Part shown: positions 1 through 32,000 of the stretch, piece by piece | How the letters are laid out: each line of letters begins with the position of its first letter | Position numbering within the stretch: position 1 is the first letter of the stretch | Source: Nanoarchaeum equitans Kin4-M | Lineage (GTDB): Archaea; Nanobdellota; Nanobdellia; Nanobdellales; Nanoarchaeaceae | DNA: 32,000 nucleotides | Reading direction: 5' to 3' | Assembly: GCA_000008085.1 (NCBI GenBank) | Contig: AE017199.1 | Span: forward strand, 390,001-422,000 | Notes under the pieces: model-generated | What the model was told of the DNA's origin: nothing | Database searches by the model: none | What the model saw: only the letters and a program-made list of their open reading frames with translations | Made by a program: the position numbers and the translations under genes

Positions 1-1
1 A

Positions 2-1411
2 GGAACATGTTACAACAATAATGGTATTATAGTAGAAGAAGACTTCTGGCAAAATTCTGAAGACCCAACTGCTCACCATTTCTCAATAGACTACAACCAT
101 GTGCATAATATCGTATCCTGGGTTGATTTGGGAAGCTTCATAGATGGCAATAGAACAATGGTTATAAAAATAAAACCCAGTTCAAGAGTTAGAGTAGATG
201 CGGCTTTGTATTATAATGATAATTGGTATAATATTAGTGCCGAATTGGATAAACCAAATGGAGATGCTATAACATTTTCTGCTGCCACTGGAGGAGAAAT
301 TTCAAAAGTATACCTAAAGAAAATCGCTATACTAAGAAATGACGATGTTTCAGTTAGTACTTCAATTATTAAGCAACCCGACAATGTTAACTTTGATTAC
401 CAAATGAATACCACGCTATATACATTCTCTTCTAAATGGGATAGGTTTACTGTAACATTTAATGAATACAGCTCCCTCTATAGATTGGTAAATGACGATA
501 GTTTAAACATTGCCCCGGGCTGTGTTATGCATTTATATGGATGCAATGACCCATCTTCAATAAAAGTGGGTAAAACAATATTTAAAGTGAAAAACGGGGA
601 TTATATTAGAATACCATGGGGCACTGAGCCCAGCGATGAACCTAATTCTATTTACGACTATTATATAGATGGTAACAACTTCTTTGATTTAGTAAGTATA
701 TACGATCTTTCCTGCCCTAGCTCTCCAAAATGTTGGAACAACCCAGCAAGCTATTGTGAAAAAAGAAGAGATAACATATATCCTACATATTGGAATAGCT
801 ATGTAACTTATGTAAATATAAGAAGCAACGGCAATTGTGGTACTGCTATAAATAATAAGACAACTTATTGGGTTTGCGGAGAAATAATAAAATTCCCATT
901 TGGTTTGGGAGATTATGAAGAAATCGATTTAAGTTATAGGGCCAAAGAGTATAGATGGAATTCTAATTTTGTATGGTATTTCCCAGGAAAAGAAGTTGCA
1001 GGTTTTGTGGCTTGGAACAACCATAATATAAGGGTTGGCGATATAGATAGTGGGGTACCACATAGCAACATCCGCTATATACAATACTATATTAAATACA
1101 AGAACAATATATTGAGCGTTAGCACATCGCACGGGTTGCCTACTTTTAGCAAATATTATACAGGTAATTTAGATAGACTATATCTAAGAACTGGTACTCA
1201 TATGTGTTCAAGTGAAAGCGGTAGAAACTGGTGGTATATATTCTTTGTTGCAAAAAGGAAAATTGGGGACATAAAAAGTGAAAAACAAGCGCCATTAGTA
1301 TACAAAGTTAAAGTAGGCGGTACTATAGAAGGGGACAAAGATTATGTCAAAAAAATGATAGAAAAATACAAAAACTATGTAAAAAACATAAAAGTATATG
1401 TAGATATCTAG
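2..1411 (+). CDS. 5'-truncated hypothetical protein, Asn/Tyr/Trp/Cys-rich, probably secreted or surface-located
   Basis: The frame of track ORF 101..1411 stays open back to nt 2 (GTCYNNNGIIVEEDFWQNSEDPTAHHFSIDYNH...). The GTG at 101 is therefore probably internal and the gene begins upstream of the window. No recognisable catalytic motif. Confidence 0.7.
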   Translation, partial: GTCYNNNGIIVEEDFWQNSEDPTAHHFSIDYNHVHNIVSWVDLGSFIDGNRTMVIKIKPSSRVRVDAALYYNDNWYNISAELDKPNGDAITFSAATGGEISKVYLKKIAILRNDDVSVSTSIIKQPDNVNFDYQMNTTLYTFSSKWDRFTVTFNEYSSLYRLVNDDSLNIAPGCVMHLYGCNDPSSIKVGKTIFKVKNGDYIRIPWGTEPSDEPNSIYDYYIDGNNFFDLVSIYDLSCPSSPKCWNNPASYCEKRRDNIYPTYWNSYVTYVNIRSNGNCGTAINNKTTYWVCGEIIKFPFGLGDYEEIDLSYRAKEYRWNSNFVWYFPGKEVAGFVAWNNHNIRVGDIDSGVPHSNIRYIQYYIKYKNNILSVSTSHGLPTFSKYYTGNLDRLYLRTGTHMCSSESGRNWWYIFFVAKRKIGDIKSEKQAPLVYKVKVGGTIEGDKDYVKKMIEKYKNYVKNIKVYVDI

Positions 1412-1950
1412 TCTTCTTCAAAAATTTGTCCTTCGAAAACATATACTTCGGTTTTTGGGTCTAACCAACAATCCATTGGTAAGCCTGCTTTTAAGCAGCC
1501 ATAGGATAAAAACTCTTTAGCGTCCCAACCTTCTTCTATAGGAACTTGGGGCAATAATAAACCGGAATATGGGCCCCTTTTAATTATTATACCATGTTTG
1601 CCGATTTTTATTTTTTCCAAATACTCTAATGGGTTATTAACTATTAACTTTCTTGGAGGGGTTAAAACAGTAACCTCAAATTTCACATTATCTAACTCTT
1701 CTTTTTGTAATGGTGGAAACCTTGGATCTTCAAAAGCGGCCATTAAAGCGCTGTATTTTAGGGATTGCCATAGAGGGTATATTGGATATGGTATCCCCAT
1801 ACAACCTCTTAATTGGTTGTCCAAAGTTTTTATCGTTGTAAACGCACCAGCTTTATAGTTTAGTTTTTCTTTTATTTCATCGGGTATTTCGTAATCTTTA
1901 CCTTCTAAAGCGTATTCAACTATTTTTCTCGCTATCTTCGCTAGGTTCAT
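1408..1950 (-). CDS. AMMECR1-domain protein
   Basis: 180 aa with GAFTTIK...LRGCMGIPYP and AAFEDPRFPPL, matching the AMMECR1 family core (LRGCIG, DPRF). Confidence 0.85.
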   Translation of the reverse strand: MNLAKIARKIVEYALEGKDYEIPDEIKEKLNYKAGAFTTIKTLDNQLRGCMGIPYPIYPLWQSLKYSALMAAFEDPRFPPLQKEELDNVKFEVTVLTPPRKLIVNNPLEYLEKIKIGKHGIIIKRGPYSGLLLPQVPIEEGWDAKEFLSYGCLKAGLPMDCWLDPKTEVYVFEGQIFEED

Positions 1951-2470
1951 TGTTTTTATTGTCTCCCATATTTAAAGATCTTTTAAGACCATAATAAGCT
2001 TTTGCTTCTTTTAATATTTCTTTAACAAAATCATCACACACTTCAAATATTTTATTTTTGTGCTCTTCTATTTTCAGTTTCGCTGTAATCAAATCGCTAA
2101 CCATTTTTATTATATCTATAAGCTTTGGGTTCTCCTTTGTTTCTTCTTTTATATCTATAACCAAATTTTTACAAGCAATATTTATAGAACCCCAATCGAC
2201 ATCAATATTATTTTGTTTAATTCTATCAAAATTAAATTCGAAAGAAATAGAAAATTTATATGTATGTATGTCATCAGCTTTTTTACTACAATCTAAATTG
2301 AAACTTATATTCTTCTTTCCATTCTCTAATTTTTCAGTATACTCTTTTAATTGTACATCAATTTTTTTGTTTTTGGCAATCTCAAAAATTTTATCAAAAA
2401 TTTGTTGGAATATAAAAGGGCCTTCATAATTATATTTTCTACCCTCCAAGCTTACCAATAAGGTAGCCAT
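1916..2470 (-). CDS. hypothetical protein
   Basis: ORF in the track. I moved the start from GTG 2485 to ATG 2470 (MATLLVSLEG) because a TATAAA box (minus strand, + coordinates 2491-2496) lies exactly 26 nt upstream of 2470. The 3' end overlaps the AMMECR1 start by 35 nt. Confidence 0.6.
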   Translation of the reverse strand: MATLLVSLEGRKYNYEGPFIFQQIFDKIFEIAKNKKIDVQLKEYTEKLENGKKNISFNLDCSKKADDIHTYKFSISFEFNFDRIKQNNIDVDWGSINIACKNLVIDIKEETKENPKLIDIIKMVSDLITAKLKIEEHKNKIFEVCDDFVKEILKEAKAYYGLKRSLNMGDNKNNEPSEDSEKNS

Positions 2471-2550
2471 AAAGAAATGTTGCACTGTGGTTTATAACTA
2501 TTTTGTAAGGGATACATAAGCCTATTAATGATCAATGATCAAAACTTAAT

Positions 2551-3300
2551 ATGTTCAGAAGGAGCATAACCCCAATTATTGCAGTAGTAATGATGTTAAT
2601 GATGACTGTGATGGCTGCAGGTGCGGTATTTACATGGTATCAACAATTCCAACAACAACAATTACAAAAGGTAACAAAAAGCGCTGCTGCTTTAGCTAAA
2701 AACATAGCCTTCGCGGTTAATGAAGCTAGGTGGAATAACAAATATGGGGAATCCAAAGAATTCGATACAAATGGCGATAATACCAACGATCTAAAAGTAA
2801 CATATGTAACATTCCAATTCACAATTACTAATTCTGGAGATGATATGGATTTGAACTCTAAAAACCCATTAGCCTTTGCTGCGTTGTCTGAATTAACTAC
2901 AGGTACTCCAATAGTACAAAGCTCTCCAGGTGTTTTAGTAGTTGACAAAACTAATAGCTTAAATGTTTACCCAACAAACCTTAATTTTGCTAATAACAAA
3001 GTTGATTTGACTACCCCATCCAATGAGCAAGTAACAATAGTAGATGTAGGAAATAATGCATTAACAAACCCATTAGTATGTTATAGGGTTGTAACCACAG
3101 AATTAAACCATCCAATAAATATAGTTGCATCTGGAGAAACAGCGAGGTTTAACTGTATGGCTGTAATTAAGGTTGAAACATCTACAGATGGAACTACTTG
3201 GAATGCAGTAGATTACTCTCCAAAAGGTTATGATGCAACCAAAGATTACAATATAGAAGTCCATTATGGTGCAGTAACACAAGTGGCACAAATTCAATAA
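2551..3300 (+). CDS. archaeal type IV pilin-like protein (class III signal peptide)
   Basis: N-terminus MFRRS/ITPIIAVVMMLMMTVMAAGAV has a short basic leader and then a hydrophobic helix, like the archaeal pilin N-terminal domain (DUF361-type RxxSPVIxxVLLIxxTV). The rest is Thr/Asn-rich. Confidence 0.7.
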   Translation: MFRRSITPIIAVVMMLMMTVMAAGAVFTWYQQFQQQQLQKVTKSAAALAKNIAFAVNEARWNNKYGESKEFDTNGDNTNDLKVTYVTFQFTITNSGDDMDLNSKNPLAFAALSELTTGTPIVQSSPGVLVVDKTNSLNVYPTNLNFANNKVDLTTPSNEQVTIVDVGNNALTNPLVCYRVVTTELNHPINIVASGETARFNCMAVIKVETSTDGTTWNAVDYSPKGYDATKDYNIEVHYGAVTQVAQIQ

Positions 3301-3309
3301 ATTCTTTGA

Positions 3310-3882
3310 ATGAAATCTCAGTCACATTTAATTGAGTTTGTTTTGGTTATTGGGATAGCTTTAGCGGGTTTGTCTTCAGCATTAATGTGGGCCAAACCTT
3401 TATGGAATAAATCTTTTTCGAAAACCAAATATTTAAAATTCGTTGATAGCGCAAAAGAGATATACAAAGCCTTAATTAACATTGATAAAATAAAGGAAAA
3501 AACATTTAACATAGAATATGATAAGCTTTATGCTAACGAAACCTTTATGGAAATCTCGATAAAAGGGAACTTTTTTAAGGGTATTATGGGTTATTGGTTT
3601 CCTTTAGTTGAAGGCATCTATGGGGTTAACCCTATAAATGGAAAACTAGAGACAAACCAAACCCAATATTTGGTTTTACCTTATATTAAAATTACTCCGA
3701 ACGAGGTTAAGGTTAGATATTATTTCCCTTATGCTAAAAAATCCGATAAATTATGCTATAAACTATTACCCCAAGAAACGATCAAAACGAATGGGAATAG
3801 CATAACCATTCGAGTTATGGATGTACAATACAAAAACGAACCTTGCCCTGTTACGATAGTTTACACATTATATATTGCATAA
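3310..3882 (+). CDS. pilin-like protein with class III-type signal
   Basis: MKSQSHLIEFVLVIGIALAGL. The SHLIE + hydrophobic helix resembles the FTLIE (Glu+5) prepilin motif. It lies 9 nt after the previous pilin-like gene with no TATA of its own, so it is probably co-transcribed. Confidence 0.55.
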   Translation: MKSQSHLIEFVLVIGIALAGLSSALMWAKPLWNKSFSKTKYLKFVDSAKEIYKALINIDKIKEKTFNIEYDKLYANETFMEISIKGNFFKGIMGYWFPLVEGIYGVNPINGKLETNQTQYLVLPYIKITPNEVKVRYYFPYAKKSDKLCYKLLPQETIKTNGNSITIRVMDVQYKNEPCPVTIVYTLYIA

Positions 3883-3887
3883 AGGTT

Positions 3888-3893
3888 TTTAAA
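3888..3893 (+). promoter_or_regulatory. TATA box of the 23S rRNA transcription unit
   Basis: aaaggTTTTTAAAtcc. Applying the 26-nt spacing seen elsewhere in this window predicts a TSS near 3914, and the GC-rich pre-rRNA begins at about 3922. Confidence 0.6.
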
Positions 3894-3966
3894 TCCTACT
3901 CAAGACATTACCAAATCTTATGACCTCGGGGAGTAATTCCCCGAGCGAGGCTGATGCTTAAGATGA

Positions 3967-6900
3967 GGCCACCACCGTCCGCAGGACCGCTGACCCCGCC
4001 CGGTGGATGCCTGGGCTCGGGAGCCGAAGAAGGGCGTGGCAAGCTGCGATAAGCCAGGGGGAGGCGCACGCAGCCGTTGATCCCTGGATCCCCGAATGGG
4101 ACCTCCTGCCCGGGGGTTAACCCCGGGCGCCCCGATAAGGGGCGGGAACGCGGGGAAGTGAAACATCTCAGTACCCGCAGGAAAAGAAAGAGAAATTCGA
4201 TGGCGGGAGTAGGGGCGACCGAAACCGCCGTAGCCCAAACTGAATCCCGTAGGGAAACCTACGGGAGATGTGGGGTTGTTGGGGGTGGCGGCTTTCCCTC
4301 CCGCGGGAACCCGAACTCCGGTGGAAGTCCGGGGCCGTAGAGGGTGACAGCCCCGTAGGGGTAACCGCGGAGGGAGTGCCGCCACTTCCAGAGTACCGCG
4401 CCTCGGATATGGCGCGGGAAGCTGGGGGACACACGCCCCCAAGGCTAAATACTCCCCGAGTCCGATAGCGGACTAGTAGGGTGACCGAAAGGTGAAAGAG
4501 AACCCGTGGAAGGGAGTGAAAAAGAGCCTGAAACCGGGCGGGGATAGTCAGGTGGGGCCGGTTAAGCCCCCGGGCAAGGAACCCCCGGCGACGGGGTAGT
4601 ACTTGCCCGGGGGCTAGCCGGTTCCACCGTACGTTCGGGAGCACGTGCGGGGGAGTGTGCCCGAGTGGCGAGGTTAAGGGGATAAACCCCGAAGCCGTAG
4701 GGAAACCGAAGGCCCGCAGCCCTTATGGGCGAGGGGCCGCGTCCTATACGGGCGTAAGTCACTCGGGCACGACCAGAAGCCCGGCGATCTACCCCGGGGC
4801 AGGGTGAAGCGGGGTTTTTCCCCGTGGAGGCCCGAAGGGGTGGTGGCCTATCCCCTCCTCTGACCCCGGGGTAGGGGCGATATACCAATCGAGCCGGGTG
4901 ATAGCTGGTTCCCGCCGAAATGGGCTGCAGTCCAGCCTCGGCGGAGGCACCCTCGGGTGTAGAGCGACGGATTCCCGTGGCAAGGGGGTTAACCCCACCA
5001 CGGGAGTCCAACTCCGAAGCCCGAGGGGCCGTAGATGCCGGGAGACGGGGGCGGCGGATAAGCCGCCGTTCCGAGACGGGAACAACCGAGACCGGGGTTA
5101 AGGCCCCTAAGTGCCGGCTAAGTGGCTGGAAGGGTGTCCGCTCCCTAAGACACCGGGGATGTGGGACTAGTAGTGTCCATCATCTAAGGAGTGTGCAACA
5201 ACTCACCCGGCGAGGGAGCGGGCCCCGCAGATGGACGGGCCTAAGCCGGCCGCCGAGACCCCGGGCCGGGGATCCGATGGATCCCCGTGCGGTAGGCGGG
5301 CGTCCCGGTGGCCTAGAAGGCGGGCCGTGAGGTCCGCTGGAGCCGCCGGGAATGAGAATCCCCGCGTGAGTAGGAGCAAAGAGGGGTGAGAAGCCCCTCC
5401 GCCGAAAGGGAAAAGGGTTCCCTGGCAATGACCATCAGCCAGGGGTGAGTCGGTCCTAAGGCCGGCGGTAACTCCGCTCGGCCGAAAGGGAAAGGGGTTA
5501 ATATTCCCCTACCGCCCGGGTAGGCGCGGCAACGCCAAGCCCTACTCCCGACGCCTGGGGCTAGGCCGACCGCGGATTTCCCGCGGCCAACCGGGATAGG
5601 GCCGGGGAGTGCCATTATGGCGAGAACCGGCCTAAACCCGGGACGGGGCCCCCGTATGGGGGCTTCGGCCGAGGCCCTGGGCCCATGAAAAGGGAGTAGG
5701 GAACGATCCCGGGCGACCGTACCGAGAACCGTGACAGGTTCCCTGGGTGAGCAGCCTAAGGCGGTGGGGTATAACCTGGCCGAGGGAAATCGGCAAATTG
5801 GCCCCGTATCTTCGGTAGAAGGGGTGCCTGCGGTCGTGGGGTAATCCTGCGACCGCAGGTCGCAGTGACAAGGGCGGGCCGACTGTTTACTAAAAACATA
5901 GCCTCCGGCAAGCCCGAAAGGGTGTGTACCGGAGGTGACGCCTGCCCAGTGCCGGTACCTGAACCCCCCGTCCAAGGGGGCTAAGGGCCGGTAAACGGCG
6001 GGAGTAACTGTAACTCTCTTAAGGTAGCGTAGTCCCTTGCCGGTTAAATGCCGGCTCTGCGAACGGCGTAACGAGCTCGCCACTGTCCTCGGCCAGGGCC
6101 CCCTGAAAACGCCGTTCCCGTGGATAGGCGGGAGAGGCCCGGTGGGAAGAGAAGACCCCGTGAAGCTTAACCGCAGCCTGTCGTTGCCCCGTTGTCCCCC
6201 ACGCTCAGCGTAGCGGGGAGCGATGAACCGGCCCCTCCGGGGGTCGGGGATGCGCCCATGAGACACCCGCCGTGGGGGACAACGGGGCTAACCCCGAAAG
6301 GGGGACAGCGGCAGGTGGGCGGTTTGGCTGGGGCGGCACACCGCCGAAAAGATATCGGCGGTGCCCAAAGGTCGGCTCAGGCGGGTCAGAAATCCGCCGT
6401 AGAGTGCAAGGGCAAAAGCCGGCCTGACACGGCCCTTTACAAGGGGCCGTGGCGGGAAACCGCGGCCTAGCGAACCCCGGTAGCCCCCGTGTGGGGCTTC
6501 GGGACGACGGAAAAGCTACTCCGGGGGTAACAGCTTGGTCGCGGGCGAAAGTTCCCATCGACCCCGCGGTTTGAGACCTCGATGTCGGCTCTTCTCACCC
6601 TGGCCGTGCAGCAGCGGCCAAGGGTGGGGGTGTTCACCCATTAAAGAGGAACGTGAGCTGGGTTTAGTACGCCGCGAGGCAGTGTGGATTCTATCTACCG
6701 GGCCTGTTCGGCGGCTGAGGGGAAGGACGGCCTAGTACGAAAGGAACGGCCGTCCGGCGCCTCTAGTCGACGGGGTGTCCGTATGGGCAGCCCCGGCAGC
6801 CACGCGCTAGGGGGTAAGGGCTGAATGCATCTAAGCCCGAACCCCTCCCCGAAAAGAGCCGCCGATCCCCCTCGGGTAGAAGACCCGGTTGATGGGGGGG

Positions 6901-6978
6901 CGGTGGAAGCCCCGAGGGTTTCCGAGGGGCGAGCCGGCCCCTCCCAATCGGGGGGTGGTCCTGCGGACGGTGGTGGCC
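3967..6978 (+). rRNA. rrl: 23S (LSU) rRNA including its terminal processing stem
   Basis: Contains conserved LSU blocks GGTGGATGCCTGGGC, GAAGGGCGTGGCAAGCTGCGATAAGCC, GGGGAAGTGAAACATCTCAGTACC, TTAAGGTAGCG and CTGAATGCATCTAAGCC. Nt 3967-3988 (ggccaccaccgtccgcaggacc) is the exact reverse complement of 6957-6978. It is very GC-rich in an AT-rich context. Mature ends lie somewhere inside the stem. Confidence 0.95.
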
Positions 6979-6989
6979 GAGATAAAATA

Positions 6990-6995
6990 TTTAAA
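6990..6995 (+). promoter_or_regulatory. TATA box for leaderless rps9
   Basis: The TTTAAA box starts 26 nt upstream of the G of the GTG start at 7016, and 12 nt after the rRNA stem. Confidence 0.65.
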
Positions 6996-7015
6996 CACTT
7001 CTTTTATCAATTCTA

Positions 7016-7426
7016 GTGAAACATCTAGTTGTATCTGCTAAAAGAAAAACATCAATAGCCAGAGCATACTTTAGAGAAGGCAATGGAATAATAAGAATCA
7101 ATGGATTTTTATTAGAAGTATGGCAAAACCCATTAGCAAGAGCAAGAGTAAAAGAGCCCTTAATAATAGCAGAAAACATTATTCCAGGAATAACTAAAGA
7201 GATTGATATTAATGTTAATGTATTTGGTGGAGGATGGCATTCTCAAACCGAAGCAGTGAGGCAAGCAATCGCTAGGGGTTTAGTAGTATGGACAGGTAGC
7301 GATCAATTAAAGAAAGCTTTCTTAGAATATGATAATTGGTTATTAGTTAACGACCCAAGAAGGAAAGAACAAAACAAATCCCTTAGATCTAAGCCAAGGG
7401 CTTGGAGACAAACTTCTTACAGATGA
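7016..7426 (+). CDS. rps9: 30S ribosomal protein uS9
   Basis: GKRKTSIARA-like KRKTSIARAYF, GGGWHSQTEAVRQAIARGL, and a C-terminal RQTSYR. GTG start. Confidence 0.9.
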   Translation: MKHLVVSAKRKTSIARAYFREGNGIIRINGFLLEVWQNPLARARVKEPLIIAENIIPGITKEIDINVNVFGGGWHSQTEAVRQAIARGLVVWTGSDQLKKAFLEYDNWLLVNDPRRKEQNKSLRSKPRAWRQTSYR

Positions 7427-7779
7427 AGGCAATAAATTATACTATCGTTTCCTTTGTATTATTGGTAACAATTGGTTTAGCACTATTATACCAACTAACA
7501 CCCATATTTAATTTAAGCAAATATGAGAAAAAGGAATGTCTAATAGATATAAAGAAGTTCTCTGTTTTAGGTAACCAATTGAACATAAATTTGGATTATA
7601 ACAAATATTGCTATAGGTTTGACATAGCTATAAAAAACAACAAAAAAACATTATGCACTTTTACAGAGGTCCCTAAAAATGTTATAACCTTAACTCTTAA
7701 TAATTGCAACCTAACTCATGGCAAACAATATATATTATCTATAAACGGAAAAGATCTGACAACTTTCTATTACCCTTAA
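7423..7779 (+). CDS. small membrane-anchored protein with a class III-like signal (MKA/INYTIVSFVLLVTIGLAL)
   Basis: Same frame as track ORF 7402..7779. ATG 7423 overlaps the rps9 stop (ATGA), suggesting translational coupling. The N-terminus resembles that of the 16638 protein (RG/INALIAIIVLVAIVGL). Confidence 0.5.
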   Translation: MKAINYTIVSFVLLVTIGLALLYQLTPIFNLSKYEKKECLIDIKKFSVLGNQLNINLDYNKYCYRFDIAIKNNKKTLCTFTEVPKNVITLTLNNCNLTHGKQYILSINGKDLTTFYYP

Positions 7780-8209
7780 TATAAAATATGAACATAAATG
7801 GCACAATAATATAACTAAAGGCAAACCAACTTATTGTATGCATAGTATTAACAATATCGCAAGGCATATAAGATATTACAATTACCCTTACTAAATTAAT
7901 CACAAATATTAGTAGAGAATAAAAAACGAACTTTTTTGCATAAAATTTTTTGTATGCTAATGCATAGGCCACAACCAATATAGCAAAAGAGACAACATTT
8001 TTTATCCCAAGGCAGTCATATGTTATATCGATTATACATCTATTATTTATTATCGCACTATAATGTGTTGGCCTCCCAAAGCTTATTAGTTTTGCAAAAA
8101 CAGATCTATCTATTGGTAGCTCTATATATAATAAAGGAGATAGAGCTAATACAATAAGGAAAAAGTATAGCTTAGAATTTCCATTCAAAAGGTTTTGGTT
8201 TCCTTTCAA
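7739..8209 (-). CDS. polytopic membrane protein, tentatively exosortase/archaeosortase family
   Basis: Cys...Asn-x-x-Arg...His occur in the family order and spacing: DITYDCLGIKNVVSF (cf. CSG), FVINLVRVIVI (cf. NxxRI), NTMHTISWF. The protein is hydrophobic throughout. It has a TTG start only, so the start is uncertain, and it overlaps the upstream gene by 38 nt. Confidence 0.4.
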   Translation of the reverse strand: MKGNQNLLNGNSKLYFFLIVLALSPLLYIELPIDRSVFAKLISFGRPTHYSAIINNRCIIDITYDCLGIKNVVSFAILVVAYALAYKKFYAKKFVFYSLLIFVINLVRVIVISYMPCDIVNTMHTISWFAFSYIIVPFMFIFYIKGNRKLSDLFRL

Positions 8210-8666
8210 TTGGTTTTTCTATTGTAGGAGTAGGTGGCTCGATTGGTTGTGGTTTACTAACAAGGCTCTCCCTTATTTCAGATAAGCTTTTGTTTAATGT
8301 TCTTATACTATTAGCCAAATCCGCGATGCTTGCTTTTATCTCTTCAAACTCTTGTTGCATTGTTTTTATTTGTTTTTCTAAATTAGAAACATCTGGAGCA
8401 ACAGTTTCTTTAGCCGCTTCCTCCATTAAACTAATTAGATTATCTATTCTTTTTACTAAATCATTAATACCAACTATTAATTCGGAAACTTTAGCATTTA
8501 GTTCTAGGTTTACTTTGACTAAAGAGGACACCATTTGTTGGTTGGCTTTAGCAAAGTCTAATACTTCTTTTATTACTTCTTTGGATTCTTCCCTTTCTTT
8601 TTTAAGCTTTTCAATTTCTTGCATTATTTTTTGTATTGGGTCTGGCACTATTTCATATTCATCCAT
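8172..8666 (-). CDS. coiled-coil protein with a Pro/Lys-rich tail, unknown function
   Basis: Heptad-like Glu/Lys/Leu-rich sequence, then a C-terminal PQPIEPPTPTIEKPIERKPKPFEWKF. A TTTTTATT box lies at the leaderless distance from ATG 8666. Confidence 0.65.
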   Translation of the reverse strand: MDEYEIVPDPIQKIMQEIEKLKKEREESKEVIKEVLDFAKANQQMVSSLVKVNLELNAKVSELIVGINDLVKRIDNLISLMEEAAKETVAPDVSNLEKQIKTMQQEFEEIKASIADLANSIRTLNKSLSEIRESLVSKPQPIEPPTPTIEKPIERKPKPFEWKF

Positions 8667-8718
8667 AGATAAGGGTGTTCTCTTTAAATAAAAACAATCT
8701 TGAATAACTAATTAGTAA

Positions 8719-9279
8719 TTAAAGAGCTAATGGCTTTCCAGATTTTACTTCAACTATTTCTTCCCTATATCTCCAAGGTAACTTGGATCTTGCTACTTGT
8801 AAAAAATATTTTATGTCTTTTGCTTTTGTTATATCATCGAAAAATATTGATAATAGCTTTTCTCCTTCATATATTTGGACAGCCCTTCCTTTTGGTCTGC
8901 CAAAGCTTAATCTCATACCTTGACTAATTCTGTCTGCTCCAGCATAACCACCCACCACTGGTTTTTCCCTGTATATGTGGTGGGGGTATTTCCTTATTAT
9001 AAATAGATACCTCTTTTTACCTAAAGTGCTTTCCAAATATTTGTTAACCATAACTCTTATAGCTTCTATTGCGTTATCCCTAATTTGATGGTTTTCTTTA
9101 GCTACTAAAGATGCTTCATATTGCCATTCGCTTGGATTTCTGGTTAGCTCTCCCATATGGAATAACCTAACCATTGTGGGTTTTGCCCCAGGTATATAGT
9201 TTTTGTTTTTAGATCTTGATACCCTAGTATAAGGGACTTCCAATTTTCTATAGCAGTGCCATCTCCTTAGGCGCGCCAT
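8719..9279 (-). CDS. rpl10e: 50S ribosomal protein L10e (uL16)
   Basis: MARLRRWHCYRKLEVPYTRVSR... and GADRISQGMRLSFGRPKG are typical of L10e. Confidence 0.9.
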   Translation of the reverse strand: MARLRRWHCYRKLEVPYTRVSRSKNKNYIPGAKPTMVRLFHMGELTRNPSEWQYEASLVAKENHQIRDNAIEAIRVMVNKYLESTLGKKRYLFIIRKYPHHIYREKPVVGGYAGADRISQGMRLSFGRPKGRAVQIYEGEKLLSIFFDDITKAKDIKYFLQVARSKLPWRYREEIVEVKSGKPLAL

Positions 9280-9299
9280 CGAGTTAAAATAAAAAAGCT

Positions 9300-9307
9300 T
9301 TTATAAA
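9300..9307. promoter_or_regulatory. palindromic TATA box (TTTATAAA) shared by divergent rpl10e and archaemetzincin
   Basis: A perfect 8-nt palindrome. Its centre (9303.5) is 24.5 nt from both start codons (9279 minus, 9328 plus), so a TATAAA box sits at -26 on each strand. Confidence 0.65.
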
Positions 9308-9327
9308 TAAATAACATATTCGCTTAT

Positions 9328-9840
9328 ATGCTATTATATTTAGTTAACTTCCAATCTATGTGGGCAAACTATGTTTTAGAATTATTAAAAGATGCTTTTG
9401 CATTTAAAATAAAAGCGAAAGAATTAGATATACCTTTAGCAGCATACAACCCATTTAGAAAACAATTTAGCGCCCAACTATTATTGGATTACGTTGTAGA
9501 AAGATATAAAGATGGGTTAGTGTTTGCTATAATTGATGAAGACATATACGATAGCAATTATAATTTTGTTTTCGGTTTAGCTTATCCCTTTAGAGGGGCA
9601 ATAGTTTCTACCTATAGACTAAAAAACTTCGAAAGAATTAAAAAAGAGGTTTTACATGAAATGGGGCATGTTTTTGGGTTAGGGCATTGTAATAACTATT
9701 GTGTAATGCGCTTCTCTAATTCGGTTTTTGAAGTAGATGAAAAGCCCGATAAATATTGCGAAAATTGCTATAGGGAAATTTTAAACAATGGATTTTATGT
9801 TAATCCCAAATATGTCATTTTTAAAGAAAATTATAACTAA
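9328..9840 (+). CDS. amzA: archaemetzincin (zinc metalloprotease)
   Basis: HEMGHVFGLGHCNNYCVMRF...DKYCENC matches the archaemetzincin signature HExxHxxGxxHCxxxxCxM plus a distal CxxC. Confidence 0.85.
   Translation: MLLYLVNFQSMWANYVLELLKDAFAFKIKAKELDIPLAAYNPFRKQFSAQLLLDYVVERYKDGLVFAIIDEDIYDSNYNFVFGLAYPFRGAIVSTYRLKNFERIKKEVLHEMGHVFGLGHCNNYCVMRFSNSVFEVDEKPDKYCENCYREILNNGFYVNPKYVIFKENYN
9820..9825 (+). promoter_or_regulatory. internal TATA box for rpoD
   Basis: TTTAAA lies inside the 3' end of amzA. The predicted TSS is 9846, next to ATG 9847. Confidence 0.45.
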
Positions 9841-9846
9841 ACTTTA

Positions 9847-10530
9847 ATGACTATAACTTTATATCTTGATAAGCCACCATGGTTTGCAAACCTTTTAAGA
9901 AGGCTAATTATGGAAGAAGCCCCTTCGATGGCGATAGAAGATGTTTATGTACATCAAAATAATGTATATTGGAATGAATGGTTTGCCAATAGATTAGGTT
10001 TAATCCCTATATATGCTCCAATAGACTATATAAAAAATGACAAGGTCGTAAAAGCTTCCTTAAAAGTAAAAGACAGGGAAGGCTGGGTTTATGCTGATGA
10101 AATAAAAATAGAAGACGAAAATGTGAAAATTGCCTATAAAAAAATACCATTGATTTGGGTTGAAAAGTGGCATGAAATAGATATGGAGTTCGAAATAAAA
10201 GTTGGGCAAGGCAAAGTTCATTCTAAATGGATACCAGCACATACATGGTATTATAAAGAAGTTTACGGCATACTAAAGAAAAAGGACAATAAAACAAAAG
10301 AACTAATAAATTCTTTAGGGCTAAAAATTGATGGAAATAAAGTTTATGGGGATAGAACCAAATTAGAAGCTTTAGAGAAAGAAGGAATTTTAGAGCTAAA
10401 AGAGACAGGAAGAATAGTATTTAATATAGAGGGCTTTGGCATGGTGGAGGAAAAAGAAATATTGCCTTTAGCAATAGATGTTTTCGTTAATAGGTTAGAC
10501 GAATACATAAAAACTCTAAGCAATGAGTAA
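9847..10530 (+). CDS. rpoD: DNA-directed RNA polymerase subunit D (Rpo3)
   Basis: ANLLRRLIMEEAPSMAIEDVYV...NEWFANRLGLIPI matches the RpoD/Rpb3 dimerisation-domain motifs. The protein contains no cysteine. Confidence 0.8.
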   Translation: MTITLYLDKPPWFANLLRRLIMEEAPSMAIEDVYVHQNNVYWNEWFANRLGLIPIYAPIDYIKNDKVVKASLKVKDREGWVYADEIKIEDENVKIAYKKIPLIWVEKWHEIDMEFEIKVGQGKVHSKWIPAHTWYYKEVYGILKKKDNKTKELINSLGLKIDGNKVYGDRTKLEALEKEGILELKETGRIVFNIEGFGMVEEKEILPLAIDVFVNRLDEYIKTLSNE

Positions 10531-11254
10531 TATAGAGAAACAAATAATAGAGATATTAAAGAAGAAACCTAAGGGCGCAACTATAAAAGAGATTGCTGAA
10601 GAGTTAGGAATAAATAAAATGACTGCTTTAAGGTATTTAGAGGTTCTTAAAACTAAAGGAATAGTTGATTATGAAGAAAATAGGAGGGCCAAAATTTGGT
10701 ATGTTGTTGGAGAGACCTCTTTATTAGAAATATTCAAAAGCGAGAAACCATATTTGAAATTCCTAAAATACGAGCAAGGCAATATTTTATTGCTAGACGA
10801 TATATTAATGGTTGTTTTGCCTGCATCTTTTTTCTCTAATATTTATGATTTATATGGGGAAGAAGCAAGCCAAAAATTATACCAATTAGGTTACGAATTT
10901 GGAAAAACACTATCTTTTATATATGAAATAAATACTGGGGTTAAAGTATCCAATATAGGCTTATTGCCTGCAACAGTTAGGTCTTTGCTAAGCTTTTTCT
11001 TAAGAGGGGGCTTTGGAGAGTTAGAAAAAATTGAGGATTATAAAGACAAAATGGTAATAAAAATAAAAAATAGTTTATTTCCTAAAATTTTAGAAGGAAA
11101 AGGCAAGAAATGCCATTTCTTAGCTGGTTACATAGCAGGGATAGCTAATGTTTTAACAGGCAAAAACTTAAAAGTTTATGAATCCAAATGTGTTGGAGAA
11201 GGTTATAACTATTGTGAATTCGTGATAATGAAGAATGATTCAACCGCTGAATAA
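10523..11254 (+). CDS. winged-HTH transcriptional regulator with a C-terminal V4R domain
   Basis: The N-terminal ATIKEIAEELGINKMTALRYLEVLKTKGIV is wHTH-like. The C-terminal CHFLAGYIAGIANVLTG...ESKCVGEGYNYCEF fits the V4R pattern. ATG overlaps the rpoD stop by 8 nt. Confidence 0.7.
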   Translation: MSNIEKQIIEILKKKPKGATIKEIAEELGINKMTALRYLEVLKTKGIVDYEENRRAKIWYVVGETSLLEIFKSEKPYLKFLKYEQGNILLLDDILMVVLPASFFSNIYDLYGEEASQKLYQLGYEFGKTLSFIYEINTGVKVSNIGLLPATVRSLLSFFLRGGFGELEKIEDYKDKMVIKIKNSLFPKILEGKGKKCHFLAGYIAGIANVLTGKNLKVYESKCVGEGYNYCEFVIMKNDSTAE

Positions 11255-11276
11255 TGATGAATTCAGCCTTGGCTGA
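11228..11276 (+). ncRNA. candidate box C/D sRNA (degenerate C box)
   Basis: ATGAAGA (11228-34), 12 nt, CTGA (11247-50), 3 nt, ATGATGA (11254-60), 12 nt, CTGA (11273-76). This is the exact canonical C-12-D'-3-C'-12-D spacing. It spans the convergent stops of the V4R gene and cbf5. Confidence 0.45.
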
Positions 11277-12291
11277 CCCACATTTTTGGATATAAACCAG
11301 GTTTCATAAATACTCTTTCTATATCTACAGCTATTCCTCTTTTCTTTTCTAACATTTCTTTAGAATCCATAAGGGCTATACCAATAGCAACTAATTCTCC
11401 TTTTAATGTATGTATCGAAACTAAATCGCCTTTCTTTATATTGCTATAAAGCTTGGCTATTCCTGGCACTGCTAAATTGGCCCCATGCACAATTGCAGCA
11501 ACAGCACTATCTAAAATATATATTTTTTTCAAATGTTTTACAGCCTCTTCTACAGGTAAAAACACTTTCCTTATATATTCTTCGTTCCCTTCTTCTTTCC
11601 AAAAATATAGAGAATCCACTATGTCTTGCAAATATACCGAATTGTTTTCATGGAATGGCCCAGACTTTATTCTTCTTAATTCTTGCATATGTGCCCCAAC
11701 TCCAAGCTTTACTCCTATATCATGGATTAGCTTTCTAATATATACTCCCCCTTGGGTAGAAACTCTAAATAAAACATCTTTCCCATCTATCTCTATTATT
11801 TTAATACAATAAACTTTTTTCTTTCTAGGTCTCTTTTTTACAGCACTTCTCAATGGGGGGGTTTGTATTATAGTACCTACAAATTTGGACATAACTTTAA
11901 TTATATCTTTTTCGCTAACTTCTTTATGCAAATGCATTAGAGCTACATACTCTTTACCTGCTATTAACAAAGTTTGTAAAACTTTTGTGGCTTCTCCAAT
12001 TGCTATAGGCAATACCCCAGTTACTTTTGGGTCTAAAGTACCACCATGGCCCGCTTTTACACCAACTATGTCTCTTACCCACGCTACAACTTGATGTGAA
12101 GTGGGCCCAGAAGGTTTGTCCAAATTTATTACAGAATATTTTAATAATCTCTCTATTGGTCTATTATAAGGATCTTCGCCCCATTTTTCATTAGTTTCAG
12201 CTTCTTTTTTAACCCATATTTCATATTTTTCTAACTCCCATGGTAAAGGGCATTCCTGCTCTTCTAAACATTTAGAGCAGAATATTCGCAT
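11263..12291 (-). CDS. cbf5: H/ACA RNP pseudouridine synthase Cbf5 (TruB family with PUA domain)
   Basis: INLDKPSGPTSHQVVAWVRDIVGVKAGHGGTLDPKVTGVLPIAIGEATKV. I moved the start from GTG 12309 to ATG 12291 (MRIFCSKC...), which has a TTTTTATA box at the -28/-26 position (+ coordinates 12312-12319). Confidence 0.9.
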   Translation of the reverse strand: MRIFCSKCLEEQECPLPWELEKYEIWVKKEAETNEKWGEDPYNRPIERLLKYSVINLDKPSGPTSHQVVAWVRDIVGVKAGHGGTLDPKVTGVLPIAIGEATKVLQTLLIAGKEYVALMHLHKEVSEKDIIKVMSKFVGTIIQTPPLRSAVKKRPRKKKVYCIKIIEIDGKDVLFRVSTQGGVYIRKLIHDIGVKLGVGAHMQELRRIKSGPFHENNSVYLQDIVDSLYFWKEEGNEEYIRKVFLPVEEAVKHLKKIYILDSAVAAIVHGANLAVPGIAKLYSNIKKGDLVSIHTLKGELVAIGIALMDSKEMLEKKRGIAVDIERVFMKPGLYPKMWVSQG

Positions 12292-12295
12292 AAGA

Positions 12296-12319
12296 CTTAA
12301 ACATAACACATTATAAAAA
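12296..12319. promoter_or_regulatory. interleaved divergent promoters (CTTAAA for 12322 plus; TTTTTATA for cbf5 minus)
   Basis: CTTAAA at 12296-12301 is 26 nt upstream of ATG 12322. Minus-strand TTTATA (12312-12317) is 26 nt upstream of ATG 12291. Each box lies downstream of the other within a 30-nt spacer. Confidence 0.5.
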
Positions 12320-12321
12320 TT

Positions 12322-13460
12322 ATGCTATTTCTATTCGCCACAATAATAGGAGTAATACTAGGAATAATTCCTATAATACATCCGAACAATGTTATACCTT
12401 TGTTAAATTATTTGCCTTTAGATAAAATAGATTTGTCTATAATGGCCATCTCTTTTTTATTGGGTTTTAGCTTTTCCTCTATAATTCCTACAGCCCTATT
12501 AGGTTATCCTGAAAAATGCTTTAGCTTTGCCCCCATCGATTAGATTATTGAAAGAAGGCAAAGCCTGGGAGTTAATTTTATATAATTTGTATGGTAGCCT
12601 TGTTGGGGGTATATTAGCTTTGTTGTTTATCCCTTTTAATTCCCTATGTGGGAATACTAACTAAAATATTGATTAAACATAAGCTATTGCCGTTTATTTT
12701 GTTTATAATAATGGGGTATTTGTTTGCAATAGACAAAAGAGCAAAAACTTTAGAAATTATTGTTTTGGCCTCTTTATTAGGGTTAGTGACATATAATTTA
12801 ACTGTAAAAAACAAGCTTACAGCTTTGTTAACAGGTTTATTTGGATTGCCATATTTAATAACAATATACAAAGGCAAAAAACCCTCTTTCAATACTAAAA
12901 ACAAAGAAATAATAGAGATAAAACCTGCTTTAGTTGGGGTTTTAGCTGTGCTATTAGCTTCAATAATTCCTACATTGTCTCCATCTATAGCGATATTCTT
13001 TATACAAAAATTATTTAATATAAAAGGAGATTTACCTTTTGTTTACGCTTTAGGTTCTTTAACAACAGCAGATGTTGTTATATCTTTAGCGAATTTCTAT
13101 TTTAATGGCTCCGCAAGAAATGGTGCTATAGTTTTTGTCAAGAATTTACTAGGAAAAATAGATTTTAATACTTTTCTGTTGTTTTTGGCTAACACAATTG
13201 TTAGCATAATTATAGCTTTTATTGCCACATATGTTTTTGCTAAACATTTGATAAAATACGAAATAGATGTTAGAAAGATTAAACCAATTTTGATAGGTTT
13301 TATAATAATATACCTAATAGCAGTTTCTGGTTTTGTTGGGTTATTAATAGCATTAACAGCAATGTTTGTTGGTTTAGAAGCAATAAAAAATAATATAAAT
13401 TACAGCACTTTGGGTGTGGCATTAATGTTCCCATTAGCTATAAATATATTGCTTAGTTAA
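12322..13460 (+). pseudogene. DUF112/TctA-like (COG1784-type) polytopic membrane protein split over three reading frames
   Basis: The three segments are frame 1 12322-12543, frame 2 12503-12664 and frame 3 12618/12648-13460. All are hydrophobic, and read across the shifts they give ...GIIPIIHPNN...LLGYPE(K)NALALPPSIRLLKEGKAWELILYNLYGSLVGGILALLF...GILTKIL.... The family assignment is from memory of the G-x-PG-x-H-x-N and LPghrLL-x-G-x-x-EA patterns. Confidence 0.5.
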
Positions 13461-13465
13461 TACAA

Positions 13466-13517
13466 ATGATGATCGTTTACCGGCACTGATTAGTGATGTG
13501 GTTCAGGTACCGGCTGA
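13466..13517 (+). ncRNA. box C/D sRNA with two guides against 23S rRNA
   Basis: C ATGATGA 13466-72, D' CTGA 13486-89, C' GTGATGT 13493-99, D CTGA 13514-17. Guide 13500-13513 is a perfect complement of 23S 5952-5965. Guide 13473-13484 pairs with 23S 5987-5998. TATAAA at 13439-13444 is 26 nt upstream of 13465. Confidence 0.85.
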
Positions 13518-13519
13518 TA

Positions 13520-13525
13520 TTTAAA
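13520..13525 (+). promoter_or_regulatory. TATA box for leaderless metG
   Basis: TTTAAA starts 26 nt upstream of the A of ATG 13546 and lies 2 nt after the sRNA D box. Confidence 0.65.
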
Positions 13526-13545
13526 ATGGCTTTTCTTAAAATTTA

Positions 13546-15876
13546 ATGCGTATCCTAGTTACTGCGGCTTTGCCATATTCGAATGGGCCAATCCATTTGG
13601 GCCATATCGCTGGGGCTTATCTGCCAGCAGATATATTTTATAGATTCGTAAAACTAAAAGGATATAATGCATTGTACATATGTGGGTCTGACCAATATGG
13701 ATCGCCTATCGAATTAAACGCAATAAAACTAAACATAGATCCAAAGGACTATGCTTCATTCTATAGAAAAATACAAGAAGAGATTTTCAAAAAATTTAAC
13801 ATAAAATTTGATATATATTCAGGAACGGCCGAATCCAATATACATCCTATAATAGTAAAGGAATTCTTTTTATCATTATTTAGTGCAGGCCTTTTAATAG
13901 AAAAAGAACAAGAATTGCCATATGATCCTAAAATAAAAAGATTTTTACCGGATCGATTTGTTGTAGGGCAATGTCCCTATTGTGGGTATGAAAAAGCCTA
14001 TGGGGATCAATGTGAAAAATGTGGTAGACTATTAGAGCCTAAAGAGTTAATTAATCCTAAAAGTGCCATAACTGGAGAAAAAGTAATTTTCAAAAAGACG
14101 AGACATTTGTTTTTCAATATTCCAAAATTAAAAGATAAACTAAAACAATACATTGAATCTAAAAAGGATGTATGGAATGATTTTACATACAGTTGGTCTT
14201 TAGCATTATTGGATAACTTTAAAGAAAGGGCAATAACTAGAGATAACAAATGGGGCGTAAAAGTTCCCGCTAAGGAGATGTTAGAAATATTAAAAAAAGC
14301 TCTAAAAGAAGGAAAAACCCCAAAAGATTTCGGTTTATTAATTGATAGTACTAACGAAAAAGATTTAGAAAATCATATAAAAGAATACGAAAACAAGGTT
14401 TTATATGTATGGTTTGATGCGCCCATAGGGTATATATCTTTTACTTTTGAGACTTCTCCTGAATATAGATATTATTGGGACGAAAAAGAAAAACCTTATA
14501 TAGTGCATTTTATTGGGAAAGACAATATTCCTTTCCATACAATATTTTGGCCTGCATTAATAATTGGGCGAAATTTGGGATATAAAAATATAAACCATAT
14601 ATTAGATTTCGATATAGCTTTGCCTTACCAAGTATTTGGTAATCCTTATCTAAACTATTATGGCAAAAAATTCTCAAAAAGCAAAAGGTGGGGGGTATTT
14701 TTGGATAACATAGATAAAATAGATATAGATATAGACTATTTCAGATTCTATTTAGCCTACATTCATACAGTGTCTAAAGATATGTCTTTCGAATGGGACC
14801 AATTCAAAGAAGTAATAAACAAAGAATTAGTCGATAACATTGGCAATTTTATCCATAGGGTTTTAACCTTTATATACAATAGATTTAATGGTATTCCCCC
14901 AAAAATAGAGCATCTAGACGACAAAGATAAAGAACTTTTAGATAAAATAAAGCAATTACCCGAAAAAGTGTTTAACTTTATATGGAAGGGCGAAATTGGA
15001 AATGCCTTAAGAGAGATCGTTAATACCTCTAATTTGGCTAACAAATATTTCCAAGAAAAAGAGCCATGGAAAACTAATGATCCAAATACTATTGCTATTG
15101 CTTTCGAAGCAGTAAAAACCTTTATAATTCTGTTATATCCATTTATTCCGGAAAAGGCCAAACTATTAGCGTCTATAGCTAATATAGATATAAAATGGGA
15201 TTTCAATCAAAAAGTAGAAAAAATAAACAAACCATTTATCGTTTTCCACAAATTAAGCGATAACCAAATAGAAATGGCAAAGCAAATCTTAACCAATCCA
15301 AAAGAATATGATTTGGGTAAAAAGAAAGTTATAGGTGTTTTAAGATATGAAGATGAGTTATATAAAATAGAATTAGAATGTGACGACAACCCATGGGTTT
15401 GTCTAAAAAGAGAGTTAGATAAAAGAAAAATAAAATACATATATGATACAGTTAAAGGGGATGTACCCCCACATATAATAGATGGCAATACTTATATATA
15501 TTTATTGCCGGCATTAGAGAAACCCAATTTAGAAAAGGCAGAAGAAGAATATGGCTTAGTTAGCTATTTGGATTTTGCTAAACTAGACATGAGAGTTGGT
15601 AAAATTATAGATGTGCAAGACCACCCAAATGCGGATAAGCTTTATATAATAAAAGTAAGCCTTGGCAATAAACAAAAAACCTTAGTTGGGGGACTAAAGC
15701 AATATTATAAAAAAGAAGAGCTAATAGGAAAGTACGTAGTTTTAATAAATAACTTAAAGCCTAAACAATTAAGAGGAATAACATCAGAAGGAATGCTATT
15801 AGCTGCAGACGATGGTAAAGAGGTAGCATTATTAATGCCGGACAAACCAATTAGTTTAGGTTCAAAAGTTCGTTAA
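13546..15876 (+). CDS. metG: methionyl-tRNA synthetase with a C-terminal Trbp111/EMAP-like tRNA-binding domain
   Basis: HIGH motif (PYSNGPIHLGHIAG), zinc knuckle CPYCGYEKAYGDQCEKCG and KMSKS-like KFSKSKRWG. The C-terminal LDMRVGKIIDVQDHPNADKLYIIKVSLG...GITSEGMLLAA gives the tRNA-binding domain. Confidence 0.95.
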   Translation: MRILVTAALPYSNGPIHLGHIAGAYLPADIFYRFVKLKGYNALYICGSDQYGSPIELNAIKLNIDPKDYASFYRKIQEEIFKKFNIKFDIYSGTAESNIHPIIVKEFFLSLFSAGLLIEKEQELPYDPKIKRFLPDRFVVGQCPYCGYEKAYGDQCEKCGRLLEPKELINPKSAITGEKVIFKKTRHLFFNIPKLKDKLKQYIESKKDVWNDFTYSWSLALLDNFKERAITRDNKWGVKVPAKEMLEILKKALKEGKTPKDFGLLIDSTNEKDLENHIKEYENKVLYVWFDAPIGYISFTFETSPEYRYYWDEKEKPYIVHFIGKDNIPFHTIFWPALIIGRNLGYKNINHILDFDIALPYQVFGNPYLNYYGKKFSKSKRWGVFLDNIDKIDIDIDYFRFYLAYIHTVSKDMSFEWDQFKEVINKELVDNIGNFIHRVLTFIYNRFNGIPPKIEHLDDKDKELLDKIKQLPEKVFNFIWKGEIGNALREIVNTSNLANKYFQEKEPWKTNDPNTIAIAFEAVKTFIILLYPFIPEKAKLLASIANIDIKWDFNQKVEKINKPFIVFHKLSDNQIEMAKQILTNPKEYDLGKKKVIGVLRYEDELYKIELECDDNPWVCLKRELDKRKIKYIYDTVKGDVPPHIIDGNTYIYLLPALEKPNLEKAEEEYGLVSYLDFAKLDMRVGKIIDVQDHPNADKLYIIKVSLGNKQKTLVGGLKQYYKKEELIGKYVVLINNLKPKQLRGITSEGMLLAADDGKEVALLMPDKPISLGSKVR

Positions 15877-16591
15877 AATTTTTGTCTATTTGTGATTCTA
15901 CTTCTTCAAAATCTAACCCTTTTATTTTAGCGATCTCTTCTATGGCATATTTAACTTTGTATGGTCTATTATTTCTATTGCCCTCTGGGTCTAAGAATGG
16001 GCTATCAGTTTCGGTAAACATTTTTTCCAATGGGGTATCCCTAGCAATTTTCTTTAACCTTTTGTTTTTTACAATTATTGCTGGGATAGAAATATAATAT
16101 CCTAAATCTAAAGCTTTGTTTAAAGCGATTTTCCAATCTTTTTTGGGCATAAAGCTATGCATTACTGCTTTAATATTATAGGATTCCATTATTTCCAAAC
16201 AATCCAATTCCGCATCTCTAGAATGTATTATTACTGGTTTTTTAATAGATTCGGCCAATTCCAATAGCTTTCTAAAATAATGTTTTTGTTTATCGATTTC
16301 TTTTTTGTCTTTGTGCCAATAATAGTCTAAGCCTATTTCTCCTACTCCAATACATTTACTGTTTTCGCATAAATTTTTTATTTGTTTTATTGTTTTTTCT
16401 ATTTCTAATTCTGATAGCTTTACTACCTCTGTTGGATGTAGGCCGGCACTAAAATAGACATTTTCCTGTTTTGATTCTTCTAAAACTATTTCGTTAGTTT
16501 CATAGTTAAGCCCGCTCTCTACTACTATCATATCCCTTATTTCCTCTATGCATTTACCTACCATAAAGCAATGTGCATGTATATCAAGCAT
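15851..16591 (-). CDS. TatD-family metal-dependent hydrolase
   Basis: MLDIHAHCF, GEIGLDYYW, PVIIHSRDA, AVMHSF and TETDSPFL follow the TatD His/Glu/Asp ligand pattern. The 3' end overlaps metG by 26 nt. Confidence 0.85.
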   Translation of the reverse strand: MLDIHAHCFMVGKCIEEIRDMIVVESGLNYETNEIVLEESKQENVYFSAGLHPTEVVKLSELEIEKTIKQIKNLCENSKCIGVGEIGLDYYWHKDKKEIDKQKHYFRKLLELAESIKKPVIIHSRDAELDCLEIMESYNIKAVMHSFMPKKDWKIALNKALDLGYYISIPAIIVKNKRLKKIARDTPLEKMFTETDSPFLDPEGNRNNRPYKVKYAIEEIAKIKGLDFEEVESQIDKNFNELLNLN

Positions 16592-16611
16592 TTACAATAA
16601 CACAAAATAGT

Positions 16612-16617
16612 TTTAAA
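16612..16617. promoter_or_regulatory. palindromic TTTAAA shared by divergent tatD and the 16638 pilin-like gene
   Basis: The box is 26 nt from ATG 16591 on the minus strand and 26 nt from GTG 16638 on the plus strand. The starts are 47 nt apart and symmetric about the box. Confidence 0.65.
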
Positions 16618-16637
16618 TTCTAACATTAATACCATTA

Positions 16638-17576
16638 GTGAGGGGAATAAACGCGCTAATAGCAATTATTGTTTTAGTGGCAATAGTGGGTTTAGCTGCT
16701 GTAAGCGTTATAAGCTTTGTACAAAAATCCATATCGCAACAACAAAAAGAGATAATACAAAAAAATGAATTTAACAAATTCCATACTATAGGGAAAATAG
16801 CCATTAGAACGGAAACCCCTTATGCGGACAAAGATACTATAGTAAATATTAGAATAGATTTGAAACCAGTACAAGATATAGTATCTAAATACGGCAGTTT
16901 TGCCTTATGTGATGACCCAAGCTGTTCTGGAAATAGATATTATTATTGCTGGGAAACTCCTAATGGGGAATGTGTAAGAGATTTGAACAAAAATTGGAAT
17001 AAATATATTATTTGGGTTAGAATTGATAGATTCTATTCGCCCATTGTCCTATATATGGTTTATGGGAAGGGCAAAACAAATGTTGACGGGAAAGACATAT
17101 TTTTATTATATACAAACGGTTCTTATTTAGATGGTTTTGAATCCCAAGGGGAAGTTACAACAAACAATGGAATAATAGAGCTAAAAAATGCGTCTTCTTT
17201 AGTTACTAATAGTTATGCGATTAAAGAAAAATACAATTTAGTTGCTCGATTACAATTCCAAATCAAAAACAATAACAAAACAACAATTAGTTTTAATGTA
17301 ACCGACCAAGTATATATTAAAGGGCTAGATGTCTATAAAGGAAACGAAAAAATAACAACTTTGGAAGCAAATACCAATTATTTATATATAAACAAATTGC
17401 AAGGCTATCCTAAAGAGAATATATACATTATAAAAGGAAAACAAATAGTTTTACCTTATGGAAATGATAAAGTCTCTTTTACAATAAAAACAACAGACAA
17501 TTCAGATGTGTTAATAGATTGGATTATGCTATATTACGAACCAATAAATGTTAATGTGTATGTAGAAAAAGAATAA
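16638..17576 (+). CDS. large pilin-like or surface protein with a class III signal peptide
   Basis: MRG/INALIAIIVLVAIVGLAAV has the basic-Gly cleavage context followed by a hydrophobic helix. IIWVRIDRFYSPIVLYMVYGKG weakly resembles the DUF2341 strand motif (tentative). The stop TAA overlaps the tRNA-Pro discriminator position. Confidence 0.7.
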   Translation: MRGINALIAIIVLVAIVGLAAVSVISFVQKSISQQQKEIIQKNEFNKFHTIGKIAIRTETPYADKDTIVNIRIDLKPVQDIVSKYGSFALCDDPSCSGNRYYYCWETPNGECVRDLNKNWNKYIIWVRIDRFYSPIVLYMVYGKGKTNVDGKDIFLLYTNGSYLDGFESQGEVTTNNGIIELKNASSLVTNSYAIKEKYNLVARLQFQIKNNNKTTISFNVTDQVYIKGLDVYKGNEKITTLEANTNYLYINKLQGYPKENIYIIKGKQIVLPYGNDKVSFTIKTTDNSDVLIDWIMLYYEPINVNVYVEKE

Positions 17577-17650
17577 TGGGCCCGCGGGGATTCGAACCCC
17601 GGACCTCCGGGACCCAAACCCGGCGTCCTAGCCAGGCTAGACTACGGGCC
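17576..17650 (-). tRNA. tRNA-Pro (UGG)
   Basis: Full cloverleaf on the minus strand: GGGCCCG/UA/GUCU-AGCCUGGCUA-GGAC/G/CCGGG-UUUGGGU-CCCGG/AGGUC/CGGGG-UUCGAAU-CCCCG/CGGGCCC/A. No CCA is encoded. Confidence 0.95.
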
Positions 17651-17670
17651 CAGAGTTTGCAAAACTAAAT

Positions 17671-17676
17671 ATTTAA
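17671..17676 (-). promoter_or_regulatory. TATA box for tRNA-Pro
   Basis: The minus-strand TTTTTAAA box (TTTAAA core) starts 26 nt upstream of tRNA nucleotide +1 (17650). Confidence 0.7.
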
Positions 17677-17679
17677 AAA

Positions 17680-18399
17680 TTATAATTTATTTATTGCTTC
17701 CAAAATTCTTTCATAACATGCCATTGGTATTCTAAATGTGCCTTCCCATTCATCTAAAGTATTGCCTTTAGAGTCTTTAATTACTATCTTTGGTACTCCA
17801 TATACATTGTATTTGTCCGCCCAATCTGGGAATTCATATGCCTCTATCATATAAGCGTGCACTTTATTAGAAATTAATCCTAATTGATGGGTTGCTTCTG
17901 TAGCATAAGGACAATTGGGACATGTTGGAGTAATAAAAACATAAACATATATTGGTTCTTGCAACTTTTGATCTATCTCTTTTGCTAGCTCTATTGCTTT
18001 TGGTGGTAGCATTGGTTCGCCAGTACCTTTTGTTACTATGTCATCTAAAAATGGAGGCATTTCTTCTCCGAAAGGCAAACCATAATATCTAACATTAGGG
18101 CTATCTTCGAAAAATAGTATGGGCCCACAATATTTAGATTCCCCTTCAGGGCAAAATTCTTTTTTCTCACTTTTATCATAAACTTTATAGTCTATCTTGC
18201 CATTACTTATTTCTTTTAAATCGGACAATAACATTTCGGCCATTTCATTAGCATCCATATCATGATGGCCAGTTTCATCATGTACATGTAATGGTTCTCT
18301 ATCTTTGTCTACCACTAAACCAAAAACTACTGGGTTTTTTAATTTTTCAAATTCCTTTTTTAACAATTCTGCATCTTGTGGGGAAAATAACTTTGGCAT
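17680..18399 (-). CDS. protein disulfide oxidoreductase (two-thioredoxin-fold, glutaredoxin-like)
   Basis: YVYVFITPTCPNCPYATEATHQL and VYGVPKIVI form a thioredoxin-fold CxxC active site. The size and two-unit layout resemble the Pyrococcus PDO family. Only one CxxC is present. Confidence 0.7.
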   Translation of the reverse strand: MPKLFSPQDAELLKKEFEKLKNPVVFGLVVDKDREPLHVHDETGHHDMDANEMAEMLLSDLKEISNGKIDYKVYDKSEKKEFCPEGESKYCGPILFFEDSPNVRYYGLPFGEEMPPFLDDIVTKGTGEPMLPPKAIELAKEIDQKLQEPIYVYVFITPTCPNCPYATEATHQLGLISNKVHAYMIEAYEFPDWADKYNVYGVPKIVIKDSKGNTLDEWEGTFRIPMACYERILEAINKL

Positions 18400-18419
18400 A
18401 CCGTAGCTTAGGATAGCCC

Positions 18420-18425
18420 TTTAAA
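18420..18425. promoter_or_regulatory. palindromic TTTAAA shared by the divergent PDO gene and rio1
   Basis: The box is 26 nt from ATG 18399 (minus) and 26 nt from ATG 18446 (plus). The starts are 47 nt apart. Confidence 0.65.
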
Positions 18426-18445
18426 AGTGTGAAAGATGTTATATT

Positions 18446-19198
18446 ATGAAAGAGGAATGGAAAGTCTTTAGAGGTTTTCTAGATAATTATACTTTAAAAA
18501 ATTTAGCCAAACTAGAAAGCTCTGGTTATTTGGATAGCTTAGAATATATTGTTGCAGAGGGTAAGGAAAGCGTAGTAATTAAAGGAAAATACGAAGACAA
18601 CGATATCGCTATAAAAATTTATAGAGTGATGAACATAAATTGGAAAGATTTTCATCGCTATCTAAGACAGGATAGAAGGTTTAAGGGCATTAGATGGAGT
18701 AGAGTAGAAATAATTAACGAATGGGTTAGAAGGGAATATTCTAATCTTATGAGAGCTTACAAGTATGGTATTAATGTGCCAAGACCAATATTTTATAGGG
18801 GCAATGTTTTAGCAATGGAATTTATTGGCGATCAATATCCAGCACCTAAGCTAAAAGATATAGATTTTGATGAACAATCTATAAATAAGGTTAAAGAGAA
18901 CCTATCTAAAGATTTGGAATTGTTAGTTAAAAAAGCCAAAATAGTGCATGGCGATTTAAGCCCATTCAATATTTTATACTATAGGGAAAAACCCTATATA
19001 ATTGATGTTTCTCAAGCAATTCCAATAGATTCGCCAGAAGCAATAAACTTATTAAAAAGGGATTTTTCTAATATAAACTTCTTTCTAAAGAAATATGGGC
19101 TTTCTTTGGATAGTACTTTATTAGATGATCTAATATTATTCATAAAGAGAAAAACCAGTAATGATATAGAGCTATTTACTAAACCAGGATTGCCTTAA
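18446..19198 (+). CDS. rio1: RIO-type serine/threonine protein kinase Rio1
   Basis: GKESVVIKG...IAIKIYR, WVRREYSNLMRAY, LAMEFIG and IVHGDLSPFNIL...IIDVSQAI are RIO-domain motifs. There is no N-terminal wHTH. Confidence 0.85.
   Translation: MKEEWKVFRGFLDNYTLKNLAKLESSGYLDSLEYIVAEGKESVVIKGKYEDNDIAIKIYRVMNINWKDFHRYLRQDRRFKGIRWSRVEIINEWVRREYSNLMRAYKYGINVPRPIFYRGNVLAMEFIGDQYPAPKLKDIDFDEQSINKVKENLSKDLELLVKKAKIVHGDLSPFNILYYREKPYIIDVSQAIPIDSPEAINLLKRDFSNINFFLKKYGLSLDSTLLDDLILFIKRKTSNDIELFTKPGLP
18924..18976 (+). repeat. 53-bp tract identical to 22588-22640 (rio1 copy)
   Basis: tagttaaaaaagccaaaatagtgcatggcgatttaagcccattcaatatttta is identical base for base in both kinase genes. It encodes VKKAKIVHGDLSPFNIL. 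Confidence 0.95.
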
Positions 19199-19201
19199 AT
19201 T

Positions 19202-19207
19202 TTTAAA
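19202..19207 (+). promoter_or_regulatory. TATA box for the tRNA 3' half
   Basis: A TTTTTAAA box lies at 19200-19207. The 26-nt rule predicts a TSS at A19228, inside the GC-rich leader. Confidence 0.6.
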
Positions 19208-19227
19208 CATAATATATAGAATATGCC

Positions 19228-19281
19228 ACCCCATCGGGGGCAGACACCCGGAGGTCCCGGGTTCGAATCCCGGCGGGGGCC
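19228..19281 (+). tRNA. split-tRNA 3' half (positions 38-73 plus an 18-nt 5' leader), consistent with tRNA-His
   Basis: A38/CCCGG/AGGUC/CCGGG-UUCGAAU-CCCGG/CGGGGGC/C73 occupies 19246-19281. No D-arm or 5' anticodon strand is present. It is preceded by the GC-rich ACCCCAUCGGGG, then GCAG, then the AC of the bulge. Discriminator C and the GCAG helix strand (pairs with C/U-U-G-C/U at 32-35) fit a GUG anticodon. Confidence 0.75.
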
Positions 19282-19288
19282 CTCCTAT

Positions 19289-19771
19289 TTATTGTTTCTT
19301 ATAATTTTCTTGTGCTTGTTTTATTATTTTCTCAGCTTCTTCTTTTCCTAAAAATTCTTTAACTTTAACAAATTTTCCTGGTTCTAATTCTTTATACCTT
19401 TCAAAGAAATGTTTTATTTTAAGCTTTATTCCCTCTTTTAATTCACTTATATCCTCTATTTCCCCATAGATTGGGTCTACTTTTTTTACTGGTACAGCTA
19501 TTATCTTTCTGTCTACCCCTTTTTCATCTTCTGTAACTAAAACTCCAATGGGCTTAACTTTTATATAAGAGCCAGGCACTAATGGTTCTTCAGTAATAAC
19601 TAGTACATCCAAAGGATCCCCATCCTCTTCTAAAGTCTCTGGTATGAACCCATAATTGTATGGGTAAAACATTGCCCCATATAATATTCTATCAACCTTT
19701 AATTTACCATCTTCATATTCATACTTTACATTGCTCCCTTTTGGCACTTCGATAAACGCATAAACCTCCAT
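19289..19771 (-). CDS. ppa: inorganic pyrophosphatase
   Basis: [13 protein letters not shown]...DRILY...[23 protein letters not shown] is the family I PPase signature. A TATTTAAA box lies exactly at the leaderless distance (+ coordinates 19792-19799). Confidence 0.9.
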
Positions 19772-19863
19772 AGTTATTCTAAAGGATATAGTTTAAATAC
19801 TGTTGATGGTATCACTATATAATGGTTGTGGAAAAAGTTAAATGATAACGAGCATATCATATA

Positions 19864-21900
19864 ATGAAATATTCAAAATTCTTATTCACTTGGCTAGTTT
19901 TATCATCAGCATTATCTCTAGTATGGCCTGCTAACTTTCCATTAGTATCGAAGGGAGAAAAACTTGTTATTGGAAAAGGTTCAAAATTAGTTATTGCACT
20001 TCCGGGCCAAAGCGAGAATAAAAATGAGAACAAACAAGAACCACAAAATACCACTAGCCAAAAACGTAATAAGCATTTGCTATTAGTAATAAAAACCCAA
20101 AAGAATAATTTTACCATAAATGCGAGTGATTTAAAAGTAGACAATATATGTAAAATAGAAAAACTGTGGGTTGAAAGCAGTTTGGGTAAAGAATGGGATG
20201 TTAGATTCATTTTCAAAAATGGATTAACTTCTAACAACATTTGTATCAATGGGTTTAAAAGCAGTTATACATACACAACTCAATCAAAAGAAATAATTTT
20301 TGACAAACCTGTTACTCTTACAAAACTTTGTGTTTATGGAGATATAGGTAAATATGGAGGAGACATAAAAGTATATATTAATGGTAAATATGTTGGTACT
20401 ATAAAACATGATAACTTTTTTGATGCAATTTGTATACAGCCAGTCCCCCCAACCAATAGCTCAAACAAAAGATATGTACCTGTTCCCAATTACGTATGTA
20501 CTAAATATAAGCCAGCATGTAGGAAAGAGGTTAGGTGGCCTGTTCTCTGGGAAGAAAAATTTGTATGTGAATGGGATCCAAATGCTAGCCAAAAGTTTTA
20601 CCCAGGGGTTAAAGAGTTATTAGATAAATATGAAGAATGTTGTGCATACAAAAATGGCTATATTGAATGTTACCCATCTCTATGTGCAAGTAATAAAATA
20701 AGCGGTTTGCTTAAAGCAATACATAGTGCCAAGGTTTGTGTAAGCAAGGAGCAATCAGGTTACTACTTTTATGTATGGGAATACGGTACAAAATGTGCAA
20801 AATGGGGCCCGTATCAATGGTATGACACTCCCCCCAATGATAAAAACTATACTTGCACTCGTGAGTATAGGTGTATAGAATATAAAACCTACTGTGGAAA
20901 ATGTATTCGCACCATTACTAAACTTGGAACCTGTACTAAACCAAAGTATTGTACTCGTCCTAAATATTGCACTAGAACAAAATATTGTACTAGGACAAAA
21001 TACTGTACTCGGGACAAATACTGTAAAAAGAGGGTGTGTGATATGATGATGTATTTCAACCCCTTCTTCTCCCCCCCAACAATAATTGTACCTGCATCTA
21101 TTAAACTACCGCTTCCTGGGAAGTGTATTGCATCTCATGAGGAAAAATACAAGTGTGGAACGCAAAGATATGCTTGTGGTACTGAGAGATATCCTTGCGG
21201 TACTGAACAATATGTATGTGGCATTGAAAAGTACCAATGTGGAACGGAGGTATATACGTGCCGTAAAAAAGAGAAAATAATATTGTATAATATAGAAGAA
21301 AGTAGTTGCTCGGGGGAATGTAGAAATAGATATCCAAAATGCGTAAAGGGCAAATATATGTATAAATGTGAAAAATGTCTACAATATGACCCTGTACTAG
21401 TAAACAGTTACCTAACTCCCCCTTACTATAAGTATAACGCACTCGTTGGGGATTATAAGTGTATAAATAATACCTATCAAGATGTAAAGTCAATAAGATT
21501 TGAATTAAGTTCAAAAATAGATGAAAACGATTTCTGTGGTTATCCGTTTATGGCACGCCTACAATTCTATTTGATTTCTGCTAATAACAATACCACACTG
21601 AAAGTAAATAACGAAACAATAAAACCAGAATCCGTAGAATCTGTTGATGTACAAGCCACAAAGATAGAGTTTGCTTATCCTGAAAAGTTTGAGGGATATG
21701 TCCTATTAAATGTGTGGGGAGAAGGTAACTTTACTAAAAACGAATCTTCTGCATTGAAGGTTAGAGAAAAAGATGGTAAAACATTAGTTAGCCCATTGCA
21801 TGCCATTAAAAGATTTGCAAGAAATGCCAGAAAGAAAATGAAAAGCTTTATAGACAATGCCCAAAAGAGATGTCTATTCCCATTCTGGCCCTTCTGTTAA
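19864..21900 (+). CDS. Cys-rich secreted protein with two tandem peptide-repeat arrays
   Basis: N-terminal signal-like MKYSKFLFTWLVLSSALSLVWP. Dozens of Cys residues. The arrays are CT[KR][PTD]KY x5 and CG[TI][EQ]xYx x5. C-terminal ...KRCLFPFWPFC. No homolog recognised. Confidence 0.75.
   Translation: MKYSKFLFTWLVLSSALSLVWPANFPLVSKGEKLVIGKGSKLVIALPGQSENKNENKQEPQNTTSQKRNKHLLLVIKTQKNNFTINASDLKVDNICKIEKLWVESSLGKEWDVRFIFKNGLTSNNICINGFKSSYTYTTQSKEIIFDKPVTLTKLCVYGDIGKYGGDIKVYINGKYVGTIKHDNFFDAICIQPVPPTNSSNKRYVPVPNYVCTKYKPACRKEVRWPVLWEEKFVCEWDPNASQKFYPGVKELLDKYEECCAYKNGYIECYPSLCASNKISGLLKAIHSAKVCVSKEQSGYYFYVWEYGTKCAKWGPYQWYDTPPNDKNYTCTREYRCIEYKTYCGKCIRTITKLGTCTKPKYCTRPKYCTRTKYCTRTKYCTRDKYCKKRVCDMMMYFNPFFSPPTIIVPASIKLPLPGKCIASHEEKYKCGTQRYACGTERYPCGTEQYVCGIEKYQCGTEVYTCRKKEKIILYNIEESSCSGECRNRYPKCVKGKYMYKCEKCLQYDPVLVNSYLTPPYYKYNALVGDYKCINNTYQDVKSIRFELSSKIDENDFCGYPFMARLQFYLISANNNTTLKVNNETIKPESVESVDVQATKIEFAYPEKFEGYVLLNVWGEGNFTKNESSALKVREKDGKTLVSPLHAIKRFARNARKKMKSFIDNAQKRCLFPFWPFC
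20932..21024 (+). repeat. five 18-nt coding repeats (C-T-K/R-P/T/D-K-Y) plus a closing Cys codon
   Basis: tgtactaaaccaaagtat / tgtactcgtcctaaatat / tgcactagaacaaaatat / tgtactaggacaaaatac / tgtactcgggacaaatac / tgt. The Arg codons differ between units (cgt, aga, agg, cgg). Confidence 0.9.
21154..21261 (+). repeat. five 21-nt coding repeats (C-G-T/I-E/Q-x-Y-x) plus a closing Cys codon
   Basis: CGTQRYA CGTERYP CGTEQYV CGIEKYQ CGTEVYT C. The units differ at synonymous and variable positions. Confidence 0.9.
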
Positions 21901-21929
21901 ATTTTTTATACATTAATTTTATACCCTAA

Positions 21930-22772
21930 GTGCTAGACAATATAAGTGCTGCGATATTAAGACAGTTAGATTATTTATCAAAACATTATGAATGGGTTCC
22001 GTTTGAGCAATTAAAGAAAAGACTGGACTATAACGAAAAAATAATAAAGAAAAAAATAAAAGAATTGCTAAGAAAAGAGTATATCCAAGGAATACCGCAT
22101 GCTAAATATAATGAATGGGCCTTTAAAATTACTTCTAAAGGCTTAGACGCGATAGCTTTCCATGATTTGCAAAAGAACAAAGTAGTAAAAAAATTATTAA
22201 ACCCAATAGGTATGGGAAAAGAAGCAGAAGTGTATTTAGCCTTAGATTTTGACGATAATCCTATTGTTGTAAAAAAGCATTTATTTGATAGGGCCAAATT
22301 CAAAAAAATAGCCAAATCCTTAGCATATGCTTCTATTAAATGGAGAGCAAAACAATTGGGCAAAAAACTATACGAAATAAATGTGCCCAGAGCAAAAGCT
22401 CAAATAGAATCCTATGTTTTAGAAAAACTATACTACATGGGTTTCCATGTGCCAAAGCCCATATCTATTAATAGGCATATTGTAGTAATGGAAGCTATAT
22501 TAGATAATGGTTTTCCTGCAAAGCAATTATCTAAGCTAAAACCTGACAAAGAATTGGGTTTAAAGATATTGGAAGAATATGATAATATAGTTAAAAAAGC
22601 CAAAATAGTGCATGGCGATTTAAGCCCATTCAATATTTTAGTAAAAGGTGGAGAATACTATTTCATAGATTGGGCCCAAGCGGTGCCTAGCGATTATGAA
22701 GAAGCAAATATATTATATAAAAGAGATATTGAAAACATAAAAAAATTCTTTCATTTAGACGATACTATGTGA
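21930..22772 (+). CDS. rio2: RIO-type kinase Rio2 (N-terminal winged helix plus RIO domain)
   Basis: The N-terminal ILRQLDYLSKHYEWVPFEQLKKRL...ITSKGLDAIAFHDL is wHTH-like. It is followed by IGMGKEAEVYLA and IVHGDLSPFNILV...FIDWAQAV. GTG start with a TTTATA box about 25-26 nt upstream. Confidence 0.85.
   Translation: MLDNISAAILRQLDYLSKHYEWVPFEQLKKRLDYNEKIIKKKIKELLRKEYIQGIPHAKYNEWAFKITSKGLDAIAFHDLQKNKVVKKLLNPIGMGKEAEVYLALDFDDNPIVVKKHLFDRAKFKKIAKSLAYASIKWRAKQLGKKLYEINVPRAKAQIESYVLEKLYYMGFHVPKPISINRHIVVMEAILDNGFPAKQLSKLKPDKELGLKILEEYDNIVKKAKIVHGDLSPFNILVKGGEYYFIDWAQAVPSDYEEANILYKRDIENIKKFFHLDDTM
22588..22640 (+). repeat. 53-bp tract identical to 18924-18976 (rio2 copy)
   Basis: Same 53-mer. The flanking sequence diverges immediately on both sides. 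Confidence 0.95.
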
Positions 22773-23944
22773 ATAACATCCCTATGTTTTAGTTTGTAAT
22801 CTTTTCCTAAAATCTTTCTAGTCCTTACATCTATAGCCTTAACGAAATGTTTTGCCAAATCTTCATGTATCTTCCTAGCAAAATCTAATACTGTTGAGCC
22901 CTCTTTTAATAAAAAGCAGTCCGGTAAAACATTGCCTTCTTTATCGGTTAGCTTATCTATACCCCCGGGGAATACCGCTATATATTTCAAAACATCGAAA
23001 ACCAAAGTGTCTAAAGCATTTTGTACCCCAGTACTGCCAAACCTTTCTAGTATGTTTGTTTTTATGAAATCCAATACTTTTTTCTCCTTTTCGCTTAAAG
23101 GTTTTAATATTTCAAAATCACTTTCGCCAGGTATATAGGATATTTTACCTTGTTTGTCCAATTCTTTTAATATATACTCTGCATATCCCGATGTAGGTAT
23201 TGTTAATGGATATTCCTTTTTTATTCTTTCTATGTTTTTTTCTGCCAAATCTGGATCTATGTCTATTCTGTTTGCAGCAATTACAAAAGGTTTTGAGTAT
23301 ATTCTTAAAAGATGTGCTAATTTAAATAACAATTCGTCATCGAAATCATAAAATTCACTATCTAAATTTAGATCTCTAAAAGCTTTCTTTACATGGTCTA
23401 TATTTACATTTAACCCAGACATTATCTTTGCTATTTCTCTATCTATTGGTCTCTTCTCTATTTTAGCAACTCTTAAGATTTTATCTATATTCCTTTTTAA
23501 AACATTGTAAAACCAATAATCTAATTCTTCTTCTAACCATTTTATGTCTTTTAATGGATCATATTTACCAGGGCCTACGAAATGGCCTTCCTCATCCGTG
23601 GCACCAACAGCATCGACAACCATTATTATACCATCAGCTTTTCTTATGTCATCTAAAAATTGGTTTCCCAGCCCTTTACCTTCGTGTGCCCCAGGAACTA
23701 GGCCGGCAATGTCTATAACTTCTATTGGTACAAATCTATATTTGCCCTTAATAAAACCATGCCTTGGGTTAGAAATAACTCCAAATTCTGGGCCTACATC
23801 TTCAACTCTAACATATGCAACTCCTTTGTTTGGTTCTATAGTCACAAAAGGCCTATTATCTATTTCTACTGGTTGCAAAGTCAAAGCTTTGAAAAAAGTA
23901 GATTTGCCTACATTGGGTTTGCCTACTATGCCTACTAAAACCAT
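22751..23944 (-). CDS. Obg-like GTPase/ATPase of the YchF/Ygr210 subfamily with a C-terminal TGS-like domain
   Basis: P-loop GIVGKPNVGKSTFFKALT, then IDIAGLVPGAHEGKGLGNQFLDDIR. About 400 aa, like archaeal Ygr210-type proteins. A TATAAA box is at -26 (+ coordinates 23965-23970). Confidence 0.8.
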   Translation of the reverse strand: MVLVGIVGKPNVGKSTFFKALTLQPVEIDNRPFVTIEPNKGVAYVRVEDVGPEFGVISNPRHGFIKGKYRFVPIEVIDIAGLVPGAHEGKGLGNQFLDDIRKADGIIMVVDAVGATDEEGHFVGPGKYDPLKDIKWLEEELDYWFYNVLKRNIDKILRVAKIEKRPIDREIAKIMSGLNVNIDHVKKAFRDLNLDSEFYDFDDELLFKLAHLLRIYSKPFVIAANRIDIDPDLAEKNIERIKKEYPLTIPTSGYAEYILKELDKQGKISYIPGESDFEILKPLSEKEKKVLDFIKTNILERFGSTGVQNALDTLVFDVLKYIAVFPGGIDKLTDKEGNVLPDCFLLKEGSTVLDFARKIHEDLAKHFVKAIDVRTRKILGKDYKLKHRDVIHIVSSK

Positions 23945-23980
23945 AACACAATTTTTATTAACTATTTATAGCTATGCCAA

Positions 23981-25315
23981 ATGAAAATAGAAGTAAGAGC
24001 TGTAGGGGGTTATAACGAAATAGGCGCTAATATGACAGCTATTGGAATAGATGACGAATGGCTAATAATAGATATGGGTGTGCATGTCGATAAAATGTTA
24101 GCATTTCAAAAAGACCAAGAAGAAGTTGTAGAATGGAATAGGGAATTATTAGAAAAAATAAACGCTTTACCAAAAATAGAGTATATAGAGGATATAAAAG
24201 ATAAAGTTAAGGCAATACTAATTACGCATGGCCATTTAGACCATATAGGAGCAGTAATACATTTGGCTTATGAATTTAATGCTCCAATTATCGGCCCACC
24301 CTATGCCATAGAATTAATAAGATCTTTCGAAAAGGATTATAAAATAATATTGCCAAACGAAATGAAAAAGATAAACCTTAATTCCTCTATACAAATTAGC
24401 GATAAAATAAGTGTAGATTTCATTTACGCAACCCATTCCATACCGCATAGCGCCCATTTGGCTATACATACTCCAAAAGGAGTAATATTCTTCTCGGGAG
24501 ATTATAAATTCGACAATTTCCCAGTAATAGGGCAAAGGTATAATTTAGAAAAACTGAAAGAGATAGCTAAAGAAGGGGTAATATTAGCATTTATTGAATC
24601 CACTAGGGCAGACGAAGATAAAAGAAGCTATAGCGAGATAATTGCTAGGGAAATGCTTAGAGATGTTTTATTCGAAGAGCATGAAGGGTTAATAATAATG
24701 ACTACTTTTTCTAGCCACATAGCGAGATTAAAATCCATGGTTGAACTAAGCTTAGAATTGGATAGAGATGTGTATATATTAGGAAGAAGTATGGTAAAAA
24801 ATGTTGAAATCGCTGAAAAACTTGGAATATACAAGTTTAGCGATAAGGCTAAAATATATCAATACCATGACCAAATCGCTAGGCTATTAAAAAAGATTGA
24901 TGATAGATCTAAATATGCACTAATTGTTACAGGCAACCAAGGAGAGCCCGGTAGCGTTCTATGGAGGATGGCTTTTGAGAAATTCCCATTTAGGTTAGAC
25001 AAAAAAGATACTGTTATATTTAGTTGCTTTACAATACCAAATGCTATAAATATTGCTTTTAGAAACCTAATAGAGGAAAAAATAAAATCTTTTGGTACTA
25101 GAATAATAAAAGATGTCCATGTCTCTGGCCATGCAATGAGGGACGACCATTATAGACTAATAAAGATACTAAAGCCCCAAATAATAATCCCAAACCATGG
25201 AGATTTTATAAAAAGAGGAGCATTAGCAGATTTGGCGATGAACGAATTTGGTTATTCTTTAGGGAAAGATTTATTTTTAATACAAAATGGGCAAAGAATA
25301 AATTTTGAGTTCTAA
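23981..25315 (+). CDS. rnj: archaeal RNase J (metallo-beta-lactamase / beta-CASP ribonuclease)
   Basis: VGGYNEIGANMTAI, ITHGHLDHIGAV (HxHxDH) and a C-terminal HVSGHA. The size is about 444 aa. Confidence 0.8.
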   Translation: MKIEVRAVGGYNEIGANMTAIGIDDEWLIIDMGVHVDKMLAFQKDQEEVVEWNRELLEKINALPKIEYIEDIKDKVKAILITHGHLDHIGAVIHLAYEFNAPIIGPPYAIELIRSFEKDYKIILPNEMKKINLNSSIQISDKISVDFIYATHSIPHSAHLAIHTPKGVIFFSGDYKFDNFPVIGQRYNLEKLKEIAKEGVILAFIESTRADEDKRSYSEIIAREMLRDVLFEEHEGLIIMTTFSSHIARLKSMVELSLELDRDVYILGRSMVKNVEIAEKLGIYKFSDKAKIYQYHDQIARLLKKIDDRSKYALIVTGNQGEPGSVLWRMAFEKFPFRLDKKDTVIFSCFTIPNAINIAFRNLIEEKIKSFGTRIIKDVHVSGHAMRDDHYRLIKILKPQIIIPNHGDFIKRGALADLAMNEFGYSLGKDLFLIQNGQRINFEF

Positions 25316-25316
25316 T

Positions 25317-25778
25317 TTATTTCTTCTTTATTACCCCAACAGTTCTGCCTTTTCTATGGTGGCTTCTAGTCCTTTGCCCTCTAACAGGGAGACCTTCTCT
25401 ATGTCTATAACCTCTCCAAGAGTTGATTTGCATTTCCCTTTTAATATCGAATTCCATTGTAATTTTGTAATCGTTTCCTACCAAATGTAAGTCTTTTCCA
25501 GTTTCTGGGTCTCTCCTTCTATTATATAACCAAGAAGGTATCCCATATTTCCATGGGTTTCTTAATGCGTCTTCCAATTTTTCTAACTCTTCATCACTCA
25601 AAGAACCAATTTTTCTCCATTTGTCAATTCCTAAAGCTGCACAAACAGCATGGGCAAACATCCAATTTACTCCAACAACTTTCCTTAGCTCTACATATAT
25701 AGGTTTGTGTCCATCTAAATCCACATCCGCTATATGGACTATATCTTTAGTTACCTCTCCATAGGGTTTTTTGGCCAT
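25317..25778 (-). CDS. rps13: 30S ribosomal protein uS13
   Basis: IADVDLDGHKPIYVELRKVVGV... and WRGYRHREGLPVRGQRTRSHHRKGRTVGV. Confidence 0.9.
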   Translation of the reverse strand: MAKKPYGEVTKDIVHIADVDLDGHKPIYVELRKVVGVNWMFAHAVCAALGIDKWRKIGSLSDEELEKLEDALRNPWKYGIPSWLYNRRRDPETGKDLHLVGNDYKITMEFDIKREMQINSWRGYRHREGLPVRGQRTRSHHRKGRTVGVIKKK

Positions 25779-25809
25779 TCATAAAATGCTAAACAAAAAT
25801 TTAATAATA

Positions 25810-26991
25810 TTAGGGGTATAACCAACTCTTTAAAGATTTTATAACATCTTTTGCTTTATTCTCAAATCCTGAAGACAAAACATCTAAATCGTATAATGAG
25901 TATACTTCGCTAACATTTCCTGCAGTTCCATTGGTGTCATCTTCACATTGCTCAAAACTTTTGTCATTCATTATCAAAGATATCGTGGGCTCTGCTATTT
26001 TATATCTAAATGGATATGCATAGATAATATCCAATTTCGCTTTTTTACCTAAAACTATGTCTGTACCTTCAATATCATTATCGTTACATTGTAATTTAGT
26101 ATTGTTAGCAGTTAAACTACATTCCAAAGCCTCATTAAATGGACCCGAATCTTTTATATAAGTATAACTCTTAATGGTGTATGTATTGTTTTTATCATCA
26201 TGTGTTCCATCTGATATCGTTACGTTACAACATTTTGTGATGTCTTGCCCATTTAATAATACTTTCACAACAAGGGCGTCTTTTAGATCATTACCATCTT
26301 TTATTGGAATAACATTGTTGTTTTTGTTAAACTTAATTATAATTTTGTAATCATTGTATATCGATTCTATTTTCACATTTGTATTAACATCAGAAGGTAA
26401 AGAGAATTTTTTTGATACATCTCCAACATTGCAATTACCCATCGGGGAATCTTTGTGTTTAGCAACTCTCGTACATACTTCATATTCTTCTATGCCTCCT
26501 ATTACTCCAACCAAATATATCGGAATAGTTAATTCAGGTGTTTGTAAATAAGAAGTATCTATTTGGAACATCACATAATATGGCACAGTGTTTTTCTCTT
26601 TTAAACCAACATATACTGCTTTGCTAATATCTTTCTTAAAAGTAAACTTATTCATATAGTAAGTGGTGCTTCCACTGGTTGCTGTGTTTGTTACTCCCTT
26701 TTCAGATTTCAAAGCCCTACTACATAAAACATTATCCACAAAAAGATAAACACTGTCATTAGTTAAATTAATAGGCAAATGGTTATTTATTCTCATAGGA
26801 ATGGGTATTTTTTGTCCTAGGTTAACCATATAACTATTTTTTCCTTCATAAGTTATAGAAACTGCGTTACCAGAACTATAATATGTTTGTTCCTCCGTAG
26901 TATTATTTATTGGTTCTACTTGGGGTTGGTTGCTTAGATTTACGCAACCAGAAAGCATAAATAATATGCCTAATAGTAATAGATAATACAT
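25810..26991 (-). CDS. secreted protein with a lipobox-type signal peptide
   Basis: I moved the start from TTG 27006 to ATG 26991 (MYYLLLLGILFMLSGC, lipobox L-S-G-C), because palindromic TTTAAA at 27012-27017 is exactly 26 nt upstream of 26991. The protein is Asn/Thr-rich with scattered Cys. Confidence 0.7.
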   Translation of the reverse strand: MYYLLLLGILFMLSGCVNLSNQPQVEPINNTTEEQTYYSSGNAVSITYEGKNSYMVNLGQKIPIPMRINNHLPINLTNDSVYLFVDNVLCSRALKSEKGVTNTATSGSTTYYMNKFTFKKDISKAVYVGLKEKNTVPYYVMFQIDTSYLQTPELTIPIYLVGVIGGIEEYEVCTRVAKHKDSPMGNCNVGDVSKKFSLPSDVNTNVKIESIYNDYKIIIKFNKNNNVIPIKDGNDLKDALVVKVLLNGQDITKCCNVTISDGTHDDKNNTYTIKSYTYIKDSGPFNEALECSLTANNTKLQCNDNDIEGTDIVLGKKAKLDIIYAYPFRYKIAEPTISLIMNDKSFEQCEDDTNGTAGNVSEVYSLYDLDVLSSGFENKAKDVIKSLKSWLYP

Positions 26992-27011
26992 ATTTATTTT
27001 TCGCAATCTTA

Positions 27012-27017
27012 TTTAAA
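27012..27017 (-). promoter_or_regulatory. TATA box for the lipobox protein gene
   Basis: TTTAAA lies 26 nt upstream of ATG 26991, immediately after the tRNA-Asn 3' end. Confidence 0.6.
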
Positions 27018-27024
27018 TATATAG

Positions 27025-27098
27025 CGCCCGGGCCCGGATTCGAACCGGGGACCTGCCGGTTAACAGCCGGCCGCTCTACCGGGCTGAGCTACCCGGGC
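27025..27098 (-). tRNA. tRNA-Asn (GUU)
   Basis: GCCCGGG/UA/GCUC-AGCCCGGUA-GAGC/G/GCCGG-CUGUUAA-CCGGC/AGGUC/CCCGG-UUCGAAU-CCGGG/CCCGGGC/G. No CCA is encoded. Confidence 0.95.
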
Positions 27099-27118
27099 AG
27101 AGAGTAATGTAATAACAT

Positions 27119-27124
27119 TTTAAA
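27119..27124 (-). promoter_or_regulatory. TATA box for tRNA-Asn
   Basis: Minus-strand TTTTTAAAA. The TTTAAA core starts 26 nt upstream of tRNA +1 (27098). Confidence 0.7.
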
Positions 27125-27136
27125 AACATTATTACC

Positions 27137-27142
27137 TTTAAA
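27137..27142 (+). promoter_or_regulatory. TATA box for leaderless rps8e
   Basis: TTTAAA starts 26 nt upstream of the A of ATG 27163. Confidence 0.65.
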
Positions 27143-27162
27143 TGCAATAGAAATTAACTTGG

Positions 27163-27546
27163 ATGGCTTACCCCTACCAAGGGAGAGACAATAGACTAAT
27201 TACTGGGAGAATCCATCCTAGGGCTAGAAAAAAGAGAAAATATGAATTGGGTAGAGAACCCACATTTACTAGGGTAGGAGAAAGGAAAATTAAGAAAATT
27301 AGGGTTAGAGGGGGAAATATAAAGATAAGATTGAAAAGAGATATGTATGTTAATGTGTATGACCCTACCCAAGGAAAAACAGTAAAAGCAAAAATAGTTA
27401 GATTTTTAGATAACCCCTCAAATAGAAATTTTGCGAGAATGGGTATACTAACTAAAGGGGCTATAGTCGAAACAGAATTGGGCAAAGTCAAAATAACTTC
27501 TCGTCCAGGCCAAGATGGTGTATTAAATGGTGTTTTGATTCAATAA
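27163..27546 (+). CDS. rps8e: 30S ribosomal protein S8e (eS8)
   Basis: GRDNRLITGRIHPRARKKRKYELGREP...RVRGGNIKIRLKR...NPSNRNFARMGILTKGAIVETELG. Confidence 0.9.
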   Translation: MAYPYQGRDNRLITGRIHPRARKKRKYELGREPTFTRVGERKIKKIRVRGGNIKIRLKRDMYVNVYDPTQGKTVKAKIVRFLDNPSNRNFARMGILTKGAIVETELGKVKITSRPGQDGVLNGVLIQ

Positions 27547-27668
27547 ACACACCAAATCTCCAAAAATTGATGAACCTAAGCTAAGGAAAATTATTCCAGT
27601 AAAGGTTTTCCCTTCGTATAATGATACAAACCCTTTATAGAATAAAACTATAGACAAAGCCAAAATCG

Positions 27669-28091
27669 CTATTGCAAATACCTTTCTAACCATAAAACAA
27701 TTATTCCCAAAACAATATAAAAGCTTAACTTTTTTATTGATGTTCTTTTATTCCTAAATAGCAAAGCTGTATTGTATAGCAAAAAGATTGCTAAAAAAGT
27801 TTCATAGATAGGATATAACATATCGCAAAATATTTCGCAAGGTAATGGCCTTTTAATTAAAACTAGGAATAAATAAAAAACCATTAAATAAAACAAAAAT
27901 GCACTATTTAAATGGATTCTTGTAAAGTTTATGTTTTTTAGAATGGCTAAGAAAAGCATATTATTATAAGCCAGTATAAGGTAATCAAATACAAAAGCCA
28001 AACCTATAGCGTAAGGGCTTATCTTATATACTAAATAAGCGGTTATGAGATAATATATTATTCTAAGAAAGACCAGCTTTTTCTCGAACAT
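27669..28091 (-). CDS. hypothetical polytopic membrane protein
   Basis: 140 aa, strongly hydrophobic with several predicted helices. It overlaps the upstream gene by 29 nt, so it is probably in the same operon. Confidence 0.55.
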   Translation of the reverse strand: MFEKKLVFLRIIYYLITAYLVYKISPYAIGLAFVFDYLILAYNNMLFLAILKNINFTRIHLNSAFLFYLMVFYLFLVLIKRPLPCEIFCDMLYPIYETFLAIFLLYNTALLFRNKRTSIKKLSFYIVLGIIVLWLERYLQ

Positions 28092-28539
28092 TGTTGATTA
28101 TGGGAGATAATGCTAAGGTAAAAACTATATATGCTAAAAACAAAGATATTGTTCCTCCTATGAATGGCAATTCAATTTTGAAATTTTCCCACACATTGCC
28201 CTTTAATAAGCCTAACAAAGATAAACCAATTATAAACAAAGCCATATTTGCGAACATATATTTTTTCATTATTTCTTGTTTTTTGTTGTAAATCTCTATG
28301 ATTTTGTCTTGTTTAACTAATGCTAAAAATGGGTTTTTTTGTATCTCTTTCAATTCTTGGTTTATTTTTTTTATTTCCTCCGTATCAATTAAGATTGCTC
28401 CCAATAATAAGGATAAACCGTTGAGCAATAATACAGCACCAATAGCTATTAAAAGCAAACCCCAATTAACATTGCCTCCTAAGAAATAGTTTACTAAAAT
28501 ATAAGCAATCAAAAATAGTATGAAACTATATTGTTTCAT
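28063..28539 (-). CDS. membrane protein, possibly a DUF106/EMC3-like (archaeal YidC-like) insertase
   Basis: TM helix, then a charged coiled segment (DTEEIKKINQELKEIQKN...NKKQEIMKKYMFANM), then two TM helices. This layout is like archaeal DUF106 proteins. The assignment is from memory only. Confidence 0.35.
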   Translation of the reverse strand: MKQYSFILFLIAYILVNYFLGGNVNWGLLLIAIGAVLLLNGLSLLLGAILIDTEEIKKINQELKEIQKNPFLALVKQDKIIEIYNKKQEIMKKYMFANMALFIIGLSLLGLLKGNVWENFKIELPFIGGTISLFLAYIVFTLALSPIINNVREKAGLS

Positions 28540-29146
28540 TTTGATTTTCCTTTAGCTCATTTAAGAATTTTTCTTTATTCTCTATCCATTTATCTATATC
28601 GATTAGTGTAACAGTTTTTGCCACATTTATTGATAAATTATTTCCTATAATAAATTGTTCCCCTCCCAATTCATGTATATGCCCATGTATATGCAATAGC
28701 AATTCTTTGTTTTCAAGTATGTCCCTTAATCTTACAGAACCTGGTATAAAATCTATACCATCAGGATGTTCATGCGTTACTAATATAGTATTAGAATCGA
28801 TTAATGGCTCTATTTCATTATATTCATCTTCACTAATAAAATATGGTCCTACCGTTGCGAATCCCATGCCTACTAAATTAAATTTGCCAAAGTCTATCCT
28901 TTTTTTATGAATAGAATGGACATTACTGTATTGTTCTGTCAATCTTTCTATAAACTCTGGAGGATCGTTGTTGCCTGGTATAATATAAAAGTCCTTATCG
29001 ATTTCAAATAAATTCAAATCAAAATTTCCACCATAATCAACCAAATCCCCAGCGATAACAATCATATCTGCATTTTCTGCTTCTTTTTTGATTTCTTTCT
29101 CAAGGGTTTTGCTATTATGTATGTCAGATGTAAATAATATTTTCAT
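28526..29146 (-). CDS. calcineurin-like metallophosphoesterase
   Basis: MKILFTSDIHNS, VIAGDLVDYG, GNNDPP, THEHP and HGHIHE follow the DxH / GD / GNH(D/E) / H / GH ligand order. Confidence 0.8.
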   Translation of the reverse strand: MKILFTSDIHNSKTLEKEIKKEAENADMIVIAGDLVDYGGNFDLNLFEIDKDFYIIPGNNDPPEFIERLTEQYSNVHSIHKKRIDFGKFNLVGMGFATVGPYFISEDEYNEIEPLIDSNTILVTHEHPDGIDFIPGSVRLRDILENKELLLHIHGHIHELGGEQFIIGNNLSINVAKTVTLIDIDKWIENKEKFLNELKENQNETI

Positions 29147-29174
29147 CCAAATTAAGGATTAAGCAAAATAAAAA

Positions 29175-29223
29175 CGGGCAGCCACGGGGAACCCCGCATG
29201 CTAGGCCGCTACACCACGGGGCT
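29175..29223 (-). tRNA. split-tRNA 5' half-like gene (acceptor 5' strand, D-arm, 5' anticodon-stem strand, GC-rich 3' tail); isotype unresolved
   Basis: The minus strand reads AGCCCCG/UG/GUGU-AGCGGCCUA-GCAU/G/CGGGG/UUCCCC/GUGGCUGCCCG and then UUUUUAUUUU. No T-arm is present. A TTTTTAAA box lies exactly 28/26 nt upstream of A29223. Confidence 0.65.
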
Positions 29224-29243
29224 AGAGGTTTAGTAAGTGTACA

Positions 29244-29251
29244 TTTAAAAA
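29244..29251. promoter_or_regulatory. TATA box for the tRNA 5' half (minus strand); possibly also fires toward ftsZ
   Basis: The palindromic TTTAAA core at 29244-29249 is 26 nt upstream of 29223 on the minus strand. On the plus strand it would start a roughly 80-nt ftsZ leader near 29270. Confidence 0.6.
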
Positions 29252-29349
29252 TTTTTACCGTATAGCCATTTCTCAGTAGTTTTATTTGTGAATAAAACGA
29301 AATAAGCAACCTATAATTAATATTATTAAATAAGGAGGTTTAAAAATTT

Positions 29350-30414
29350 ATGGTGATGGACGATATCCTAAAAGAGGCACTAGAAACAATGAAAGACATA
29401 AATCTATCAAAAGCGAGAGCAGCAAACATAAAAGTTGTAGGTGTGGGCGGTGCAGGATGCAATATAATAGAATGGCTATACAAAAAGAAGATAGAGAATG
29501 TTGATCTAATAGCAATGAATACTGATGCAGTGCATTTAAAAAGTATGAAGGTTGATCCTGAAAGAGTAAAAAGAATACTTTTAGGACCAGATATTACAAA
29601 GGGCCATGGTGCTGGTGGTAAACCAGAAGTCGCCGAACAAGCCGCTAGAGAGAGTGCCAAAGAGATAAAGCAATTATTAGAAGGGGCAGACTTAGTTTGG
29701 GTAGTTGCTGGCATGGGAGGAGGTACAGGCACAGGAGCAGCCCCAGTAGTAGCAGAAATAGCCCAAAATGTTGGAGCTTTAGTAACAAGTTTCGCTATAA
29801 CCCCATTTAGATTTGAAGGGAGAAGATTACAAATAGCTTGGGAAGGGATTAGAAGGTTAACAGAATTTAGTAATACCACAGTTATATTAGATAACAATAA
29901 GCTATTCGAAGTAGCAAGAGGTTTAAATGTGCAACAAGCTTTTGCTTTGTCTAATGAATTGGTAGCACAAACAGTAAGTGGGGTAGTAGAGATAGTAACT
30001 GGGGCCGCAGATATAAATAGAGATTTAGCAGACATAAAAGCTATTATGGAAGAAGGACATGTCGCTGCTATTGGTATTGGAGAATCCTCTAGTGAGAATA
30101 GACTAATAGAAGCAGTAACTAGGGCCATAAAACATCCATTGTTAGATGTAGATGTTAAGGGCGCCAAAGGTGCTTTAATCTATATAACAGCAGGGCCAGA
30201 TTTTAAAATAGATGAACTAAAATCGTTGGAAACATTTGTTAAAAATAATTTAGACAGTAACGCCTATGTTAGCTGGGGTTTAAAAATAAGAGAAGACTTC
30301 GGCGAAAAAGTAAGAGTAATAGCAATAGTTACTGGAGTAAAAAGCCCCTATATAATTGGTAAAGACTTTATATCAAGAAAAAAAGATGAGTATGGAATAG
30401 ATAAAATTTTGTAA
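29350..30414 (+). CDS. ftsZ: cell division GTPase FtsZ
   Basis: VVGVGGAGCN, NTDAVHL and AGMGGGTGTGAAPVVAEIA (tubulin signature GGGTGTG). AAGGAGGT at 29332-29339 lies 10 nt upstream of ATG. Confidence 0.95.
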   Translation: MVMDDILKEALETMKDINLSKARAANIKVVGVGGAGCNIIEWLYKKKIENVDLIAMNTDAVHLKSMKVDPERVKRILLGPDITKGHGAGGKPEVAEQAARESAKEIKQLLEGADLVWVVAGMGGGTGTGAAPVVAEIAQNVGALVTSFAITPFRFEGRRLQIAWEGIRRLTEFSNTTVILDNNKLFEVARGLNVQQAFALSNELVAQTVSGVVEIVTGAADINRDLADIKAIMEEGHVAAIGIGESSSENRLIEAVTRAIKHPLLDVDVKGAKGALIYITAGPDFKIDELKSLETFVKNNLDSNAYVSWGLKIREDFGEKVRVIAIVTGVKSPYIIGKDFISRKKDEYGIDKIL

Positions 30415-30476
30415 AACCAGTTTAGCATAATTTTCGAGAATTTTGTTTGATTAAAACAAAACATTGTTGAAATATA

Positions 30477-30482
30477 TTTAAA
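30477..30482 (+). promoter_or_regulatory. TATA box for leaderless cdc48
   Basis: TTTAAA starts 26 nt upstream of the A of ATG 30503. Confidence 0.65.
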
Positions 30483-30502
30483 GAAAAGCTCTATTGTTGT
30501 GT

Positions 30503-32000
30503 ATGTCCGAAGAAGGAATTAAACTAAAAGTAGCAGAAGCGTACCAAGAAGATGTATATTTAGGAAAAGTAAGAGTAGACTACGATGTTCTAGATAGATT
30601 AGGATTGTCCCCCGGCGATATAATAGAAATAGAAGGAACCAGAAAAACCTATGCTATTGCTGATGTTTTATATCCAGAAGACCAAGGATTAGGTATAATA
30701 AGGATGGATGGTGTAATAAGAAAAAATGCTGGTGTAGGTGTAGGAGAATATGTAATAGTTAGAAAACCACCAAAACCCCAAATAGCGAAAAAAGTAGTAT
30801 TAGCCCCAGTAAAAAAGGAAGAACAAATAATCATTGACGAATACTATTTAAGGAATTTACTAAATGGCTTCGTAGTAACTAAAGGAGACTATGTAGTAGT
30901 TAGGTTTGATAATTTAGGCTTCTTCATCGATTTTCTACCATTAAAAGAGATGTGGTTCAAAGTAGTTTCTACTAACCCACCAAAAGGCCCAGTAATAATA
31001 GGAAGAGATACAATAATTGAAATTAAACCAGGAGGAGTACAAGAAATACCAGAAGTAACTTACGAAGATATTGGGGGAATGAAAGATGTTATACAAAAGG
31101 TTAGGGAATTAGTTGAATTACCCTTAAGACATCCAGAGATATTTGAAAGGTTAGGCATAGAACCTCCAAAGGGAGTTCTATTATACGGGCCTCCAGGTAC
31201 AGGTAAAACATTATTAGCTAAAGCAGTAGCTAACGAGAGTGGAGCATATTTCATTAGCATAAATGGGCCTGAAATAGTAAGTAAATATGTTGGAGAGAGC
31301 GAAGCAAAATTAAGAGAAATATTCGAGGAAGCACAAAAGAATGCCCCTGCCATTATATTTATAGATGAAATAGACGCTATTGCTCCAAAAAGAGATGAAG
31401 CTGTTGGTGAAGTAGAAAGAAGGCTAGTAGCGCAATTGTTAACTCTAATGGACGGTCTTAAATCTAGAGGGAAAGTAATTGTTATCGCTGCTACAAATAG
31501 ACCTAATGCTTTAGACCCCGCTTTAAGAAGGCCCGGTAGATTCGATAGAGAAATAGAAGTACCTGTCCCAAATGAAGAAGCTAGGTATGAAATATTGAAA
31601 GTACATACTAGAAGAGTCCCATTGGGTAAAAGAGTAGTAGAAAAAGTAGATGGCAAAACAGTTGAAAAGTATGTGCCATTAACTAAAGAGGAGAAAGAAC
31701 AATTGTTAAGAAAATTAGCAGCAATGACGCATGGTTTCGTTGGGGCTGATTTGGCAGCCCTAGTTAAAGAAGCAGCTATGAACGCTATTAGAAGAGTAAT
31801 ACCAGACATATTAGCTTTAAAAGAAGAGAAATTGCCTAAAGAATTATTAGAAAAATTAATGGTTACTGAAGAAGACTTCAAAGAAGCATTAAAGATGGTT
31901 ACCCCTTCTGCGATGAGAGAATTCTATATAGAAATACCAAAGGTTAAATGGGAAGATATTGGTGGTTTAGAAGAAGTTAAACAAGAACTAAGAGAAACTG
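30503..32000 (+). CDS. cdc48: AAA+ ATPase Cdc48/VCP (3'-truncated by the window end)
   Basis: This ORF is absent from the track because it has no stop in the window. Translation gives [26 protein letters not shown]... (N domain), then [22 protein letters not shown] (Walker A), [12 protein letters not shown] (Walker B), [22 protein letters not shown], and the start of D2 ([11 protein letters not shown]). Confidence 0.95.

What the first reader, a model, noticed from the sequence alone, without database searches (positions are those of the whole stretch)
13466..13517. Dual-guide box C/D sRNA whose two guides both target the 23S rRNA in this window, wedged between a gene end and the metG TATA box
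The 85-nt spacer holds C (ATGATGA 13466-72), D' (CTGA 13486-89), C' (GTGATGT 13493-99) and D (CTGA 13514-17). The D guide GGTTCAGGTACCGG (13500-13513) is a perfect 14-nt reverse complement of 23S 5952-5965 (CCGGTACCTGAACC). The D' guide (13473-13484) pairs with 23S 5987-5998 through 11 Watson-Crick pairs plus one G-U. The N+5 rule predicts 2'-O-methylation at window positions U5956 and G5990, 34 nt apart in the conserved domain IV block (...CGGTAAACGGCGG...TTAAGGTAGCG). Guide spacers are 13 and 14 nt rather than the usual 12. A TATAAA box (13439-13444) inside the upstream gene puts the TSS at 13465, one nt before box C. Box D ends 2 nt before the metG TATA box, so three transcription units are packed into under 110 nt.
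Basis: partly seen in the sequence, partly recalled or inferred. Interest (0 to 1): 0.6.

Follow-up and report, generated by a model that had tools for sequence, protein, structure and literature searches.

The report
Known Nanoarchaeum rRNA methylation guide RNA
This is a real small guide RNA that directs two methyl marks onto the large ribosomal RNA of the tiny archaeon Nanoarchaeum equitans, but it was already found by RNA sequencing and published in 2012 as sRNA26, with the same two predicted targets.

Summary

The window is bases 390001-422000 of a 490,885-bp genome, the size of N. equitans NC_005213. The element is the published C/D box sRNA26 / NeqsR26 (genome 403464-403522, RNA-seq coverage 55,200; Randau 2012, Dennis 2015). 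The published target predictions are the same two nucleotides. It is therefore already known.

Three things were added here:
- The two guides cover opposite strands of 23S helix 68.
- All 19 relatives of the same order that matched, out of 20 searched, carry an orthologous sRNA with the same D guide. Two guide positions change together with the 23S target in every genome that could be checked.
- The D' guide is different in every relative. The G5990 guide was not found outside N. equitans among the genomes searched.

TATAAA starts at -25 from the published purine 5' end, and a random genomic position shows such a box 3.5% of the time.

Methylation at the two sites has not been shown experimentally. 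Interest is low.

The parts
13464..13522 (+). Mature C/D box sRNA26 (NeqsR26), 59 nt, ends as published
   Evidence: Randau 2012 Additional file 2: genome 403464-403522, coverage 55,200. Listed again in Dennis 2015. The window offset is 390000.
13466..13472 (+). Box C, ATGATGA
   Evidence: aligned to box C of Rfam C/D models
13473..13485 (+). D' guide spacer (13 nt). Bases 13473-13484 pair with 23S 5987-5998.
13486..13489 (+). Box D', CTGA
13490..13492 (+). 3-nt linker (TTA) between D' and C', the K-loop
   Evidence: the 3-nt length is kept in all 20 orthologues
13493..13499 (+). Box C', GTGATGT (the last base is T instead of A)
   Evidence: the same terminal T is seen in the orthologues of G001, G009, G015, G016, G017 and G018
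13500..13513 (+). D guide spacer (14 nt), a perfect complement of 23S 5952-5965
13514..13517 (+). Box D, CTGA
13439..13444 (+). TATAAA, a candidate box A promoter of the sRNA, inside the 3' end of the upstream ORF
   Evidence: It starts at -25 from the published 5' end A13464. 8 of 26 N. equitans sRNAs have such a box at -29 to -23, against 3.5% of random positions.
13520..13525 (+). TTTAAA, a candidate box A of the MetRS gene, 26 nt before its ATG (13546). It overlaps the last 3 nt of the sRNA.
   Evidence: the box A distance rule is quoted; this is an inference
5952..5965 (+). 23S target of the D guide, on the 5' strand of helix 68. The predicted Um is at 5956, a bulged U (LSU position 1979, about E. 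coli A1847).
5987..5998 (+). 23S target of the D' guide, on the 3' strand of helix 68. The predicted Gm is at 5990, which pairs with C5953 in the folded rRNA (LSU position 2013, about E. coli G1896).

Best explanation
Window 13464-13522 (+) encodes the known Nanoarchaeum equitans box C/D sRNA26. The RNA binds L7Ae at its C/D k-turn and C'/D' K-loop and recruits Nop5 and fibrillarin. Its two guides pair with nascent 23S rRNA. The D guide covers the 5' strand of helix 68 and places the 2'-O-methyl on U5956. The D' guide covers the 3' strand of the same helix and places it on G5990. Because the two target strands pair with each other in the mature ribosome, the sRNA must act before helix 68 closes, and it may also hold the helix open as a folding chaperone.

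Shown: the sequence anatomy, the abundant small transcript (published), the presence of the protein machinery genes, and evolutionary co-variation of the D guide with its target.

Inferred: the methylation itself, the chaperone role, transcription from its own TATAAA promoter at -25, and a 3' end at the T-run that is also the box A of the MetRS gene.
For: Identity with a published sRNA. The coordinates, sequence and targets are the same in Randau 2012 and Dennis 2015.

Anatomy and complementarity are confirmed.

Rfam C/D models align end to end with all four boxes. The hits are below threshold, at E 0.006-0.03.

Both targets lie in helix 68, on opposite strands.

All 19 relatives of the order that matched, out of 20 searched, carry an orthologue with the D guide TTCAGRTACC followed by CTGA. 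In the 12 genomes that have both the sRNA and the 23S in hand, guide G/A follows target C/T at two separate positions without exception.

Fibrillarin, Nop and L7Ae genes are present.

A box A hexamer lies at -25 from a purine 5' end, with a background frequency of 3.5%.
Against: No experimental mapping of 2'-O-methyl groups in N. equitans 23S was found.

The spacers are 13 and 14 nt, not the canonical 12. C' ends in U.

The D' guide is not conserved in any relative, so the G5990 target has no comparative support.

Randau 2012 does not list sRNA26 among the sRNAs with clear promoter and terminator signals of their own.
Confidence: 0.93

Rival explanations
1. The sRNA is genuine but has no promoter of its own. 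It is cut out of a read-through transcript of the upstream membrane-protein gene, and the TATAAA at -25 is a chance AT-rich hexamer.
For: Randau 2012 states that most N. equitans C/D sRNAs lack identifiable promoters and are processed, and does not name sRNA26 among those with their own signals. The sRNA starts only 4 nt after the upstream stop codon.
Against: TATAAA starts at -25, the 5' nucleotide is a purine, and only 3.5% of random positions show such a box. All eight sRNAs with a box at this distance start with A or G, four of which (sRNA12, 13, 15 and 21) are among the five the paper says carry their own promoter.
Confidence: 0.25
2. Only the D guide directs methylation. The D' guide is a recently acquired sequence that pairs with the rRNA and acts only as a helper or chaperone arm without methylating G5990.
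For: The D' guide differs in every relative: it is directed at helix 69 in family f3 and is a third sequence in G001. No relative carries a CGTTTACCG...CTGA guide. One unpaired A separates the duplex from box D', and the C' box is non-canonical.
Against: The pair at the N+5 position is a Watson-Crick C-G, and the 12-bp duplex is as good as those of accepted guides. The Pyrococcus sR12 consensus in Rfam carries a nearly identical D' guide, which suggests that this site is a real methylation target elsewhere in archaea.
Confidence: 0.15
3. The element is not an RNA gene. The boxes and the complementarity are chance features of an AT-rich intergenic spacer.
For: None beyond the low complexity of the flanks. 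The single-strand fold is no better than that of shuffles, with z = 0.02, which is expected for C/D sRNAs.
Against: The shuffle probabilities are 1.5e-5 and 2e-3 for the two guides. The published coverage is 55,200 reads. The element is conserved, with compensatory changes, across the order.
Confidence: 0.01

Closest known systems
N. equitans C/D box sRNA26 / NeqsR26 (Randau 2012, Genome Biol 13:R63, PMC3491384; Dennis et al. 2015, BMC Genomics 16:632, PMC4644070)
   Same: It is the same locus, with the same 59-nt sequence and the same strand. The predicted 23S targets are also the same: D at the U in CCGGU, and D' at the G in GGCCG.
   Different: Nothing differs. The published 23S numbering (1955 and 1989) runs 24 lower than positions counted from the Rfam model start (1979 and 2013). 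The papers do not comment on the helix 68 strand arrangement, on orthologues in other Nanoarchaeota, or on a promoter for this sRNA.
Pyrococcus sR12 (Rfam RF01147) and the general Pyrococcus C/D family (RF00095)
   Same: The overall layout is the same. The sR12 consensus D' guide GCguuuACcggU is nearly the same as TCGTTTACCGGCA here. Its D guide contains the complement of CAGUGCCG, which lies just upstream of the D target here. It therefore looks like a double guide on the same helix 68 region.
   Different: The scores are well below the gathering thresholds (19.6 against 38 bits; 21.8 against 45). Read from the consensus, the N+5 positions are shifted by one nt for D' and about six nt for D. 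This was not checked against a Pyrococcus 23S sequence.
   Same: They share the four boxes, the 3-nt linker and a D guide against the same helix 68 5' strand, with compensatory guide and target changes.
   Different: The D' guide is AGGTCAGAGTTAG in family f3, which pairs with TAACTCTGACC in helix 69, and GCGTCACCTCTG in G001. In genera g3 and g5 the D spacer is one nt shorter at its 3' end, which moves the predicted site to the neighbouring A. The genomic neighbourhood is not conserved: no MetRS or upstream-gene homologue lies within 1.5 kb in the 13 loci tested.
Thermoproteus tenax sR133 (Dennis 2015, Additional file 1)
   Same: Its D guide, GTTCACGTACCGG followed by CTGA, differs from the D guide here at one base and is in the same register. 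This suggests that the helix 68 U site is also targeted in a crenarchaeon.
   Different: The D' guide is unrelated. The T. tenax 23S was not in hand, so the pairing was not verified.

Membership tests
Archaeal box C/D sRNA (2'-O-methylation guide) | Box C (RUGAUGA) near the 5' end and box D (CUGA) near the 3' end | tested here: met
   ATGATGA lies at 13466-72 and CTGA at 13514-17. The published ends are 2 nt before box C and 5 nt after box D.
Archaeal box C/D sRNA (2'-O-methylation guide) | Internal D' and C' boxes joined by a short loop (K-loop) | tested here: met
   The order is CTGA, then TTA, then GTGATGT. C' deviates at its last base. The same deviation is conserved in 6 orthologues.
Archaeal box C/D sRNA (2'-O-methylation guide) | Guide spacers of about 12 nt between the boxes | tested here: met
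   The spacers are 13 and 14 nt, slightly long. The orthologues have 12-13 nt for D' and 13-14 nt for D.
Archaeal box C/D sRNA (2'-O-methylation guide) | At least 9 bp of complementarity to rRNA or tRNA, with a Watson-Crick pair at the fifth nucleotide upstream of D or D' | tested here: met
   D has 14 of 14 Watson-Crick pairs, with A-U at N+5. D' has 11 Watson-Crick pairs plus one G-U, with C-G at N+5.
Archaeal box C/D sRNA (2'-O-methylation guide) | A stable small transcript of about 50-60 nt | not testable with these tools
Published RNA-seq gives a 59-nt RNA with coverage 55,200.
Archaeal box C/D sRNA (2'-O-methylation guide) | Genome encodes L7Ae, Nop5 and fibrillarin | tested here: met
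   PF01269 scores 316.9 bits, PF01798 scores 210.6 bits and PF01248 scores 116.9 bits in the same genome.
Archaeal box C/D sRNA (2'-O-methylation guide) | 2'-O-methyl group present at the predicted target nucleotides | not testable with these tools
   No experimental map of N. equitans 23S ribose methylation was found in the papers read.
Archaeal box C/D sRNA (2'-O-methylation guide) | Guide co-evolves with its target | tested here: met
   This holds for the D guide only. Two guide positions follow two 23S substitutions in 12 of 12 genomes. The D' guide has no orthologue to test.
Rfam RF01147 (sR12) / RF00095 (snoPyro_CD) | Score at or above the family gathering threshold | tested here: not met
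   The scores are 19.6 against 38 bits and 21.8 against 45 bits. There was no hit at gathering thresholds. These models are genus-specific, and failing them does not bear on C/D sRNA identity.

The most novel reading that the evidence does not exclude
sRNA26 may be a helix 68 clamp whose D arm is ancient. That arm is conserved with compensatory changes across the order and possibly reaches Thermoproteus. The D' arm was replaced in the N. equitans lineage, so that both arms now seize the two strands of the same helix. The target of the old D' arm (helix 69) would have passed to another sRNA, sRNA22. In addition, the sRNA's 3' end overlaps the box A of the MetRS gene, which could couple or interfere with expression of that gene.
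Probability: 0.3. Interest if true: 0.3.

Novelty: already known. Interest (0 to 1): 0.1.

Why it matters
It matters little as a discovery, because the RNA, its abundance and its two predicted targets have been in the literature since 2012. The result does show that the first-stage reader can recover a true C/D box guide RNA, its targets and its 5' end to within one nucleotide from raw sequence alone.

The comparative data add a small point. Within this order, one guide arm is held fixed by co-evolution with helix 68 of the 23S rRNA. The other arm is exchanged freely among neighbouring domain IV sites. This fits current views of guide turnover in archaeal C/D sRNAs.

Tried and rejected
- The Rfam scan at gathering thresholds gave no snoRNA family. 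Only sub-threshold hits appeared with E-value reporting.
- A single-strand fold of the 59-nt RNA is no better than that of shuffles, z = 0.02. No terminal stem forms, as the paper also says.
- A pattern search for box C plus the D' guide in 40 relatives found only one imperfect match, in G001. It is a different C/D sRNA, with D' guide GCGTTTTTCGGG.
- A search for the D' guide next to any CTGA in the order found only the antisense strand of the 23S genes. D' boxes other than CTGA were not searched.
- A tblastn search for MetRS and for the upstream ORF product near the orthologous sRNAs found nothing, so there is no synteny.
- The upstream 270-aa ORF has no Pfam family.
- The sigma-70 promoter scan was not used, because it does not apply to archaea.
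- The idea that the boxes are chance features was rejected on shuffle statistics and conservation.

Full report
**Observation.** The stretch reads as follows:
- AAATGATGA: two flanking bases, then box C at 13466-72
- TCGTTTACCGGCA: the D' spacer, 13 nt
- CTGA: box D', 13486-89
- TTA: the linker
- GTGATGT: box C', 13493-99
- GGTTCAGGTACCGG: the D spacer, 14 nt
- CTGA: box D, 13514-17
- TATTT: the 3' flank

The 23S rRNA gene lies at 3978-6967 of the window. It contains CCGGTACCTGAACC at 5952-5965 and GCCGGTAAACGG at 5987-5998. The D spacer is the perfect reverse complement of the first. Bases 13473-84 pair with the second through 11 Watson-Crick pairs and one G-U. The fifth nucleotide upstream of D and D' faces U5956 and G5990.

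The upstream ORF ends at 13460. The next ORF starts at 13546 and is a methionyl-tRNA synthetase (PF09334, E 1.8e-130).

**Chance.** Shuffling the D guide gives a 14-nt match to the 16S or 23S in 3 of 200,000 trials. Shuffling the D' guide gives 11 or more Watson-Crick pairs in 420 of 200,000 trials. A strict regular expression for the C-D'-C'-D layout hits only four places in the 490,885-bp genome. All four are published sRNAs.

**Identity.** The window is bases 390001-422000 of a single-contig genome of 490,885 bp. That is the length given for N. equitans NC_005213 in Randau 2012. Additional file 2 of that paper lists sRNA26 at 403464-403522, which is window 13464-13522. Its entry gives:
- exactly this sequence
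- RNA-seq coverage of 55,200
- a snoscan prediction
- PLEXY targets written CCGGTmACCTGAACCC for D and GGCCGmGTAAACGGC for D'
- the context NEQ455, then sRNA26, then NEQ457

The RNA appears again as NeqsR26 in Dennis et al. 2015. The finding is therefore a rediscovery of a known, expressed RNA.

**Where the targets lie.** Counted from the Rfam model start, the sites are LSU 1979 and 2013. An alignment to an E. coli 23S copy places them at 1848 and 1897 of that 2905-nt copy. That copy runs one ahead of standard numbering at the helix 69 uridines. I know from memory that these are 1911, 1915 and 1917, so the standard positions are about A1847 and G1896.

The structure line of the Rfam archaeal LSU model puts both targets in helix 68. 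The D target covers the 5' strand, and U5956 is in a two-base bulge. The D' target covers the 3' strand, and G5990 pairs with C5953. The two guide duplexes and the helix are therefore mutually exclusive, so the sRNA must act on unfolded pre-rRNA. Helices 68-71 are a reported methylation hotspot at the subunit interface.

Because the stem contains the palindrome CCGG, both guides end in the same heptamer, TACCGGC.

**Relatives.** A pattern for the D guide plus box D was searched in the 21 genomes of the order, N. equitans included. It found a non-rRNA match in 19 of the 20 relatives. Each match is a complete C/D sRNA with all four boxes and a 3-nt linker. Twelve genomes have both the sRNA and the 23S region in hand. 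Two target substitutions are matched there by guide changes:
- GGTA[C/T]CTG in the target is matched by G/A in the guide.
- GAA[C/T]C in the target is matched by G/A in the guide.

There are no exceptions (23S alignment). The genomes are related, so this amounts to a few events rather than twelve. It is nevertheless direct evolutionary support for the D guide-target pairing.

The D' guide is not conserved. Family f3 carries AGGTCAGAGTTAG, which pairs with TAACTCTGACC in helix 69 of its own 23S. G001 carries GCGTCACCTCTG. No relative has a CGTTTACCG guide next to CTGA. In N. equitans the corresponding helix 69 stretch is the predicted target of the D guide of sRNA22.

In genera g3 and g5 the D spacer is one nt shorter at its 3' end. 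This shifts the predicted site to the adjacent A. Gene neighbourhood is not conserved, in line with the mobility of C/D sRNA genes discussed by Randau.

Outside the order there are two leads:
- The Rfam sR12 consensus of Pyrococcus has almost the same D' guide.
- T. tenax sR133 has almost the same D guide in the same register.

Neither was checked against its own rRNA.

**Machinery.** Fibrillarin, Nop5 and L7Ae genes are present in the genome.

**Promoter claims.** TATAAA starts 25 nt before the published 5' end, A13464. Across the 26 published sRNAs, eight have a strict box A hexamer starting at -29 to -23, and all eight begin with a purine. Only 3.5% of random genomic positions have one. The paper quotes box A at -26 or -27 for N. 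equitans promoters, but it does not list sRNA26 among those with their own signals.

TTTAAA at 13520-25 lies 26 nt before the MetRS ATG, which fits a leaderless mRNA. The published sRNA 3' end (13522) lies inside this box. These points are inferences.

**Not shown.** No experimental map of ribose methylation in N. equitans 23S was found. I could not look at reads myself.

**Verdict.** The element is already known, and interest is low.

Noticed in passing
window 11223-11280 (+): A second published C/D box sRNA, sRNA25 (genome 401223-401280), lies here. It overlaps the 3' end of the cbf5-like pseudouridine synthase ORF (11263-12309, minus strand; TruB/PUA/DKCLD domains). Its D guide is predicted to target the 23S.
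   Followed up: partly
window 3978-6967 (+); L001 (genome 432326-433825): The 23S rRNA gene stands alone. No 16S lies upstream and Rfam finds no 5S nearby. The single 16S gene lies about 38 kb away. rRNA GC is about 65%, against about 31% for the rest of the window.
   Followed up: partly
window 12322-13460 (+): Three overlapping ORFs in three frames (12322-12543, 12527-12664, 12648-13460) precede the sRNA. The 270-aa last piece has no Pfam family.
   Followed up: no
L003 about 1470-1610 (minus strand; G001 contig 14): Two C/D box sRNAs sit in tandem in a relative. One has the D' guide GCGTTTTTCGGG. Its D guide CTAAGAGGGTCT is complementary to the GACCCTCTTA stretch of helix 69/70. The 23S of that genome is not assembled, so the targets could not be checked.
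   Followed up: partly
window 13481-13484 and 13510-13513: Both guides end in the identical heptamer TACCGGC, because the helix 68 stem contains the palindrome CCGG. Each guide could therefore form about 7 bp with the other guide's target. The two CCGG tetramers pair with each other in the predicted fold of the free RNA, which is no more stable than shuffles.
   Followed up: partly
window 17577-17651 (-) and 27025-27098 (-): There are two tRNA genes above the Rfam gathering score.
   Followed up: no

What the first reader, a model, noticed from the sequence alone, without database searches (positions are those of the whole stretch)
19864..21900. Large Cys-rich secreted protein with two distinct cysteine-ladder repeat arrays; a candidate cell-surface or host-contact factor
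The protein is 678 aa with an N-terminal signal-like helix and very many cysteines. The first array is CTKPKY-CTRPKY-CTRTKY-CTRTKY-CTRDKY-C (20932-21024). A Pro-rich spacer (FNPFFSPPTIIVPASIKLPLPG) follows. The second array is CGTQRYA-CGTERYP-CGTEQYV-CGIEKYQ-CGTEVYT-C (21154-21261). The units keep Cys, Lys/Glu and Tyr but use different codons; the four Arg residues of array 1 use cgt, aga, agg and cgg. The periodicity is therefore held by selection on the peptide, not by recent DNA slippage. Regularly spaced Cys and Tyr suggest a disulfide- or metal-stabilised rod or knot. The C-terminus CLFPFWPFC is also unusual. A protein disulfide oxidoreductase gene lies 1.5 kb away. I recognise no family for this protein. 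In an obligate episymbiont-like genome such a protein is a plausible adhesin, but that is speculation.
Basis: partly seen in the sequence, partly recalled or inferred. Interest (0 to 1): 0.7.

Follow-up and report, generated by a model that had tools for sequence, protein, structure and literature searches.

The report
Cysteine-ladder surface protein of Nanoarchaeum
This gene (NEQ462 of the tiny archaeal symbiont Nanoarchaeum equitans) encodes an expressed, exported, cysteine-rich protein built around two copies of a rare, undescribed "double cysteine-ladder" module also found in two bacterial surface proteins, and its full-length form depends on an unstable run of seven C bases, which makes it a concrete but unproven candidate for a host-contact protein.

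Summary

The window is N. equitans Kin4-M and the gene is NEQ462. Published proteomics detected the protein and predicted a signal peptide.

The two ladders are halves of one composite module of about 85 aa and 12 Cys: acidic heptads, a linker, then basic hexads. NEQ462 holds two tandem copies with complementary decay. The same module occurs in a bacterial PEP-CTERM surface protein and in a low-GC bacterial surface-repeat protein. No Pfam or NCBIfam family covers it. Transitive similarity to ice-binding beta-rolls suggests a narrow disulfide-stapled beta-solenoid rod, but AlphaFold gave nothing usable.

Export is supported by enriched N-glycosylation sequons, by secreted relatives and by a C-terminal cationic amphipathic helix plus a Cys-closed aromatic loop. 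NEQ462 is about 5-fold depleted in free cells compared with co-culture.

Unexpectedly, a C7 tract between the modules is C8 (frameshift, 413-aa product) in eight re-sequenced assemblies of the same strain, and C7 in one other. An equal-length G7 tract in a housekeeping gene never varies.

The host-contact role remains inference.

The parts
19864..21900 (+). NEQ462 coding sequence (678 aa plus stop) in its C7, in-frame state
   Evidence: ORF listed. Gene order and sizes match NEQ455-NEQ467 in Table S1 of PMC3149612. The exact product was also found in JGI sample 3300004930.
19864..19935 (+). N-terminal signal-like segment (aa 1-24, MKYSKFLFTWLVLSSALSLVWPAN)
   Evidence: It is the only hydrophobic segment of the protein (KD19 maximum 1.43). 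SignalP, PredSi and TMD are all 'Yes' in Table S1. Whether it is cleaved or stays as an anchor is not determined.
20074..20463 (+). N-terminal beta-rich region (aa 71-200), with 4 Cys about 30 aa apart and 3 sequons
   Evidence: Low-confidence AF2 secondary structure and composition. No family match; TcaA_3rd_4th scored 14.4 bits against a cutoff of 27.
20845..21039 (+). Ladder module copy A (aa 328-392): decayed heptads CTREYR/CIEYKTY/CGKC, a linker, then the perfect basic hexad ladder (net +12)
   Evidence: BLASTP of aa 327-391 against P0006 158-226 gives E=5e-12.
20932..21024 (+). Period-6 Cys ladder, CT[KR]xKY x5 plus a closing Cys (aa 357-387)
   Evidence: It aligns without gaps and in Cys register with the beetle antifreeze beta-helix 1EZG.
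21040..21123 (+). Pro-rich, Cys-free spacer between the two modules (aa 393-420)
21071..21077 (+). Poly-C tract (C7; codons S403-P404-P405) whose length decides between the full-length protein and a 413-aa product
   Evidence: C8 in 8 assemblies, C9 in one Ion S5 assembly, and C7 in the window and in JGI 3300004930. The control G7 tract at 11855 is invariant in 8 assemblies.
21124..21378 (+). Ladder module copy B (aa 421-505): perfect heptad ladder, a linker, then a decayed Cys/Lys/Tyr ladder (CSGEC-RNRYPKC-VKGKYMYKC-EKC); 12 Cys
   Evidence: BLASTP of aa 429-508 against the L128 module 1-80 gives E=2e-6.
21154..21261 (+). Period-7 Cys ladder, CG[TI]xxYx x5 plus a closing Cys (aa 431-466)
   Evidence: It is the stretch matched by most HMMER hits. 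Its relative P0007 passes Pfam PF21300 and aligns to 3ULT.
21394..21783 (+). C-terminal beta-rich region (aa 511-640) carrying 6 of the 12 N-glycosylation sequons
21796..21861 (+). Cationic amphipathic helix (about aa 645-666, HAIKRFARNARKKMKSFIDNAQ)
   Evidence: It has the highest hydrophobic moment in the protein (muH 0.75). It is the only long helix in the AF2 model (H647-666).
21871..21897 (+). C-terminal aromatic loop closed by two Cys: C670-LFPFWPF-C678
   Evidence: Sequence. No other ORF in the window ends this way.

Best explanation
**What it is**
NEQ462 is an expressed, Sec-exported, probably N-glycosylated and disulfide-cross-linked envelope or secreted protein of Nanoarchaeum equitans.

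**Shown**
- Its centre is two tandem copies of a rare module of about 85 residues and 12 cysteines: an acidic heptad ladder (CG[TS]E.Y.), a linker, then a basic hexad ladder (C.R.KY).
- The same module is inserted into two unrelated bacterial surface proteins.
- The full-length form needs a C7 tract between the two modules to be in frame. A C8 allele gives a 413-aa product that keeps the signal peptide, the N-terminal region and module A, and loses module B and the membrane-binding tail.

**Inferred**
- Each ladder folds as a narrow beta-solenoid or beta-roll with two units per coil, stapled by disulfides. Together they would make a heat-stable rigid stalk that holds the glycosylated beta-rich N- and C-terminal regions apart.
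- The C-terminal cationic amphipathic helix plus the Cys-closed aromatic loop (CLFPFWPFC) binds a lipid surface. The obvious target is the S-layer-free outer membrane of Ignicoccus.
- On that reading the protein would be a tether or adhesin, and the poly-C tract would modulate whether the distal half is made.
For: - **Identity and expression.** Gene order and sizes match NEQ455-467. NEQ462 has ASpC 84 (co-culture) and 39 (free cells), and SignalP, PredSi and TMD are all 'Yes'.
- **Export.** The only hydrophobic segment is N-terminal. There are 12 sequons against 4.8 expected (P=0.0014), 10 of them outside the Cys-rich centre and none in the ladders. The Cys count is even, at 40. PDO marks disulfide-rich thermophile proteomes, and N. 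equitans shows disulfide use (PMC3177088).
- **Module homology.**
  - The exhaustive HMMER search returned P0006 at E=4.3e-7 and P0007 at 1.8e-5.
  - P0006 has the heptads, the linker and the hexads, and passes the PEP-CTERM models.
  - Its paralogues lack the arrays, so the module is an insertion.
  - L128 was found through a hexad-only DNA pattern, yet it carries the heptads immediately upstream.
  - P0006 and L128 each have 5+2+5 = 12 Cys, linkers of 20-21 aa, and charges of -4 and +3/+4. NEQ462 copy B also has 12 Cys.
  - NEQ462 aa 429-508 aligns to the whole L128 module.
- **Fold lead.** The P0007 heptads pass Pfam PF21300, the grass antifreeze beta roll (35.3 bits against 30), and align to 3ULT at E=8e-6. 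The hexads align in Cys register to 1EZG.
- **Tail.** The strongest amphipathic helix of the protein is followed by the aromatic loop.
- **Localisation hint.** The free-cell to co-culture RSpC ratio is 0.19. That is the second lowest among well-detected proteins in NEQ315-513. The S-layer protein has a ratio of about 0.9.
- **Tract.**. The frame downstream of the tract stays open for 273 codons, with a chance probability of 7e-10.
- **Context.** Tethers and a stalk of unknown composition are seen at the contact site (PMC5468417).
Against: - No structure could be obtained. AF2 gave pLDDT 37.5 for the full length and 42.2 for the module.
- NEQ462's own ladders hit neither PF21300 nor any antifreeze family. 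The fold rests on a transitive link and on a spacing analogy.
- Disulfides are inferred, not shown. The organism grows in reducing, sulfidic medium, where exposed disulfides might not persist (my own knowledge).
- The family has only 3-4 members, so convergence of short repeats cannot be rigorously excluded.
- The proteomic depletion comes from a comparison that the authors themselves call not suited to differential analysis. One small non-secreted protein, NEQ322, is even more depleted.
- I read only about 200 of the 556 rows of that table.
- In most re-sequenced DNA of the strain the gene is frameshifted, so the full-length protein may not be made in current cultures.
- No homologue exists in any other nanoarchaeon in 1.84 billion representatives, so a conserved symbiosis function is not supported.
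Confidence: 0.45

Rival explanations
1. It is a purely structural envelope component of N. equitans itself, for example an S-layer-associated or pseudo-periplasmic strut, with no role in host contact. The ladders would simply provide thermostable rigidity.
For: - It shares the export and disulfide evidence of the main explanation.
- It has no homologue in other Nanoarchaeota and no adhesin domain.
- Abundance is moderate (RSpC 95).
- The bacterial relatives are generic surface proteins.
Against: - Envelope structural proteins (NEQ300, NEQ236) are not depleted in free cells, with a ratio of about 0.9. NEQ462 has a ratio of 0.19.
- A strut needed for the envelope would not be expected to tolerate the C8 frameshift seen in most DNA preparations.
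Confidence: 0.25
2. It is a gene in decay. NEQ462 would be dispensable in laboratory co-culture, the C8 allele would be a one-off inactivating mutation fixed in a sub-line (or C7 a rare revertant), and the tract polymorphism would have no regulatory meaning.
For: - Eight of ten assemblies with a credible tract length carry C8, and all derive from one laboratory's DNA.
- The only C9 comes from Ion S5 data, which are error-prone at homopolymers.
- There are no orthologues elsewhere.
Against: - The downstream frame is still fully open: 273 codons, against 23-31 stops in the other two frames.
- Both alleles exist in sequenced DNA.
- An equal-length G7 tract in a housekeeping gene is invariant in the same samples.
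- Three of the five G/C runs of 6 or more outside the rRNA lie in this one gene.
- The protein was detected by MS.
Confidence: 0.2
3. It is a thiol-based binder. The regularly spaced cysteines would stay reduced and chelate metals or bind sulfur or polysulfide at the cell surface in the sulfidic vent environment.
For: - There are 40 Cys in regular arrays.
- The habitat and medium are reducing and sulfidic (my own knowledge).
- A few CxxC-type pairs lie outside the ladders: CGKC 344-347 and CEKC 502-505.
Against: - The ladders have single Cys 6-7 residues apart, with no CxC or CxxC pairs and no His.
- They are rich in Tyr, Lys and Arg, unlike metallothionein-type sequences.
- The even, conserved count of 12 Cys per module in three lineages fits paired disulfides better.
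- No metal-binding family hit was found.
Confidence: 0.08
4. The resemblance to P0006, L128 and P0007 is convergent or low-complexity noise, and the arrays are a lineage-specific expansion without wider meaning.
For: - Most HMMER hits and nearly all DNA-pattern hits were translated perfect 18- or 21-bp satellites.
- The profile search of 5.8 billion proteins added nothing.
Against: - Three proteins share the same order (heptads, linker, hexads), the same Cys count of 12, the same linker length and the same charge asymmetry.
- They share identical hexapeptides: CGTERY, CGTESY, and C.RPKY or C.RDKY.
- L128 was retrieved through the hexads alone and still has the heptads.
- All are in long ORFs with non-identical units and N-terminal export signals.
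Confidence: 0.07

Closest known systems
Uncharacterised bacterial proteins carrying the same double-ladder module: P0006 (a 323-aa PEP-CTERM protein on a 4.7-Mb bacterial contig) and the L128 ORF (a low-GC bacterial surface-repeat protein with DUF5874 hairpins)
   Same: They share the order acidic CG[TS]E.Y. heptads, linker, then basic C.R.KY hexads. Each module has 12 Cys. All the proteins are secreted or surface proteins.
   Different: The bacterial proteins have one module inserted in unrelated scaffolds, and the flanking domains are not homologous. NEQ462 has two copies with complementary decay and an archaeal context. The L128 gene is interrupted by an in-frame TAA.
Grass ice-binding beta-roll (Pfam PF21300 LbR_Ice_bind; PDB 3ULT)
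   Same: It has a 7-residue half-repeat periodicity. P0007, a relative of the NEQ462 heptad ladder, passes the Pfam gathering score and aligns to 3ULT, with its Cys in the place of the Ser before the turn Gly.
   Different: NEQ462 itself does not hit the model. Its core position is Tyr and not Val. Every unit carries a Cys. It has only 5 units (about 2.5 coils). An ice-binding function is irrelevant at 90 C.
Beetle antifreeze beta-helix (Tenebrio molitor THP, PDB 1EZG; 12-residue coils with Cys every 6 residues)
   Same: It has Cys every sixth residue followed by Thr. The hexad ladder aligns over 32 residues without gaps and in register. In TmAFP the paired Cys staple each coil (my own knowledge).
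   Different: There is no TCT Thr ladder. NEQ462 reads Y-C-T and is strongly basic (net +12). No Pfam hit was found. The similarity is essentially spacing plus Cys-Thr, so it is an analogy only.
Homopolymer-tract contingency (phase-variable) surface-protein genes of bacterial pathogens, and polymerase-slippage rescue at homopolymers in reduced endosymbiont genomes (both from my own knowledge)
   Same: There is a G/C homopolymer inside the coding region of a surface protein. Alleles of the same strain differ by one base and toggle the frame. An equal-length tract in a housekeeping gene is stable.
   Different: Only two credible alleles are seen, and all come from one laboratory lineage. No within-culture heterogeneity or reversibility has been shown. 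To my knowledge this mechanism is not established in Archaea.

Membership tests
Double Cys-ladder module (defined here from P0006 and L128) | An N-terminal ladder of CG[TS]E.Y. heptads, a linker, then C.R.KY hexads, in that order | tested here: met
   Copy A (aa 328-392) aligns to P0006 158-226 at E=5e-12. Copy B (aa 421-505) aligns to the L128 module at E=2e-6. One half of each copy is decayed.
Double Cys-ladder module (defined here from P0006 and L128) | 12 Cys per module, with an acidic heptad half and a basic hexad half | tested here: inconclusive
   P0006 and L128 have 5+2+5 Cys and charges of -4 and +3/+4. NEQ462 copy B has 12 Cys (7+0+5) with charges 0 and +5. Copy A has 11 Cys with charges +1 and +12.
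Pfam PF21300 LbR_Ice_bind (grass antifreeze beta roll) | Score at or above the Pfam gathering threshold (30 bits) | tested here: not met
   NEQ462 gives no hit at E<=10, either as the full length or as the arrays alone. Its relative P0007 scores 35.3 bits and aligns to 3ULT.
Insect antifreeze beta-helix (TmAFP type) | 12-residue coils with Cys every 6 residues | tested here: met
   Cys at 357, 363, 369, 375, 381 and 387. The alignment to 1EZG has no gaps and keeps the Cys register.
Insect antifreeze beta-helix (TmAFP type) | A Thr-Cys-Thr ladder and a family HMM match | tested here: not met
   The motif is Tyr-Cys-Thr. No antifreeze family appears in the Pfam scans.
PEP-CTERM / exosortase-sorted surface proteins | A C-terminal PEP motif, TM helix and basic tail | tested here: not met
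   NEQ462 has no NCBIfam or Pfam hit and ends ...KRCLFPFWPFC, with no C-terminal TM helix. P0006 meets it (TIGR02595 18 bits against 16; PF07589 21.8 against 20.7).
Metallothionein-like metal-thiolate proteins | Dense CxC/CxxC clusters, few or no aromatic residues, small size | tested here: not met
   The ladders have single Cys 6-7 residues apart and one Tyr per unit. The protein is 678 aa with 5.9% Cys.
Sec-exported archaeal protein | An N-terminal signal peptide (n-h-c regions) | tested here: met
   It starts with basic MKYSK followed by a hydrophobic stretch, which is the only hydrophobic segment. SignalP and PredSi are 'Yes' in published Table S1. Cleavage and export have not been shown experimentally.
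Homopolymer-tract phase-variable (contingency) gene | A tract inside the CDS with frame-changing length alleles in one strain, specific to that tract | tested here: met
   C7 in the window and in JGI 3300004930. C8 in 8 assemblies. The control G7 tract at 11855 is invariant in 8 assemblies, including the same samples.
Homopolymer-tract phase-variable (contingency) gene | Reversible, high-frequency switching within a population | not testable with these tools
   Only consensus assemblies are available, with no reads. The single C9 comes from Ion S5 data.

The most novel reading that the evidence does not exclude
NEQ462 is a host-contact tether of N. equitans. It would be anchored in, or exported from, the symbiont. 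Two disulfide-stapled double-ladder beta-solenoid modules would hold it rigid. Its C-terminal amphipathic helix and aromatic loop would insert into the exposed outer membrane of Ignicoccus. Slipped-strand or polymerase slippage at the intramodular poly-C tract would switch production of the distal, host-binding half on and off. That would be the first homopolymer contingency switch described in an archaeal symbiont.
Probability: 0.1. Interest if true: 0.85.

Novelty: new variant of a known kind. Interest (0 to 1): 0.55.

Why it matters
**Attachment to the host.** How N. equitans recognises, attaches to and taps Ignicoccus has been open since 2002. Tethers and a stalk have been seen by electron tomography, but no protein has been assigned to them (PMC5468417). 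NEQ462 is a specific, testable candidate for four reasons:
- It is exported and detected by MS.
- It is strongly depleted from detached cells.
- It has a lipid-seeking C-terminus suited to a host that lacks an S-layer.
- A frame-switching tract decides whether that C-terminus is made.

**The module.** The 12-Cys double-ladder module is an undescribed small domain shared across Archaea and Bacteria. It could be a compact, extremely heat-stable rigid spacer, of interest for protein engineering.

**A practical warning.** Most public re-sequencing of strain Kin4-M carries the frameshifted allele. Work with current cultures, or with mock-community DNA, may therefore be looking at a truncated protein.

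Tried and rejected
- **AlphaFold2 without an alignment.** The full length gave pLDDT 37.5 and the module aa 326-475 gave 42.2. Both are unusable, so I ran no fold search; the matches would have been meaningless.
- **Family and structure libraries.** Pfam and NCBIfam on the full length and on the isolated arrays gave nothing above cutoff. The best were TcaA_3rd_4th at 14.4 bits and Dickkopf_N at 14.7 bits. A PDB sequence search of the module gave only a chance Fab CDR match.
- **Large protein searches.**
  - The word-indexed search of 5.8 billion proteins with NEQ462 found nothing.
  - The search with P0006 found only array-less PEP-CTERM paralogues.
  - The search with the module profile found only P0007.
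- **Genome scan.** The genome-contig scan with the protein found no relative.
- **Degenerate DNA patterns for the ladders.** I scanned genomes, metagenomes and viral contigs. The hits were overwhelmingly perfect 18- or 21-bp satellites in short or wrong-frame ORFs. Only L128 was useful. My chance expectation for these patterns ignored tandem DNA repeats.
- **HMMER hits set aside.** P0002-P0005 and P0008-P0014 are Cys-less GTEQVQ repeats or translated satellites.
- **Internal structure and paralogues.** No duplication between the N- and C-terminal regions, and no paralogue in the window.
- **Link to the thioredoxin-fold gene NEQ459.** Rejected as specific. It is separated by RIO1 and the pyrophosphatase in mixed orientation, and it is the generic PDO marker.
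- **RiPP or radical-SAM substrate idea.** No such enzyme was seen next to the gene in the Pfam calls for the window or L001, and only part of L128 was checked.
- **Literature.** The 2015 ISME J time-course paper is not held. No paper in the library mentions NEQ462.
- **'Environmental relatives'.** The contigs I first took for them are re-sequencings of the lab strain. Copy number could therefore not be compared between strains.
- **Control look-up.** The exact-product look-up for the housekeeping control failed on start-codon choice. I replaced it with a flank-based look-up.
Full report
**1. Observation.** The ORF at 19864..21900 (+) is 678 aa. It holds 40 cysteines (5.9%), against 0-2.3% in 18 other ORFs of the window. 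The period-6 array CT[KR]xKY x5 plus a closing Cys is aa 357-387 (nt 20932-21024). The period-7 array CG[TI]xxYx x5 plus a closing Cys is aa 431-466 (nt 21154-21261). Both sit exactly as reported. The four Arg codons of array 1 are CGT, AGA, AGG and CGG. Units are only 48-83% identical at DNA level, and TRF detects them weakly. The periodicity is therefore kept by selection on the peptide. Equal-spacing Cys runs of 6 or more occur in 0.2% of shuffles of the Cys-rich core.

**2. What and where.**
- The window is archaeal. It has a lone 23S rRNA at 65% GC in a 31% GC genome.
- Gene order and product sizes match NEQ455-NEQ467 of Nanoarchaeum equitans Kin4-M in Table S1 of Giannone et al. 2011 (PMC3149612). 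These genes are MetRS 776 aa, TatD 246, an unknown protein of 312, a thioredoxin-fold protein of 239, RIO1 250, pyrophosphatase 160, the 678-aa protein, RIO2 280, a GTPase of 397, RNase J 444 and S13 153. The target is NEQ462.
- That table marks NEQ462 SignalP 'Yes', PredSi 'Yes' and TMD 'Yes'. It reports 84 adjusted spectral counts in co-culture and 39 in purified free cells. The protein is therefore made.
- No paper in the searchable library mentions NEQ462.

**3. Architecture.**

| Region | Residues | Evidence |
|---|---|---|
| Signal-like helix, the only hydrophobic segment | 1-24 | |
| Polar linker | 25-70 | |
| Beta-rich region | 71-200 | |
| Cys-rich core | 201-327 | |
| Ladder module A | 328-392 | |
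| Pro-rich, Cys-free spacer | 393-420 | |
| Ladder module B | 421-505 | |
| Beta-rich region | 511-640 | |
| Strongest amphipathic helix of the protein (muH 0.75, strongly basic) | about 645-666 | |
| Terminal loop C670-LFPFWPF-C678 | 670-678 | |

There are 12 N-x-S/T sequons against 4.8 expected (P=0.0014). Ten lie outside the Cys-rich centre and none lie in the ladders. That pattern is typical of an exported, glycosylated archaeal protein.

**4. Relatives and the module.**
- The word-indexed search found nothing.
- The exhaustive HMMER search of 1.84 billion representatives found no full-length relative. It returned a self fragment and 13 repeat-only hits. Most of those are translated satellites or Cys-less repeats. 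Two are real.
- P0006 (323 aa, signal peptide, passes the PEP-CTERM models) contains four CG[ST]..Y. heptads, a Cys-containing linker and four C.R.KY hexads. BLASTP aligns NEQ462 aa 327-391 to it through the linker at E=5e-12. Its paralogues P0015-17 share the flanks but lack the arrays, so the module is an insertion.
- P0007 (150 aa, signal peptide) has a heptad ladder only.
- A DNA pattern for hexads alone retrieved L128, a 25-30% GC bacterial contig. There, heptads (YKCGTESYVCGSEDYEC...), a linker and hexads (...CSRDKYCSRDKYC) lie in one frame within a DUF5874 hairpin-repeat surface protein. A single TAA interrupts that frame.
- P0006 and L128 each have 5+2+5 = 12 Cys, linkers of 20-21 aa, an acidic heptad half (-4) and a basic hexad half (+3/+4).
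- NEQ462 aa 429-508 aligns to the whole L128 module at E=2e-6. This reveals a decayed ladder (CSGEC-RNRYPKC-VKGKYMYKC-EKC) after the perfect heptads. Likewise, decayed heptads (CTREYR-CIEYKTY-CGKC) precede the perfect hexads.
- NEQ462 therefore carries two tandem module copies with complementary decay.
- A profile of the module found no further members among 5.8 billion proteins. The module is very rare and is not covered by Pfam or NCBIfam.

**5. Fold leads (indirect).**
- P0007's heptads pass Pfam PF21300, 'Grass antifreeze beta roll' (35.3 bits against 30). They align to the solved ryegrass protein 3ULT at E=8e-6, with Cys in the place of the Ser before each turn Gly. That fold uses two 7-residue half-repeats per coil.
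- The hexad ladder aligns without gaps and in Cys register with the beetle antifreeze beta-helix 1EZG. In that protein, from my own knowledge, Cys six residues apart staple each 12-residue coil.
- NEQ462 itself meets neither family's HMM.
- AlphaFold was uninformative, with pLDDT 37.5 and 42.2.
- A disulfide-stapled narrow solenoid or rod is therefore my best inference, not a result.
- Disulfide use is plausible. PDO marks disulfide-rich thermophile proteomes, and N. equitans shows such bonding (PMC3177088). The Cys count is even.

**6. Localisation hint.**
- After renormalisation to the N. equitans proteome, NEQ462 falls from RSpC 95.4 in co-culture to 18.3 in free cells released late in culture, a ratio of 0.19.
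- Its neighbours and the S-layer proteins stay at about 0.9-1.8.
- Among the roughly 200 proteins I read (NEQ315-513), only the 75-aa NEQ322 (0.11) is lower among well-detected ones.
- This fits a protein that is shed, that stays on the host, or that is made mainly by attached cells.
- The authors caution against differential use of that sample.

**7. The poly-C tract (unexpected).**
- The database held only C-terminal fragments of NEQ462: P0001 (180 aa) and P0018 (205 aa).
- The contigs that encode those fragments are otherwise identical to the window (L161-L167) or differ only by two substitutions and assembly noise (L159, L160). All carry an extra C in the run at 21071-21077 (S403-P404-P405, inside the spacer).
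- The tract is C8 in eight assemblies: JGI 3300014779 and 3300014945, PRJEB12287 runs, PRJEB52977 runs and SRR4136252.
- It is C9 in one Ion S5 assembly, which is unreliable for homopolymers.
- It is C7 in the window and in JGI 3300004930, which encodes the exact 678-aa product.
- C8 gives a 413-aa product ending ...FFSPPNNNCTCIY. That product lacks module B, the C-terminal region and the tail.
- The datasets I could trace (PRJEB12287, PRJEB52977) are re-sequencings of Kin4-M DNA from one laboratory, alone or in mock communities (PMC4787001 and PMC9652401). I could not trace SRR4136252 or the JGI samples, but their contigs match the window. None is evidence of a natural population.
- As a control, the equal-length G7 tract at 11855, inside the housekeeping pseudouridine synthase, is G7 in all eight assemblies that cover it, including the same samples.
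- Three of the five G/C runs of 6 or more outside the rRNA lie in NEQ462.
- The frame downstream of the tract remains open for 273 codons, while the other two frames have 23-31 stops (chance 7e-10). The disruption is therefore recent, reversible, or bypassed.
- Whether this is phase variation, polymerase slippage or a one-off culture mutation cannot be decided from consensus assemblies.

**8. Most likely mechanism and its rivals.**
- I commit, at confidence 0.45, to an exported, glycosylated, disulfide-rich surface or secreted protein in which the two double-ladder modules form a rigid heat-stable stalk.
- On that reading, the cationic amphipathic helix plus the Cys-closed aromatic loop binds a lipid surface. 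Ignicoccus has an exposed outer membrane, and tethers and a stalk of unknown composition occur at the contact site (PMC5468417).
- The host-tether role and a switching function for the tract are inference.
- The rivals are a purely structural envelope strut (0.25), a gene decaying in culture (0.2, not exclusive), a thiol-based metal or sulfur binder (0.08), and convergence or noise (0.07).

**9. Novelty.** NEQ462 has been annotated since 2003 as a hypothetical protein. I found three of its features undescribed in the libraries and literature I could search: the double-ladder module, its bacterial counterparts, and the frame-switching tract. It fails the membership tests for every named family that I considered. 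By inferred fold type it is closest to disulfide-laddered beta-solenoid repeats, so I class it as a new variant of a known kind. Interest is moderate (0.55). It is a concrete candidate for an old question, but the evidence is circumstantial and the family is tiny.

Noticed in passing
window 21071-21077: The poly-C tract inside NEQ462 differs in length between assemblies of the same strain. It is C7 here and in JGI 3300004930, C8 in eight assemblies, and C9 in one Ion S5 assembly. C8 splits the gene into 413-aa and 180/205-aa calls. The equal-length G7 tract at 11855-11861 in a housekeeping gene is invariant.
   Followed up: yes
window 18924-18976 and 22588-22640: The RIO1 (NEQ460) and RIO2 (NEQ464) kinase genes share a 53-bp stretch of 100% identity, falling to 73% over 154 nt. 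The stretches are direct repeats 3,664 bp apart that bracket the pyrophosphatase and NEQ462 genes. This could reflect gene conversion, and it is a potential recombination substrate.
   Followed up: partly
window 16685 (inside NEQ458, 16638-17576 +): JGI contig L159 has a 1-nt T insertion here relative to the window, at a site that is not a homopolymer. The gene is called as 296 aa there and not 312 aa. This is a second difference between the window and later DNA of the strain.
   Followed up: no
window 16638-17576 (+) and 25810-27006 (-): Two more predicted exported proteins have no family match. NEQ458 (312 aa) had no Pfam hit, and NEQ468 (398 aa) is unnamed in the published table. NEQ468 has the highest sequon density in the window (2.5 per 100 aa) and 9 Cys. 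Both were detected by MS.
   Followed up: no
window 3978-6967: A complete archaeal 23S rRNA stands alone, with no 16S or 5S beside it. It has 65% GC in a 31% GC genome.
   Followed up: no
L128 1797-1799: A single in-frame TAA separates a 449-aa secreted DUF5874 hairpin-repeat ORF from the frame that carries the double-ladder module and six more hairpin repeats. The cause is probably a nonsense mutation or an assembly error in one surface-protein gene of about 805 aa. Recoding TGA does not lengthen the ORFs.
   Followed up: partly
L160 3953-5673: After window-identical sequence up to position 23183 (inside the GTPase gene), this JGI contig continues into AbiEii and DUF6922 genes that are absent from the window. 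It is probably a chimeric assembly from a mixed or mock-community sample, and less likely a real variant.
   Followed up: no
window 19948-19995 (aa 29-44) and aa 94-190: The protein has a small internal duplication, KGEKLVI-GKGSKLVI, just after the signal segment. It also has four hydrophobic-Cys-hydrophobic motifs (NIC, NIC, KLC, AIC) spaced 29-34 residues apart in the N-terminal beta-rich region. That is a possible third, longer periodicity.
   Followed up: no
Genome contigs and metagenome-contig hits L002-L156: Perfect 18- and 21-bp tandem DNA repeats that translate into Cys-Gly-Thr or Cys-x-Arg-x-Lys-Tyr 'ladders' are common in short or wrong-frame ORFs across many bacteria. Examples are L010, L015, L028, L030 and L049. 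They contaminate protein databases as pseudo-proteins such as P0005, P0010 and P0011.
   Followed up: partly

Follow-up and report, generated by a model that had tools for sequence, protein, structure and literature searches.

The closest described systems are the split tRNA genes of Nanoarchaeum equitans, in which six tRNAs (iMet, His, Lys, Gln, and two Glu) are built from 11 half genes, and for which RNA-seq detected all 11 half transcripts, from which the six isoacceptors, including Gln, are assembled (Fujishima et al. 2008; Randau 2012). The literature assigns every half a separate promoter and terminator as well as a GC-rich stretch complementary to the matching half only, and the halves are joined by a heteromeric endonuclease and a ligase. 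The published promoter of N. equitans tRNA genes is a box A, TTTAAA, located 26 nt 5' of the start (Fujishima et al. 2008; Randau 2012), and the published terminator type is a T-run. N. equitans is known to lack RNase P, and a leaderless start at a purine is the published signature of this condition. In two of the six, tRNA-Lys (30/31) and tRNA-Gln (32/33), the cut precedes the anticodon (Chan, Cozen & Lowe 2011, Genome Biol 12:R38, Table 1, PMC3218864). For tRNA-Gln(UUG), which according to the literature has no other gene copy in N. equitans, the same table gives a 5' half starting at 419223(-) with precursor and mature lengths of ~49 and 33 nt, a 3' half at 356559(+) with lengths of ~61 and 40 nt, and a ligation site at 32/33. 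The 5' half gene was first described in 2005 (Randau, Pearson & Söll 2005, FEBS Lett 579:2945), and RNA-seq mapping of its transcript followed in 2012 (Randau 2012).

The window, that is, the whole stretch of 32,000 nt analysed here, contains a 49-nt unit on the minus strand at 29175-29223, whose neighbouring proteins exactly match NEQ473 (FtsZ), NEQ472, and NEQ469 of N. equitans Kin4-M. Once 390,000 is subtracted, the published start 419223 falls on window position 29223, which is A1 of the unit, and the published position 409246 falls on 19246, which is A38 of the tRNA-His half; because this shift fits both published positions, the window corresponds to genome positions 390,001-422,000. The unit almost certainly encodes the 5' half of tRNA-Gln(UUG), a trans-spliced tRNA of N. 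equitans Kin4-M, with organism, strand, start, 49/33 lengths, and distant partner all the same as in the published record and no difference between them. The half gene is thus already known and ordinary for N. equitans. The half sequences themselves were sought in the literature text and supplements and were not found there.

Read directly from the window, the unit (AGCCCCGUGGUGUAGCGGCCUAGCAUGCGGGGUUCCCCGUGGCUGCCCG, minus strand, 29223 to 29175) has the layout A-GCCCCG-UG-GUGU-AGCGGCCUA-GCAU-G-CGGGG-U-UCCCCGUGGCUGCCCG, followed by TTTTTATTTT. Its promoter is a box A, TTTTTAAA, at 29244..29251 on the minus strand, in which the TTTAAA (plus-strand coordinates 29244-29249) occupies positions -26 to -21 relative to A1. 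The preliminary description had placed a TATA box 26 nt upstream of A1 with the same spacing as in the two intact tRNA genes, and this spacing is indeed common to four tRNA-type genes of the window, namely the half gene, tRNA-Asn (27098), tRNA-Pro (17651), and the tRNA-His 3' half (A19228). The 5' exon of tRNA-Gln(UUG) spans 29191..29223 on the minus strand, with 33 nt from A1 to U32, and is composed of the acceptor 5' strand AGCCCCG, U8 and G9, the D-arm GUGU-AGCGGCCUA-GCAU, G26, the anticodon-stem 5' strand CGGGG, and U32; because the D-loop exceeds the standard numbering by one nucleotide, nucleotide 33 corresponds to U32. The intervening tail UCCCCGUGGCUGCCCG, at 29175..29190 on the minus strand, would be lost on trans-splicing; it has 16 nt, which equals the published precursor of ~49 minus the mature 33, and a G+C content of 81% (13/16) in otherwise AT-rich surroundings. 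Nucleotides 2-16 of the tail form the GC-rich strand expected to pair with the leader of the 3' half. Directly after G49 lies the T-run terminator TTTTTATTTT (29165..29174, minus strand). The unit thus combines a box A and a T-run of its own, a contiguous 5' part of a tRNA, and a GC-rich extension past the exon. Two repeats reported in the preliminary description were recovered as well: CCACGGGG is present twice, at 29182-29189 and 29214-29221 of the plus strand, and CGGGG-UU-CCCCG reads as a perfect inverted repeat. The 32,000-nt window holds no complement of the tail, the best other matches to CGGGCAGCCAC carrying one or two mismatches and lying within the 23S rRNA or the tRNA-His half (six seen versus 2.2 expected).

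The tRNA body was compared with intact tRNA-Gln genes. The first 32 nt of the half gene are identical (32/32) to the intact tRNA-Gln(CUG) gene of N. equitans, called by ARAGORN and situated between NEQ077a and RtcB, and the half gene bears the archaeal tRNA-Gln 5' features, i.e., A1, the G2-C6 acceptor, and a D-stem of the GUGU/GCAU type as in its relatives. Alignment with the intact tRNA-Gln(UUG) genes of Nanopusillus, Nanopusillaceae, Nanoclepta, and Hadarchaeota showed similarity up to U32/U33, after which it was lost. Body and context together are far beyond chance. The genes next to the intact tRNA-Gln(UUG) of Nanoclepta and Nanopusillaceae were not homologous to the neighbours in the window. 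Neither ARAGORN nor Rfam called the half gene in the window, even at E ≤ 10, and Rfam found no truncated-tRNA match when the stretch was cut at the exon end; the only calls of these programs in the window were tRNA-Pro, tRNA-Asn, and one 23S rRNA. The half gene is therefore a feature that these standard tRNA finders miss. The 23S rRNA gene (3978-6967) has no adjoining 16S or 5S gene within the window.

The recognition of a tRNA 5' half gene with a Gln-like body beginning at A1 was correct in the preliminary description, which had also pointed to an anticodon loop fitting no isotype, to a Gly-like half, and to initiator-like features. The loop claim has to be withdrawn: the exon ends at U32, the anticodon UUG is, according to the literature, carried by the 3' half, and what had been taken for a CCC anticodon is consequently the start of the GC-rich tail, UCCCCG... 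being intervening sequence. The odd loop arose because the canonical 37/38 split had been forced on the half gene. Both a Gly(CCC) half and an initiator half were rejected, as the body equals tRNA-Gln(CUG) and the published positions of the iMet halves of N. equitans, 35249 and 3254, lie beyond the window (Chan et al. 2011). The fallback guess of the same description, that the split point is non-canonical and the partner half possibly carries the anticodon, agrees with the published ligation site 32/33 (Chan et al. 2011). [quoted passage not shown] In half genes of the N. equitans type, isotypes should not be called by counting to positions 34-36.

If the split were canonical, the exon would extend to position 37 and include an anticodon CCC (Gly-like) or an aberrant one, and the tail, starting at position 38, would comprise only UGGCUGCCCG. 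A positional reading of the sequence does give 37/38, and four of the six N. equitans split tRNAs are cut there (Chan et al. 2011). Nevertheless, we regard this arrangement as very unlikely at the present locus, for which the published mature length is 33 nt and the published ligation site 32/33 (Chan et al. 2011). For 32 nt the body shows no difference from tRNA-Gln(CUG), and divergence sets in exactly at the start of the anticodon loop; a Gln body that combined U32, C37, and an anticodon CCC would correspond to no tRNA. The GC-rich strand would, moreover, be just 10 nt long, against stretches that reportedly measure 12-14 nt. An exon that includes the anticodon and position 37 is thus not what the half gene presents.

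For the split at 32/33, the following course of events is proposed, in which the ligation site, the UUG anticodon, the transcripts, and the trans-splicing enzymes are taken from the literature. Transcription would proceed from the half gene's own box A promoter, start exactly at A1, and end at the T-run, yielding an RNA of ~49 nt composed of 33 nt of tRNA (A1-U32) and the 16-nt GC-rich tail. The tail would anneal to a complementary leader on the 3' half, an RNA transcribed on its own (356559+, ~61 nt) that would supply the tRNA from U33 onwards, with the anticodon UUG, the remaining part of its arm, the T-arm, and, as the acceptor 3' strand, CGGGGCU-A73. The junction would then adopt a BHB structure, to which we applied the strand rule of a helix, a 4-bp central helix, a 3-nt bulge, and a second helix, with the cut after the second bulge base. 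Under this rule, C27-G30 (29193..29196, minus strand) would form the central helix by pairing with CCCG of the leader, G31, U32, and the following U (29190..29192, minus strand) would form the bulge containing the 5' cleavage site, which is published as 32/33 and follows U32, and CCCCGUGGCUGCCC(G) would be the outer-helix strand of the 5' half. We infer a leader of ~21 nt, (C)GGGCAGCCACGGGG-CCCG-NN, ahead of UUUGGUCCCCGUGACCCCGGUUCGAAUCCGGGCGGGGCUA, in which the first 14-15 nt would be complementary to the tail; its length as built by the rule (15 + 4 + 2 = 21 nt) agrees with the published ~61/40. Cleavage after U32 and ahead of U33 would fall to the heteromeric splicing endonuclease (NEQ205/NEQ261), and RtcB, an RNA ligase, would unite both exons.

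The partner locus was approached by walking along public N. equitans contigs, starting from the leftmost complete protein of the window, which led to the Logan contig ERR9765744_792 (37,609 nt), and extending the walk by exact protein matches to NEQ432, NEQ423, and NEQ417. The mapping of the contig to the genome was checked with the 3' half of tRNA-Lys(CUU), which lies at the published 380370, exact to the nucleotide. ERR9765744_792 stops just past NEQ410 and NEQ409, and its end, on the genome plus strand, is GTGACCCCGGTTCGAATCCGGGCGGGGCTA followed by the T-rich flank CTCCTTTATTTTTCTT. GTGACCCCGGTTCGAATCCGGGCGGGGCTA maps to genome positions 356,569-356,598, the end of the published tRNA-Gln 3' half, and the locus, …CCCGGUUCGAAUCCGGGCGGGGCUA, is a second tRNA-Gln 3' end with a flank of its own, where the CUG gene instead continues TCCATAG. 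Its CGGGGCU-A73 pairs with the AGCCCCG of the half gene, both U72 and A73 being present, and when the exon was joined to UUUGG… and the sequence of the partner locus, ARAGORN called a tRNA-Gln(ttg). The contig covers the last 30 nt of the 3' half and ends before the leader and the anticodon because a k=31 assembly stops in the repeat; the complementarity of tail and leader and the UUG anticodon would follow from the literature and from the geometry described above. In short-k contigs, the breaks fall 18-28 nt inside the 5' half and, in the CUG gene, 30 or 38 nt (exactly U35) inside its 3' end, which is consistent with both tRNA-Gln ends occurring twice in the genome, and the break at U35 of the CUG gene weakly supports the UUG anticodon of the partner. 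As contigs break inside the tRNA-Gln repeats, split-half genes are systematic break points of assemblies; such short-k contig ends were seen at L094 17723-17752 (minus strand) and in L003, L062, L063, L065, L066, and L075-L077.

The preliminary description had proposed a genome-wide search for the partner, with a T-arm ending in CGGGGCT; pattern scans for the partner gave no N. equitans match. These scans covered genome contigs with CGGGCAGCCAC…TTCRAWY…CGGGGCT and with TTTGRNCCCCG…TTC…YGGGGYT, neither of which matched N. equitans. The sequence of the partner locus would match the TTTGRNCCCCG pattern, so the N. equitans genome apparently lies outside the scanned set, and the negative results carry no weight. 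A scan of metagenome contigs with CGGGCAGCCAC…TTTGNNCCCCG gave 26 matches, all of them chance matches in GC-rich DNA, and a scan of viral contigs for the partner came back empty. Two of the partner patterns began with C, possibly upstream of the purine at which transcription starts.

The identity of 32 of 32 nt with the CUG gene would also be expected of a dead remnant, a functionless truncated duplicate of the 5' part of tRNA-Gln(CUG), and the half gene folded alone was no more stable than shuffled sequences (z = 0.5). Such a remnant is nonetheless highly improbable, as the promoter is intact and at its exact spacing, the terminator follows the unit, and nine independent public contigs show no variation in promoter, 49-nt unit, or terminator. 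In addition, a tRNA-Gln 3' end is present at the published partner site, and both the transcript and the mature tRNA have been described in the literature for a genome with no other tRNA-Gln(UUG) gene. A further explanation would make the half an artefact of a mis-joined reference at a hot spot of recombination or assembly. It could draw on one contig, JGI 3300014713 Ga0169447_101536 (L002 2798-2875, the same as L059 and L073), in which the FtsZ-side promoter and the shared 32 nt are joined to the remainder of tRNA-Gln(CUG), making an intact gene, and to NEQ077a/NEQ077, loci that are ~350 kb apart in the reference. We give this explanation practically no credence, since the half arrangement occurs in nine contigs versus this single outlier, which is the only exception among more than 20 contigs. 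All other contigs bearing NEQ077a (at least six, plus 10 similar ones) carry the normal CUG locus with another promoter, and the join of the outlier lies inside the 32-nt repeat, as a chimeric assembly predicts. The outlier is probably a chimeric assembly across that repeat, and a real reciprocal exchange, which would leave both genes functional, is possible.

Regarding the other split tRNAs of N. equitans, the element at 19228-19281, which had been considered not to be the partner, is indeed the 3' half of tRNA-His(GUG), published at 409246(+). Situated on the plus strand, it starts at A19228 with a TTTAAA at -26 and has the leader ACCCCAUCGGGGGCAGAC, and its mature part begins with A38 at 19246 and ends in CGGGGGC-C73, the partner half being published at 221794, outside the window. 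This half obeys the same BHB geometry for a 37/38 split, with a leader ending …CCCCAUCGGGG-GCAG-AC immediately before A38. The canonical split tRNAs (His, iMet, Glu-UUC, and Glu-CUC; all 37/38) share with the Gln half the promoter, the terminator, the logic of the GC duplex, and the endonuclease and ligase. In contrast, their 5' halves carry the anticodon, while the Gln 5' half stops at U32 and its isotype is unreadable by position. [quoted passage not shown] The 3' half of tRNA-Lys(CUU) (L084 ~11919-11978, plus strand) has the promoter TTTTTAAA and the leader GGGGGAUGGCCGCCGAG, and its mature part runs from G31 (L084 11936, which is the published 380370). The two intact tRNA genes of the window, at 17577-17651 and 27024-27098 on the minus strand, start at a purine 26 nt after TTTAAA and have no 5' leader.

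Outside N. equitans, whose relatives are described in reviews as having no split tRNAs, an interrupted tRNA-Gln(UUG) was found in the uncultured DPANN archaeon GCA_964573185.1, deposited as 'Ca. Woesearchaeota', with a G+C content of 28%. The TTTGRNCCCCG scan of genome contigs returned from this archaeon a perfect tRNA-Gln(UUG) 3' part with no adjoining 5' part; the 5' exon was located 1,089 nt upstream, the interruption falling at the same 32/33 site. The locus lies at L015 5081-6243 (contig CAZNIQ010000025.1; the same as L105), L104 7908-9069, and L106 6525-7686, and three assemblies (ENA, NCBI, JGI) agree fully over its 1,162 nt. Its layout is AGCCCCGUCGUCUAGCGGCCAAGGAUGCGGGGU, then, past the first junction, ACCAUGGCGGCCGACCCC…, an ORF of 354 aa (called as 331 aa), and …GGGGUCGGCCGCCGGGCCCGAG, and past the second junction UUUGGUCCCCG…. 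The ends of the intervening sequence (GGCGGCCRNCCCC / GGGGNYGGCCGCC) form a 13-bp GC duplex, or 16 bp with the flanking pairs, and CCCG-AG lies directly before U33, so a 3-4-3 BHB can form, with both strands of the arrangement proposed for C27-G30 of N. equitans present in actual sequence. In a local cofold, the BHB reached -44.5 kcal/mol versus -48.6 with the native anticodon stem, the BHB being ~4 kcal/mol less stable, and ARAGORN called the joined exons as tRNA-Gln(ttg). A TATAAA is situated at -27 of the GGGG of the 3' segment, and therefore a cis intron and adjacent split halves are indistinguishable in this archaeon.

The locus appears to be an example of a BHB intron at a non-canonical position. 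It shares with the N. equitans split the tRNA, the 32/33 site, and the closure by a GC duplex; in contrast, its exons lie 1,089 nt apart on one strand around an ORF, whereas N. equitans transcribes them separately from opposite strands, at a distance of 62.7 kb. GGGGTCGGCCGCCGGG (L015 6182-6197) matches the tRNA-Lys leader GGGGATGGCCGCCGAG (L084 11920-11935) in 13 of 16 positions, a value reached by 11 of 5,000 shuffles, and CCATGGCGGCC (L015 5115-5125) matches the Gln tail CCGTGGCTGCC (window 29179-29189, minus strand) in nine of 11, which 136 of 5,000 shuffles reach; the ATG at the latter match is a possible start codon of the ORF. This likeness of the ends to the half-gene extensions of N. 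equitans is no more than suggestive. We consider it conceivable, though on balance doubtful, that the N. equitans 32/33 split goes back to a long BHB intervening sequence that occupied this site and carried an ORF. The locus is relevant to the long-standing debate on whether introns gave rise to split tRNA genes, and if the ends are homologous, GCA_964573185.1 would represent an extant stage between tRNA genes with an intron and split ones. No paper on this interrupted locus was found in a shallow literature search.

The ORF itself matched no Pfam or NCBIfam family and no PDB relative, had no homologue but itself among 5.8 billion proteins, and left no remnant in the N. equitans loci. A single-sequence AlphaFold model was useless (pLDDT 38.9). 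A LAGLIDADG reading, proposed by eye from IASCVDFDG, was unsupported, the only hint being a match with E = 0.18 to the endonuclease part of an intein. When the ORF part of L015 was combined with a 112-aa N. equitans protein (L089 20457-20795, plus strand) in a chimeric homology query, the N. equitans protein remained unmatched and the ORF part alone was matched.

RtcB was observed close to a tRNA-Gln gene in four lineages (L068 2310-2435; L025 490-3776; L018 2779-6060; L104 1574-9069), a proximity that may be residual synteny or chance. The RtcB of GCA_964573185.1 has 58-67% identity to that of N. equitans and is thereby no more distant from it than the RtcB of Nanoclepta (60%). In N. equitans, the RtcB gene is divergently adjacent to tRNA-Gln(CUG), in Nanoclepta and Nanopusillaceae it lies two genes downstream of tRNA-Gln(UUG), and in the L104 organism it is situated 3.5 kb upstream of tRNA-Gln and contains an intein with a LAGLIDADG domain.
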